DNA of 64,000 nucleotides, taken from contig NC_043006.1 of assembly GCF_006345805.1 (NCBI RefSeq), positions 94,736,001 through 94,800,000 on the forward strand. The letters are read 5' to 3'. Positions within the stretch are counted from its first letter, which is position 1. Every line of letters starts with the position of its first letter. This document shows, one piece after another, positions 1-64,000 of this stretch. The notes beneath the pieces are model-generated. The model saw only the letters and a program-made list of their open reading frames with translations. It searched no databases and was not told the origin of the DNA. Source of the DNA: Octopus sinensis. Its lineage: Eukaryota. Both the position numbers and the translations under genes were made by a program.

Positions 1-86
1 ACGTAGTTTATATATATATATATATATATATACATACATGCATATATATATACATTATATATATACACACATATATATGCATATAA

Positions 87-778
87 TGGTACAGGACGTC
101 ACCAACAGCAAACAACATGAAATACAAAAATAAATTAGTTAAATACTCAAAATTGAAAACGGGACATGTACAACATAGAACAACCCTTCATCAGTTTTCG
201 GCTATCTACTCCTCATTTCGAGCATTGAACGACAATATGAGTCTTCGAATACAGTTGCTCCCATAAATAACAAAATAATTTATGGAGGGTCAAAGTGGGA
301 ACAAAAACTGGGTAGTGGACAAATACAAGGAAACCGAACGAAAACAAACATGGTGGCTCCTTTGACCAGAACCAGAGTAAAATTGCTAGAGAAATATTTT
401 CTTTGAAAAGAGAAAAGATAGAAGAGAGTGATAGAAGTCCAATCATTAGGACGTCCTGAGGAAAAGAAAGATAGTCACGTGAGGAAAAGGAAGATGGACG
501 ATGATCACGTATGAGCAACAAGAGAGAGAGAGAGAGAGAGAGAAAGAGTGAGAATAAGATGGGGAGAGAGAGAAACAGATAGAAAACGGTGAAGGGGAGA
601 AAATGGAATTAGAGAAGGATGGGGAAAAAACAGTATAAAGTAGAGTCACATCAAAAAGGCTAAGATAAACTTACTTGGAAATGGATGCGTGGCGTTCAGA
701 CAAATAATAATATAAATAATAAATGTAGTTATGTTTTCGTATTTCATGTTGTTTGTTGTTGGTGACGTCCTGTACCCA
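87..778. mobile_element. (TA)n-flanked element with ~50-bp terminal inverted repeats, probable Penelope-like (PLE) relic
   Basis: ggtacaggacgtcaccaacagcaaacaacatgaaatac (~88-125) is inverted at ~738-777. TA tracts lie on both sides. A CTGATGAAGGG motif is on the - strand at ~184-194, but a full hammerhead could not be completed. Confidence 0.55.
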
Positions 779-809
779 TATATACATACATACATACATA
801 CACCCCCCC

Positions 810-865
<56 letters not shown>

Positions 866-933
866 CGTATATATATATTCATGTGTGTGTGTGTAGGTAT
901 ATATATATGTATATATATACACATGCATATATA

Positions 934-1150
934 CTCTTTACTTGTTTCAGTCATGTAACTGTGGCCATGCTGGAGCACCGCCTGTAGTCGAGCAAATCAA
1001 CCCCAGGACTTATTGTAAGCTCAATATTTATTCTATCATTCTCTTTAGGCGAACCGCTAAGTCACGAGGACGTAAACGCACTAGCCTTGTTTGTCAAGCG
1101 ATGTTGAGGGGGGGGGACAAACACAGACATACAAACATACACACACATAC
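934..1150 (-). mobile_element. tRNA/CORE-like SINE, 3' half
   Basis: Reverse complement of the SINE tail ...ggcggtgctccagcatggccacag...ctgaaacaagtaaaaga, seen in many copies in the window. Confidence 0.85.
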
Positions 1151-1160
1151 ATATATATAT

Positions 1161-1915
1161 ATACTATTAAAAAAGGATGAAGTTTTTTTCCCTACAGAAA
1201 AGAATTCCATCAGGAAGTGTAGCAGTATATTAAATTATAAATATCTTATAAGCAAGGACTAAAGAAGATTATTCTAAAGCCAATATACTGATATTCCACA
1301 TTTAATCCGCTTGCTACAGAAAATTGAACTGAAATTCGGGCAACTAACCATTGGAACGTCTAAATTTCGTTATTTCAATATTGAATCAATTTCGGAATTT
1401 ACCACATAAGGGTTCGTTCTTCATCAGTTAGTATATTAAAAGAAGCGTAAAGGTTCTTTTAATATACTGCCACACTTCCTGATGGAATTCTTTTCTGTAA
1501 AGAAAAAAACTTAAACCTTTTTTAATAGTAGTAAACTCATTACTGCTTGCTACAGGGGACTTGTAACCACTACAATATGTATCGGCGGAAAGTCAACATG
1601 TTGTCCTGAGACTGACATAAGAATTTTTATTTTTAGATATAATTGAGTTACTTAGATGTACTTGTGTTATTCGCTTCGGCTGTTCCAATAGGCGCATGTA
1701 AGTACCCTAATTATATTCTCTCGTAAGTTCAACTGATGAAGAACGAACCCTTATGTGGTTAATTCCGAAATTGATTCAATATTGAAATAACGAAATTTAG
1801 ACGTTCCAATGATTAGTTGCCCGAATTTCAGTTCAATTTTCTGTAGCAAGCGGATTAAATGTGGAATATCAGTATATTGGCTTTAGAATAATCTTCTTTA
1901 GCCCTGCTATAAGAT
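1161..1915. mobile_element. Ribozyme-bearing inverted-repeat element in (TA)n (PLE-derived)
   Basis: Arms ~1243-1429 and ~1731-1915 are reverse complements. A second inverted pair lies at ~1162-1232 and ~1460-1530. The element sits in the internal TA tract of a SINE. Confidence 0.85.
1728..1786 (+). ncRNA. Type I hammerhead ribozyme
   Basis: ttcaa-CTGATGA-a-gaa..ttc-c-GAAA-ttg att caa-TA-ttgaa; stem I is ttcaa/ttgaa. The antisense copy at 1374-1429 has a truncated stem I. Confidence 0.75.
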
Positions 1916-1930
1916 ATATATATAATATAT

Positions 1931-1962
<32 letters not shown>

Positions 1963-1966
1963 ATAT

Positions 1967-2014
<48 letters not shown>

Positions 2015-2019
2015 CTATA

Positions 2020-2185
2020 TACGACGGGCTTCTTTCAGTTTCCGTATACCAAATCCACTCATAAAGCTTTGATCGGCCCACGGTTATAGTAGAAGACACT
2101 TGCCCAAGGTGCCACGCAATGGGACTGAACCTGGAACCATGTGGTTGGTAAGTAAGCTACTTACCACACAGCCATTCTTACGCCT
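2020..2185 (-). mobile_element. tRNA/CORE-like SINE, 5' half
   Basis: A box tggctgtgtggtaag, B-box-like ggttcagtccc and CORE-like ccttgggcaagtg, all on the - strand. Confidence 0.85.
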
Positions 2186-2282
2186 ATATATATTATTTAT
2201 ATTATTATTTGATTGAACGCCACGCATACATTTCCAAGTAAGTTGTCCTTATATAACATACTTACATACATACATACATATA

Positions 2283-2677
2283 TATTATATATAATATAAA
2301 GCTGAAGTTGTCTGTGTATGGTAGGTTTTGTAGCCTTCAACTAACACTATCGCCTCCGAGACCCTGGTGCGCAAGTTGACCAAAATTGAGAGTATGATAG
2401 AAGAAGGCTTGCTCTTCCATCCGTAGAAGAAAAAAAATCAAATCGGACCATGTTAACACCAAAAATTATTTACATAAAAAGGTGATCTTTCTTCTATGAA
2501 AATCCCTATTTTTTACGATTTTTTGACTGCTGTGTCGCCATTTTTCTGTGTATTTCAACCTAAAAGATGCTCACTTAAAGAGAATAACAAGCTACATAAT
2601 GCAAAATTTTTACTTTTCAAAAATTCTAATTCTATAGGGTCGAAACAAACCCGAGCAACGCCGTGCGATACTGCTAG
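2283..2677 (+). mobile_element. Non-autonomous Helitron
   Basis: 3' end aaacccgagcaacgccgtgcgatactgCTAG|T matches the ends of the copies at 21571-21970 and 46809-47177. The 5' end is blurred by TA repeat. Confidence 0.65.
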
Positions 2678-2709
2678 TATATATATATATATATATAGAT
2701 ATATATATT

Positions 2710-2868
2710 ATGTGAAATAGAAAGATGAATAATCTTGTAGTAGATTAATCAAAAGTTTAACCGATACCTTGTAGCAAAAAATTGTGCCTTTCGAAAACAC
2801 GTGTAGAATGAAATAAAACGATTTCTGTTCAATCTGCGTTCAGCTCCATTTCTTCAATTCACCAAAAG

Positions 2869-2875
<7 letters not shown>
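2710..2875. mobile_element. Collapsed PLE-type relic, same family as 36749-37285
   Basis: Shares tttaaccgatacct(t/g)gtagcaaaa and cgttcagctccatttctt with the 36.7-37.3 kb element; TA-flanked. Confidence 0.6.
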
Positions 2876-2912
<37 letters not shown>

Positions 2913-2915
<3 letters not shown>

Positions 2916-3406
2916 AAAATCACTGAGTAGGAGTAGGACGGTAGGACGGAGTAAGAGAAAAAGTAGTATAAGTGAAGGGGAGGGAGAGTAAATAGTAATT
3001 CAGGCAGAAGTAAGAGGAATAGCCTAGACTGAGAGAGAGAGAGTGAGAGAAAGCAATAGCAATGAGAGAAAGAAGAGGTGATAGGTGAATAAGGAAGAAA
3101 GGGATGAAAACAAACAGCGTTTCAACTCTGTGTGAGTATATGTTTGTCTATGTAAAAAGGATGTATGTGAATGTATGTGTGTGTGTGGTGTGTATATATG
3201 TGTGTGTGTCTGCAATGGAAGTGGGATGGTGAACGTTCAACGCCGAAACGAAAAAAAAATAACAGCATTTCAACACTGTGTGAGTGTGTAAGTTTATGCA
3301 TGTACAATGGAAGTATGTGAACGATGGTATGTGAGATTATTATGTACCTTATTTATATATAGATTATAACAATTAGCCGTTTTTTTGACGGCTCAGGGTC
3401 CAGCTA

Positions 3407-3407
<1 letters not shown>
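2913..3407 (+). mobile_element. Non-autonomous Helitron, second family
   Basis: A|TC 5' end; 3' hairpin agccgt..acggct followed by CTAG|T. Confidence 0.55.
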
Positions 3408-3498
<91 letters not shown>

Positions 3499-3708
3499 TA
3501 TATGCATGTATTATGTGTATATACATATAATGTGAATGTAATATATGTGTATATATGGATGCAGTTTAAACATTTTAAAATGTTAAAATTAAAATAAAAT
3601 ACTGTAGTAAAATATATACGTAGATATATGTATGTGTATATAGGGATATATAAATATATATACACACACCGCCCGCAAACATATAAATATATACATATAG
3701 ATAGATAA

Positions 3709-3821
<113 letters not shown>

Positions 3822-4285
3822 CATGTATGTATATGTATGTAGGAAATTATATTCGTTGTATATATATGTATATTTATCTTGTTGAATCAATTTCCATCAA
3901 ATATTTTCTAAATCTCAATATTCTACCTTTCCATTCCCACCCCCAAAAGAAAGAAATGCAATGAGATAATCCAAACTAAAACTTGAAAAAAGGAAAAAAT
4001 TAGATAAAATGGAAATAGAAAAACCAAAGCATTCTTGTTTGTTGCATTGTCTGGTCTCATAAACAAAAACCTAACCCGCTTAACGAAGACTCCGCCATTT
4101 TGCAGCCTCCATTTTATAATGAACACTCACTAAATGTCTCCATCTATCCTCATCTCCAGTCTACTGTACCATTTCTGCAAGAGATTTTATAACATTACAT
4201 AATCCGGATGAGATGAAGATTACTCTGAATGTATTATATCATATATATGTATATGTATGTATCTATATCTATATCTATATATCTA

Positions 4286-4384
<99 letters not shown>

Positions 4385-4488
4385 GTATATATATATACAT
4401 ACATACACACACACACACACCTATCAATCTGTATCTGTACATATTTATGTATGCATGTATGTATATACACACGCATACACACTCACAC

Positions 4489-4516
<28 letters not shown>

Positions 4517-4519
<3 letters not shown>

Positions 4520-4863
4520 TATTCTGTTGTGTCTGGGGGGAGTCATTTTCTTTTAGTGTCTTATGATTGAACACACTCACCGGTAAAACTTTTACTTCTT
4601 TTTTATTCTTGTAAAATTGTCGTTGCGTCTTCCAACCTTTTCAATAATATACTCAAACAGTACTGAAAAGGTTGCAAGGTGCATAGAAAATTTTAGAAAA
4701 ATAAAAATAATAAGTGGAAATTTTACCGGTGAGTATGTTAACTTATAAGGCACAAAGAGAAAATATCTCTCCCCAGACACAACAGAATATGCTTCAACAC
4801 ACGAACTCACATAAAGAATCTGTCCTAAACAAAATGGCATTACTTTTTGACTCACCCTCGTAT
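4517..4863. mobile_element. Palindromic MITE with a mariner-type terminus
   Basis: Imperfect palindrome 4517-4791 (catattctgttgtgtctgggg / ccccagacacaacagaatatg). tactttttgactcaccctcgta at ~4841-4862 resembles a mariner TIR plus TA. Confidence 0.6.
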
Positions 4864-4919
4864 ATATCTCCTCTTTGGCTGGAATGTCACTCCGTCACAA
4901 GATGACTCTTCTTTGCCAT

Positions 4920-5040
4920 CTGAGTGCACTGGGGCAACGTGAAATGAAGTGTTTTGCTCAAAGACAACGCCCTGTCCTGGAATCGAAACCACAACCTTAG
5001 ATAATGTGTACAATTTCTTAACCACTAGGCCACGACCTCT
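4920..5040 (-). mobile_element. tRNA-derived SINE fragment, family of 44183-44500
   Basis: gcaacgtgaaatgaagtgttttgctcaa and aaccactaggccacg match the 44.4 kb copy. Confidence 0.6.
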
Positions 5041-5253
5041 CTGTGTGTGTTGTGTATATGTTTATGTATATATGTATATGTGTATGTGTATTATACATAT
5101 GATCTCAATTTATTTGCCATTTCTGTTTGCTTTTTCCGGTTTTATATTTTTTATTAATGAGTTATCGTCTTCTATGAAATACTGAGAGAAATTTCATTGT
5201 TTGTCCATTTTTTGTGTTTGTGTTTCCGCCTCCCTGTTTCAGCTTAAATACAG

Positions 5254-5307
<54 letters not shown>

Positions 5308-5476
5308 TGAGAGAGTGAGAAAATGTGAGAGCGTGGAAGATGTAATTTGTTGAGGTGTTTCACTAAACTCGATAATGAAAGCCCTTAATCATGTGGGTTT
5401 TTCAATGGCAGCAAAGACGACGAAGCTGAAGAAAAAAGTAATCCAATGGATTTAGATTAAAAGGGATTATCCATAG

Positions 5477-6170
5477 CAGTGGTTCTCAACGTTTTTTAAA
5501 AAAATGTTTTGCCTATGGAACACCTGTGATTCTTATTTTGTTCCGATGGTCCCTCACACTCATTCGATGTTGAAAAAATCCTATTATATTTTTATGAATA
5601 AATATTATTAGGAATTGTATTGACAAACAAATTGTTAAAATATTTTGTGTATTTTGAAAGTATAAACAATTTACTGCTTATATAAGCACAGGAGTGGCTA
5701 TGTTGTAAGAGACTAGATTCCCAATCACATGGTTCAAGGTTCAGTCCCACTGCGTGACACCTTGAGCAAGTGTGTTCTACTATGGCCTTGGGCTGACTAA
5801 GGCCTTGTGAGTGGATTCGGTAGACGGAAAGTGAAAGAAGCCCGTCGTTTATATATATATATATATATGTATGTATATATATGTATATATATGTGTGTGT
5901 GTGTTTGTGTATCTGTGTTTGTCCCCCCAACATTGTTTGACGACTAATGCTGGTGTGTTTACGCCCCCGTAACTTAGCGGTTCAGCAAAACATAGAATAA
6001 GTACTAGGCTTACAAAGAATAAGTCCTGCGGTCGATTTGTTCGACTAAAGGCTGTGCTCCAGCATGGCCGCAGACAAATGACTGAAACGTAAAAGAATGA
6101 AAGAATAAATTGTAGCAAAACTTATATGGATTTCCATGTGTGTTATATGCGCCGGGGTTGAGCACCACTG
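5477..6170. mobile_element. hAT/Charlie-type MITE interrupted by a SINE
   Basis: TIRs cagtggttctcaac / gttgagcaccactg; decayed 8-bp TSD (atccatag / tgccatac). Confidence 0.7.
5685..6110 (+). mobile_element. Full-length tRNA/CORE-like SINE
   Basis: tRNA head, CORE-like ccttgagcaagtg, internal TA/TG microsatellite and LINE-like tail. Confidence 0.9.
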
Positions 6171-6492
6171 TGCCATACTGACTGTGGCGGCTGAGTTACA
6201 AGTAGGAGTCTGACGCACATTTATTTATGAATCCGGCTGATCGAAGACATATCTTAAACACATACACGCGCACACACACTCACACACACACACACGCACA
6301 CACACACACACACACACATATGCATGCATATACACACACACGCATACTCAAAACATGTGTTTTAGCCGCACTTGCTATGCTGGTATATTTCCTTTACCTC
6401 AAAATTTCGCCTTTAATCTTCGCTTTTTTTCCCCAAGATTCGGAGTTCGATTCCGAGTAGTGACCTGAATAATAATAATGATGATGATGATG

Positions 6493-6537
<45 letters not shown>

Positions 6538-6542
6538 TAATA

Positions 6543-6590
<48 letters not shown>

Positions 6591-6594
<4 letters not shown>

Positions 6595-8335
6595 ACTCCC
6601 TCTCTCTATTACTTTTTTGCATGGCACTGATCCCACTCTCAAACGAATTGGATAGTACCAAATATGGATTTTAGTAAGTCAATAAACCACCTTTTCTATA
6701 TGGACGACCTAAAGCTGTTTGCCAGGAATGACCAAGAGCTAGAAGTCGCTTCTAACAACTGTTAAAGAGTTTAGCAATGATATCGGAATGGATTTTGGCT
6801 TGATAAATGTGCTAAAGCAACTTTTGTAAGAAGCAAGCTCAGACAAACAGATTCTGTTAAATTAGATATTGACACTACCATCAAGGAACTTGACCCACAA
6901 GAAAGTTACAAATACATAGGAATCAACGAAGGAGATGGTATACATCATGCTACTATGAAGGAAATAAATAAGAAAGGAATACTATAGGAGAATAAGGCTT
7001 GTACTGAAGACTGAACTCAACTCCAAAAATTGCATTGAGGCCATTAACACTCTGGCACTTCCAGTAGTCCAGTACAGTTTTAACGTCATTAACTGGAACC
7101 TTACGGAACTCCAACGCTTGGACAGAAAGACAAGAAAATTGCTGACATCCAAGAACATGCACCACTCTAAGGCAGATGTAGACCGCCTGTACCTACCTAG
7201 AAGCAGCAGGGGGAGAGGAATGATGCTATAAGACCTCCACTGTAAGAATGAACAGGTACCTATCTGGTACAAAGGACTGGATGCTGCGACTTGTGTGCAA
7301 ACACGAAAGAGGAAAAAAGGTGCATTCTATTGTCAAGGAAGCTTATAAGTTCGAAAGGGAACTAGACATTAACCTTGAATCAGATGAAGAGCCGGTAACC
7401 ACCGTTACAAAGCAAGCAAAGCGAATCAAGCATACTGCAAAAAAGAACGGGCCGAATCAAATTGAGAGGCGGTGGAGCCAGAAACCCCTGCATGGACAAT
7501 ATATTCTCCGAAGCCAAAATGCTGATGTAGACCAAGCAACAACCCATCAGTGGCTGAAGAGTTCAGGATTGAAAGCAGAGACTGAAGGCTTCATACTGGA
7601 AGCACAAGATCAAAGCTTGTTTACCAGAATTTACCAGGCTAACGTTCTCCGAAACGGTACTGACCCTAAATACAGATTCTGCGACACATTTGACGAAAGA
7701 ATAGACCATCTCGTTTCGGGATGTCCTGTGCTGACACCAAACGAATACAAAAATCGCCACGATAGGGTAGGACATTGGAAAATATGTAAACACTACAAAT
7801 TCGGCACTCCTGCTAACTGGTATGAAACCCATCCTCAGTTAGTTGTTGAAGGTAAAAATGTCACCATCCTCTGGTTTTCCAGTCAACACTGACAGAACGA
7901 TCAAGGCTAATCGACCAGACATAATTGTTAAAGACAGGAAGAAAATCCCTGCAGACTAATAGAGGTAAGCGTCCTCACTGATAAAAATATATCTGTAAAG
8001 GAATTTGACAAACTTAGTAAATATAAGGAGCTGGAAATCGAAATACAAAAGATGTGGAATCTTAAAACAAAACTGTTCCTGTTATTGTAGGTACCCTATG
8101 TATGATAAAAAAGGGATAGGAAATCCAAAAGATTGTGCTAACAAGTACTGCCCACATCCTTAGAAAAACCCTATCAATGTAAATGTTTGTGTTTGTATTA
8201 CATGGAGATATTTCTCTACTTCCCCTCCCCAAGCTTTCAGCTATATTTCAATAACTCTTAACCTTCACTTGCCCTAGGGCGCTGGGTGTGCCCCGGCAAG
8301 TGATTGCATCAAACATGCAGATTAAAAGTAAATGA
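6591..8335 (+). mobile_element. 5'-truncated R4/Dong-clade non-LTR retrotransposon (RT + CCHC + restriction-like endonuclease), disrupted
   Basis: Translates to DSLSLLLFCMALIPLS, INHLFYMDDLKLF, ETEGFILEAQDQ, IDHLVSGC..YKNRHD and KANRPDII. Several frameshifts. (TAA)n on both sides, the known Dong target. Confidence 0.9.
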
Positions 8336-8427
8336 CAATAATAATAATGATAATATTAATAAGAAGAAGATGAAGAACATCGACAAATACCTTAGGAATG
8401 AGAATCCAGGTTCGAAATATCCCCAAG

Positions 8428-8471
8428 ACACATGATGAAGGCTGGAGGGTATATCAGCCGAAACGTTGTGT
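8428..8471 (+). ncRNA. Minimal hammerhead motif with one core substitution (C3>A)
   Basis: acac-ATGATGA-a-ggctg..cagcc-GAAA-cg-TT-gtgt. Confidence 0.65.
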
Positions 8472-9384
8472 TAAAAACAAACAAGACAAGGGCAAATATC
8501 CGTCAAATGTAAATAATGTATATTTGTCTATTTGTGGTTGTGAAGTGATAGCAGTTGTTTGTAGTTCCACCTAAGTCTATGTTAAAACAATATCATAGAC
8601 TATTTAACTTTGTTCACATTTGTTAAACATAGAATGCTGATCTCTAAAACGGATCTCTTTCCCTTGCTGTTTACCCACAAACCACGTGTAGATTTTCCAT
8701 ATTACTCGCGATCGAAGATGACATGGTATAAGAGTAAGTAGCACAGTTTGTGAGATGGTTTTAGGGTTAGGGAGATGGTTTTAGTTGTCCATAGGGCGCA
8801 GGGAAACAAAGACGACCTCTCCATCTTGTGCTTTATGGATCTAATCCCAATATATGGAAAGCTAAATAAAGCGAGGAAAGGATTCAACTGAAAATGCAGA
8901 AGTCTGCCTCGTATATAAGCATAAAACTGGAGTTTCTAACTTCAAGGTGTTTACGCTGAGATTTGCAAGACTGCCCACCCCTGAAAGGGACATTGACTCC
9001 TCACGGGGTTAAATCCAGTTGCTACGGGTGCTCATTTTGAGTTGATTGAATCAAAGCATTGGGAAAGGAAGTGCTCTGTTCCAGTACAAAATTCCAAATC
9101 TGACCCGTGATTCGAACGCAAGGTTTAACGAACGTGAACCCAACATAAGCACTAAGTGCAGAATATCAGATCAAACCTCACTGCTTTCTGTCTGATACTG
9201 TAATGACTGATTAATGTTGCTAAACCCATAGAAAAAACCTGCAGAGATTTTATTTGGCAATCGCTAAGATTATATCTAGACGCAGTGATTTCATTTCTAT
9301 GTATGACTTCATACACAAAACTCTCATAAGACACTCGAGACTGGTAAAGCCATATATTTTGTACGAATTTCTATAAGCCAGGAA

Positions 9385-9545
9385 CAGCTGTGGTTGTGCG
9401 GTATGTAGTTTGTTTCCTCAACCACATGGTTTCGGGTTCATCCCCACTATGCGGCACCATAGGTAAGTATCTTCTACTATAATCTCAAGCCGGCCAATGA
9501 CTTGTGAATGCATTTGCTTAACGGAAAAAAGCAGCGCCTGTCGCA
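9385..9545 (+). mobile_element. tRNA/CORE-like SINE, 5' half (3' half at ~10910-11100)
   Basis: Diverged SINE head. The matching tail lies beyond two TA-inserted elements. Confidence 0.7.
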
Positions 9546-9559
9546 ATATATATATATAG

Positions 9560-9589
<30 letters not shown>

Positions 9590-9599
<10 letters not shown>

Positions 9600-10193
9600 A
9601 TAAGAGAATGGTCACTATGTGGCTCATTCTAGCACTAGCAAATCCAAAAGGTTTCAACCACAAAAAATACATGTTTCCCATGAAAGTCAGTACGATTGTT
9701 AGCTCACACGAACAGGGCAAATAAAAAATAACAAAAATACAGATCATTTGGGACAATTGTTTCGCTATTAATGAATTAAATGTAATTTTACTTACAAAAA
9801 ACCCACTTGTAGCTCCTCAGCCAAAACTATCTGGATGAAATCCACTCAATCACACGACCAGATTTTACCATAACGATAAATACACGTGTGGTTCAATTGA
9901 TTACATCCGACGTTATAATTCAAATGCCCCTACCAACAGCGCGCAAAACTTTCACGGAAACAAATACTACATTTAGAAATAAATGTAGCATAATTATAAT
10001 TAATTAATAAGGGTGAGAGAATTAGATACTAATTTAATAGTATATCTATTCCACACCAAGTGGCCCAGTACTCGAGAAACCTGGATTATTTAATATTTTT
10101 AATATATTATAATATTATACAAAAATAAATATAAGAGATTGGTCACTATGTGACCATTATTATTAGTATCTAATTCTCTCACCCTTATTAATT

Positions 10194-10198
<5 letters not shown>
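9590..10198 (-). mobile_element. Ribozyme-bearing partial-tandem plus inverted element in (TA)n
   Basis: Direct repeat aatataagaga(a/t)tggtcactatgtg at ~9597 and ~10127 (~530-nt period). Inverted repeat at ~10003-10033 / ~10162-10192. Confidence 0.8.
9747..9825 (-). ncRNA. Type I hammerhead ribozyme
   Basis: tttgg-CTGAGGA-gcta..tagc-GAAA-caattg-TC-ccaaa; GUC cleavage triplet. Confidence 0.85.
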
Positions 10199-10228
<30 letters not shown>

Positions 10229-10292
10229 TATATAATATATATATATATACATATACATACATTACATATACATACATATTGTATATATATAT

Positions 10293-10324
<32 letters not shown>

Positions 10325-10440
10325 CATATACATACATATACATATATATATACACATATATATATATATATATGTATATATATATGTATATATATATATA
10401 TATTATATATTATATATATCTAGATAATATATATATATAT

Positions 10441-10483
<43 letters not shown>

Positions 10484-10489
10484 TATTAT

Positions 10490-10820
10490 ATTAGAGGGAA
10501 AAGGACCACAAAACCAAGCAGGACGAATATCTCAAGTCATTTCGAATGTTTAATTAGAGTAAAGTGAATTTGAGGTAATTAATTAATTAATTAATTTGTT
10601 AATTAATTATTGGCTGTCTTACAGCTGTTTCTGAAGTATCCCAAGTGATAGGTTATCATCTCCATACGCTAAGTATTCCGTTATCATAGTTCTAGACAGG
10701 GAACTCACAGTTTATAAAGGAATGAAGTAGTCGAGAGAAGAAAGAGTAAAACTGTGGATAGAAGAATACAGAGAGGAGAATGAAGTTCACAGATCATCTT
10801 CTTCAGAGATAATTAGATTA
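10490..10820 (-). mobile_element. PLE-type terminal fragment with a degenerate hammerhead (10615-10811)
   Basis: tatct-CTGAAGA...GAAA-cagctg-TA-agaca on the - strand, with a long, poorly paired stem II. The 3' end abuts TA. Confidence 0.5.
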
Positions 10821-11827
10821 GATTTTGTTGTACACGCGCGCACACACACACACAACACACACACATATGTATCTTTGTACATAAATACACACACACACGC
10901 ACACACATATGTGTGTGTGTGTATGTTTGACAACCGTTGTTCGTGTTTTTACGTCTCCGTGCTGCAAAAGAGACCGATCGAATAAGTAGGGATGCTTCAA
11001 TAAAAAAGGGACTGGAGCCAATTCATAACACGAAAAATTCTTCAGGTCGATGCTCCAACATGGCCCAGCCTAATGACTGAAATAAATAAAAGATAAGAGA
11101 AGTCATTATACGCAGGAAGTATAACGGCATGTTGGCGTTTCGGTGCGTTGACATCCTGGGAAGAAAAATGAAGCGAAAAGCTTGTTACAGTGAGAGACTT
11201 AACGGAAGGAAGGAATCGATGGCGGTTTATGATGTTGCAAATCGAGCATTGGATCGATTCTGCTGATATGAGAACAACTACACCAGAATGTAGCCTGACA
11301 AGAGTAAATCTTTTCCTTCCCAACTAATTTGATTGAACGTTTTGAACGAAACAAAATCTTACGGAATCCAGAAAAGCAAAATCTAATTCACTTATTTACT
11401 TTCCTAATGCGTACACACATCTCACAGGGAAGTCTATGAGATTAGAATCAGCACAAATATTCACTTATCGATTACATCATACAGAGTTTCTGTCCGTATT
11501 ACATCGCCTTCGTCCAATAAACGTCCCTTTGAGTGAAATGAACTTTTAATTCTACTGCGTTCTTGTTCGCCAATTAGCAGCGCCTAACTTCTGATATACA
11601 TCGTGATAACGTATCAAGTTTACTACACTAAACGCAAAACCCCACTAATCGATATAGGAATAAGCATACACACGTGTATGCATGTATGTATGTATGTATG
11701 TATGTATGTATGTATGTATGTATGTATGTATGTATGTATGTATGTATGTGTGCATGTATGTATGTATGTATGTATATATGTATATATATACATATATTTA
11801 TATATATTACATATGTATATATATATG

Positions 11828-11869
<42 letters not shown>

Positions 11870-12059
11870 ATATATATGTATATATATTCATGTGGGTACG
11901 TATGTATGCATGCATGTGCTGTGTATGTATGTAGATATGTTTGCAGGTATCTGTCTCTCTCTCCATCTATCTATCGATGTATCTACCAGTCTGTCTGTCT
12001 GTCTGTCTATTACATATATACATGATACTATGATGTATGTTTGTATGTACCTATGAATT

Positions 12060-12842
12060 ACGCAAAAATGGAAATAACACTGACATCTTATTTTAACCGG
12101 TATATTTACTAAAATTACATAACAATATTTTGAAATACTAAAGAGTAAATTTATTCAATGAAATCGCCATTGGCTTCAACCACGTTCCTCCAGACGTCTT
12201 CGGAATGTCCTGCAACTCTTCTGGACAGTCTAGTTGTTTAAGTTGGTCAATGCTGCCATAATTCTTGCCTTCAGTGTTTGGTGTTACAGTAATCAAGGGG
12301 GTTGCAGATGGTGAGTTAGGTAGCCAGATGATAGGGGTGATGTGGTTGCATAAATTGTCTGACAGCTTTGACTGGGTACCCCTGCTTGTGTCGTATGGTG
12401 CAGAGTTCTGTTGCCAAACATAGTGTCTTCTAGTATCCATCCTCTTGACCCAAGGCAGCACTGCCTCTTCCAGGCACTTGATATAAGCTGCCGCGTTGAG
12501 TCTGAGGCCGTGTGGGAAGCTGAATGGAGGTATAACGTCACCATCACTAGAAATCAAACCAAACACCAGAATGTTGACTGGATGTTTGATTTTTATCACT
12601 CTCGGTACATCTGTCCTCAGATTGTACTGTCCTCAAATTCAGATCCAAACACTCTGAAATGTTCGTATCAGTACTTCCGACACGAAAACCAAGAAGTACA
12701 GATGTCGTTTCCAAATTTCCGGCAGACTGAATTGCGTCATGGTACTCTTTTTCTCACAGACGGTGTCTAACTGACCCTACTATACTGTTTAGTCGACAAA
12801 ACCCAAACAAACAATATGGTGACAATTTACTTATCGCAGATT
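12060..12842 (-). mobile_element. Decayed Tc1/mariner-superfamily transposon (maT/DD37D-like)
   Basis: ORF 12138-12599 gives KHPVNILVFGLISSDG..YVWQQNSAP..WLPNSP, the DDD/E catalytic-domain motifs (QQDSAP, WPPNSPD), mutated and internally deleted. Confidence 0.8.
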
Positions 12843-12990
12843 GTATAAATATATTATAAATGCATTCCAATATATATATTATATGTATATATATATATGT
12901 ATAATATATATGTATACATATATATATATATATAATATATATAATATATATCTATATATATATATGTATGTATATATATATAAATATATA

Positions 12991-13037
<47 letters not shown>

Positions 13038-13420
13038 GTAGATAAAATATATATATATAGATGCAACACGCACACGCACACATATATAGGTGTTGCTCCA
13101 GCTTGGCCGCTGTCAAATGGCTGATACGAGTAAAAGAATAAAACAATATGTACACATACACACACACACAAACACACACACACACATGTAATTATCTTTC
13201 TTTCATATTCAGAGTCTGTCGCATTTGCCACTAGGCGTTCGTTTACCTTCATTTATCATCTTTGGAAGCAAATACAACTTCAGCAAATAAAGAATTTCTC
13301 TTGTAAAACATTCTGAATAACTTTATTCGTCTTTGTTGACCAAATTCATGCCGTTAGCCATTCTGAATAATTCCTCTCAGCGCATTGTGTTCTACGTCGC
13401 CACACAAACTTATACATACA

Positions 13421-13503
<83 letters not shown>

Positions 13504-13544
13504 ATATCTATCTGTTTATCTATCTATCTATTTATCTCTCTCTC

Positions 13545-13625
<81 letters not shown>

Positions 13626-14297
13626 CATACACATACATATATATTATATATTTTATATATATTACACAAATGCACACGCATAGATGCACATACACATACA
13701 ATCATACATACATACACACACACGCACATATATATTATGCATACATGTACACGCACTTATACACACACATACAACATATTACATACATCAACTCACAGAA
13801 AGAATACTTCTTAAAATATGACAAAAATACATTTCTTTTTGTAGAATATTTCCAAAGATCCAAATAAAGGAACACTAGCCAGAGAATATATAAATTGATA
13901 TAAAGTTATGTCATCTAACTGAAACCTAACCAATGCGGCGCAGATATATCAAAATATGTATCACATGCCTGGGTACTATACATGTTTGTAATATCTAGTT
14001 GTGTATTATTAACGCAAGCAGAATCTTCTTCAGTTGGAAACCAAATAAAATATATTTAAATTGATCTAAGTATTGATCTGCTGAGTACAAATAAACGGTA
14101 TTTGCAATATCTGGTCTTTAATATAAATAAATTTTATTTGTTCCCGGTTGATGAATATTTTTCGTGGGTTTCTAATATACACCCTACTAAGGGAAACACT
14201 TGTTTGTCCATTGTATGCAGTATAAATCTGTTTTAATATATCTGGTTCGCGTTGGTTTCCATAGAATAAAATCTATGTATAATATGTACATATATAT

Positions 14298-14348
<51 letters not shown>

Positions 14349-14411
14349 TACAGTGAGAGATATACGGTAAGAGAAAGGCATTCTTAAATATATCTATATA
14401 CGTAACATGGC

Positions 14412-14464
<53 letters not shown>

Positions 14465-14480
14465 ATAATATATATATATA

Positions 14481-14995
14481 AATTAACAGAATGAGGTACA
14501 AGATCGAAGGCTATAATAATAGTTTTCAGAACATTTATAAAGATGTCTTACAGCTGTTTCCGGCATATTTTATATATCCCTTCATCGGAGACAGTGCGAG
14601 AAAATGTTGATGTAATAGTTATTATTGAGAAAATATGAAATACAGAGTGAAGGGGAGGGATGAAAATAGACGTGAGATACGTAAGGATATTTTATTTGCA
14701 GTTCCATTATTAAAGCAAAATTATGTATATATAAGAACTCACACAGAAAATACATTGTGCATAGATAATGGAACTGCAAATAAAATATCCTTACGTATCT
14801 CACGTCTATTTTCATTCCTCCACTTCACTCTGTGTTTCATATCTTCTGTATAATAACTATTACTTAAGCATTTTCTCGCACCATCTCTGATGACGGGCTA
14901 TATAAAATATCCCGGAAACAGCTGTAAGACCTCTTTTTAAATGTTCTGAAAACTATTCACAGACTTAGATTTTTTATCTCATTCTATTAATTTTT
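14481..14995. mobile_element. Ribozyme-bearing palindromic element in (TA)n
   Basis: Arms ~14481-14710 and ~14765-14995 are diverged reverse complements with a ~55-bp spacer. Confidence 0.85.
14884..14929 (+). ncRNA. Type I hammerhead ribozyme
   Basis: tct-CTGATGA-cggg..cccg-GAAA-cagctg-TA-aga. The antisense-arm copy (14544-14593) has a CCGATGA core and stem I tgtct/agaca. Confidence 0.85.
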
Positions 14996-15147
14996 ATATA
15001 TATACATGCTAATACACGACGTACGTTGGATTCCTCATTCGTATCATTATCGAAACTGAAGCTTAACCATAGAATTACCTGATACCTTTGGGTCTTCTTG
15101 GACACCGATACCTCTCATGCCCATTATATATATATATATATATATAC

Positions 15148-15310
15148 ATGACGGGCTTCTTTCACTTTCGTCTACGAAACCCACTACAAGGTTCTGATCA
15201 GCCCGAAGCTATAGTAGATGACACTTGCCCAAGGCGCCACGCAGTGGGATTGAACCCGGAACCACGTGGTTAGGAAGCAAGCTTCTTACCCTACTGCTAT
15301 TCCTACGCCT
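15148..15310 (-). mobile_element. tRNA/CORE-like SINE, 5' half
   Basis: Same head sequence as 2020-2185. Confidence 0.8.
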
Positions 15311-15399
15311 TATATATATAAATATAATGTATCTATGTATGTATATGTGCATGTATGTGTGTGTCTGCATGAATACATATACATATACATACATATATG

Positions 15400-15451
<52 letters not shown>

Positions 15452-15490
15452 ATATATAATATATATATGATAGAGTGAGAGAGAAAGGGG

Positions 15491-15578
<88 letters not shown>

Positions 15579-15594
15579 CAGTCAGACAGACAGA

Positions 15595-16975
15595 CAGTTT
15601 GTTGCTTATTTGTGTTAGGTGTATGCGATATAGGGGGAATTAGTTTTTGCATCTTCTGCTGTTTTTCCTGTATCTCCACTTTTTGTTTTGTTGTCGGTTA
15701 CTGGTGTTGTTTTCACTGTCATTTGTTTTGAAGGTGGTGTGGGTAGCAGGGCTTTCTTGCAGGTTTTGGAATTGGTTGTTGTTATTGTTGCTGTTCTTTG
15801 TTTTTAACGGCAGTTGGACAATCATAATTTAGATGTATCTCACTGTTGCACATGTAGCATCATAGCCTCCTGCCCTCCACCACTACATACAACTTGTATC
15901 CTTCTGCTAATTCGATATTTGTTGGTAAATTATTTATCGATTCTTGATTGATTTGCAATAAGATTTCGAGCTTTTTACCTGCCCAGTTTGGCTGTTCAAG
16001 GACAGCAATTTCTAAAATATTGTGCTTCCTCCCTTTCGAAACAAATGGCCGATAACAGCCCCTGCGTCTCTACTTCTGGAGGCACATTTTATATTGTTAC
16101 TGTTGGCAATCTTCGCCCAAGATAGCTGGTATTCATTGTTAGCTGATCTGTGCGAAGAGTGAGTGTCGAAAATTGTCTCGCTAATTCTTCGCTGTGGAAG
16201 CGAACTTGAACAGTGGCAAATTTATGCCACCAATTGACGTAATCCTTATGTGTCCATACAGGGCGAAGATACTTCTCAAGTTTTCCTCTGCTGCGTTTTC
16301 TGTATTTTTGGTTTTGTATTCAATATTTTGTATATGATTGCTTTTTTTTCTGTATTTCTTCTATATCCTGTGGGATGTTTAAGTGTAAGGCTTCGCCTTA
16401 TTTGTGGAGTGGTGATTTAGTGTCTTTTATTTATTGGGTGGTGAACGATGCCATCTTATTTTTTGTCGTATCGCTTCAGCTAAATTTGCTTTTTCTTTTG
16501 CGGTGGTGGTGGTGGTGGTGGTAGTGCTAGTGTTGGTGGCAGCGTTGTCCATTGTAGCAGTTGACGGTGGAGTTGCATTGGTGTTGTTGGCATTCTCATT
16601 TTTTGAGGTCGACGGCTTTGCGACAATATCGCTGTTGTTACTTGTGTGGGTAGCGGTGTTGGCATTCTTGCTCACACTTGTACCTGCGCGTGTGAGACTT
16701 CTCCTCTTATTCCCTCCTTCATGAAGCTGTGGTGAAGGCAGTGTTGGGAAATCAACGTCAAACGAGTTGCCAAGGTGGCCGGCGTTCGTTACAAAACCGT
16801 CTTCATGTCTTGAAGACGCTATACTCAAAACAAAAATGGCTAAGAAAGTCGAAAACAAATTCACAAAATCGGAAAACACGCCACACAAGGCAGGTTTCCC
16901 GTGCAAACAATTTGCACGATCGAAATTATTAGTTGTTGCACAACTTTTATATGAGAATATTTAACAATACACAAT
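15595..16975 (-). pseudogene. Decayed gag-like ORF1 of a Tx1/L1-type retroelement with a CCHC zinc knuckle; no ORF2 follows
   Basis: The - strand gives KFATVQVRFHSEELARQFST and LYVVVEGRRL*CYMCNSEIHLNYDCP (CX2CX4HX4C at 15818-15859), with stops and frameshifts. Confidence 0.65.
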
Positions 16976-17031
16976 TTTCATCGCAAAAATGCAAACATAC
17001 TCGGAGTCGATGTGACTATCGTTCTTCCATA

Positions 17032-17073
<42 letters not shown>

Positions 17074-17088
17074 ATAATATATATATAT

Positions 17089-17125
<37 letters not shown>

Positions 17126-17207
17126 CCGATAGACAGATAGATAGATAAACAGACAGACACATAGATAGATAGACAGACAGACAGACAGAAAGATAAGATA
17201 GATAGAT

Positions 17208-17248
<41 letters not shown>

Positions 17249-17286
17249 ACAGAGAGGCAGGCAGACACATAGACAGACAGACAGAC

Positions 17287-17335
<49 letters not shown>

Positions 17336-17352
17336 TAGATAGACATACAGAC

Positions 17353-17390
<38 letters not shown>

Positions 17391-18117
17391 TGTGAGAGAG
17401 AGAGAGAGAAAGAGAGAGAGCGAGAGAGAGAGAGAGATACATATATGTATGAATGGATGTATGGATGTATTCATATTTTTTACACACGCTTTCGTACATA
17501 CGAACACCACTGAGATATCCTCCAATCAACTCACATCTTTTGCACTGCTGATGCGTTTAGCTATCTGCGTCCCAAAAGGTTATGCGATACAGTCATGTGA
17601 TGTGATATCGTCATACGATCCTGCGCGCACGCGTATTGTTTTATGTCCTCAAGGGACGGATGCTTATTTGCTGTATTTCACCGGATACTGTGTAATTAGA
17701 TCAGCTTGCCAAACCGTGAGGAACGGAGCAATACGTGTATTATCGATGAAAACGGCAGTGGTGGTGATGCTGTGGTTGGTTTTGTTTTATCAGAGATGTA
17801 GCAGAACATATAGTCCTTTGATGAAGGTCCACTCCTTCTATAGCGCTACCGTATTTTCTTCTGTGCTACTGTAATTTAGGAATCATTATGAAAGTTGTTC
17901 TTTTAACAGTACGTGCTGTGTGGTAGGAGAGAGATTGCCTGCTATTTTTAGCAGGTAGTTTCAGTGGCGGATCTACTATAAGACTAACGAAGTATAAGCT
18001 TCAGGGTTCCTAATACCGGATTGGCCCCTCTGATCAACTTAAGTTTTTAATTCTGCCTCTATATTTCTTTTTGTATTTTGCCATACACACAGGGCCGATA
18101 GACTGAGAAAAAGTTTT

Positions 18118-18268
18118 AGCTGTGTGGTAAGTAGCTTGCTTACCAACCATGTGGTTCCGGGTTCAGTCTCACTGCGTGGCACCTTGGGCTAGTAACTTCT
18201 ACTATAGCCTTGGGCAGACCAAAGTCTTGTGACTGGATTTGGTAGACAGAAACTGAAAGAAGCCTGTC

Positions 18269-18341
<73 letters not shown>

Positions 18342-18545
18342 CTTGTGTATCTGTTTGTCCCCTCCAGCATCGCATGCCAACCGATGCTGGTGTGTTTACC
18401 AAGCGGTTCGGCAAGAGAACCGATAGAATAAGTACTAGGCTTACAAAGAATAAGTCCTGGGGTCGATTTGTTCGACTAAAAGCGGTGCTCCAGCATGGCT
18501 GCAGTCAAATGACTGAAACAAGTAGAAGAATAAAGGAATAAAAAA
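18118..18545 (+). mobile_element. Near full-length tRNA/CORE-like SINE
   Basis: Head, CORE-like segment, microsatellite and tail are all present. Confidence 0.9.
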
Positions 18546-19014
18546 TCTCTACACCAGTCTCCTAAAAAGGGATGGTGCTTGTGAAATAACCTTTCTGTAT
18601 TGTTGTGAAGTTGTTTAGGCCCAGATAAGTTTGAGTCAAGGCATTCCAACCGTGATCATTCCGTCTCTGTTTTGCTAACTCTCTATGACGAAGTCACTTA
18701 ATGTGTTCTTAGATTTTAAAACACCAGTATTTGATCTAAGGGAGATTTAGGCTGCTATTTCTTGTATGACGAACGTCCACTTCGATTCGCAGCCTGCCGT
18801 TGGCAAGTATGTGATGTTGCTGCTGCTGCTACTGCTACGGGTTATTGTTGTTTAACCCCGACAGAGCTAGGCAGGAGGCCTATAACTGCAGATATTTCAG
18901 CGGGTACAAATCCCATTATCTAATGTGGCGTTATTTAAGTTGATATTGTGCAATGTAGGAAAGATGTGCTATCAGGCCCAGTGATCAGGCAGAAGACATC
19001 TCTCTTACTCTCTC

Positions 19015-19200
19015 ATTTATACTATAGCCCCGGGCCGACCAAAGCCTTGAGAGTGGATTTGGTAGATGGAAACTGAAAGAAGCCCGTCGTATATATGTAT
19101 ATATATATATATATATACACATACACATATATATTTTTTTTAAATTTATATTTTATCTAGTTTCAGCTCACGAGCTGTAGCCATGCTGGGGCACCGCGAC

Positions 19201-19238
<38 letters not shown>

Positions 19239-19500
19239 GAATGTATGTATGTATGTATGTATGTATGTATGTATGTATGTATGTATGTATGTATGTGTGT
19301 GTGTCTCTATATTTGTTTCCCCAACATCGCTTGACAACAGATGCTGGTGTGTTTACGTCCCCGTAACTTAGAGGTTCGGCAAAATAGACCGATAGAATAA
19401 GTACTAGGCTTACAAAGAACAAGTCCTGGGGTCGGTTTTCTCGACTAAAGGCGGTGCTGCAGCATGGCCACAGTCAAATGACTGAAACAAGTAAAAGAGT
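19015..19500 (+). mobile_element. 5'-truncated SINE with an antisense LINE-tail fragment (~19145-19198) in its microsatellite
   Basis: SINE body and tail on +; gcggtgccccagcatggctacagctcgtgagctgaaactaga on -. Confidence 0.8.
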
Positions 19501-20122
19501 AATGGTGGTAGTTGTAGTGGCTGTATTTGTTGTAGTTGTGATTGCATCTCTTAATGGCACTTGCGGCCGCGATGATGATGATGGCAGTGGTTGTGTTGGT
19601 GGTAGAAATGTGGTTGGCCAGAAGTAGCATCTGTGCATGCTAAGTTTTCGTAGTGTTGAGGGAGTGATTGTGGTGGCAGAGGTGGTGATGGCGCTAGCGT
19701 TGGTCGTGGCTATTGTGCGATGTCCAGTTGATTTGTCTTGGTCGTTCTGATGTTTATTGTTTTGATTGTTGCTGGTAGTGGTCTTCGTTGCGATGATTGC
19801 AGTGGTGGTTGTGGTGGAAATAATGGTATGGTAGTGATGGTGATGCTGCAGAGAGTTCCACTGTTAGAGGTGAACGCTGCTCTGCTTTCTAACTGTAAAC
19901 CAGACCCCATTGTGATTATATATGCCCCCTACATTCCTTCGTCTTCATCTTCTCTGGATACAACAATAATAGTGCAGGTTGCTTTATATTCCATATTTAC
20001 AAGACAGAAACAGCCGAGAGGTTGGACGCAATAAGCGATACATCACTCTCTATTTAACTACTTTTCTGTTGGCAATGTGACAAATTCAAAACTTGTCTAG
20101 TCTGTGTGTGTGTGTGTGTGTG

Positions 20123-20166
<44 letters not shown>

Positions 20167-21570
20167 GTGTGTGTGTTTGTATGCATTGTATGTGTCTTGC
20201 TTTTTCCTGGTGTGGCCCTCTATGTTTTTCATTTTGGCACATATTGATGTGTGCCAAAATGAATTAGCCACAATGCGTGGCCTATTTGGTTTCGAAATTC
20301 AGTCGGTAAAATTGCTTAGTTTCAAGAAATGCAGTCCCTAAAACATGTTGGGACCCCAAAAATGAAACAAAACAAACTCTGGGAAGTATATTTCTATTTT
20401 GGACAAAAAAAAAAGAGCACAAAGAAGAGCCACACAACAATGTCTACATTGTGTCTATAAACCGTCGAACTACGGATGCGAATGTGACCGTACAATAACA
20501 CCTTGCCAACTAAGTGTCGACTAAAAGCGTTCCTTGGGAGTTCCATAGAAGTGGATACCATACGAGGTCTTCAATTGCTGAACCACTCCTTTCCCACATC
20601 AGCATTCATAAGAAGAGAGAAAATGTTGTTAAATGGATTAACTCCACCAGGAAAGACGTTAGGCCCCAAAGAGCCAGAATCAAACCCCACAAAGCGTTTC
20701 CTAAGATTCTTTTACAATTTCGCTAATATTCTTTCCTTAATCGGTAACTTTACTACATTTTACAGAACACGAAAGGGTGTAAAAGAATGTTAGCTTTTGG
20801 TGAGAATGAACTCTGATCGTGAAAAGCAGGAACAAATTTTGTTTCAAAATTAGACACAAAACAAGTAATTTTGGGGGCAGATGGAAAATCGATAACATTA
20901 GCCCACGTACTTGAATGTCGCAGTTATTGACCCTCGAGAATGTAACGCATTTGAACTCAGAATGTAAAGAGCCGGAAAATAATGCCTGGAAATATTTATC
21001 CCAACGCTTTTACAATTCTACGAACTGACTGGAAAAAAAAATAATGGCTTAAAAGTTTTGGCTCAAGACCAGCATTGCTGAGGTGGAAGTCAATTCAGTG
21101 CTCAATCGGTTCTTATTATCGATCCCAAAGGATGAAAGGCAAAAACCACACTCGGTGGAAAACAGAACAAAAAGTATTTCCTAAATGTTTGGCAAAAGGC
21201 TATAATTTTGATGGGAGAGAGAAATCGATTAGACTTACCTCAATATTTTACTGATACTATACACTGCTGACCTCGTAAGGATGGAAGGCAACTTCGACCA
21301 CGGTGGCATTTGAAGTCAGATCGTAAAAGCGAAAGGAATGCTGGTAAGTGTTTTGCCGTCTGACGCAGTAATAATTCTGCCAGCTCAGCGCTTTTCACCG
21401 GAACAAATAACGGTTTTAAATTTTGAAACAGCTCCAGCAGTTTTTGATGAGAGGGCAACAAGTCAATTACATCAGTCCCAATACTTGACTAGTACTTTAA
21501 TTTATAGACACCAAAAGGAAATTTATTTAACTATTTATTTCTGTTACTAAATTTTCTACAGCCACATACA

Positions 21571-21970
21571 TCTTTATATATAAAAGAGAAGTTGTGTGTC
21601 TGTCTCCTACGATTTAGATTCCTAACTACTCCCACATTTTGCGGTGCAGTTTAACCAAAAGCGGGTATCTTATAGTCGTGATTCATATCGAGCTCTTCTC
21701 TGTATTAGCGCGCATCTACGATGAATCTACGATTTTAAAAAACAATTACCATCATTTTTTCCCCTTTTTAATGCATATTTTCGCTATTATATATGGGAAG
21801 TAACTCTCTAAAAATGTATACGATGAGTCAACGATTTAAAAAAAAAATTTACCATCATTTTTTTCCCATTTTTAATACATTTTTTTGCTATTTTTTTGCT
21901 ATAACTCTCTAAAAATGCTTATATAGTTATTTCCCTTACAAACCCGAGCAACGCCAGGCGATACTGCTAG
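21571..21970 (+). mobile_element. Non-autonomous Helitron
   Basis: A|TC 5' end, 3' GC-rich hairpin region and CTAG|T; no TSD. A homologous copy lies at 46809-47177. Confidence 0.8.
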
Positions 21971-22009
21971 TATTCTATAACTACCATTTATCAATCAGGT
22001 ACTGGACTA

Positions 22010-22192
22010 GGATTCCGGTTTTTTTTTTACTTAATTTCTGAGAGCGGTTGGGTCTATTTTTAGTATTCTCGTTTGCGAGAGCGGTCAAATATATTTCAGA
22101 TATTCTCATTTTAAAAATCATTTCTGGCTAATCGTTGAGAGGACGTTGGTGTTGCCTTGGCGGAGGTTTGCGCTCTCTGAGTGCTCTGTTAG
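22010..22192 (+). mobile_element. Helentron-associated (HINE/DINE-1-like) 3' fragment
   Basis: Subterminal motif ccttggcggaggt (22155-22167) followed by the hairpin gcgctc-tct-gagtgc. Confidence 0.55.
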
Positions 22193-22371
22193 ATATTTTT
22201 TCCAGATAATTTTTCCATTCTGTAGGACAATTTCAGTGGTGTTTGAAAAATAGAGCACAATACAGAAAATAGAGAAGACTAAGAAAAAATGGCGTCGAGA
22301 CAGGTATACGTACTGTCAAAACGTCTTTACGTCATTGAGTTGTCTATGAAATATACAATCAATTTGTCTGC

Positions 22372-22458
<87 letters not shown>

Positions 22459-22870
22459 CCTACCTATCTATCTATCTATCCGCCTATCTATCTATTTACA
22501 TATCTTTCTATCTGCCTATCTACGATTTTCTCACTATTTCGGTGACACATGCCCATCAATTTCTATTTATATGTTTTTGTAATACGTACGCAAAAACTGG
22601 CTGTACATACGAACACACGTTCACACATCTGCACGCGCACAGACTCGCATATACGCACAAAAGTTCTAATACACACACATACACACACATATATCTTTAT
22701 ATTAATATATATGCATATATATGTATTTACACGATTATTTATATATGTATATATTTATTTTATATATATATATATATATGTGTGTGTATATATCAATATA
22801 TAAGTATAATATAAATTTGAGAAAAAACACTATTATTTTCAGCACACACATACATGCATACACACACACG

Positions 22871-22971
<101 letters not shown>

Positions 22972-22974
22972 AAT

Positions 22975-23631
22975 GTGTCTTTGTGTCTGTTTGTCCCCCC
23001 ATCACCGCTTGGAAACTGGTGTTGGTGTGTTTCCGTGCCCGTAATTTAGCGGTTCGACAAATAAGACCGATAGAATCAGTACCAGGCTTAATACAAAATA
23101 AATCCTGGGGTCGATTCAGTCGACTGAATATGCTACAAGGCGGTGCGCCAGCATGGCCGCAGTCTAACGAGTGAAACAAATAAAAATCAAAAGTTAAAAG
23201 ATATATTCACAACTTTATCTTCATCTTTTACTTCTTTCAGACATTAGGCTGCGGCCATGCTACAGCACCACCTTCAAGAATTTTTAGTTGAACGATTCGA
23301 CCCCAGCACTTATTTTTTAAAAGCTTTTTATTTATTCTATCGTTCTCTTTTGCTGAACCGCTAATTTACGTGAATATAAACATGACAACACTGGCTATCA
23401 GTGGGGGTAGAACACAAACATAGATAGGACACACACACATAGGCACACATACACACACACATACACATATACGACGGGCTTCTTTCACATTTTGTCTACC
23501 AAATCTACACACAAGGATTTGGCTAGCCCGAGGTTGTAACTGTAGACACTTGCTAAGGTGCCATGCGGTGGGACTGAACATAGAAGTACGTAGTTGAGAA
23601 TCAAATTCCCCATCACACAGCTAGGCCTACG

Positions 23632-23635
<4 letters not shown>
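22975..23635. mobile_element. Two tail-to-tail SINE copies: + 3' half ~22975-23200 and - diverged full copy ~23220-23635
   Basis: SINE tail and head motifs in opposite orientations. Confidence 0.75.
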
Positions 23636-23675
<40 letters not shown>

Positions 23676-23678
<3 letters not shown>

Positions 23679-23910
23679 TCTGATCAATAAGTATCCGGAC
23701 TGTTGCTATAGTAACGTAGCTAAAGAACGCTTGGCACACATTGACCTTAATTCTAAGCACTGCTGAAAACAGCAGAAGTGGGCTAGAACGTTAAAAGTTA
23801 GTGCGCATGCACAGCAGAGTTCAAAGTCAATGTGTGCCAAGCGACTTTACTCTGTGTGCAATAGTTTTGTTTCTATGACAACAGTCCGGATACTTCTTGA
23901 TCAAGCCTCT
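23676..23910. mobile_element. Mariner-type MITE
   Basis: TIRs ggtctgatcaataagtatccggactgttg / caacagtccggatacttcttgatcaagcc; TA-flanked; internal inverted repeat cgcttggcacacattgac. Confidence 0.8.
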
Positions 23911-23941
<31 letters not shown>

Positions 23942-23999
23942 CGTATATACAGCCTCTCTATTGCTGCCTCAAGCTCTCTCTCTCACACACAAGATACAA

Positions 24000-24046
<47 letters not shown>

Positions 24047-24331
24047 TCCGTAATGAAGGATGAAATGAATAATTTGGAATAATTATCAATTACACCAAGT
24101 AGTCCTCGGCATGTAAAAGCCTCATTCGAGGAAAATTTAAGTAATACTAAGCAATAAAGGGTTTAGCAACGAATTGCCTTACCACATACCGAATTTAGAA
24201 ATAGCAGTCAAAGAGTTATAGCTATTTCTTTACTAAAAAGGGAGATCTCAGTAAAAACAGCAATTGGAAGGCAGACAAAACAGGTAAGAGAGAATGAATT
24301 GACGGCAATATATCATACAATTTTAAGTTAT

Positions 24332-24429
24332 CTACGGACGTACGTTTCGAAATCAAGTTTTTAGGAAGCATAAGAATTAAATATTAAATAATTCTATCTT
24401 ACCAAAAACTTCTTTTCTCTTCAGCGTAG
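24332..24429 (-). ncRNA. Type I hammerhead ribozyme
   Basis: ctacg-CTGAAGA-gaaa..tttc-GAAA-cgtacg-TC-cgtag on the - strand. Confidence 0.9.
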
Positions 24430-24882
24430 AATACTATAATCATAAATGATATATATTGAATTTTGAGATACTAGAAGGCACCAACTCACTCAGTATCAGA
24501 GCGAGCTAGAATCCGCAACTAGTATCACCAAATTCAATGCGTGAATGAAAAGATTGTGTCACCAGCCCCTTCCCACACGCGTGTAGCCAAAACAAGATGC
24601 TGTGGTCATCTACTGAGATAAAATATGGTTATCCGTAATAATGAAGGGTGAAATTAATTAATTTGGAATAATTATCAATTACACCAAGTAGTCCTCGGCA
24701 TGTAAAAGCCTCATTCGAGGAAAATTTAAGTAATACTAAGCAATAAAGGTGACACAATCTTTTCATTCACGCATTGAATTTGGTGATACTAGTTGCGGAT
24801 TCTAGCTCGCTCTGATATGATTGAGTTTGGTGCCTTTATGTATCTCAAAATTCAATATATAATCATTTATGATTATAGTATT

Positions 24883-24981
24883 CTACGCTGAAGAGAAAAG
24901 AAGTTTTTGGTAAGATAGAATTATTTAATATTTAATTCTTATGCTTTCCTAAAAACTTGATTTCGAAACGTACGTCCGTAG
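24883..24981 (+). ncRNA. Type I hammerhead ribozyme
   Basis: ctacg-CTGAAGA-gaaa..tttc-GAAA-cgtacg-TC-cgtag; predicted cut after 24976. Confidence 0.9.
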
Positions 24982-25475
24982 ATAACTTAAAATTGTATGA
25001 TAGATTGCCGTCAATCATTCTCTCTTACCTGTTTGTGTCTGCCTTCCAATTGCTGTTTTTACTGAGATCTCCCTTTTTAGTAGAAGAAGTAGCTATAACT
25101 CTTTGACTGCTATTTCTAAATTCGGTATGTGGTAAGGCAATTCGTTGCTAAACCCTTTATTGCTTAGTATTACTTAAATTTTCCTCGAATGAGGCTTTTA
25201 CATGCCGAGGACTACTTGGTGTAATTGATAATTATTCCAAATTAATTAATTTCACCCTTCATTATTACGGATAACCATATTTTATCTCAGTAGATGACCA
25301 CAGCATCTTGTTTTGGCTACACGCGGGTGGGAAGGGGCTGGTGACACAATCTTTTCATTCACGCATTGAATTTGGTGATACTAGTTGCGGATTCTAGCTC
25401 GCTCTGATACTGAGTTGAGTTGGTGCCTTCTAGTATTTCAAAATTCAATATATAATCATTTATGATTATAGTATT

Positions 25476-25575
25476 CTACGCTGAAGAGAAAAGAAGTTTT
25501 TGGTAAGATAGAATTATTTAATATTTAATTCTTATACTTTCCTAAAACTTGTTATTTCGAAACGTACGTCCGTAG
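25476..25575 (+). ncRNA. Type I hammerhead ribozyme
   Basis: Second tandem copy; predicted cut after 25570. Confidence 0.9.
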
Positions 25576-25759
25576 ATAACTTAAAATTGTATGATAGATT
25601 GCCGTCAATTCATTCTCTCTTACCTGTTTGTGTCTGCCTTCCAATTGCTGTTTTTACTGAGATCTCCTTTTTAGTAGAAGAAATAGCTATAACTCTTTGA
25701 CTGCTATTTCTAATTCGGTATGTGGTAAGGCAATTCGTTGCTAAACCCTTTATTGCTTA

Positions 25760-25832
<73 letters not shown>

Positions 25833-25845
25833 CGTATATACAGCA

Positions 25846-25877
<32 letters not shown>

Positions 25878-27569
25878 ACACACACATACACACGCACACA
25901 TTTACAACATACATGCACATAGGAACTTACATTGCTTTATAAGGTAACGTATGTGTATTCCTCTGTATACAAGATAATGTACGCGCCAGCCTAGATGGAT
26001 ACGAATAGTGACAGTCTTTCTGGGAAATACATGATTGGAAATATTCTAGACACTTCTATCATTAAGTATTTACATAGGTCGTACATTAAGGTCTTCACCA
26101 ACCATTTTTAACTGAACTGTCATCACCATCATCATCACCATCATCATCAACAAAATCGTCGTCGTCGTCGCCATGATCGTAGTATTCATCATCATCATCA
26201 TCATCATAGCCATAATGATGGTCTTTGAACAAGCTCTTTTAATACAATTTACGTATTTGATGCGATTAAATATATATACAAATATGTCATCAAAATTCAG
26301 GCACGCTGACACACCTACGGACACAGACTTCCCACGGCGATGGTTATATAAATGTATGTATGCATATATATGTATATATATTGATGCATATATGTATGTA
26401 TATATACATATATATATATATATTATATATATATATAAATATTTATATATATACACATTATGTTTACAAACATCTATATATAAATATTTAATAAAGTACG
26501 AATATATATGTATCTTATATGTACAATATATATATACCACATAAGAAGTCTTTATATATAATTGTATTCACATATATTTAACTAACAGTTTTGCATGATC
26601 TTTTCCCTCTCTCTCTCTCTTGATATATATATGTGTGTGTGTATGTGTAAGTATGTATGTATATGTATGTACGTATATATGCATATAGGTGTATTTGTAT
26701 ATGTGTATATATATAAAATAAATGTATATAAAAGAATATTTACTTATGCACGTCTTATATACACAATATATATGTGTAGATGTTTATCACATGTATACGT
26801 ATATGTATACACCTATGGATACAAACACACTTATATACATGCTTTCATACATATACAAGTAACTATATGTATAAAATGCGGTAACGTGCAATTTTAAATT
26901 TTAAATATTAAATATTTATAACTTTACGTCTATTTGTGATATCATTAATCTGTAAAGATTATTGGGAATCGTGATACATATATTTTATCGGCGATATCAT
27001 AGTTTGTACAACTAATGAGGAGAGACGTATTGAAAATTTATAAATTCATGAATAAATCTATTTAAAAATGTAATAAAAACTTTCACTCACCCTCTTCGTT
27101 GATTATTTCTGCCATATATAGTAGTATGCTAGACATAATTTCAATTATAAAAGAACTTTATAATGGCCCTCTCTGCGTTCTGGTATCCGTCTGTGAGCGT
27201 GACTGTGTGAGTGCGACTTAGAGTATAGGTGAGCGTGCGTGCATGTGAATATCTGTTTGTATATACATATATTTGTAACTAGATATATATATATATAGAC
27301 ATATAGAAATATATTTCTCACATATATACACGTATGTATACAAACACATCTAAGAATATACTGTATACGTATATATGTGTGTGTATGTGTGTGTGTATGT
27401 ATGTGTGAGTGTTTGCATATAAAAGAACACAAAAATGGGACAACAAAATAACAGGGAGGGGTCATTCGGAATTTTCTTCTATCAGTCGAGTTCCAGATTA
27501 TCTTATATATATATTTTTCATCTACTTTCAGCTCATACACACACATACACACACAGATATATATATATA

Positions 27570-27620
<51 letters not shown>

Positions 27621-27679
27621 GCATATGTATATATATGCATATATATATAGATGCATATATATATATATATAGATATATG

Positions 27680-27926
27680 GGGATGAATCTGAAGTAGCAA
27701 TAGCATTATCTTTAATTCTATAATTATATACCGACTTTTAAGACCGACACATGTTTCATTTGCACCGATGAATAACCGTTGTAATTGCTGCCCTAATGTA
27801 AAACAGTGCAGTCTCTTCAGGACCTTCACATGATGTCCCTTGGTATGATCAACATGTGCTTGTTTTATAAGGCTGTATATATAGTTATAGAATTCAAAGT
27901 AATGCCATCGCTACTTTGGAGTAATC
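27680..27926. mobile_element. Old inverted-repeat element with a hammerhead on the - strand (27740-27826)
   Basis: aaggtc-CTGAAGA-..tgcac..gtgca..-GAAA-catgtg-TC-ggtctt (stem I with GU pairs). Diverged arms at ~27680-27730 and ~27878-27926. Confidence 0.6.
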
Positions 27927-28094
27927 CTTGCTAATATTTTTACGAAAGTAATCTATATGGTTAAGAAATTATCCAAAACAATTATCTAACGGAATATTTC
28001 TCTAACTTCTTATCTTACAAGAACTTGATTGGAATTATACGTTGACTGTTGAATAACATATTTTGAATACTTAACAGAGAGCAAATTAACTGGT

Positions 28095-28440
28095 AGTCTT
28101 ACCAACCAGATGGTTCCGGGTTCAGTCCCACTGCGTGGTACCTTGAGCAAGTGTCTTTACTATAGCCTCGGGTAGACCAAAACCTTGTGAGTGGATTTGG
28201 TAGACGGAAATTGAAAGAAGACCGTCGTATATATGTATGTATAAACATATGTTTGTGTGTCGGTGTTTCCACCACCACTATCGCTTGACAATCGATGTTG
28301 GTGTGTTTACGTCACGTAATCTAGCGGTTCGGCAAAGGAGAACCTAGGCTTACAAAGAATAAATCCTGGGGTGGATTTGTTCGACTAAAGGTGATGCTAC
28401 AGCATGGGTGCAGTAAAATGACAGAAAAAATAAAAGAATA
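28095..28440 (+). mobile_element. tRNA/CORE-like SINE
   Basis: Head, CORE-like segment and tail motifs. Confidence 0.85.
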
Positions 28441-28582
28441 TTTATATATATATATTTATGCATATATATCACTAAACATTTTTTCATTTTCTCTCTCTCT
28501 CTATTTACACTTATTCCTTTGTGCTGAAGAGCGTAGACTCGAAACGTAAAACATGTTCTCACTCCTTAAGCATCAAAATAAT

Positions 28583-28634
<52 letters not shown>

Positions 28635-28635
<1 letters not shown>

Positions 28636-28808
28636 TTTATTTTAAGCAGCAGAAAATTCAACAAAATCTGTTACTCTGAGTTTCTCGTTGCGTTCATCAG
28701 ACTAGCAAAAACTGACTGATGAACGGCAACGAGAACTCATATTACTCTACCACTGGTATTTGAGTACTCTTTTTTCCACCTTGTTTCACATTTATGTGTT
28801 TACTCCGG

Positions 28809-28810
<2 letters not shown>
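28635..28810. mobile_element. Short (TA)n-flanked inverted element with minimal hammerhead motifs
   Basis: - strand 28668-28704: gt-CTGATGA-acgcaacga-GAAA-ctcagag-TA-ac. A decayed + copy lies at ~28712-28740. Confidence 0.6.
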
Positions 28811-28842
<32 letters not shown>

Positions 28843-28843
28843 G

Positions 28844-28872
<29 letters not shown>

Positions 28873-28875
<3 letters not shown>

Positions 28876-29305
28876 TAGAGTGAAACCGCTATGCTGACAC
28901 TCTTATGCTAGATATAGATCCGCTATGGTCTTACCATTAAGAAATGTTCTCAAGAAGAATCTAGCAAAACAACGATGATCCACGGACATTAATTTAAGTA
29001 ACATTACGTAATATGTTAGGAGTGAAGCATGTATGCAAATAATCCATATTTTTATTGCTTTTTCTTTGTCTTGCTCGATTAAGTTTTGGTTGTTTTGCTA
29101 AATTCTTCTTGAGAACATTTCTTAGTGGTAAGACCATAGCGGATCTATTTCTAGCATAAGGGTGTCCACATAGCAGTTTCCCTCTAATATGTATATAATA
29201 CAATTTTACTGAACCTTCAGTTCATTTTTTTTTATATGCTAGACCACTGGTGTGAACTCGATGTTAATTAAATTAATATCTAATTTCTAACCCTCATCTT
29301 AATAT
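28873..29305. mobile_element. (TA)n-flanked inverted-repeat element, PLE-type termini, no ribozyme retained
   Basis: Arms ~28873-28974 and ~29089-29190 are reverse complements. The 3' motif atgctagaccactggtgtg..accctcatcttaat is at ~29236-29303. Confidence 0.7.
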
Positions 29306-29321
29306 ATATATATATATATAT

Positions 29322-30405
29322 GTTCCGCAGGGCACTGTTTTGGGACCACTACTGTTCATAATGGCCCTCTCAGACATGCCTTCAGCCACGCAGAGAGCCA
29401 CGATCACAACTTATGCAGATGATACAAAAGTTTCACAGGCAATACAGAACCCTGAGGACACTAAACGCCTACAATGTGAGCTGGACAAAATATACAAGTG
29501 GGCTGAAAAGAATAGCATGCAGTTCAATGCTGAGAAGTTTCAAACTTTATACTATCAGCATGCAAAACTAGATGCAATACCCAATGAATACACTGGACCC
29601 GGAGGAATTGCAATCCCAGAGGCACAATCAGTGCGTGACCTGGGTATTTACATGAGTGATGACGCAACCTTTCGTGTACATGTTGCTAAATTGGCAATGA
29701 AATGTAGACGACTGGCCGGATGGATTCTCAGAACCTTTAGAACAAGAGAACAAGAAACCATGATGGTCCTCTGGAGGACACTTGTCCTAAGCCACTTTGA
29801 CTATTGCTCTCAGCTATGGTCACCATCCAGTGTCAAGTTGATCACATAACTTGAGGCGATCCAACGTAGCTACACGAAGAAGATAGCCTCTGTGCAGAGT
29901 ATGGGCTACTGGGAAAGACTCAAGAGATTAAAACTCTATTCCTTGGAGCGTAGGCGAGAAAGATATGCCATAATATACATCTGGAAGATCCTGGAGGGAC
30001 TTGTTCCAAACTTTGTCATCGGGAGTTACACAAATGCCAGAACTGGGCGCTACTGCGTGGTGCCTAGGACTCCAAATTTGCCATCAAGATGTAGGACAAG
30101 ATACTGTGATAGCCTGGGCTTCCGAGGCCCACAGCTCTTCAATATCCTCCCGAAGAACCTAAGAGACCCGCATAGGGTGGATGCAGATGTCTTTAAAATG
30201 AAACTGGATCTCTTCTTGTCAGGTGTCCCAGATGAACCAACTTTACGGCAGGAGGTGCAGATGAGGGCAGCTGCATCGAACTCTCTCATGCACCAAATGG
30301 CAGTTGCTAAAAAGCATTCGTGAAGTAAAACCATGTAGCAACTCCAAATGGCGGTGCCCCAGCATGGCCACAGCTCGTGAGCTGAAACTAGAAGAAAAAA
30401 AAATA
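29322..30405 (+). mobile_element. 5'-truncated CR1/L2-group LINE (RT C-terminal half and 3' UTR)
   Basis: VPQGTVLGPLLF, YADDTK, VRDLG, HFDYCSQLWSP, LERRRERY; one in-frame stop at 29847-29849; 3' tail stem-loop and A-rich end. Confidence 0.92.
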
Positions 30406-30699
30406 AATATGCATACATACATACATATTTATTAATTAATTTTATTTCTACGTATTGGTTTATGATTTTCACTGTTTGATTTGCCTAATAGTGGTTTTAT
30501 CTCTAATTTAATATAATATAGTATAATATAATATAATATAATATATTATATAATATTTTTTATATTTGTCCAGTGGTGAACTCTGGAGATATCTGATATG
30601 TTTTACAGAAGGCAGTTATTTATTCCTGCAGGTAGGCCGTGATATATAAATTTTTCTATAAGTTTCTATGCAAGTATGTATGTATGCGTGTATATGCAT

Positions 30700-31375
30700 T
30701 TGTGTCTGTGTTCTCCAACTACCACCACCACACCGCTTGATAATCCGTTTTAGTGTGCTCAGGTCCCCGTTACTTAGCGGTTCAGCAGAAATGGCCGATA
30801 GGATAAGTACGAGGCACAAAAACTGCTATGGCCGATACGGTCGAGTATAAATCGAGACGGTGCCCCAGCAAGGCCGCAGTCTAATGACTGGAACGAGTAA
30901 AAGATAAAGTTTGAGACATAATATATATTTGATGTATAATCGTTTTTCTTTTATTTTATTCTTTTATTTGTTTCAGTCATTTGACTGCAGCCATGCTGGA
31001 GCACCGCCTTTAGTTGAACAAATCGACCCCAGGACGTATTCTTTGTAAGCCTAGTACTTATTCTATGGGAGTCGATAAATTAAGTAGCAGTTGCGTACTG
31101 GGGTCGATCTATATATATATAAACAGTATATACAAAGAGAGAAGAGAGAGAGAGAGAAATTGGTTTGAAATTTTGGCACAAGGGCAGCAAATTCGGCGTA
31201 GGGGGTTAAGTCGACATTTTCAATATCAGTACGCAACTGGTACTTATTTCATCGATTGCAGAAGGAGATGGAAGCAAAGTGGTCCTGGGCGGAATTTGAA
31301 CTCAGAAATTAAGGACGGACGAAATACCGCTAAGCATTTTGCCCAGCATGCTAACGATTTCCTACCAGTTCACCG
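30700..31375. mobile_element. Cluster of SINE fragments: + tail 30700-30910, - tail 30960-31065, Meta-domain SINE - 31190-31375
   Basis: Matches to the other SINE copies in the window. Confidence 0.7.
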
Positions 31376-31379
31376 TTTT

Positions 31380-31415
<36 letters not shown>

Positions 31416-31579
31416 TACATATTCTAATTAAAGATTTTTCTTTTCAACAACGGCTGACAAAGTCAATGATCCCAACGTAACTAGATGTGACACACAGTGG
31501 GCTATTGTGGGGATTTAATATTTTCGATATGTTGTTTGATAAATCTCTGAATGAAATATAAACAGTAACTACTCGACAA

Positions 31580-31952
31580 CGTAAAGTATACTAGCCATCT
31601 CAATATGGCTAACCACTAAGGGTGGGTATTACTGTAGCATTTAGCCCCAGGAGATCATCGTCTCCAGCTGGCTTTAGGCACATTTTCTGTGCACTTATGG
31701 TATTTGCAAAGGGAGGTCATCCCTCTCTCGTAAACCTAAGTGATTCGCACGGACTGCAGTTTCTAGGACTTTGCCTGTCTTCGGCGTACGGCAATCACCG
31801 GTTTTCGATGAAAGGAGACCTGTTTGCAAGTACCATAAGGCACAGAAAGTGTGCCTAAAGCCAGCTGGAGACGATGATCTCCTGGGGATAAATGCTACAG
31901 TAACACCAACCCTTAGTGGTTAGCCATATTGAGATGGCTAGTATACTTTACG
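31580..31952. mobile_element. Palindromic MITE with ~130-bp near-perfect TIRs
   Basis: cgtaaagtatactagccatctcaatatggctaaccactaaggg... is inverted at the right end. Related sequence occurs at ~46875-46932 and ~39420-39520. Confidence 0.8.
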
Positions 31953-32115
31953 ATATGTTGTTTATTTTCTGTAAAATTCTACCCGTTTCTATAATCGACA
32001 TAAGTATAAGCACGTAACACCCACTTTCTTTTCAGGTGTTATTCATCTTGTGTTGAAATCAGATTAACATGTCTAGGCTTCTCAACAGCTATCGATTTCT
32101 GTCTGTCTTTCTCTA

Positions 32116-32146
<31 letters not shown>

Positions 32147-32206
32147 TTGCGTGTGTGTTTGTGTGTTTGCGAGTTTCTCTCTCTATCTCATTTTCTATCA
32201 ATCTAA

Positions 32207-32282
<76 letters not shown>

Positions 32283-32899
32283 TTGTTGCTCTCTCCATCC
32301 ATCCATCTATCTATATATCTCTCCCTCTCTCTCTATATATATCTATATCTATCTATTTATGGATTTATATATATGTATGCAGCTTTGTATGTGTGAGTGT
32401 ACATTGTGTGTACGTGAGTGTGTGCTGTCTCTATATGCTTGAATGCTTGTATCTTCATGAATAATCTCTCCTCAACAGCTCAAAGCATTCATATGTCACT
32501 TGATGATCAGTGCATGAATATCATGAAGCGAATAAATATTGTAAATATATACCAGCGAAATAATCCGGCACAACGAAGCTGGAAGAATTCTGGTGATTTA
32601 GAAGAGTAGTGACAAGCAAAAATAGAAAGAATAACTACAGCCATTTGGATGACAGACTCCATGAGGATCGCATTACAATGACATTTCTTTATATTGCATT
32701 TTATGAAATGTTCCAGTAACTACCAGTAACTTCGAATCGATTAGCGATCTTAAATTCCTGCTGAACTATATGATAAAAGAAGGTTTTTGAAGAGGAACAA
32801 TGAAAATTGTTTGTGGAAAAACTGCTGAACCAGATAAATTCCATCAAATGTGCTTCCAGTTCTAACTTGTGCCAAGTTTCTTTTACCGATTTTGAATTA

Positions 32900-33300
32900 T
32901 GAATTCCATAATCATTTGAAATATGATCCACCAGAAAAATGAATGAAAGTCTATAATATTATCAATTCCAGAAAAAGGAAACTGCACTCTTCCAGAAAAT
33001 CAAAGAGGTTTATCGCTGATGTGCACCAGAGCAGATCTATTTAATCGAGTGCTACTCATAAAACTTAAATCATGAACAGCGTAATTAATTCTGAGTTTGG
33101 GTCTGGCTTCAGGCCAAACTGAACAAATAATGTCATTGAAAACTACTATCGATCTCTGACACCAGAAAGTGCAATATTATAGTCATGTGTGTGAACTTTG
33201 ATAACACACTTGATTGTGTAAACAGGGAAGCGATACAAGTTGTCCTAATTTTGTGTGTTTCTAAATCAATTTATTAACTTTGTAGCATCGAAGTGCAATA
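32900..33300 (+). pseudogene. Highly decayed RTE-type LINE reverse transcriptase relic (probably extends ~32500-34200)
   Basis: IILSIPEKGNCTLPENQRGLSLM, SGFRPN and VNFDNTLDCVNREA resemble the RT motifs PIPKKG..NYRGISL, QxGFR and DFxKAFDSVxR. Confidence 0.65.
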
Positions 33301-34380
33301 ATAAAAGCATTCGTGTTTCTACACCTGCGATCAGAATCTGAGAGCTCTTTCGATGTGCTTCAAAAAAACACTTCTGCACTCCACCTCTTTATAACTCCCA
33401 TCGAGATCAGTGCGCTAAATCCTGCAGATGATAAGTCAAGAACACAGACAACTGGAAAGAGGTACTACAGCTGAAACTAGTTCCAGGTTGCTATGTATGA
33501 TAAGATACTGCTACTGGAATCCTTCTGTTTATGAAGATTAGTTCAGTCTTCATCATCTTACTCGGGTGAAACGTACGGGCAAAGGGTTAAAACCCTGTTA
33601 CCCTAAGATACTTGCTGTCGATACGGAAGGGTTTTCCAGCATTGCAATGGATTCAGATGAGCTTGCAAAACCTCTAAGTATCTCCTGCAGTTTCTGTGTG
33701 GGAGCAAAACACTTCTGATTTTTTTTTATTTCACCCGTAATCATATATCTGTGCAGAAAAAGAAAGATACACACAGGTGAAAGCTATTCGGTGAATGTTT
33801 CTGTATAAAATTACTGGAGTTACCTTTGAGGCTGATGCAAAGATTGGCAACTCAGAGATAGCTGACAGGTTTTATTAGTATATTCAGAAATTTAGGTCTA
33901 AACAATAAATGAATTAAAAAATAATTTAATGCTTGTTGTTCTGCCAACACCACATCTAACGATCATATATATATCATCATAGGAGTTCACTCAATTTTCT
34001 ATTTTTTCAGATTTTTGTTGCTTCCAATGAAACATATAGGACAGTAGCAATTCTCAGAGGCAATGACGCCAATAAACATGGGGTGTAGCATGAAAGCTTT
34101 TGCCGATGTTGAAATATTCATTTAGTGGAAGAACGCTGCATTGAAGCAGTTCTGTTCTATTGTAATGAAAACTGGACAATAATCTAAACCCAAGTAGGAG
34201 AGATAAATTCTAGTTATCACTGTGTTTTGCGATATATACTTACATTTCATTTAGGATTAATGTGACAAGTCACAGAACACAGATTTGATCAGTAATCTCC
34301 ATTTTTTTTATCACAATAAAAATGTTATATTCTACTTTCATCTTGTTATTGAGTACATCATTTACGTTGCAGTTCTATTT

Positions 34381-34432
<52 letters not shown>

Positions 34433-34475
34433 CTATCTATCTATCTATCTATCTATATGTCTGTCTGTCTGTCTA

Positions 34476-34509
<34 letters not shown>

Positions 34510-34511
34510 GC

Positions 34512-34542
<31 letters not shown>

Positions 34543-35044
34543 ATACACGCACATACTATAAATGAATGTGAAATACTCGTACAGTGTGTATGTGTGTACG
34601 TGTGCGTGTGTGTATGCGTGTGAAAGAGAGATAGAGTGGGAAAGGGAGATACATACAAACACACACACACACACACATGTACATGTTAACATATCAATGG
34701 ATTGATTTGTAGGAAATGGCTCCCAGTTTTCAAATGATTTTTGTCGGTTTATTTGGTGTGGAAAATAACCAAAGCGAGTTTCGCATCAAAGGGATGTTTA
34801 GAGCATGTGCTTGAATAAGCAGGTCTCTTTCATATCGTCAAGTGGACAAGTGGCAAGTCCATTGAACACAAAAGGAAACTCAGCTCCCTATTATTATTAA
34901 GGTTAATAAGTTTTGTGTACGTTACAGCGTTCCATGTTCAGGTTATTATAAAGAGGGAACATATATGTGGAATAAACACAACTTGTAAGAGCATATCGAA
35001 GTATCAATAATAATACAAGCATAACATACACAAAGCATGCATGC

Positions 35045-35085
<41 letters not shown>

Positions 35086-35211
35086 ATATAATATATATAT
35101 ATTTATATATGTACATATGTTATAAATTCCTATATATATGCATATGTATATATATATATATTTACGTATATGTATATATGTATATATGTATACGTATATG
35201 TATTTATATAA

Positions 35212-35264
<53 letters not shown>

Positions 35265-35661
35265 TATTTAGTTATACACATACATGTGTGTGTGCGTGTA
35301 TATAAAAGGAGAGCTGAAGAGATTCATGCTATTGGATTTTTCTCTCCTTGTATTATAAACACTTACATATACACCCGCCCACACACACACGCGCATATAT
35401 ACACGCGCTTGGTAGCTCAGTAATAACTTGTCCTTACTATCTAAAAAAAACTGGGACATATATTTTGGTTAAGAGGCGATAGAAGGGGAGATCAAAGCCT
35501 TGGGTGCGGTTGGGTAGATTCTAGTCTTCTTCTCATCATGTACAGATATAAACATTAAGCCGCTGACCTTGTATTTTGTACTCGGATTAAATGCCTCGAT
35601 GCGAAATGCTGTATACACACATAGACATGCACATATGCATATTCACATATGTATATATGAG

Positions 35662-35761
35662 NNNNNNNNNNNNNNNNNNNNNNNNNNNNNNNNNNNNNNN
35701 NNNNNNNNNNNNNNNNNNNNNNNNNNNNNNNNNNNNNNNNNNNNNNNNNNNNNNNNNNNNN
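35662..35761. other. Assembly gap (100 N)
   Basis: Run of N. Confidence 1.
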
Positions 35762-35953
35762 GGCTTCCACGTGCATCAGTGTGCATGCTCATACATACCT
35801 ACTTACGAACACACGTATGTGTGTGTGTGTGTAAATGCATAATATATGTACGTATAAATAGGTTATTATATAGTCTGTATTATATATATATATATAAATA
35901 TATATGTATATACATATATAATGAATATATATATGTATATATGTATTTATATA

Positions 35954-36004
<51 letters not shown>

Positions 36005-36672
36005 AATATATACATATATATATATATTATATATATATATATCCATATATATATAGGTATACATTCAAATAGATATCCATATATATAGGTATACACCACA
36101 AATATACATATACATATATAATAATGAGAATACACACACACGAACACATGCTCCCATTCACGCATACACACTCGCCCTGCACACACACACACACACATGC
36201 ACAGGCACACACATATGCATACAACTAATAAGTACGATTTACATATCTCATGTTATCTCTGTCGCATCACTGAAGCCTACAGCATGGGACTTGCTTGAAA
36301 GAGATTCTATTTGAAATAAAATAAAAGATAACAGGACTATAATTGACTGCAATTGATTAACACCTGCTAATTATCATCTTACAAATAAGCTTATTTTTTT
36401 AATGCTAATTTATAAAGACATACTAAAAGAAGATCTTGGAAAGGCTATGCAAAGAAATAACGAAAGAAAAAATAAGAAAAGAAACCCAGCCAACAATACA
36501 GAAAAAAAAATCAAAACTGAATAAATACTTCTAAAAACTGATGCTGGTATTATAGAAATTTCTTCTGACGTATAAGGGCTTAGGCATTTAGAAAATACAA
36601 TTTTAAAATTGGTAATTTACATAAATGAGTATGTGTTTTTTTATCGTGAGCAAGATAAATATTATTTGTGTA

Positions 36673-36734
<62 letters not shown>

Positions 36735-36748
36735 ATATATATATATAT

Positions 36749-37285
36749 TGAAATGGATAAATGAATTATCTTGTTACGGATTATTCAAAATTTAACCGAT
36801 ACCTGGTAGCAAAATCACAACAGAAAAAACACGGCTGAGGTTACGACTATGGGGTGTCGCAACCGTGCCTTAGCGCGGATAGTTGAAGTTTTATATATTT
36901 AGTGAAGGGAAGAAATGGAGCTGAACGAAGATTCTACAAAATTCTTTTTTATTATTTTCTACACATGTTTCAAAGGCTGCAAATTTCCAAATTCGGATTG
37001 AATAAGGAGACCATTTTGCAGCTTTCTCTTCAGGAAAACCCAGGAATTTAAATCTCCAAACAAATGCGCCGCAAGCTTTTCGAACAAAACGCTCCTTAGG
37101 AGCCCATGGTATGGATATTTAAATTCCTGGATTTTCCTGAAGAGAAAGCTGCAAAATGGTCTCCTTATTCAATCCGAATTAGGGAATTTGCAGCCTTTGA
37201 AACATTGAAACATGTGTAGAAAATAATAAAAAGGAATTTTGTAGAATCTTCGTTCAGCTCCATTTCTTCCCTTCACTAAATATAT
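36749..37285. mobile_element. Ribozyme-bearing palindromic element in (TA)n
   Basis: Arms ~36892-37055 and ~37115-37285, plus a terminal segment at 36749-36890. Confidence 0.85.
36955..37038 (-). ncRNA. Type I hammerhead ribozyme
   Basis: ttttc-CTGAAGA-..gctgcaaa..tttgcagc..-GAAA-catgtg-TA-gaaaa. The + copy (37132-37223) has an 8-nt duplication at GAAA. Confidence 0.8.
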
Positions 37286-38243
37286 ATATATATATATGTA
37301 AAACATTTATGAATTTGAGTTGTGAGATTACTGATATGAAACCGTGCGTTGAAAGAGATATCGTTGTATTTTATGATGGTCATTATTTTTAGCCAAATAA
37401 ACAAGCGTGCTGTATATATTGTATATAACATAAGTCAGAATACTCTTCTTATTCTAACGTATGTCCATTGTCCAGAAATCTTTCCTCACACATCTGTGAC
37501 CGATTCAGTGGCACATCATAGAAGAACAGAATGTACTTAGAGAAGGAAGAGGACACACGAGGACGGAAAGAGTCGCTGAAAAGGTCAGAGATAGGGGTAA
37601 TATTGGTCAAATTGAAGTTAACCGAGGGGAAGGTCGTTGTGAATGGTAAGTTGGGGTCATTTACTATGTCAAAGGTAAATAAATAAAAATATTGTTGCAA
37701 ACAAAAATATACATTTAGACAGAATCAATGAAAAGAAAAGAGAAGAATTTTTAGAAGTGAAATTATGAATAATGAGAAGAAAAGGAAGAGAAGAGGTAAG
37801 GCGGATGTGCTAGGAGAGAAGAAGAAAGGAGGGGGAAGAAGGGGAGGGAGATGGGAGATAAAGTTTTTAGTCATTAGGGGTACACTGCAGTCGGAAATAA
37901 ATTAGTGGCTTACCACTGAACAGTAAAATTATATCTTCCTATATGCACGCACATATGCGTACGTTCTGTGTGCGCCTGTAGGACACTATAGGGGTGCGCG
38001 TGCGCGTAAGCATCCGCAGGCTCACGTGTGCAGAGAGGAGGAAATACCATTAAGGAAATAAAAAAGGTAGCTAAAAAAGTTTATACGCCATTTACCTTTG
38101 ACATAAGAAGTAAATGACCACAGCTTAATATTCACAACGACCTTCCACTTAGCTTTATTTCGTTAACTGTACAGGTGTATGTACACACACACATATGACG
38201 CACATAACACACACAACATCAACGGCACATACACACACACACA

Positions 38244-38297
<54 letters not shown>

Positions 38298-38324
38298 TAT
38301 ATATATATATATATATTATATATA

Positions 38325-38642
38325 ATATCAGAGACTTAGGTGTAATTGTTGATGACGATCTCAGTTGGAGTGCACACATCAATAATAAGGTCGATATAGC
38401 ACGTAGGATGAGTTCCTGGATCTTAAGAACTTTCCGGTCCAGATAACAAGGTGTCATCATACCACTTTTCTTCTCCTTTGTACGGCCACACCTCGAATAC
38501 TACTGCCCACTGTGGTCTCCCCATACAAGACAAAACATCTCGAGGATTGAATCACCCCAGAGGGCACTCACTAAACGAATTGAAGGTATGGCTGCTCTCG
38601 ATTATTGGGACCGCCTTAAAGCCTTTAAATTCTACTCTCTCC
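38325..38642 (+). mobile_element. CR1/L2-group LINE internal fragment
   Basis: IRDLGVIVDDDLSWSAHI..WILRTFRSR, VRPHLEY..LWSP and YWDRLK..FYSL. Confidence 0.85.
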
Positions 38643-39014
38643 ATGCTGGAGCACCGCCATTAGTCGAGCAACTCGACCCCGGGGCTTATTCTTTTGTAAG
38701 CCCAGTACTTATTCTATCGGGCTCTTTTGCCGAACGGCTAAGTAACGGGGACGTAAACATACCAGCATCGGTTGTCAAGCAATGCTAGGGGGACAAACAC
38801 AGACACACAAACATACACGCACACACACACATATATATATATACATATATACGACGGGCTTCTTTCAGTTTCCGCCTACCAAATCCATTCACAAGGCATT
38901 GGTCGGCCCGGGGCTATAGCAGAAGACCTTGCCCTAGATGCCATGCAGTGGAACTGAACCCGGAACCATGTGGTTGGTTAGCAAGCTACTTACCAACACA
39001 GCCACTCCTGCGCC

Positions 39015-39015
<1 letters not shown>
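38641..39015 (-). mobile_element. Near full-length tRNA/CORE-like SINE
   Basis: Runs from the head at 39015 to ccagcatgg at 38641. Confidence 0.9.
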
Positions 39016-39062
<47 letters not shown>

Positions 39063-40718
39063 TGTATTATTTTTTAATATAAACATGTCTATAAAGGGAC
39101 TTTTCCCGTACTAAATTCACAGCTTTTCGCTTTTCAACTACAGATGCACGTCTAATAAATCAGTAAATTTTCAATGTGAGTGTGTGTAAAACAATGAGAA
39201 GATTTACAAAAGTAGTTAAGAAACAACATGGGTCTACAGACAACCAAGGGCATGTTTCCTTTTATAAATGGAAGCGTAGTGTTGAGAAACATGTATTGAG
39301 AACTACAATGAGTAGAAAAGAAATATATTTTAAACATTTTAAATTTCTAAATATCTCAGAGAGATATGAGCGGTGGTGGAACGATAGAGCGGTTGTATAC
39401 TGTCAACTTAACGTGACAGTACCGTAAAGGGAATCACACCACCGCTATTTAGCCCTAGGAAGCATCGACGCTTCCTGTCGGCTTTGACACATTTCCTGTG
39501 TCCTCATATTTACGAAGGGGAGACAAGCACCCCCAACAGCTAGGCCTGCATCTAGAGACATGAATATTTAAATATATTTTAAATTTGGAGAAAATAAGTT
39601 TAGCGCAAGCAAACAGACATGCGTTATGTCTTGGAAAACCAATACGGTAACTTATAATAATATAATAACTGTCTATTTGACAGTAATGCGTAAACAGAAA
39701 CTTTCTTCCATATGTATACACCATTAGATATATAATTATAAAATGTCGTTATTTGTAATTAGTTTTGTATATAGCATTATTAGCTTCTAAAATTAAGTAT
39801 GTAAAATCAGATTAAATATTTTCTCGTCACTTAAATTAAATATACATGCATGTGTGTGAGTATACATACATAATACATACATATATGTGCATCTATGTAT
39901 AATTACCCTTGTACATATTTATGTATAACTATATGTACATATATACATATGCATGTGTGTAGTACACATATACATATGCATTTAAGTATTTAAACATACA
40001 TGTATGTATATATATAATATATATATATATATATAGATATATATATATAAGTATATATATATATATATATATATCTATATTTATATATGCGCGTGTATGT
40101 ATGTATGTATATGTTATAGACACTTTAGATATAGCAGGTAAATTGAATTAAAATTATCTTTCGGAAATTAAATAAATGTTTCCATTATTTTCTGTTGCGC
40201 TAAAATAAATACTGGATGCTGGGATTAGTTAACGAAAATAATTTCCTGAACCATAAAGAAACATAAATTAATGCAAATATATGAAATAAACGGTACCCCC
40301 ACCCCACATCATTACAATTCTTCCGCATTTGTTAAAAAATCATTTCAGTCGCTCCATTGGGATCATGATAGTGTGTGCCGACCGTGAATAGCTTGACATT
40401 TTTTTAGCACATGTTCCGTGGCCATTCCTCTTGTCCGATATCCGTTTGCCTGGTGTGTATTATCTGTACTCTATCTACATGTATATAGACACATACACAC
40501 AAGTGTGTGTATGTACAATGTCATGGCGATATATTTATAGCTGTAACTGAAAGTATGCAGTTAAACAGACTGGCTGTGTGCCAACCACATGGTTTCGGGT
40601 TCAGTCCCACTGCGTGGCACCTTGGGAAAGTGTCTTCTACTATTGCCTCGGGCCGACCAAAGCTCTCGCTTAGTTTTTTTGTCTTTATGTCATGCCTGTC
40701 TCTACTTTACAATGATTG

Positions 40719-40750
<32 letters not shown>

Positions 40751-40944
40751 TGCAAAATGTGCCATGGTGCAGTGCAGCGGGATCAAACCTGAAATTACAA
40801 GCCTCATCATATTTGACATACATATTTCATGCATGCTAACATCTTTTACTTGTTTCAGTCATTAGATTGCGGCCAGATTGGACACCATCTTGAAGAGTTT
40901 GTCTTTAAGGCGCACGAGTTGAACCTTTGACTTTTCCAAGCCAG

Positions 40945-41595
40945 GTATAAATATCGATAAGATCGTTAATTTAAAATAAAATAACGATTTTATCAAGTGG
41001 CCAGCATGGAAAAAATAACCGTCAAAGGTAATAATTATTAAAATTATAAATTAGGGTATCTACGATATACCACCATGCTGAAAATAGCAGTCATGATCTG
41101 ACTCTAAAACCACCTTAATTGTCCATATCGCAAACACGGAGAGAAAACAAAGAGACAATATAAAGCTAGTAAAAAATTACTGGATAATTCTAGATCCCGG
41201 ATTTCTGACTTTGCATATAGGAATGCTTTGCCTCGTCAGTAGAATACACACAGAAAAGAAACATAAATACATATATATATATATATAAATACAACATACG
41301 AATACTTACATATACGAACGTATACATACACATATATGCACGTATGCATCATGGCCAATTCAAAATGCCCGCCGTTTAATTCCATGTGAGATATTGTTAA
41401 AATATCACCGCAGTAAATACAGTGACGAAATAAATTTAAATTTATACAAATAAGGATAAGATCGTTAATTTAAAATAAAATAACGATTTTATCAAGTGGC
41501 TAGCATGTAAAAAATAACCTTCACATGTGGTTTTAGAGCCAGATCACGGCTGCTATTTTCAGCATGGTGGTATCTCGTAGATTGCCTAATTTATA
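40945..41595 (-). mobile_element. Ribozyme-bearing partial-tandem plus inverted element
   Basis: ~70-bp direct repeat at ~40950 and ~41455 (~505-nt period). Inverted repeat at ~41046-41113 / ~41527-41595. Confidence 0.8.
41188..41244 (-). ncRNA. Type I hammerhead ribozyme
   Basis: ttcta-CTGACGA-ggc..gcat..atgc..gtc-a-GAAA-tcc g gga-TC-tagaa. Confidence 0.75.
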
Positions 41596-42372
41596 TATAT
41601 ATATATATAATTTTATTCTTCTCTTTTTTTATGTTTCAGCCAAAGGCTGTGGCCACACACACACACATATAGAAGGGGCTTATTTCAGTTTCCCTCTACC
41701 AAATCCACTCTCAACGTTTTGGTCCGTCAGAAGCTATAGTAGAAGACACACAGTGGGGCTGAACTCGGAACCATGTGGTTGAGAAGCAAACTTCTTACCA
41801 CACAGTTATGTCTACGACTATATCGTTCAAAATTTCTCTGGAATATAAAATGAATGAGCATACATACTATGAAAATAAAGCCTCACTTATTTAAATAATA
41901 CACACATTAGAACTAAATATATATATATATAAATAAATTATATATATTAAATATATATATATATAGATAAATAAATTATAAGGAATAAATTACATTTAAA
42001 CTTTTGACCTTAATGTCAGAAATATTCTCATTTCTCATTAAATGGTGATTTGCACGTGAAACCAGGACAAGATTTACGGGCAGCATAACTTGATGTGATC
42101 ATTGTTCCATTGGTGATTCCAGATCTTTCGAAATAGTAATGAAGATTAAATTACTGAATTCACATGATGTTTCTCTTCATAGTTGTGTAGGCACAAACAT
42201 AGTTTTTGTGGTTTAGGGTTTCTATTGTCAATCATGTGGTTTCCGTGTGCCGCTCTGAGTATGTGTTCCGGCTGAGAAAACCATCGCATGTGAATTTGGT
42301 ATATATAAATGCATACCCATACATATCTACCTACCTACCTACCTACCTACCTACCTACCTACTACCTACTAC

Positions 42373-42440
<68 letters not shown>

Positions 42441-42570
42441 GTACACAGCATTCTCCATTTCTGCATGTCTGTCTCTTTCTCTACCACACATATGAGTGTA
42501 CATATATGCATATAGTCTATAAGTATGTATACATAAATATGTATATGTATATATATATTTACATACATAA

Positions 42571-42604
<34 letters not shown>

Positions 42605-42646
42605 GTATCGAATGAAGTAAATGAAAAACAGGACGCAAAGGATTTT

Positions 42647-42739
42647 ACGGTACATATGTTTCGGGCTTTATTGAACAACTTATTCTTATATCAATGCATA
42701 ATTGATATAACAGATAGATCAAAAGCCTTCTTCAGCCGC
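42647..42739 (-). ncRNA. Type I hammerhead ribozyme
   Basis: gcgg-CTGAAGA-a-ggcttt..aaagcc-c-GAAA-catatg-TA-ccgt. Confidence 0.85.
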
Positions 42740-42886
42740 GTACATTTACCACACTAAGGACATGTGGAGTCTCGCAATACCACGTACGCCTATGAGGATT
42801 TACTTTCCTAATGAAACTCGGTTTTTCTCAAACTATTTCTCAAACCTGTTATAATGTGATACATGTCCTTAGTGTGGTAATTGTAC

Positions 42887-42979
42887 GCGGCTGAAGAAGG
42901 CTTTTGATCTATCTGTTATATCAATTATGCATTGATATAAGAATAAGTTGTTCAATAAAGCCCGAAACATATGTACCGC
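42887..42979 (+). ncRNA. Type I hammerhead ribozyme
   Basis: gcgg-CTGAAGA-a-ggcttt..aaagcc-c-GAAA-catatg-TA-ccgc. Confidence 0.88.
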
Positions 42980-43164
42980 AAAATCCTTTGCGTCCTGTTT
43001 TTCATTTACTTCATTTGATACATATATCCTATCACCTATGCCAATAGCTGGCATATACAGGTGCTTACATTTATCAAGTATTCACCCTGAATTTATTATA
43101 TATATATATATATACATATATACTGGTACATATGCATATATATGTAAGTAGGCATATATGCCTC

Positions 43165-43203
<39 letters not shown>

Positions 43204-43482
43204 GTTTGTGCATACCCACACTAATATACATTAATTTTGACAACGAAAAGGTTGACAGTGAGTCCAGCGTTTCACCTTGCTTGCCTTCATCAAATGTCTG
43301 ATAAATGTGTGCAAGCTGAAATTTTGAATTCATTGTGAAACGGTAGCTTGTTAAATTAAATATGTACCCTAACAATAAGTGATTTTATTATTACCCACAA
43401 GGGGCGATACCCTAACAATAAGTGCCGAGGAAGTCGTGTGTTTAAAGTTAGTTTGTATTTATAACAACATTAAAAAGAAACA

Positions 43483-43661
43483 GACGTGACTGTGTGGTAA
43501 AAAGCTTGCTTCCCAACCACATGGTTCCGGGTTCAGTCTCACTGTGTGACACCTTGGGCAAATGTCTTCTACTATAACTTTGGCTTGTGGTGGGTTTGGG
43601 TGGAAGAAGGAAACTGGCAGAAGCCGTCATATGTATATATGCATATAAATTTATGTGTGTG

Positions 43662-43732
<71 letters not shown>

Positions 43733-43935
43733 GTGTGTTGTGATTGTGTTTCTGTGTGGTCCTCCCACCATCGCTTGCCAACCAATGTTGGTGTGTGTAC
43801 GTCTCTTTAACTTAACGTTTCACTAAAAGAGATCCGATAGAATAAGTCCTGGGGTGAATTTGTCGACTAAAAGCAGTGCTCCAGCATCGCCATAGACAAA
43901 TGACTGAAACAGCTAAAAGAACAAAAGAACAAAAG
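43483..43935 (+). mobile_element. tRNA/CORE-like SINE, diverged full copy
   Basis: Head, CORE-like segment, microsatellite and tail. Confidence 0.85.
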
Positions 43936-44182
43936 AATGTGAGTGTATGTGTGTGTGTGTGTGTACGCACATTTGTTTTGGTATCTGTCACACATGTGTG
44001 TGCGCGCGGCTAGGTGTGTATGTATGTTAACTTTACATTTATTTTCGATGTAGAGACATAATGCTGTCGCAAATATTTTAATGTTTTGTATTGAATTTAT
44101 CGATTTGTGTATTTATTTCTGTCTGGTACTTACATTATCGATATTTAGTTATCCACCTCTCATTTACGGGATATCTAAAGAC

Positions 44183-44500
44183 TCCGCCGGTTACGACGAC
44201 GAGGGTCCCAGCTGATACGATCAACGGAACAGCTTGCTCGTGAAATCAACGTGCAAATGGCTGAGCATTCCACAGACACGTGTACCCTTAACGTAGTTCT
44301 CGGGGATAATCAGCGTGACACAGAGAGTGACAAGACTGACCCTTTGAAATACAAGTACAACTCATTTTTGCCAGCTGAGTGGACTGGAGCAACGTGAAAT
44401 AAAGTGTCTTGCTCAAGGACACAACGCGTCGCCGGGAATCGAACTCACAACCTTACGATCATGAGCCGAATGCCCTAACCACTAAGCCACGCGCCCTCAC
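44183..44500 (-). mobile_element. tRNA-derived SINE, second family
   Basis: - strand A box tggcttagtggttagg, B box gagttcgattccc and CORE-like gtccttgagcaagacac. The 3' part is shared with 47400-47560. Confidence 0.85.
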
Positions 44501-44639
44501 TACGGGATATATGCCAAACAACATCGACATAGAAATGGTGTTTTTTGTTTCCTTTTGCCTCTTTTGCAATACGTACTTCGGGTTTAGTCAATGGATCTTG
44601 CCCTCAGAATGTTTTTGTTTTATTATTATGTATGGGGGT

Positions 44640-44860
44640 CAAGGCTATGAGCTGGCAGAATCATTTACACGCCGGGTGAAATACTTAGAAGAATTTCGAC
44701 CGTCGTTACGTTCAGAGTTCAAATTCCGCCGATGTTGACTTTGAGTTTTTTATCCTTTCTGGTTCGGAAAATTAAGTACCTGTTGAGGGCTTGGGTTGAT
44801 GTAATCATCTACATCCTCTCCCAAATGTCAGACCATGTGCTTAAAGTAGAAAAGATTATT
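44640..44860 (+). mobile_element. Meta-domain-type SINE, diverged
   Basis: gagctggcagaa..gagttcaaattccgcc..aattaagtacc. Confidence 0.7.
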
Positions 44861-45956
44861 ACGTATGGGTCGTGGATAATGTGTCCTGCTTGAAAATGCA
44901 GTCTCAAATAAGATTGCCCGAAAGACCAGCAGTCACCAACAAAGCAAGCCAGACGCGTCTACACGTACGTTGTTGCTGAAAAAAGAGCCAAGGACTCTTA
45001 ATGCTAGTTTCTTTACATGATTTAATAAAACTACATTGAGGAAAATGTCAGTCTACTTTCGGGTCCTATTCTGATTTTCGCATAGACCGGCCGAGTGTCT
45101 GATTACTACTGGTATAATTTGTTTCCCGACATAGATTTATGAACGGTGTAAGCTGAACGGTATGGAATTTGAACCAATAAATAATGGAAGCAAAATGTAG
45201 TTGAACGAATATTTCTTTTGTTTTAAGTTCTAATGATTTCGGCATCGACAGTTCTACAGGCAAACATGCGCACGCTCACATACATGTATGATCACAGGCA
45301 CTTACAACACGGACGTAAAATACTGGATGTTTAAAAAGGTTGCGTATTTATGTATAAACACAGACACATAGTCACATATATACACATATACATACACATA
45401 TACCTGTATGGATATATATTTATAGCTATGTATATAGCTGTATATGCATGTATATATATATGTATAATATATATATATATATATTATATATATATATATA
45501 TATATGATAGATACACACACACACATACAGACGGGGACATTTATTATACATGCATATATTGATATATTCTTATGTGACGTGTGTGTTACGTGTTTGCGTG
45601 TGTTTGTGTTTGTGTGTGTGTGTGTGTGTGCGTTGTGTGTGTTTGTGTGTGTTGTGTGTATGCGTGTGTAATGTAGAATTGAAACTCAGAAAGTGAAGAG
45701 TCGGAACAAGTCCCGGAAGGGATTTTGCCCACTGTTCTAATGATTTTGCCATCGAAAGCTCTAGAGACAGTTTTAAGCACGTATGCATAAACACACATAA
45801 GCATATAAATATGTGTATACTTTAAGTGTGTGTATATATACATACATACATAAATACATACGTACATATATATATATATATCTATATACATAGATACATA
45901 CATATATAATATACATATATATCTATATTTATACATACATACATAATATATAATAT

Positions 45957-46007
<51 letters not shown>

Positions 46008-46761
46008 AATATATATATATATATATAGGTATATATATAAACATATAGATATATACACCATACACACACGCACCCTCGCATTGTCATAACCGTTTATACA
46101 TGTGAGTTGGTGATACGAAGTATGACAGAAATGCAGGAGAAACGAAAGAGAGGAGGAAAATTGTGAGTGAGAGAAAGAGAACGAAAGAAAGCTACAGTGA
46201 TATTATAAAAGAGTGGGGCGAATTGAGAAGTACTGGAATCATAGCAATACTTTGGATATTAACATCAATGAAATGAATATAGGAACATAATATGATTTTT
46301 ATAGGACATCTGGTTTATCTGTCAATAAGAAAGGCCATGAGGAACATGTTATCATATTTCGATGTGGTATGCTCAACATCTGCTGGAAGACAATTTCACC
46401 ATAAAAGATGAGAACATAAAAGTAAAATAATTCAAGTAATTGTTTGGAAAATATATAGAACAGACGCCAATAAACACGCGTACACACACACATATGCACT
46501 CACAAATACGCACATACACATATATATGTATGTGTATAATATGAACGTGTTTATATATGTAAATATCTATTTATCTATTTATCAATGGTTTTCCTCTGAA
46601 GAATTTAGGAATATTGAGAGACGTAATAAAAATCATTTTTAAGGGCTGGTCATCGGAATATTGAAAACTGGCCCAGCAGCCACTTTTCAATATTATAAAT
46701 CTAACAGATATATTAACTCAATATTTTCCCCGCAAAGCCTTATCTACTTCCAGTTCCACCG

Positions 46762-46808
<47 letters not shown>

Positions 46809-47176
46809 CTAGCAGTATCGCCCGGCGTTGCTCGGGTTTGTAAGGGAAATAACTATATAAGCATTTTTAGAGATGTAAAGTATAATAGCCATTTCAATAT
46901 GGCTACCCACAAGGGGGGGGTGTTACTGTAGCTTTTTATATTCTGAGATTTAATAATAAATTTTTAGAGAGTTACTTCCCGTATATATGTCAAAAATGCA
47001 TAAAAAATGGGAAAAATTGATGGTAATTTTTTTTTTAATCGTAAACTCATCATACACACGCGCTAATACCTATAAGATACCCGGTTTTGGTTAAACTGCA
47101 CCGCAAAATGTGGGAGTAGTTAGGAATCTAAATCGTAGGAAACAGACAGCACACAACCTTACTTTTATATATAAAG

Positions 47177-47177
<1 letters not shown>
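46809..47177 (-). mobile_element. Non-autonomous Helitron carrying a MITE-like segment
   Basis: Reverse complement of the 21571-21970 family; TC and CTAG termini. Confidence 0.8.
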
Positions 47178-47210
<33 letters not shown>

Positions 47211-47399
47211 TATATATGTTCATACATACATGTTTTTTGTTATGTATTAATATATATACGTATGTATATATGGTTTCTATGAATGAATCACCATTATGGT
47301 TGTTTGGAACCTTACAATAGGGGTTCCAAATGTATTTAGATGTTCAACCAGAAACAGAGATCATCAGGGAACACCTTTTGCACTAAACTACAGTTAACT

Positions 47400-47752
47400 C
47401 GTGTCGAGGGTTCCAGTTCATCCAATCAACGGAACAGCCTGCTCGTGAAATTAACGCTCTAGGGGCTGAGCACTCCACAGACATGTGCACCCTTAACGTA
47501 GTACTCGGGGAGATTGAACGTGACGCAGAATAGGATAAGGCTGGCCTTTTAGAAATATATGTACGACAGAAACAGGAGGAATGAGAGAAAGCTGTGGTAA
47601 AAGAGTACAGCAGGGTTGCCCTCCACCCCTGCCTCGTGGAGCTTTTAGGTGTTTTCGCGAAATAAACGTTTATAACACCCGGCCTGGGAATCGAAACCGC
47701 GATCCTGCGACGGCGAGTCCGCTGTCCTTACCACTGGATTATTGCGCCTCTC
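47400..47752 (-). mobile_element. tRNA-derived SINE
   Basis: tRNA-like head (cagtggtaagg..ggtttcgattcccagg); the tail is shared with the 44183 family. Confidence 0.75.
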
Positions 47753-47889
47753 CTACAGTTAAATATATTTATATGTGTGCAAGTAAGTATGTGCGTGTGC
47801 GTGTATCTGCTAATATACAGTAATCCCTCGCCATATCGCTGTTCACGTATCGCGGTTTATTATTTAAGCCGTGTATGTTTTTATTTTAC

Positions 47890-48900
47890 TGGAGAGTGCA
47901 GTGTGTATCGTGAGAGAGCTAGAAGTATTGTTAGATTTCTCTTGTTGAATTTATTTCTGTTACTGTTTTGGTGTTGTTACAACACACGTGCTGCTATTCG
48001 TAGACTTGTTTTTCGGGATTTTCCCCCTTCTAAAGGGCGAACCATTAGTTTTTGTTTATTTTTGGAAAAAAAAAACATGTGTAACGTTAGCTCAGTAAAC
48101 GCCCACCAAGGCGAACTTGCAGAATTACTGGACGATACATTCCCGGAGTTACCGAACACCAATGAAAAGCATAATGTACAAATGAATACAGGACTATAAG
48201 AAAGAAATAATGTAAATTCCACAGCAGTAGCTACAATTAATAAGCGAAACTATAAACATAAATATCAACGAATTGATAAATACAAATGCTTCTTACCAAA
48301 GGAGAGGAACGATGTAAAGCTGACGCCACCAAACGATGTTACACACACAACTAAAAGGAAGACAATAATTTATAAGACATTTTCGGTGAAAAAACCCCAA
48401 AAACATGGTTTTAAGGAAGCAATAGAGAAATGTCTCGGCCTATCTGGCAAGAGTCAACGTATGTGTCGAGAGGCAAAATATTCGCGACTGTTGAAGTCCG
48501 GTTTCAAAGAGAGGAGAAAGCAAGGCAACATTCTACCACTTCACTGAAAACAGCAGACCTGGCTTTCTTACCAATGTACCTTGGAAGATGTACTTCCAAT
48601 GTAAAGGTGGGGGAAAATCCACCGGAGGTGGATGTTGCCTGGCTTGTAGCAGCTATTTGCTTGGAGGATAAAATTACTATCCCCCAAGTCACAATGTACA
48701 ACCAACAGTACTGGCAGGGGCAGGGACCTGAAATGTTAAATTAGGCTGCCCCTATGGATTTGGAAGAAATTGCAGATCAAATTTTCATTGTGGATGAGGC
48801 TACAGTATAGATTCTTTCTCCTATACACACAACTGGTAAGTTCGAAGGGTGGAACAATGAATGATAAAAGAGAGCACTAATATTTTGGAGAGGTTTGCCA
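47890..48900 (+). pseudogene. Second decayed gag-like ORF1 relic, homologous to 15595-16975
   Basis: IFATVEVRFQREEKARQHST..YLGR aligns with KFATVQVRFHSEELARQFST..YLGR; N-terminal DDTFPELP aligns with DVDFPTLP. Confidence 0.6.
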
Positions 48901-49028
48901 AACCTAACGTCGAAGACAATTTAAATCTTATCGATACCACCCACTGGATATTTAGTAGGGCCATTGCTCCCATTTAGGGATTGGTCCTGGTACATTTTGT
49001 CAGTGACCACAGGATGATAACAGGTAAA

Positions 49029-49266
49029 GCTTAATTAGTCGTGGATTGAACACAGAAAGTAAGCAACTGAAAACAAACTAAATAAATAAAATTCAGCTAC
49101 TATTTTGAGTCGGATGCTCTAACAATTCTACAACCGTCCACGAACGACATGCTTAATTAGTCGTGAGAACACAGAAGTACGCACTGAAACAAACTAAATA
49201 AATAAAATTCAGCTACTATTTTGAGTCGGATGCTCTAACAATTCTACAACCGTCCACGAACGACAT
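49029..49266. repeat. ~120-bp tandem duplication
   Basis: gcttaattagtcgtg..ccgtccacgaacgacat occurs twice; the second copy has small deletions. Confidence 0.9.
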
Positions 49267-49428
49267 GCACGAATACATGTGCGTACTCGCACTTCAGCAT
49301 ACTTTTATCTATATAAGCATGGGCGTGCGTGCATTTGTATACGTGTGTGTGATAATGTTTTTGCAAGGAATTATATATTACAGAAAGAGAAAGAAAAACA
49401 GTCAGGTATGTATGTAGGTATGTCTATT

Positions 49429-49521
<93 letters not shown>

Positions 49522-49524
49522 ATA

Positions 49525-49568
<44 letters not shown>

Positions 49569-49780
49569 GTCTGTCTGTCTGTATGTCTGTCTGTCTATCT
49601 TGCTAGTTAGAAAGGTATGTTGTTAAATGTTTGAAATACGAGACTAAAAAACACAGCCAACATCCGATGAAGGGTCATTCTTTATGTTGTTTCTTTTGGT
49701 TTCCATTGTGTCTTTCGTTGTTCCAAGAATAGTTCATGTTCCATGTACTCGTGCTTTGTACTTTTTTGCTGCCCACATAT

Positions 49781-49816
<36 letters not shown>

Positions 49817-50002
49817 TATATATAATATATTATATATATATATAATATGATATATATATGTATATATATATGTATATATATATGTATATATATGTTAATT
49901 ATATATGTATTATATATGTATGTATATATATAGGTGTAGAAATATAATATGTGTATATATATATATATATATATAATACATATATAATTATGTACATATA
50001 TG

Positions 50003-50263
50003 ACTGACCATGGGATTGCACCTAGAAAGTTACCCTCCGAGGCACAAGTCCGAGTAAGGTTGTTTGTGGAAGGTCAGTAGTCGTCCATGCATACCAGCCT
50101 CTCTTCTTCACGCCACTGGTGTTATCCAAAGAAAAGGCAAATGCCGATGCAGCTTGGCACCAGTGATGTCGCAACTCATTTCTACAGCTGACCAACGTGA
50201 AATAGAACTCACAACCTCGCGATCGTAAGCTCGACGCTCTAACCACTAAACCATGCGCCTTCA
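50003..50263 (-). mobile_element. tRNA-derived SINE
   Basis: - strand head ggcgcatggtttagtggttagagcg..gagttctatt. Confidence 0.7.
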
Positions 50264-50265
50264 CA

Positions 50266-50310
<45 letters not shown>

Positions 50311-50370
50311 TACATATATATTCATATATACGTATATATATATACACACACATATATATACACATACATA

Positions 50371-50449
<79 letters not shown>

Positions 50450-50619
50450 ATATATATATTATATATATATACAAACATATATTTAGATACATATGTATAT
50501 ATATATATACATTACATAGATACATTTATATCTCTCTTTATGTATATATTCTATATCTCTCTCTCTATCTTTATATATCTCTCTATCTATATATATATAT
50601 ATATATATATATAATTATA

Positions 50620-50802
50620 TTCTTTACTACCCACAAGGGGCTAAACACAGAGGGGACAAACAAGGACAAACTCGTACTTAATTTATCGACCCCGAAAGGA
50701 TGAAAGGCAAAGTCGACCTCGGCGGAATTTGAACTCGGAACGTAACGACAGACGAAATACGGCTACGAATTTCGCCCGGCGTGCTAACGTTTCTACCAGC
50801 TC
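50620..50802 (-). mobile_element. Meta-domain-type SINE, internally deleted
   Basis: Reverse complement of 51432-51661. Confidence 0.85.
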
Positions 50803-50805
50803 TAT

Positions 50806-50865
<60 letters not shown>

Positions 50866-51431
50866 TACAGAAAGGGAAAAAGAGAGGAGATGAACTGGAA
50901 AAAAGAAAGTGATTTATAGAGAAAAGGAGGAGAGTTAAACGCAAGATAAGGAAGCATACCAATAGTTTGGATAATACCATCAATGAAATGAATATTGGAA
51001 CACAATATGGCTGTTATAGGACATCTGGCATATCTGTCAATAACAAAGGCCATGAGAAACACGTTATCATATTTTGAAATGATATGCTCAACATCTGCTG
51101 GAATACAGTTTCACTCTGAAATATATGGACGAAATCATAAAATGATTGGCGCAAGGGAAAAACGAAAGCCCCAAGAAATTGATTCTTATAAATAAATAAA
51201 TATATAAATAAATAATTAGATAAGTAAATAAATATATATATGTGTGTATGTATGTATGTATGTATGTATGTATGTATGTATGTATGTATGTATGTATGTA
51301 TACACGAATACATATGTGTAGTATATTTCATATATATGTACCCAAATGTATATAAATATATATCTTATATATAATTACATTTCTTATAGTAATTCCTGAG
51401 AGTACTGTTGGGTGCACGGCTGCTACTGAAG

Positions 51432-51661
51432 GTGGCGAGCTGGCAGAAACGTTAGCACGCCGGGCGATATGCGTAGCCGTATTTTGTCTGCCGTTACGTT
51501 CTGAGTTCAAATTCCGCCGAGGTCGACTTTGCCTTTCATCCTTTCGGGATCGATTAAATAAGTACCAGTTACGCACTGGGGTCGATATAATCGACATAAT
51601 TCGTTTATCTGTCCTTGTTTGTTCCCTCTGTGTTTAGCCCCTTGTGAGTAGTAAAGAAATA
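51432..51661 (+). mobile_element. Full-length Meta-domain-type SINE with a 14-bp TSD
   Basis: gcctttcatcctttcgggatcgattaaataagtaccag core; TSD ggctgctactgaag at 51418-51431 and 51662-51675. Confidence 0.9.
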
Positions 51662-51979
51662 GGCTGCTACTGAAGAGTTCTCTACTCCACATTGCGTGTC
51701 ATCATTCCGTTTGTTTCCAGTTCAGTGTTTTTTTTTTTACTGCTGCACATTCGTAGCATTACTGTTTATGGTATAGAGAGCAAAATTAGCTGAAGTTATA
51801 GCCACACAAAATGAAGTTCATCGTATTTTTTCCCTTCTGTGTTACCACGGTGGCGTAAATAACGTAACAGCAATGTTGTTTAAATCGCTTCACGCGTTAT
51901 CATTTTTGAAACATACACATATACATAATGTACGTCTGTCTGTTTGTATATATGTATATATATATACACACACATATTA

Positions 51980-52027
<48 letters not shown>

Positions 52028-52179
52028 GGTGTGTGTTTGTGTGGTGTGTGTCTGGGTGTGTGTTCGTTTGTATGTGCTTGTATACATAGCCATACTTCTC
52101 GTAAAATGTTTGATGACAAGAATGAGGTGTGAAAGAGATATCTTTAAATAAAATAATCATTTCTACTATAAACAAAGGG

Positions 52180-52420
52180 CCTTAAACTTTTGGGGGTGGG
52201 GGTGGGACAGTCGATTATATCGGCCCCAGTACGTAACTAGTACTTAATTTTTCGACTTCGAAAGGATGAAAGGCAAAGCCGACCTCGCGGAATTTGAACT
52301 CAGTACATAGCGGCTGATGAAATACCTCTAAGCATTTTGCCGATGTGCTAACGATTCTGCCAGCTCGCCGCCTTGTTTTTAATAAAATAAACCTTTCTGT
52401 GATAGGCACAAGGCCTGAAA
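52180..52420 (-). mobile_element. Meta-domain-type SINE
   Basis: Same head and core on the - strand. Confidence 0.75.
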
Positions 52421-52510
52421 TTTGTGGGGAGGGGGTATATACATACAATATATATATATTGTATATATATATGTATGCGAATGTGTGTGCATATATTTAT
52501 ACACACATGC

Positions 52511-52541
<31 letters not shown>

Positions 52542-52569
52542 TGTATGTATGTATCTATCTATCTATCTC

Positions 52570-53927
52570 TGCAGACTGGAGAACAGCGATAATCTGCCCA
52601 ATTTTCAAGAAAGGGAGCCGCGAAGACCCGCTTAACTACCGACCGGTTTCCCTTACATCAATAATCAGCAAGATGTTCGAAACCATCCTTAAGAAAAGTA
52701 TGATGCTCCACTCCTAACCACAGCCTCGATCACTGATTCCCACACGGCTTCGTGCCGAAGAGATCATGCTTGACCAACCTTACTAGTAATGGGAAGAATT
52801 GTGACGCGCATCCTCGATGATAGTGATGCTGTTGACATCGTTTTATTGGACTTTGCCAAAGCTTTTGACTCGGTAAACCACCGCCTACTACTTGTCAAGC
52901 TTCAAGCATATAGTTGCATCCGGATATTGTACGATGAGTTGGTGCCTTCCTCTCAGATCGCTCCTCCAAGTTCAAGTTAATGGTTCGCGGTCCGACGTCT
53001 CCAGTGCGAGCAGTGGCGTGCCTCAAGTTCAGTGCTTGGGCCCCTTGTTGTTCTTAGTCTTCATAAATGACTGCCCGACGACCTCACGCAACACACTCTT
53101 CTATTTGCCGACGATATCAAACTGGTCGCTCTCGCGGTAGTATAGAGGATCTTCGTCGATGCCTCCACCAAATTTGGAAGTGGTCTAACGATTGGGACCT
53201 GTGTCTGAACGTGTCAAAGTGCTGTCATCTGCCTGTCGGCTCTACTCCTGCAACTCAACTTGATTTCGAGCCGGTCGTCCTGCTGCTGGAGAGGACCGAT
53301 CAGGTAAAGGACCTGGGTATCTTGGTGGATTCCTCCTTTTCGCCTTCGGCCCAGTGCGTCCATGCTGCCACAAAGCGCGCGGATTCTGTTTTTGATTCGA
53401 CGGTCATTCGAATGCTCACAGCAGCCATATTCCTGCCCACTCTATGTCACGCTGGTGATACCCATATTGGAGTATGGGATTCAAGCCTCTTCTCCTTATC
53501 TCCTCAAAGACATACAGCACCTCGAAAGAGTCCAGAGGCTGGCTACCCGCATGGTTCATGGTCTCAAAAATTTGTCCTACGAAGAAAGGCTGAGGACGCT
53601 CGACCTTTATCTCTCTTGAAAACGCCGCCGCCGTGGGGATCTCATTCTCGCCCACAACATCATAAGCGGGAAGTGTAACTCTCGAAGAGCTGTTCTTCAC
53701 TCCTGCTCCGGAGCGTCGGCTGCGGGGTCATTCCGAAAGCTCTACCTGCGACGATTTCATCTCAATCGAAGGAGAGGAGCTTTCTCCGTCCGGGTTGCAG
53801 ATCCGTGGAACAAGCTGCCAGACGAGATGGTGAAGATGCCGACGACCGCTTTGTTCAAAGCCTCCCTGGACCTCAAGTGGCCTGAACTCTTTACATGAAC
53901 ACCACCCTGTACTTAACTCCATGTCCC

Positions 53928-53928
<1 letters not shown>
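52570..53928 (+). mobile_element. 5'-truncated CR1-type LINE (RT domain), frameshifted, followed by (CTAA)n to ~54046
   Basis: DWRTAIICPIFKKG..NYRPVSLTS, LDFAKAFDSVNH, SGVPQ, LFADDIK and LERVQRLATRMV..YEERL. Confidence 0.92.
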
Positions 53929-53987
<59 letters not shown>

Positions 53988-54000
53988 ATAACTAACTAAC

Positions 54001-54035
<35 letters not shown>

Positions 54036-54405
54036 ATAACTAACTAACACACACATGTACAAATACATTATATCCATGATCTAAGGATCCATCTAGCTAC
54101 TCGTGTGCACAGTGTTTACATCCTGGCAATATGCACATAGAATGTTGCATCACTACTCATGTGGATTCCCAGACTACACACCGATTCTAAATCTGGGAAT
54201 ACCCTACCCCCTCGTCCTATGTATTCCGGTTGTGGTCTGTTTGCGCTCCGATAGCAGAGTACTTGAAACTTATCAGCATTGAGCTGCATGCGATATATGC
54301 ATGTATTTATGAATATTTTTTATTAATATTTTGCAGACGCAGCAGAGTTGCTTTACTAAATGATACTCTGTTGCTTCTTCTATATATATATATACATATA
54401 CATAA

Positions 54406-54453
<48 letters not shown>

Positions 54454-55431
54454 GTTGTTATGTTGTTGTTGTTGTTGTTGTTGTTATTGTTGTTGTTGTT
54501 GTTGTTGTTATTATAATTATTATTATTATTATTAATACCGATACAGTGAACGTTGGTTTATGTCTCTTTGTTGTAGCTTTTTTGAAGTCAGTATTTAATC
54601 CTGCCTAAATTTTGACTGATTGAAATAATGTGGTTATTCAGTTTTTAACTTTACATTATACCGCGGAAGACGGTAGGGATTATAATTTTTGCATGAATTA
54701 AGAGTGTTGTCGCTGTTTGGTTACGTATTTAGGAGTGGTAGTCATTTACTTATGGAATTTATCAACACGGTTGTACATAGGCTTCAAAGTTGTAGTTTCT
54801 TTGCTTTGTTTGTTCCCAAACAACACTTATTTCAGTTCTGTTGATGCCACCGGATTGAATGGTACTGCCCAGTTGTCGAAACCATAGTGATATCTGTTTG
54901 GCAGCCGATGAAGGGGGTATGTTGACTTGTTGGCATGGCTGTTTTGTATATGTGGAATAGTGTTATTGGAATGTTGGTATGGCTATGGAATATTATTATA
55001 ACATATCATTTGGAAATATATATATATATGGGGAAGGTGTACAGACATATATCTATTATTAAATATATACATTCATGCATAAATATATACGCACACACAT
55101 TTATATATCCGTGTACATATACATATAGTGATGGGGAGAATGAAAGTGAGAGAGAGAGGGTGCTAGAGTATTTCTATATCGACAATGGATATTCTAGTTA
55201 TAGTAGAACATAATATTTGCAGATGTTCCGCGTATAATGTCAAAATACGATTTCCGGACATGTACAACCTTTGCAACGGAGAAATAAATCATATCTTGTT
55301 TTGATTTTTCAGCCTGTTATATACTTTACATTTGCTTTTCTTTTTTTGTTTCTCATATATCTGAATACATAATTTAAATCGCATCGTCATAAACGTTCTG
55401 TACATCTATTAATCTCTCTCTCTCTCTCTCC

Positions 55432-55535
<104 letters not shown>

Positions 55536-55548
55536 ATCTATATCTGTC

Positions 55549-55584
<36 letters not shown>

Positions 55585-55853
55585 TCTATCTATCTATCTA
55601 TCCCTTTTTTTTTCTATTTGTTTACAATCTGTCAACCTATCCACACATAATACAAGCCATGTATCTATCCAGGTATATATTACTCTATCCATTACATTAA
55701 AGCTTTAAATACCTACTTACACATTCATCTCATAGGCACAAAACAGGAGCACCGTATACATTCGTTCGTATATACATAAACATACACACACCCACACACA
55801 TATTTGTGTATGTATGTATATGTCTACTTATATATACATACACACACACACAA

Positions 55854-55892
<39 letters not shown>

Positions 55893-55894
55893 CA

Positions 55895-55936
<42 letters not shown>

Positions 55937-55957
55937 ATATGTATGTATACATGCTTT

Positions 55958-56290
55958 ATATTTTACTCATTTACTCGATTCAGCTATGCGGGTGCGAACA
56001 CGCTGGGGCACCACTGTGGTCTTTCTGATTTCTTCAGTCGGTGGTGTTTCACATCACTACTCCTGTACGTAACTTTGTTCCAGCTGTTGGCCCATTTACT
56101 GAATAAGCGGAGTTGGTTTCCGCAGCCTTGTCTGCACCTAATGTCGGGCTGTTTATTCATACAGTAATGTAGGGAGAAATATGTCTAGTTCCTTTTTGAA
56201 GACATCTGCTTCCAACTTATATAGTATTTTTTGGCAGGGATTTGAAGATATGTGCGCCCTTAGCCCCTAGACTACTGCAGTACCGGGTAT
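55958..56290 (-). mobile_element. 3' end of a CR1/L2-group LINE (relative of 29322-30405)
   Basis: [12 protein letters not shown]-like coding end plus the gtggtgccccagcgtg..ctgaa tail. Confidence 0.7.
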
Positions 56291-56414
56291 TTGTATATAT
56301 AATATATATATATACATATACATATATATATATGTATATGTATATGTACAAGTATGTATATATATATATCAGTATATATCAATATATATCATATATATAT
56401 ATATGCATATATAT

Positions 56415-56460
<46 letters not shown>

Positions 56461-58400
56461 TACAAAATTAGAAAATGGAGAATATACTTAAATCAAATCA
56501 AACATCAACCATCAGATGATACCCAATCAATACTTTATTACACTATTACATAACAGTAAAGGCATTATACAAAATATATTGTAAATATAATTAGACAAGG
56601 AAATAGAAATATAATATATAATTATATCATATCTGACAGCTGTTTCGGCCGTAAGGGCAAGCATGCCTCATTTAGCCTATAAGCCATATAAGGCAGGTAT
56701 AAATGAGACATTAGCAAGGATGCCCCACGGCCTCTTCAGAGAATTTAATTTATTATAAGTGTGAAAAAAATTTTTTTATACATAGCGGTGCCCCAGCATG
56801 GCCACAGCTCATTAGCTGAAACTGGAAAAATCAAAATCAAAATCATAAATATAAAAATATAAAATATAAAAACGTGTGCATAGACACTCATAATACTACA
56901 CATATATATACTCATTAATACAATAATACAAAATAAACAAAACAAAATATATCAATATATATTAACAAAAACAGTTATTCTACATATTGGGCTACTATTT
57001 CCAAAAACTAACCTACAGGAAAATATATGCACACTCACATTTAAATTTAAATCAGACCTATACATAAAAAATAATAAAAAAACACACAGTTCAGTTCATA
57101 AAATTATAAACCTATAAAAGTCAATAAAAATTACTATTAATTTAATAATAATAATAATAATAAATAATAATAATAATATAATAATAATAATATAATAATA
57201 ATAATAAATGCAATTATGTCTGTACCAAGTACACATCAATCGGACATCTGCATATCTATGAGTCTGATTATTCTGTCCGCTTGATATTGATTATTCTAGA
57301 TTAATTCGATTGGCTTATAGTTTAAAATTGAATCACAAAAGAAATTTTACGGTGTTTAGTCAAGAAACGCACATAACGCACACGCACATCCACAGATCAA
57401 TCGCACATACATACATAATTATATGTATACACACCACATACACTCATACACATACATATCCACAAACACCGTCAAACACATAAATAAATAAATAATAAAA
57501 GAGGTATAATCGTAGCTATATAGCCATCCAGCCTCTCTAAAACGACAACAATGCCACTAAATTAACTAAGAAGATCCACTCACATATTTCCATAAAATAT
57601 TTGTTATAAAGATACATATATTTATATATCAAGACATAGAATGTAATTCTTCGTAGGGTACACACAGCATATGACACCGTTTTTTCTGTAGTCATAGTAT
57701 TATATAACATAACGTTTACTGATTTCACCGTAATTTGCTATAATCACATGTACGCTAAGTTATAAAGTATAGATTAATTCTTTATAGTATAAATATATAT
57801 CTTTTCTACTTAATATATCCAATGCCAATATAATATTAATATTTATCCATCAAAGAACCTAAGCTACGAACTAATAGAATTACACTCAAATATACATGCC
57901 CATAATAATACTCATGTATAGCAGCAGATATACACAAACGCACCGTCTATTTTCATATGTGACTCGCGAGAAAACATTCATAGTACTTATATATAAATAT
58001 ACTTTTAAGCATCCGTGGACACATAGCTACAAATGTAATAATTAACAAGATTTGGCATTAAATAATATCAGTGGGGGACTTACCAATACAATGGTATATA
58101 AGTAAATAACAGAAATTAAATTAATTATAAGTTAATAAATTGTAATTACTTAAGATTAAAATGTGATAAAATAAATAAGAAGAAATAATTAAAATTACAT
58201 ACAGAGTATAAGCACAAACTAGTATACATGTATCCATATATTATTAAAATAAATAATTGATATGTATGTATATATCTACATTAAATAAGTAAATAAATAA
58301 ATAGTAAATGACTAATAAAATATAGATACCATAAAAAAAATTCAATAAATACATCGGTTATTGATAATATATGCAAATCAAGATATTATTTATATTGATA
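56461..58400 (-). mobile_element. PLE-type 3' region with a hammerhead; right boundary uncertain
   Basis: The 3' end abuts (TA)n at ~56460; AT-rich non-coding body; LINE-tail fragment at ~56785-56830. Confidence 0.5.
56632..56742 (-). ncRNA. Type I hammerhead ribozyme with a long stem II
   Basis: tct-CTGAAGA-ggccgt..acggcc-GAAA-cagctg-TC-aga. Confidence 0.85.
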
Positions 58401-58429
58401 TATATTGATATATATATAATTGATATATA

Positions 58430-58465
<36 letters not shown>

Positions 58466-58872
58466 ATATATATATATATATATTATATATAGATAGAAAA
58501 AGGTTTGAAAATGCAATTTTAAAAGATGTTTATTTATTTTACCGATTTCACTCTTTGGAAAAAGATTGTCAAAAGTAACATCTAGAAGTTTGGTTGCATT
58601 AATGATTGGTTGTTACAAAATGCTCACATTACATATATACAGTCTTTGGTAAGAAGGACATGTTAAGGACAAAAAAGTTTAACAAGTTCCTTAAAATATT
58701 GGGCACAAAAGATTACAACATAAATAATCATTCTCAAGAACATGTTAAAGATAGTTTCCAGCAGGAATTATTAAAAAGTTCAGTGAGAAGTTGGTATTGT
58801 ATCTGTATATTCAAACACGCACAGATTATTGGTTGACACAGAGTACTACAATACATATATATACATTCTTTG

Positions 58873-59207
58873 GTCATTAAATTCTGGCTGGATGAATATC
58901 CCAATGAGATCCCGGAAAGAATAAAAAAAGAATTCATCATTGAGGGCCTCAAATTTATTCTGCAAAACAACTTTATGAATTTTAATAACAACACTTACAG
59001 ACAGGTTTCAGGAACTGCAATGGGTACGAAAGCTGTTCCTACCTAAGAAAACCTTGGTGATGGCCTACCTGGAATCACATCTTTATGAAAAATCCAAATA
59101 TAAGTACAGCCAGTCTTTCCACAAATACCTGTTGGAGAACTGGAAACGCTAGATGATTGCCTCATCCTATGGTCCCGCACACTCGACCAACTTATTGACT
59201 TCAAAAA
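58873..59207 (+). pseudogene. Penelope-like reverse transcriptase fragment
   Basis: FILQNNFMNFNNNTYRQVSGTAMGTKAVPT*ENL/VMAYLE..NWKR/LDDCLILW matches the PLE RT motifs QxxGxAMG..PxYANLxM and WxRYxDD. Confidence 0.88.
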
Positions 59208-59960
59208 CCAAGACAATCACACACACGATTGACAAACGGGCACACATATACACACACTAGCCTACCAAATTTCTAAAAAAAACACACATCTATTTACGCC
59301 ACAATGGACCCTGGGACCATTCAAAAACAGCCACACACAAACACATGTATACATATACACACACAAAGACACATACACTCACACCATATATACGCACACA
59401 CACAAACACATACTCAATACCAACACACACAAAACGCCTATACACACACGCCACACAGATACACCTAACAGACATGGACACACATACGAACAAACACATA
59501 CACATTAACGCACACGCAACACACTAACAAACATTAACTACACACATACACACACACACACAAACGGGCACACATATACACACACCATCCTACCAAATTT
59601 TAAAAAACACACATATATTTACACCACAATGAACCTCAGGACCAATCAAAAACAGCCCCCCACATCAAACACATGTATACATATATATATACACACACAC
59701 AAAGACACACACACTCACACCATTCTGACATCCATACAGACACACATATACACACGCAGCACCATGCCAAATGCCATCCACACACATACATACACACCAC
59801 ATACACACACACACAGCATCAAGACAATCACACACGGGGTTGACAAACGGGTACACATATACACACACCATCCTACCAGATTTTACAAACACAGACACAT
59901 CTATTCACACCACATATGTATATACACACACACAAAGACACACACACTCAAACCATCCTG
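59208..59960 (+). repeat. CA-rich region with three imperfect direct repeats
   Basis: acaaacggg(c/t)acacatatacacacac..cctacca recurs at ~59232, ~59560 and ~59843. Confidence 0.75.
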
Positions 59961-60712
59961 ACCTCTAAAGCCAATCCCCCAAATCATTGATGCTTGAAGG
60001 AGAGACAAAAAGGAGAAATTCTTTTCAGTTCCACATTACTCGTCCTTCCCCCCCCCCAAAACACCTACAGTGTCTTTGAAATAGATAATATTCTTTTACG
60101 TTAATATGGTGGACAGGTCAGTTTTAGCTTCCCTACTATTATAATGTAAACCTTCTGGAACACATAATATTCTGTGCGTGTATAAAAATATTCCACCGAA
60201 CTTTTTAATAATTCCTTCTGGAAATAATCTTGAGAATGTATATACTTGTTGTAATCTTTTGTGCCCAATATTTCAATGAACTTGTTAAACTTTTTTATGT
60301 TCTTAACATGCTCTTGCCACCAAAGATTGAATATATATGTATTGTAGTACTCTATGTCAACCAATATTCTGTGCGTGTTTGAATATACAGATACAATAGC
60401 AACATCCCACTGAACCTTCTAATAATTCCTTCTGGAAACTATCTTTAACATGTTCTTGAGAATGATTATTTTTGTTGTAATCTTTTGTGCCCAATATTTT
60501 AAGGAACTTGTTAAACTTTTTTATGTCCTTAACATATATATGTAATGTAGCATTTTGTAACAACCAATTATTAATGCAACCAATCTTCTACATGTTGCTT
60601 TTGACAATCTTTTTCCAAAGGGTGAAACCGGTAAACATCTTTTAAACTTGCATTTTCAAACCTTCTTTCGTATATAATTCCACTCGTGCGGTATCCTACA
60701 AATCCACTTTGT

Positions 60713-60744
<32 letters not shown>

Positions 60745-60879
60745 ATATACACAATTAGGCACATGTGCGCATGTACGTTTATGTATATGATGTATACATG
60801 TATACCTGTGTGTGTGTGTGTGGGCGCGCGCGTGCACAGTACCAACGGTTCCACCCTCTCACTCGAATATACGAAGCCA

Positions 60880-61160
60880 ACATTTTAATAGCTTGGGATT
60901 CAAAGGGCCTTTAACTTTTTAATGCCCTACCACAGAACAACAGGGATCTGCAAGGTGTAGATACGGAAGTCTTCAAAAAACGTCTGGAGAAACTTTTCCC
61001 TGCAATACCAGATGAACTCACATCGTGGCAGGAGGCACAAACAAGAGCAGCAACCCCAACTCGCCACTTCAGCAGAAGCAATACTGGAAAGATTCCCGGA
61101 TATATTAAAGGTGGTGCACCAGCATGGCCTCAGCCTCTGGCTGAAACTCATAAAAGTTAA
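60880..61160 (+). mobile_element. 3' end of a CR1/L2-group LINE
   Basis: DLQGVDTEVFKKRLE..IPDE coding end plus the ggtggtgcaccagcatggcctcagcctctggctgaaac tail. Confidence 0.75.
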
Positions 61161-61234
61161 GCGTCAAAAGATATGTGTGTGTGTGTTTATATATATATAT
61201 ATATATATATATAATAGATAGATAGATAGATAGT

Positions 61235-61268
<34 letters not shown>

Positions 61269-61289
61269 CATTTTTCTGCCTCTACTTAT

Positions 61290-61428
61290 TTCTGTGTTCC
61301 TTTCTATGGAAGTGCGTAGGGTCGAAACGTTAAAGACTTTTTCACTTCCTGCTGGTTAAACTAATACATCTCTTTGTTTCTATATCACCTGTCTTCGTCT
61401 TTTGTTTTTTTTTGTGAATTCTCCCTAT
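61290..61428 (+). mobile_element. Short repeat with a decayed minimal hammerhead (relative at ~28505-28585)
   Basis: ttccttt..gaag(a/t)gcgtag..tcGAAAcgT(A/T)aaa is shared by both copies; the core is mutated. Confidence 0.45.
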
Positions 61429-61436
61429 ATATATAT

Positions 61437-61482
<46 letters not shown>

Positions 61483-63164
61483 AGAGAGAGAGAGAGAATG
61501 TGTGTGTCTCTGTGTTAATCTCTGTGTGTATGTATGTATGTATATATACACGAAACCTTTAGCATATAATTTGTATGAAAGATATGCTATATTTTATATG
61601 TGATAACGGGGAATAATACTGGATTTATAGGTTGACGTGGTTTGAATTTTATTGTAGCCATGATATTACCCCGGAGAACATGAAAGAGAAGGCTCAAAGT
61701 TGATATTGTCATAATGACAGATGCGGAGACGGACGTAGAAACAGATGTGCATACTTACGTAGCCATAATACATACAAACACTGTGTGCATCTACTGTGTA
61801 TGTATCTGCTTATATGCGCATATATATTTCTGTAGGTGTGCTAGCGTACGGGCGTATGTATGTATGTATGTATGTATGTATGTATTTATGTATGTATGTA
61901 TGTATGTTGTATGTATGTATGTATGTATTTATGTATGTATGTATGTATGTATTTATGTATGTATGTATGTATTTATGTATGTATGTATGTATTTATGTAT
62001 GTATGTATGTATGCATGCATGTATGTATGTATGTATGTATGTATGTATGTATGTATGTATTTATGTATGTATGTATGTATGTATGTATGTATGTATGTAT
62101 TTATGTATGTATGTATGTATGTATTTATGTATGTATGTATGTATTTATGTATGTATGTATGTATTCATGTATGTATATATGTATGTATGTATTTATGTAT
62201 GTATGTATGTATGTATGTATGTATGTGTGTATGTATGTATGTGTGTGTGTGTGCGTGTGTGACTGATTACTCTAATATTTTCATGCACTAACCTCCATAA
62301 TACTGTACAATTAAGTGTATAGACGCGTTGAAATGCTTATACATAATGTTCTGTCCATCTCTTAACAATTTATGCTAACAAATATGTGTGTGTGGCTGTA
62401 GGTGTGGCTGTGTGGCTGTGTGGGAGTGTGGATATGGATGTGTGTGTGAAGGTGTGACATGAAAATTTGTTTGCTTTTGTTTATGTATATATGCATATAT
62501 ATGTGCATATATATACACAGATATTTGTCTGTCTATGTATACATGAGTGTGTGTGTATGTATATGCATTTGTGTATGCATGTACGCTTGTATGTATACAT
62601 TTATACATGAATGTGTATGTTTGTGTGTATGCGTATGTGTGTGTGTATGTGTTTTACATCTTTTTGTATCCAAGTACATAAGAATGTGTAGGGTTGGTTG
62701 CGTTCTTCTAACTTTGTCTATTCGCTAACGGGAACATCAGGTTTGATTCTTCATTTTTAGTTCTTCGTATATCAGTCTAATCTCGTGGTTAACACTCTCT
62801 GGGAATATAACTGATCACACATCGTATATTTCATTGCACGTGTTGTCAATATTGCTAATCACTCATTAATGAATCTTTGTGGTACAGAGAAGTCAAACCA
62901 TGCGTTTACAAATAGATTGCTAAATGCTTTTGTACACAGACACAATCCACACACGAATATAATGTATAATAAAATAAGCTCATATATTCACACAAATATT
63001 ATACGTACTTTCAAAATGTATGTTTTAAAAATTGTATCACATTTAAAAATAAACTACTTTGCTTGAACCAATTCTGAGGGAGAAAAGTCACGAGTGTGTT
63101 TATATATATATATATATAAAATATTAGAAAAAAAACACCTTTTATCAATTCAAATTCAAAATGA

Positions 63165-63210
<46 letters not shown>

Positions 63211-63487
63211 GTGGAATTTGATTTAGTATTTCTAAATTGAATTATTTTTCCTTGTAAGTTTGGATTTTATTCCCTCAAATAATAATTATATATATATATA
63301 TATTATATATATAATAAATATTAGGGAATAAATCCAAATTTACAGGGAAAAAATCAGATTTAGGATTAAATCCAATTTTATAGTAAAATATTATAAAATA
63401 TTATTAGAGACAAAACCACTATTTTGCAAAACAAACAAGGAAAGACTTAATCATACATAAAATTTTAATAAATAGTCAAAAAAACCG

Positions 63488-63530
63488 CCACTACAATTGT
63501 TTCTTGTCTTGATCGACAATCTTCAGGTGG
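63488..63530 (-). ncRNA. Type I hammerhead ribozyme
   Basis: ccac-CTGAAGA-ttgtc gatcaa gacaa-GAAA-caattg-TA-gtgg. Confidence 0.92.
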
Positions 63531-63577
63531 ACTTCCAATAAGTCAGTTTCAAATTTTGAAACTGACTTATTGGAAGT

Positions 63578-63620
63578 CCACCTGAAGATTGTCGATCAAG
63601 ACAAGAAACAATTGTAGTGG
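63578..63620 (+). ncRNA. Type I hammerhead ribozyme
   Basis: ccac-CTGAAGA-ttgtc gatcaa gacaa-GAAA-caattg-TA-gtgg. Confidence 0.92.
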
Positions 63621-64000
63621 CGGTTTTTTTGACTATTTATTAAAATTTTATGTATTGATTAAGTCTTTCCTTGTTTGTTTTGCAAAATAGTGGTTTTGTC
63701 TCTAATAATATTTTATATATATATATATATACTTTCTTTCTATCAGCCCTTTCACACTTACTTCGTTCTTTCCACTCTTCTTTCTTTCGTTCTCCTTTTC
63801 TCAAATTTCTTGGTTTTATCTTCATTCTCACCTTCTCTCCTCGTTCACTTCACTCTGTCCCTTTACTTTTTTCTCGTCCCTCCCTAATTATTCTATCCCT
63901 CTGTCTCTACTTCTCTCCTCTCCATGTGACCGGTGTCCGGCCAAGCCTGACCTTTCATTCCTGGTTTGACTACCATCCGTGTAACATCTATATTCTTTTC

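What the first reader, a model, noticed from the sequence alone, without database searches (positions are those of the whole stretch)
58497..60710. Penelope-like RT remnant inside the same inverted, (TA)n-flanked architecture: the likely mobilising partner
Seen: an inverted copy of the 3' terminal region (58497-58872) is fused directly to a PLE-type RT fragment (GTAMGTK, WKR/LDD). A CA-rich segment follows, then the sense terminal region with a decayed hammerhead. Both arms read TTGACAA where CTGACGA is expected, so the ribozyme was probably dead before this copy inserted. The ORF track misses this RT. Inference: it ties the non-coding palindromes to PLE machinery and suggests self-cleavage is not strictly required in cis.
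Basis: partly seen in the sequence, partly recalled or inferred. Interest (0 to 1): 0.75.

Follow-up and report, generated by a model that had tools for sequence, protein, structure and literature searches.

The report
Broken Neptune retrotransposon with variant hammerhead
This is one dead, mirror-ended copy of a common Penelope-type (Neptune-like) jumping gene; the ribozyme spelling that looked broken is shared by the whole family and four sister families and is likely a working variant, and this element is likely not the carrier of the neighbouring mirror repeats.

Summary
The anatomy is real; both inferences fail. 58497-60713 is a 5'-truncated, internally deleted copy of an abundant Penelope-like family that encodes RT plus a C-terminal GIY-YIG nuclease with Neptune motifs. 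The CA-rich stretch and terminal region are the family's own 3' UTR and pLTR. Inverted arms in (TA)n are textbook for these elements. TTGACAA is not decay: 99 of 100 listed family copies read U3...A8, none of 812 reads C3-G8, and four sister families (54-68% protein identity) keep UUGANAA with different stems. U3-A8 is a published compensatory core pair. The damage in this copy differs between arms, so it came after insertion. Caveat: this family's predicted fold favours an inactive form, and cleavage is untested. The other palindromes share no sequence with it and have C3-G8 cores; one is the end of its own Hydra-type coding element. By-products: 23 of 24 inverted insertions have exactly one tailed end; both ends map to UA runs at a conserved stem-loop; all five families have a U UUU UUA site joining an upstream ORF to the RT frame. 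The scan noted U3-A8 cores and palindromes as PLE ends earlier in other families of this genome.

The parts
58383..58495 (.). left (TA)n tract, likely the target site
   Evidence: (TRF)
58497..58874 (-). inverted, 5'-truncated copy of the family's 3' terminal region, ending at the short (tail-less) end
   Evidence: 92-96% identical to the 39 other best-scoring genomic copies
58534..58578 (-). hammerhead of the inverted arm: U3-A8 core intact; own substitutions in helix III (TCGG for CCGG) and stem I
58875..59209 (+). RT fragment (family residues about 334-445, GTAMG to the YLDD region), with a stop, a 1-nt insertion and a 4-nt deletion
59207..59960 (+). CA-rich 3' UTR of the same family, joined to the RT by an internal deletion with ACC microhomology (59207-59209); junction found once in the genome
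59961..60713 (+). 3' terminal region (pLTR) in sense orientation, with internal ~210-nt repeat
   Evidence: follows the RT-EN ORF and UTR in L071, L073, L080 at 83-86%
60595..60639 (+). hammerhead of the sense arm: U3-A8 core intact; a 9-nt deletion removes the 3' strand of stem I, so this copy is likely inactive
60677..60713 (+). optional tail between the internal TATATA (60671-60676, short end) and the long end
60713..60749 (.). right (TA)n tract

Best explanation
The stretch is a single dead insertion of an abundant RT plus GIY-YIG Penelope-like retrotransposon with Neptune motifs, and its TTGACAA is the family's normal U3-A8 hammerhead core, likely functional in the source element. Likely mechanism (inferred): the element's nuclease cut a (TA)n tract on both strands; each DNA end annealed to one of two UA runs 42 nt apart in the element RNA and primed reverse transcription, one strand running about 3.7 kb into the RT gene and the other about 380 nt; the two cDNAs were joined bluntly, giving head-to-head arms with one tailed and one tail-less end. 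A 1.4-1.6 kb internal deletion (during copying or later) and point damage then accumulated. Shown: family membership, structure, lesions, family-wide core, one-tail rule. Inferred: double priming, order of events, ribozyme activity.
For: RT fragment differs from seven ORF-bearing copies by 13-20 substitutions in 332-334 nt; L044 holds a 776-codon open frame with RVT_1 and GIY-YIG above cut-off. ORF, CA-rich UTR and terminal region are collinear in L071, L073, L074, L080. 812 exact matches to the family hammerhead pattern, 0 with C3-G8; of the 100 listed, 94 TTGACAA, 5 TTGATAA, 1 TTGACGA. Five sister families at 54-68% protein identity all carry UUGANAA, GAAA, a CCGG or CATG helix III and UH, with different stems I and II. 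U3-A8 is reported as a natural covariation, active in vitro, and U10.1-U11.1 as the best tolerated mismatch (PMC3088659 passages); U3-A8 occurs in schistosome PLEs (PMC4209133); T..T beside stem II is common in Hydra PLE hammerheads (PMC8557442 File S2). Arms differ from each other at 15 of 288 positions and their hammerhead lesions are not shared. 19 head-to-head pairs, 2 tandem pairs and 0 tail-to-tail pairs among 100 listed sites; both arms share the subfamily loop letter in 19 of 19. 23 of 24 scorable inverted insertions are long+short. 78 of 91 termini are followed by (TA)n by a strict pattern.
Against: ViennaRNA puts the hammerhead dimer of this family 7.8 kcal/mol above an alternative fold (-12.9 against -20.7), whereas families B, D and E fold close to the dimer form; so this family may cleave poorly without protein help. 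No cleavage data. Within the family, hammerhead columns are no more conserved than the 60 nt downstream, so the selection argument rests on the comparison between families. Arm similarity could partly come from gene conversion. No tree with labelled Neptune references was built. No background rate was computed for (TA)n flanks.
Confidence: 0.87

Rival explanations
1. The family ribozyme is catalytically dead or nearly so, and the family spread without self-cleavage.
For: Predicted competing fold; weak A-U-rich stem II with U-U at its base; hammerhead mutants did not reduce insertion in vitro for the anole PAc element, and Naiads lack canonical hammerheads (PMC11167929; PMC8557442).
Against: The 3-8 pair, G5, A6, A9, GAAA, palindromic helix III and a legal H17 (A or U in 86 of 87 parsed termini) are all kept, and the same core is kept in four sister families whose stems have turned over.
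Confidence: 0.17
2. This family is the trans-acting partner of the non-coding palindromes in the window.
For: Same architecture and (TA)n target; the 24-25.8 kb repeat is a ~593-nt tandem unit with no sign of coding capacity and must borrow an RT; the 42.6-43.0 kb family extends at least 1.3 kb with no RT in four 10-kb loci.
Against: No similarity of pLTRs; all six palindromes have CTGANGA cores; the 63.3-63.7 kb one ends a 6.3-kb unit with its own Hydra-type ORF; at least five other coding PLE families exist in the genome; this family makes RT-less palindromes of its own (L146-L151). PMC3846280 reports no cross-mobilisation between PLE types in a rotifer.
Confidence: 0.1
3. The inverted arm arose by fold-back of one cDNA, or by two independent insertions into one TA tract, not by double priming.
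For: Self-priming was proposed for inverted PLE junctions (PMC3846280); tails have been ascribed to nuclease resolution of an intermediate (PMC8557442). The arms here differ by 5.2%, more than in most copies.
Against: No TA tract lies between the arms; arms within an insertion differ by a median 1.8% against 11.4% between insertions; the tail sits on the shorter arm in several copies (L149, L151, L157, L160), which simple fold-back from a tail-less first strand cannot give; independent choice of ends would give about half mixed pairs, not 23 of 24.
Confidence: 0.2

Closest known systems
Neptune-clade EN+ Penelope-like elements (PMC8557442: passages, supplement parts 1-2 and text rows of Figs S2 and S7; figures not seen)
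   Same: RT then Cys-rich linker then GIY-YIG with CCHH; DKG motif; (TA)n bias; partial tandem and inverted pLTRs; tail at one end only; hammerhead in the pLTR.
   Different: U3-A8 core throughout five families; upstream 440-480 codon ORF overlapping the RT frame at U UUU UUA (the paper's Fig. 1 legend mentions an ORF1 frameshift for some PLE types, clade not visible to me); long microsatellite-like 3' UTR.
Pen2-derived insertion on scaffold 304 of Adineta vaga (PMC3846280, passages)
   Same: Inverted pLTRs, internal microhomology-mediated deletion, in-frame stop; tail on one of the inverted pLTRs is described for the family.
   Different: Penelope/Poseidon clade, ordinary target-site duplication, no microsatellite target.
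PAc, Poseidon of Anolis carolinensis (PMC11167929, parts 1-2 of 4)
   Same: Two RT start sites that define the tail, an AC-rich stem-loop, both target strands cut and extended, hammerhead upstream of the start sites.
   Different: PAc start sites are not homologous to the target; here both are UA runs matching (TA)n. PAc has a C3-G8 core that overlaps the ORF start.
U3-A8 minimal hammerheads of Schistosoma Cercyon PLEs (PMC4209133, parts 1-2 of 4) and natural core variants (PMC3088659, passages)
   Same: Same compensatory 3-8 pair; dimer-type design.
   Different: Here with a palindromic CCGG/CATG helix III and fixed in whole families.

Membership tests
EN+ Penelope-like element | RT with C-terminal GIY-YIG nuclease in one frame | tested here: met
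   L044 776-codon frame; RVT_1 32.7 bits (cut-off 29.6); GIY-YIG 26.6 bits (cut-off 22.6). The window copy has lost the nuclease by deletion.
EN+ Penelope-like element | pLTRs in partial tandem or inverted arrangement, optional 30-40 nt tail | tested here: met
EN+ Penelope-like element | hammerhead motif in the pLTR | tested here: met
Neptune clade | CX2-5CxxC linker and CCHH in the nuclease, DKG motif | tested here: met
   CGRPNC..C at 646, YVIRC at 686, YIGQT at 697, His at 712 and later, DKG at 156
Neptune clade | Neptune-length spacer between linker CxxC and the GIY motif (versus short in Nematis) | tested here: met
   24 residues here; 25 and 27 in two Neptune rows, under 10 in three Nematis rows of Fig. 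S2 text; compared by eye
Neptune clade | grouping with named Neptune RTs in a tree | not testable with these tools
   no labelled reference sequences in the data folder; Neptune is itself paraphyletic in PMC8557442
Neptune clade | (TA)n insertion bias | tested here: met
   78 of 91 termini; no background computed
Naiad | N-terminal nuclease, DKA motif | tested here: not met
   nuclease is C-terminal, DKG
Penelope/Poseidon | no Cys-rich linker | tested here: not met
   linker present
Hydra clade | DKT, CxCX5C linker, no CCHH | tested here: not met
   not met for this family; met for the family behind the 63.3-63.7 kb palindrome
active hammerhead ribozyme | core with a Watson-Crick 3-8 pair, three helices, UH site | tested here: met
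   family and four sister families; not met in the sense arm of this copy (9-nt deletion)
active hammerhead ribozyme | active fold favoured | tested here: inconclusive
   disfavoured by 7.8 kcal/mol for this family, near-optimal for B, D, E
active hammerhead ribozyme | self-cleavage | not testable with these tools
   only contigs were offered, no raw reads

The most novel reading that the evidence does not exclude
These Neptune families show a complete replication cycle in their fossils: a U3-A8 hammerhead cuts the transcript to unit length and closes it into a circle (or sets up an end-to-end jump); a dimeric RT-nuclease, made by -1 frameshifting from an upstream coiled-coil-like ORF, then primes both ends of a cut (TA)n tract on ONE RNA, at two UA runs on either side of the 5' strand of a conserved stem-loop that lies 45-130 nt behind the cut and just before the first start codon. 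This would explain at once the microsatellite targeting, the head-to-head arms, the one-tail rule and the near-identical pLTRs, and would make cleavage required in cis.
Probability: 0.3. Interest if true: 0.68.

Novelty: new member of a known kind. Interest (0 to 1): 0.33.

Why it matters
The copy itself is ordinary. It matters as a correction: motif searches and readers that demand CUGANGA will call whole PLE clades ribozyme-dead when they carry a compensated core. The family is also a convenient test bed for an open question, how PLEs make inverted ends and whether their hammerheads are needed: hundreds of copies, near-intact members, a strict one-tail rule and two defined start sites give sharp predictions for the existing in vitro PLE assay.

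Tried and rejected
Rfam scan: only low-complexity microRNA-like matches among the 150 rows shown. A search for a sister family with a canonical core and the same helix III gave 5 hits against 2 in the control, unrelated to the family. Sequencing runs: no RNA holder listed on record; only contigs; four runs laid showed no listed variant at core positions 3 or 8, with 12 rows not shown; not used as evidence on expression or cleavage. Idea that the deleted composite is itself a mobile sub-family: both junction patterns occur once in the genome, exact match only. Idea that sister Neptune families own the other palindromes: matches near their ORFs were separate insertions outside or inside the units. 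First pass on the 63.5 kb family (30 best loci) showed no linked ORF; walking upstream found it. The palindromes at 1.2-1.9, 14.5-15.0 and 36.7-37.3 kb were not traced. Pfam and the protein atlas gave nothing usable for the upstream ORF; no strong structure was predicted behind the slippery site (-0.2 to -11 kcal/mol). The primary paper on 3-8 exchanges (PMC1986816) is not held; its result is taken second-hand from PMC3088659. Paper searches for the frameshift in Neptune found only the Fig. 1 legend of PMC8557442; this does not show it is unpublished, and most of that supplement (55 of 59 parts) and all figures were not seen.

Full report
Observation. The element runs from 58497 to about 60713 between two (TA)n tracts. 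The left arm 58497-58874 is the reverse complement of 60319-60667 (87% with gaps; alignment). It abuts an RT fragment, 58875-59209, with no shared or added bases. The fragment has GTAMGTK, a TAA stop, a 1-nt insertion and a 4-nt deletion that splits WKR from LDD. Both arms read TTGACAA. So the description holds, with a 2-nt correction.

What it is. The arm has many genomic relatives (1,883 candidates, 40 scored, 92-96% identical), and so has the RT piece (313 candidates, 40 scored, 92-95%). [quoted passage not shown] All 120 listed database relatives of 1,830 are of this type by length and mostly by Pfam label; one is named from Octopus bimaculoides at 65%, so the host is likely an octopus (inference). 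In twenty 10-kb loci chosen for the RT, the ORF is followed by a CA- or TG-rich UTR and the terminal region; L071, L073, L074 and L080 match the window's UTR or terminus at 83-92%. The window copy is therefore a 5'-truncated family member that also lost 1.4-1.6 kb (thumb, linker, nuclease, start of the UTR) at a 3-nt microhomology. Both junctions occur once in the genome as exact patterns, so there is no sign that the composite moved again. Motifs place the family with Neptune: DKG, a CX4CxxC linker, two Cys inside the GIY-YIG core and two His after it, with Neptune-like spacing against the text rows of Fig. S2 of PMC8557442. No labelled tree could be built.

The ribozyme. TTGACAA is not private to this copy. 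A pattern with positions 3, 7 and 8 left free has 812 exact matches, 0 in the reversed control; of the 100 listed, 94 read TTGACAA, 5 TTGATAA, 1 TTGACGA. The C3-G8 version has 0 matches. Of 91 fetched termini, 87 could be parsed: 82 have U3-A8 with an intact core, and H17 is A in 50, U in 36, G in 1. The motif has a 6-bp stem I, a 5-bp stem II behind a U-U pair, and a palindromic helix III of the dimer type. U3-A8 is a known compensatory change: PMC3088659 states that such ribozymes are active in vitro and that U10.1-U11.1 is the best tolerated mismatch (passages); PMC4209133 found about 1,300 U3-A8 motifs tied to schistosome PLEs; T..T beside stem II recurs in Hydra PLE hammerheads. A protein search of the genome (60 of 33,201 candidates scored) gave four sister families, 54-68% identical to each other and to this one. 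All four carry UUGANAA, with position 7 free, GAAA, CCGG or CATG, and UH, while stems I and II differ completely yet still pair (family C has a weak stem I). Twenty shuffles of the same 367 kb gave one hit in all. Against activity: for this family the dimer hammerhead is predicted 7.8 kcal/mol above a competing fold, unlike B, D and E, and within the family the core is no better conserved than its 3' flank. The anole ribozyme needed its protein to cleave (PMC11167929), which would fit. In the window copy the sense arm lost 9 nt of stem I and the inverted arm has its own substitutions; these are not shared, so they came after insertion.

The architecture. Among the 100 listed sites there are 19 head-to-head pairs within 8 kb, 2 tandem pairs and no tail-to-tail pair; the two arms share the subfamily loop letter in 19 of 19 at 46:54 frequencies. 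Family ends are of two kinds, 42 nt apart, each at a TATA run, and 78 of 91 are followed by (TA)n by a strict pattern; most misses were parse failures or interrupted tracts. Of 66 loci examined, 24 had both outer ends scorable: 23 have one long and one short end, one has a short end and a stub of the tail, none has two long ends (L156 and L161 were missed by the script). Arms within an insertion differ by a median 1.8% against 11.4% between insertions; the window's arms differ at 15 of 288, so it is an older copy. The tail is on the longer arm in some copies and the shorter in others. Inverted pLTRs and a tail at one end are published features (PMC8557442; PMC3846280, which also describes a deleted, stop-bearing derivative with inverted pLTRs). 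In full-length copies of families A, B and C the tail is the 5' strand and loop of a stem-loop that closes just before the first ATG; the short end is the UA run before the stem, the long end a UA run in the loop (stem predicted in 8 of 9 copies, z-scores only -0.5 to -2.4). This resembles the two start sites in an AC-rich stem-loop of PAc. I infer double priming from the two ends of a cut (TA)n tract. The two pLTRs of one copy differ by 1, 3, 7 and 14 bases in 355-536 (four copies), in line with a more-than-unit template.

The partner claim. The family pLTR has no similarity to the six other palindromes (best E 0.36), all of which have CTGANGA cores. The 63.3-63.7 kb palindrome was walked upstream: it is the end of a 6.3-kb unit whose ORF has DKT, a CxCX5C linker and no CCHH, the Hydra-clade marks, and gives no tblastn hit with this family's protein at E 1e-4. 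The 24-25.8 kb repeat is a ~593-nt tandem unit at 97-98% identity, retrozyme-like, partner unknown. The 42.6 kb family extends at least 1.3 kb without RT in four loci. Three were not traced. This family makes RT-less palindromes of its own (L146-L151). The simplest reading is that each coding PLE family leaves its own palindromes.

Side finding. Full-length copies have an upstream ORF (448 codons, open in L062 and L066) that overlaps the RT frame; a TTTTTTA run sits in the X XXY YYZ phase in all five families, with the RT frame open in -1, and three families have no ATG near the start of that frame. The upstream ORFs of A, B and C are 41-45% identical. U UUU UUA is the HIV-1 slippery site (PMC4373837, abstract start). 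The Fig. 1 legend of PMC8557442 mentions an ORF1 frameshift in some PLE types, and a killifish Neptune has two ORFs (PMC12602865, passages), so this is likely known in outline.

Papers seen: PMC4209133 and PMC11167929 parts 1-2 of 4; bioRxiv 2026.07.22.740005 part 1 of 5; passages of PMC8557442 (plus supplement parts 1-2 and search rows), PMC3088659, PMC3884650, PMC3846280, PMC13282606, PMC12602865, PMC5408684. Verdict: real, a new member of a known kind; the dead-ribozyme and partner inferences are not supported; interest 0.33, carried by the family-level regularities.

Noticed in passing
L062:1714-3060; L198:1405-2718; L204:1274-2713: Upstream ORF of 437-479 codons overlapping the RT-nuclease frame at a U UUU UUA site conserved in five Neptune-type families: candidate -1 programmed frameshift; no strong downstream structure predicted.
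   Followed up: partly
L062:1640-1716; L173; L210: Conserved stem-loop (ACTCGT.. / ..ACGAG) between the hammerhead and the first ATG; the two family 3' ends map to UA runs before the stem and in the loop.
   Followed up: partly
window 63310-63722; L243, L245, L247: Very young palindrome (many 100% identical copies) that is the 3' end of a 6.3-kb Hydra-type PLE with an Asn-rich insert and a long repetitive UTR.
   Followed up: yes
window 24043-25763: About 593-nt hammerhead-bearing unit with a very long stem II, in tandem and inverted arrays genome-wide at 97-98% identity; retrozyme-like, partner unknown.
   Followed up: partly
window 42599-43090; L142, L143: Hammerhead-bearing family extending at least 1.3 kb upstream; no RT found in four 10-kb loci.
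   Followed up: partly
window 1165-1934, 14480-14990, 36749-37290: Three more (TA)n-flanked palindromes with canonical hammerhead cores; coding partners not sought.
   Followed up: no
window 60840-61170: Degenerate coding-like fragment (..LFNALPQ..DTEVFKKRLEKL..IPDE..) that resembles the 3' end of a CR1/L2-type LINE (resemblance recalled, not tested).
   Followed up: no
window 61190-61440: Copy of another dispersed repeat with a worn hammerhead-like stretch near 61310-61335; 75-84% matches in at least ten fetched loci.
   Followed up: no
L204:18-520 and 5950-6455: A family-C unit duplicated in tandem together with about 400 nt of flank (5.9-kb period), possibly a 3' transduction or local duplication.
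   Followed up: no
L211:5614 minus strand: Another U3-A8 hammerhead with a CTATAG helix III, from a family not identified.
   Followed up: no
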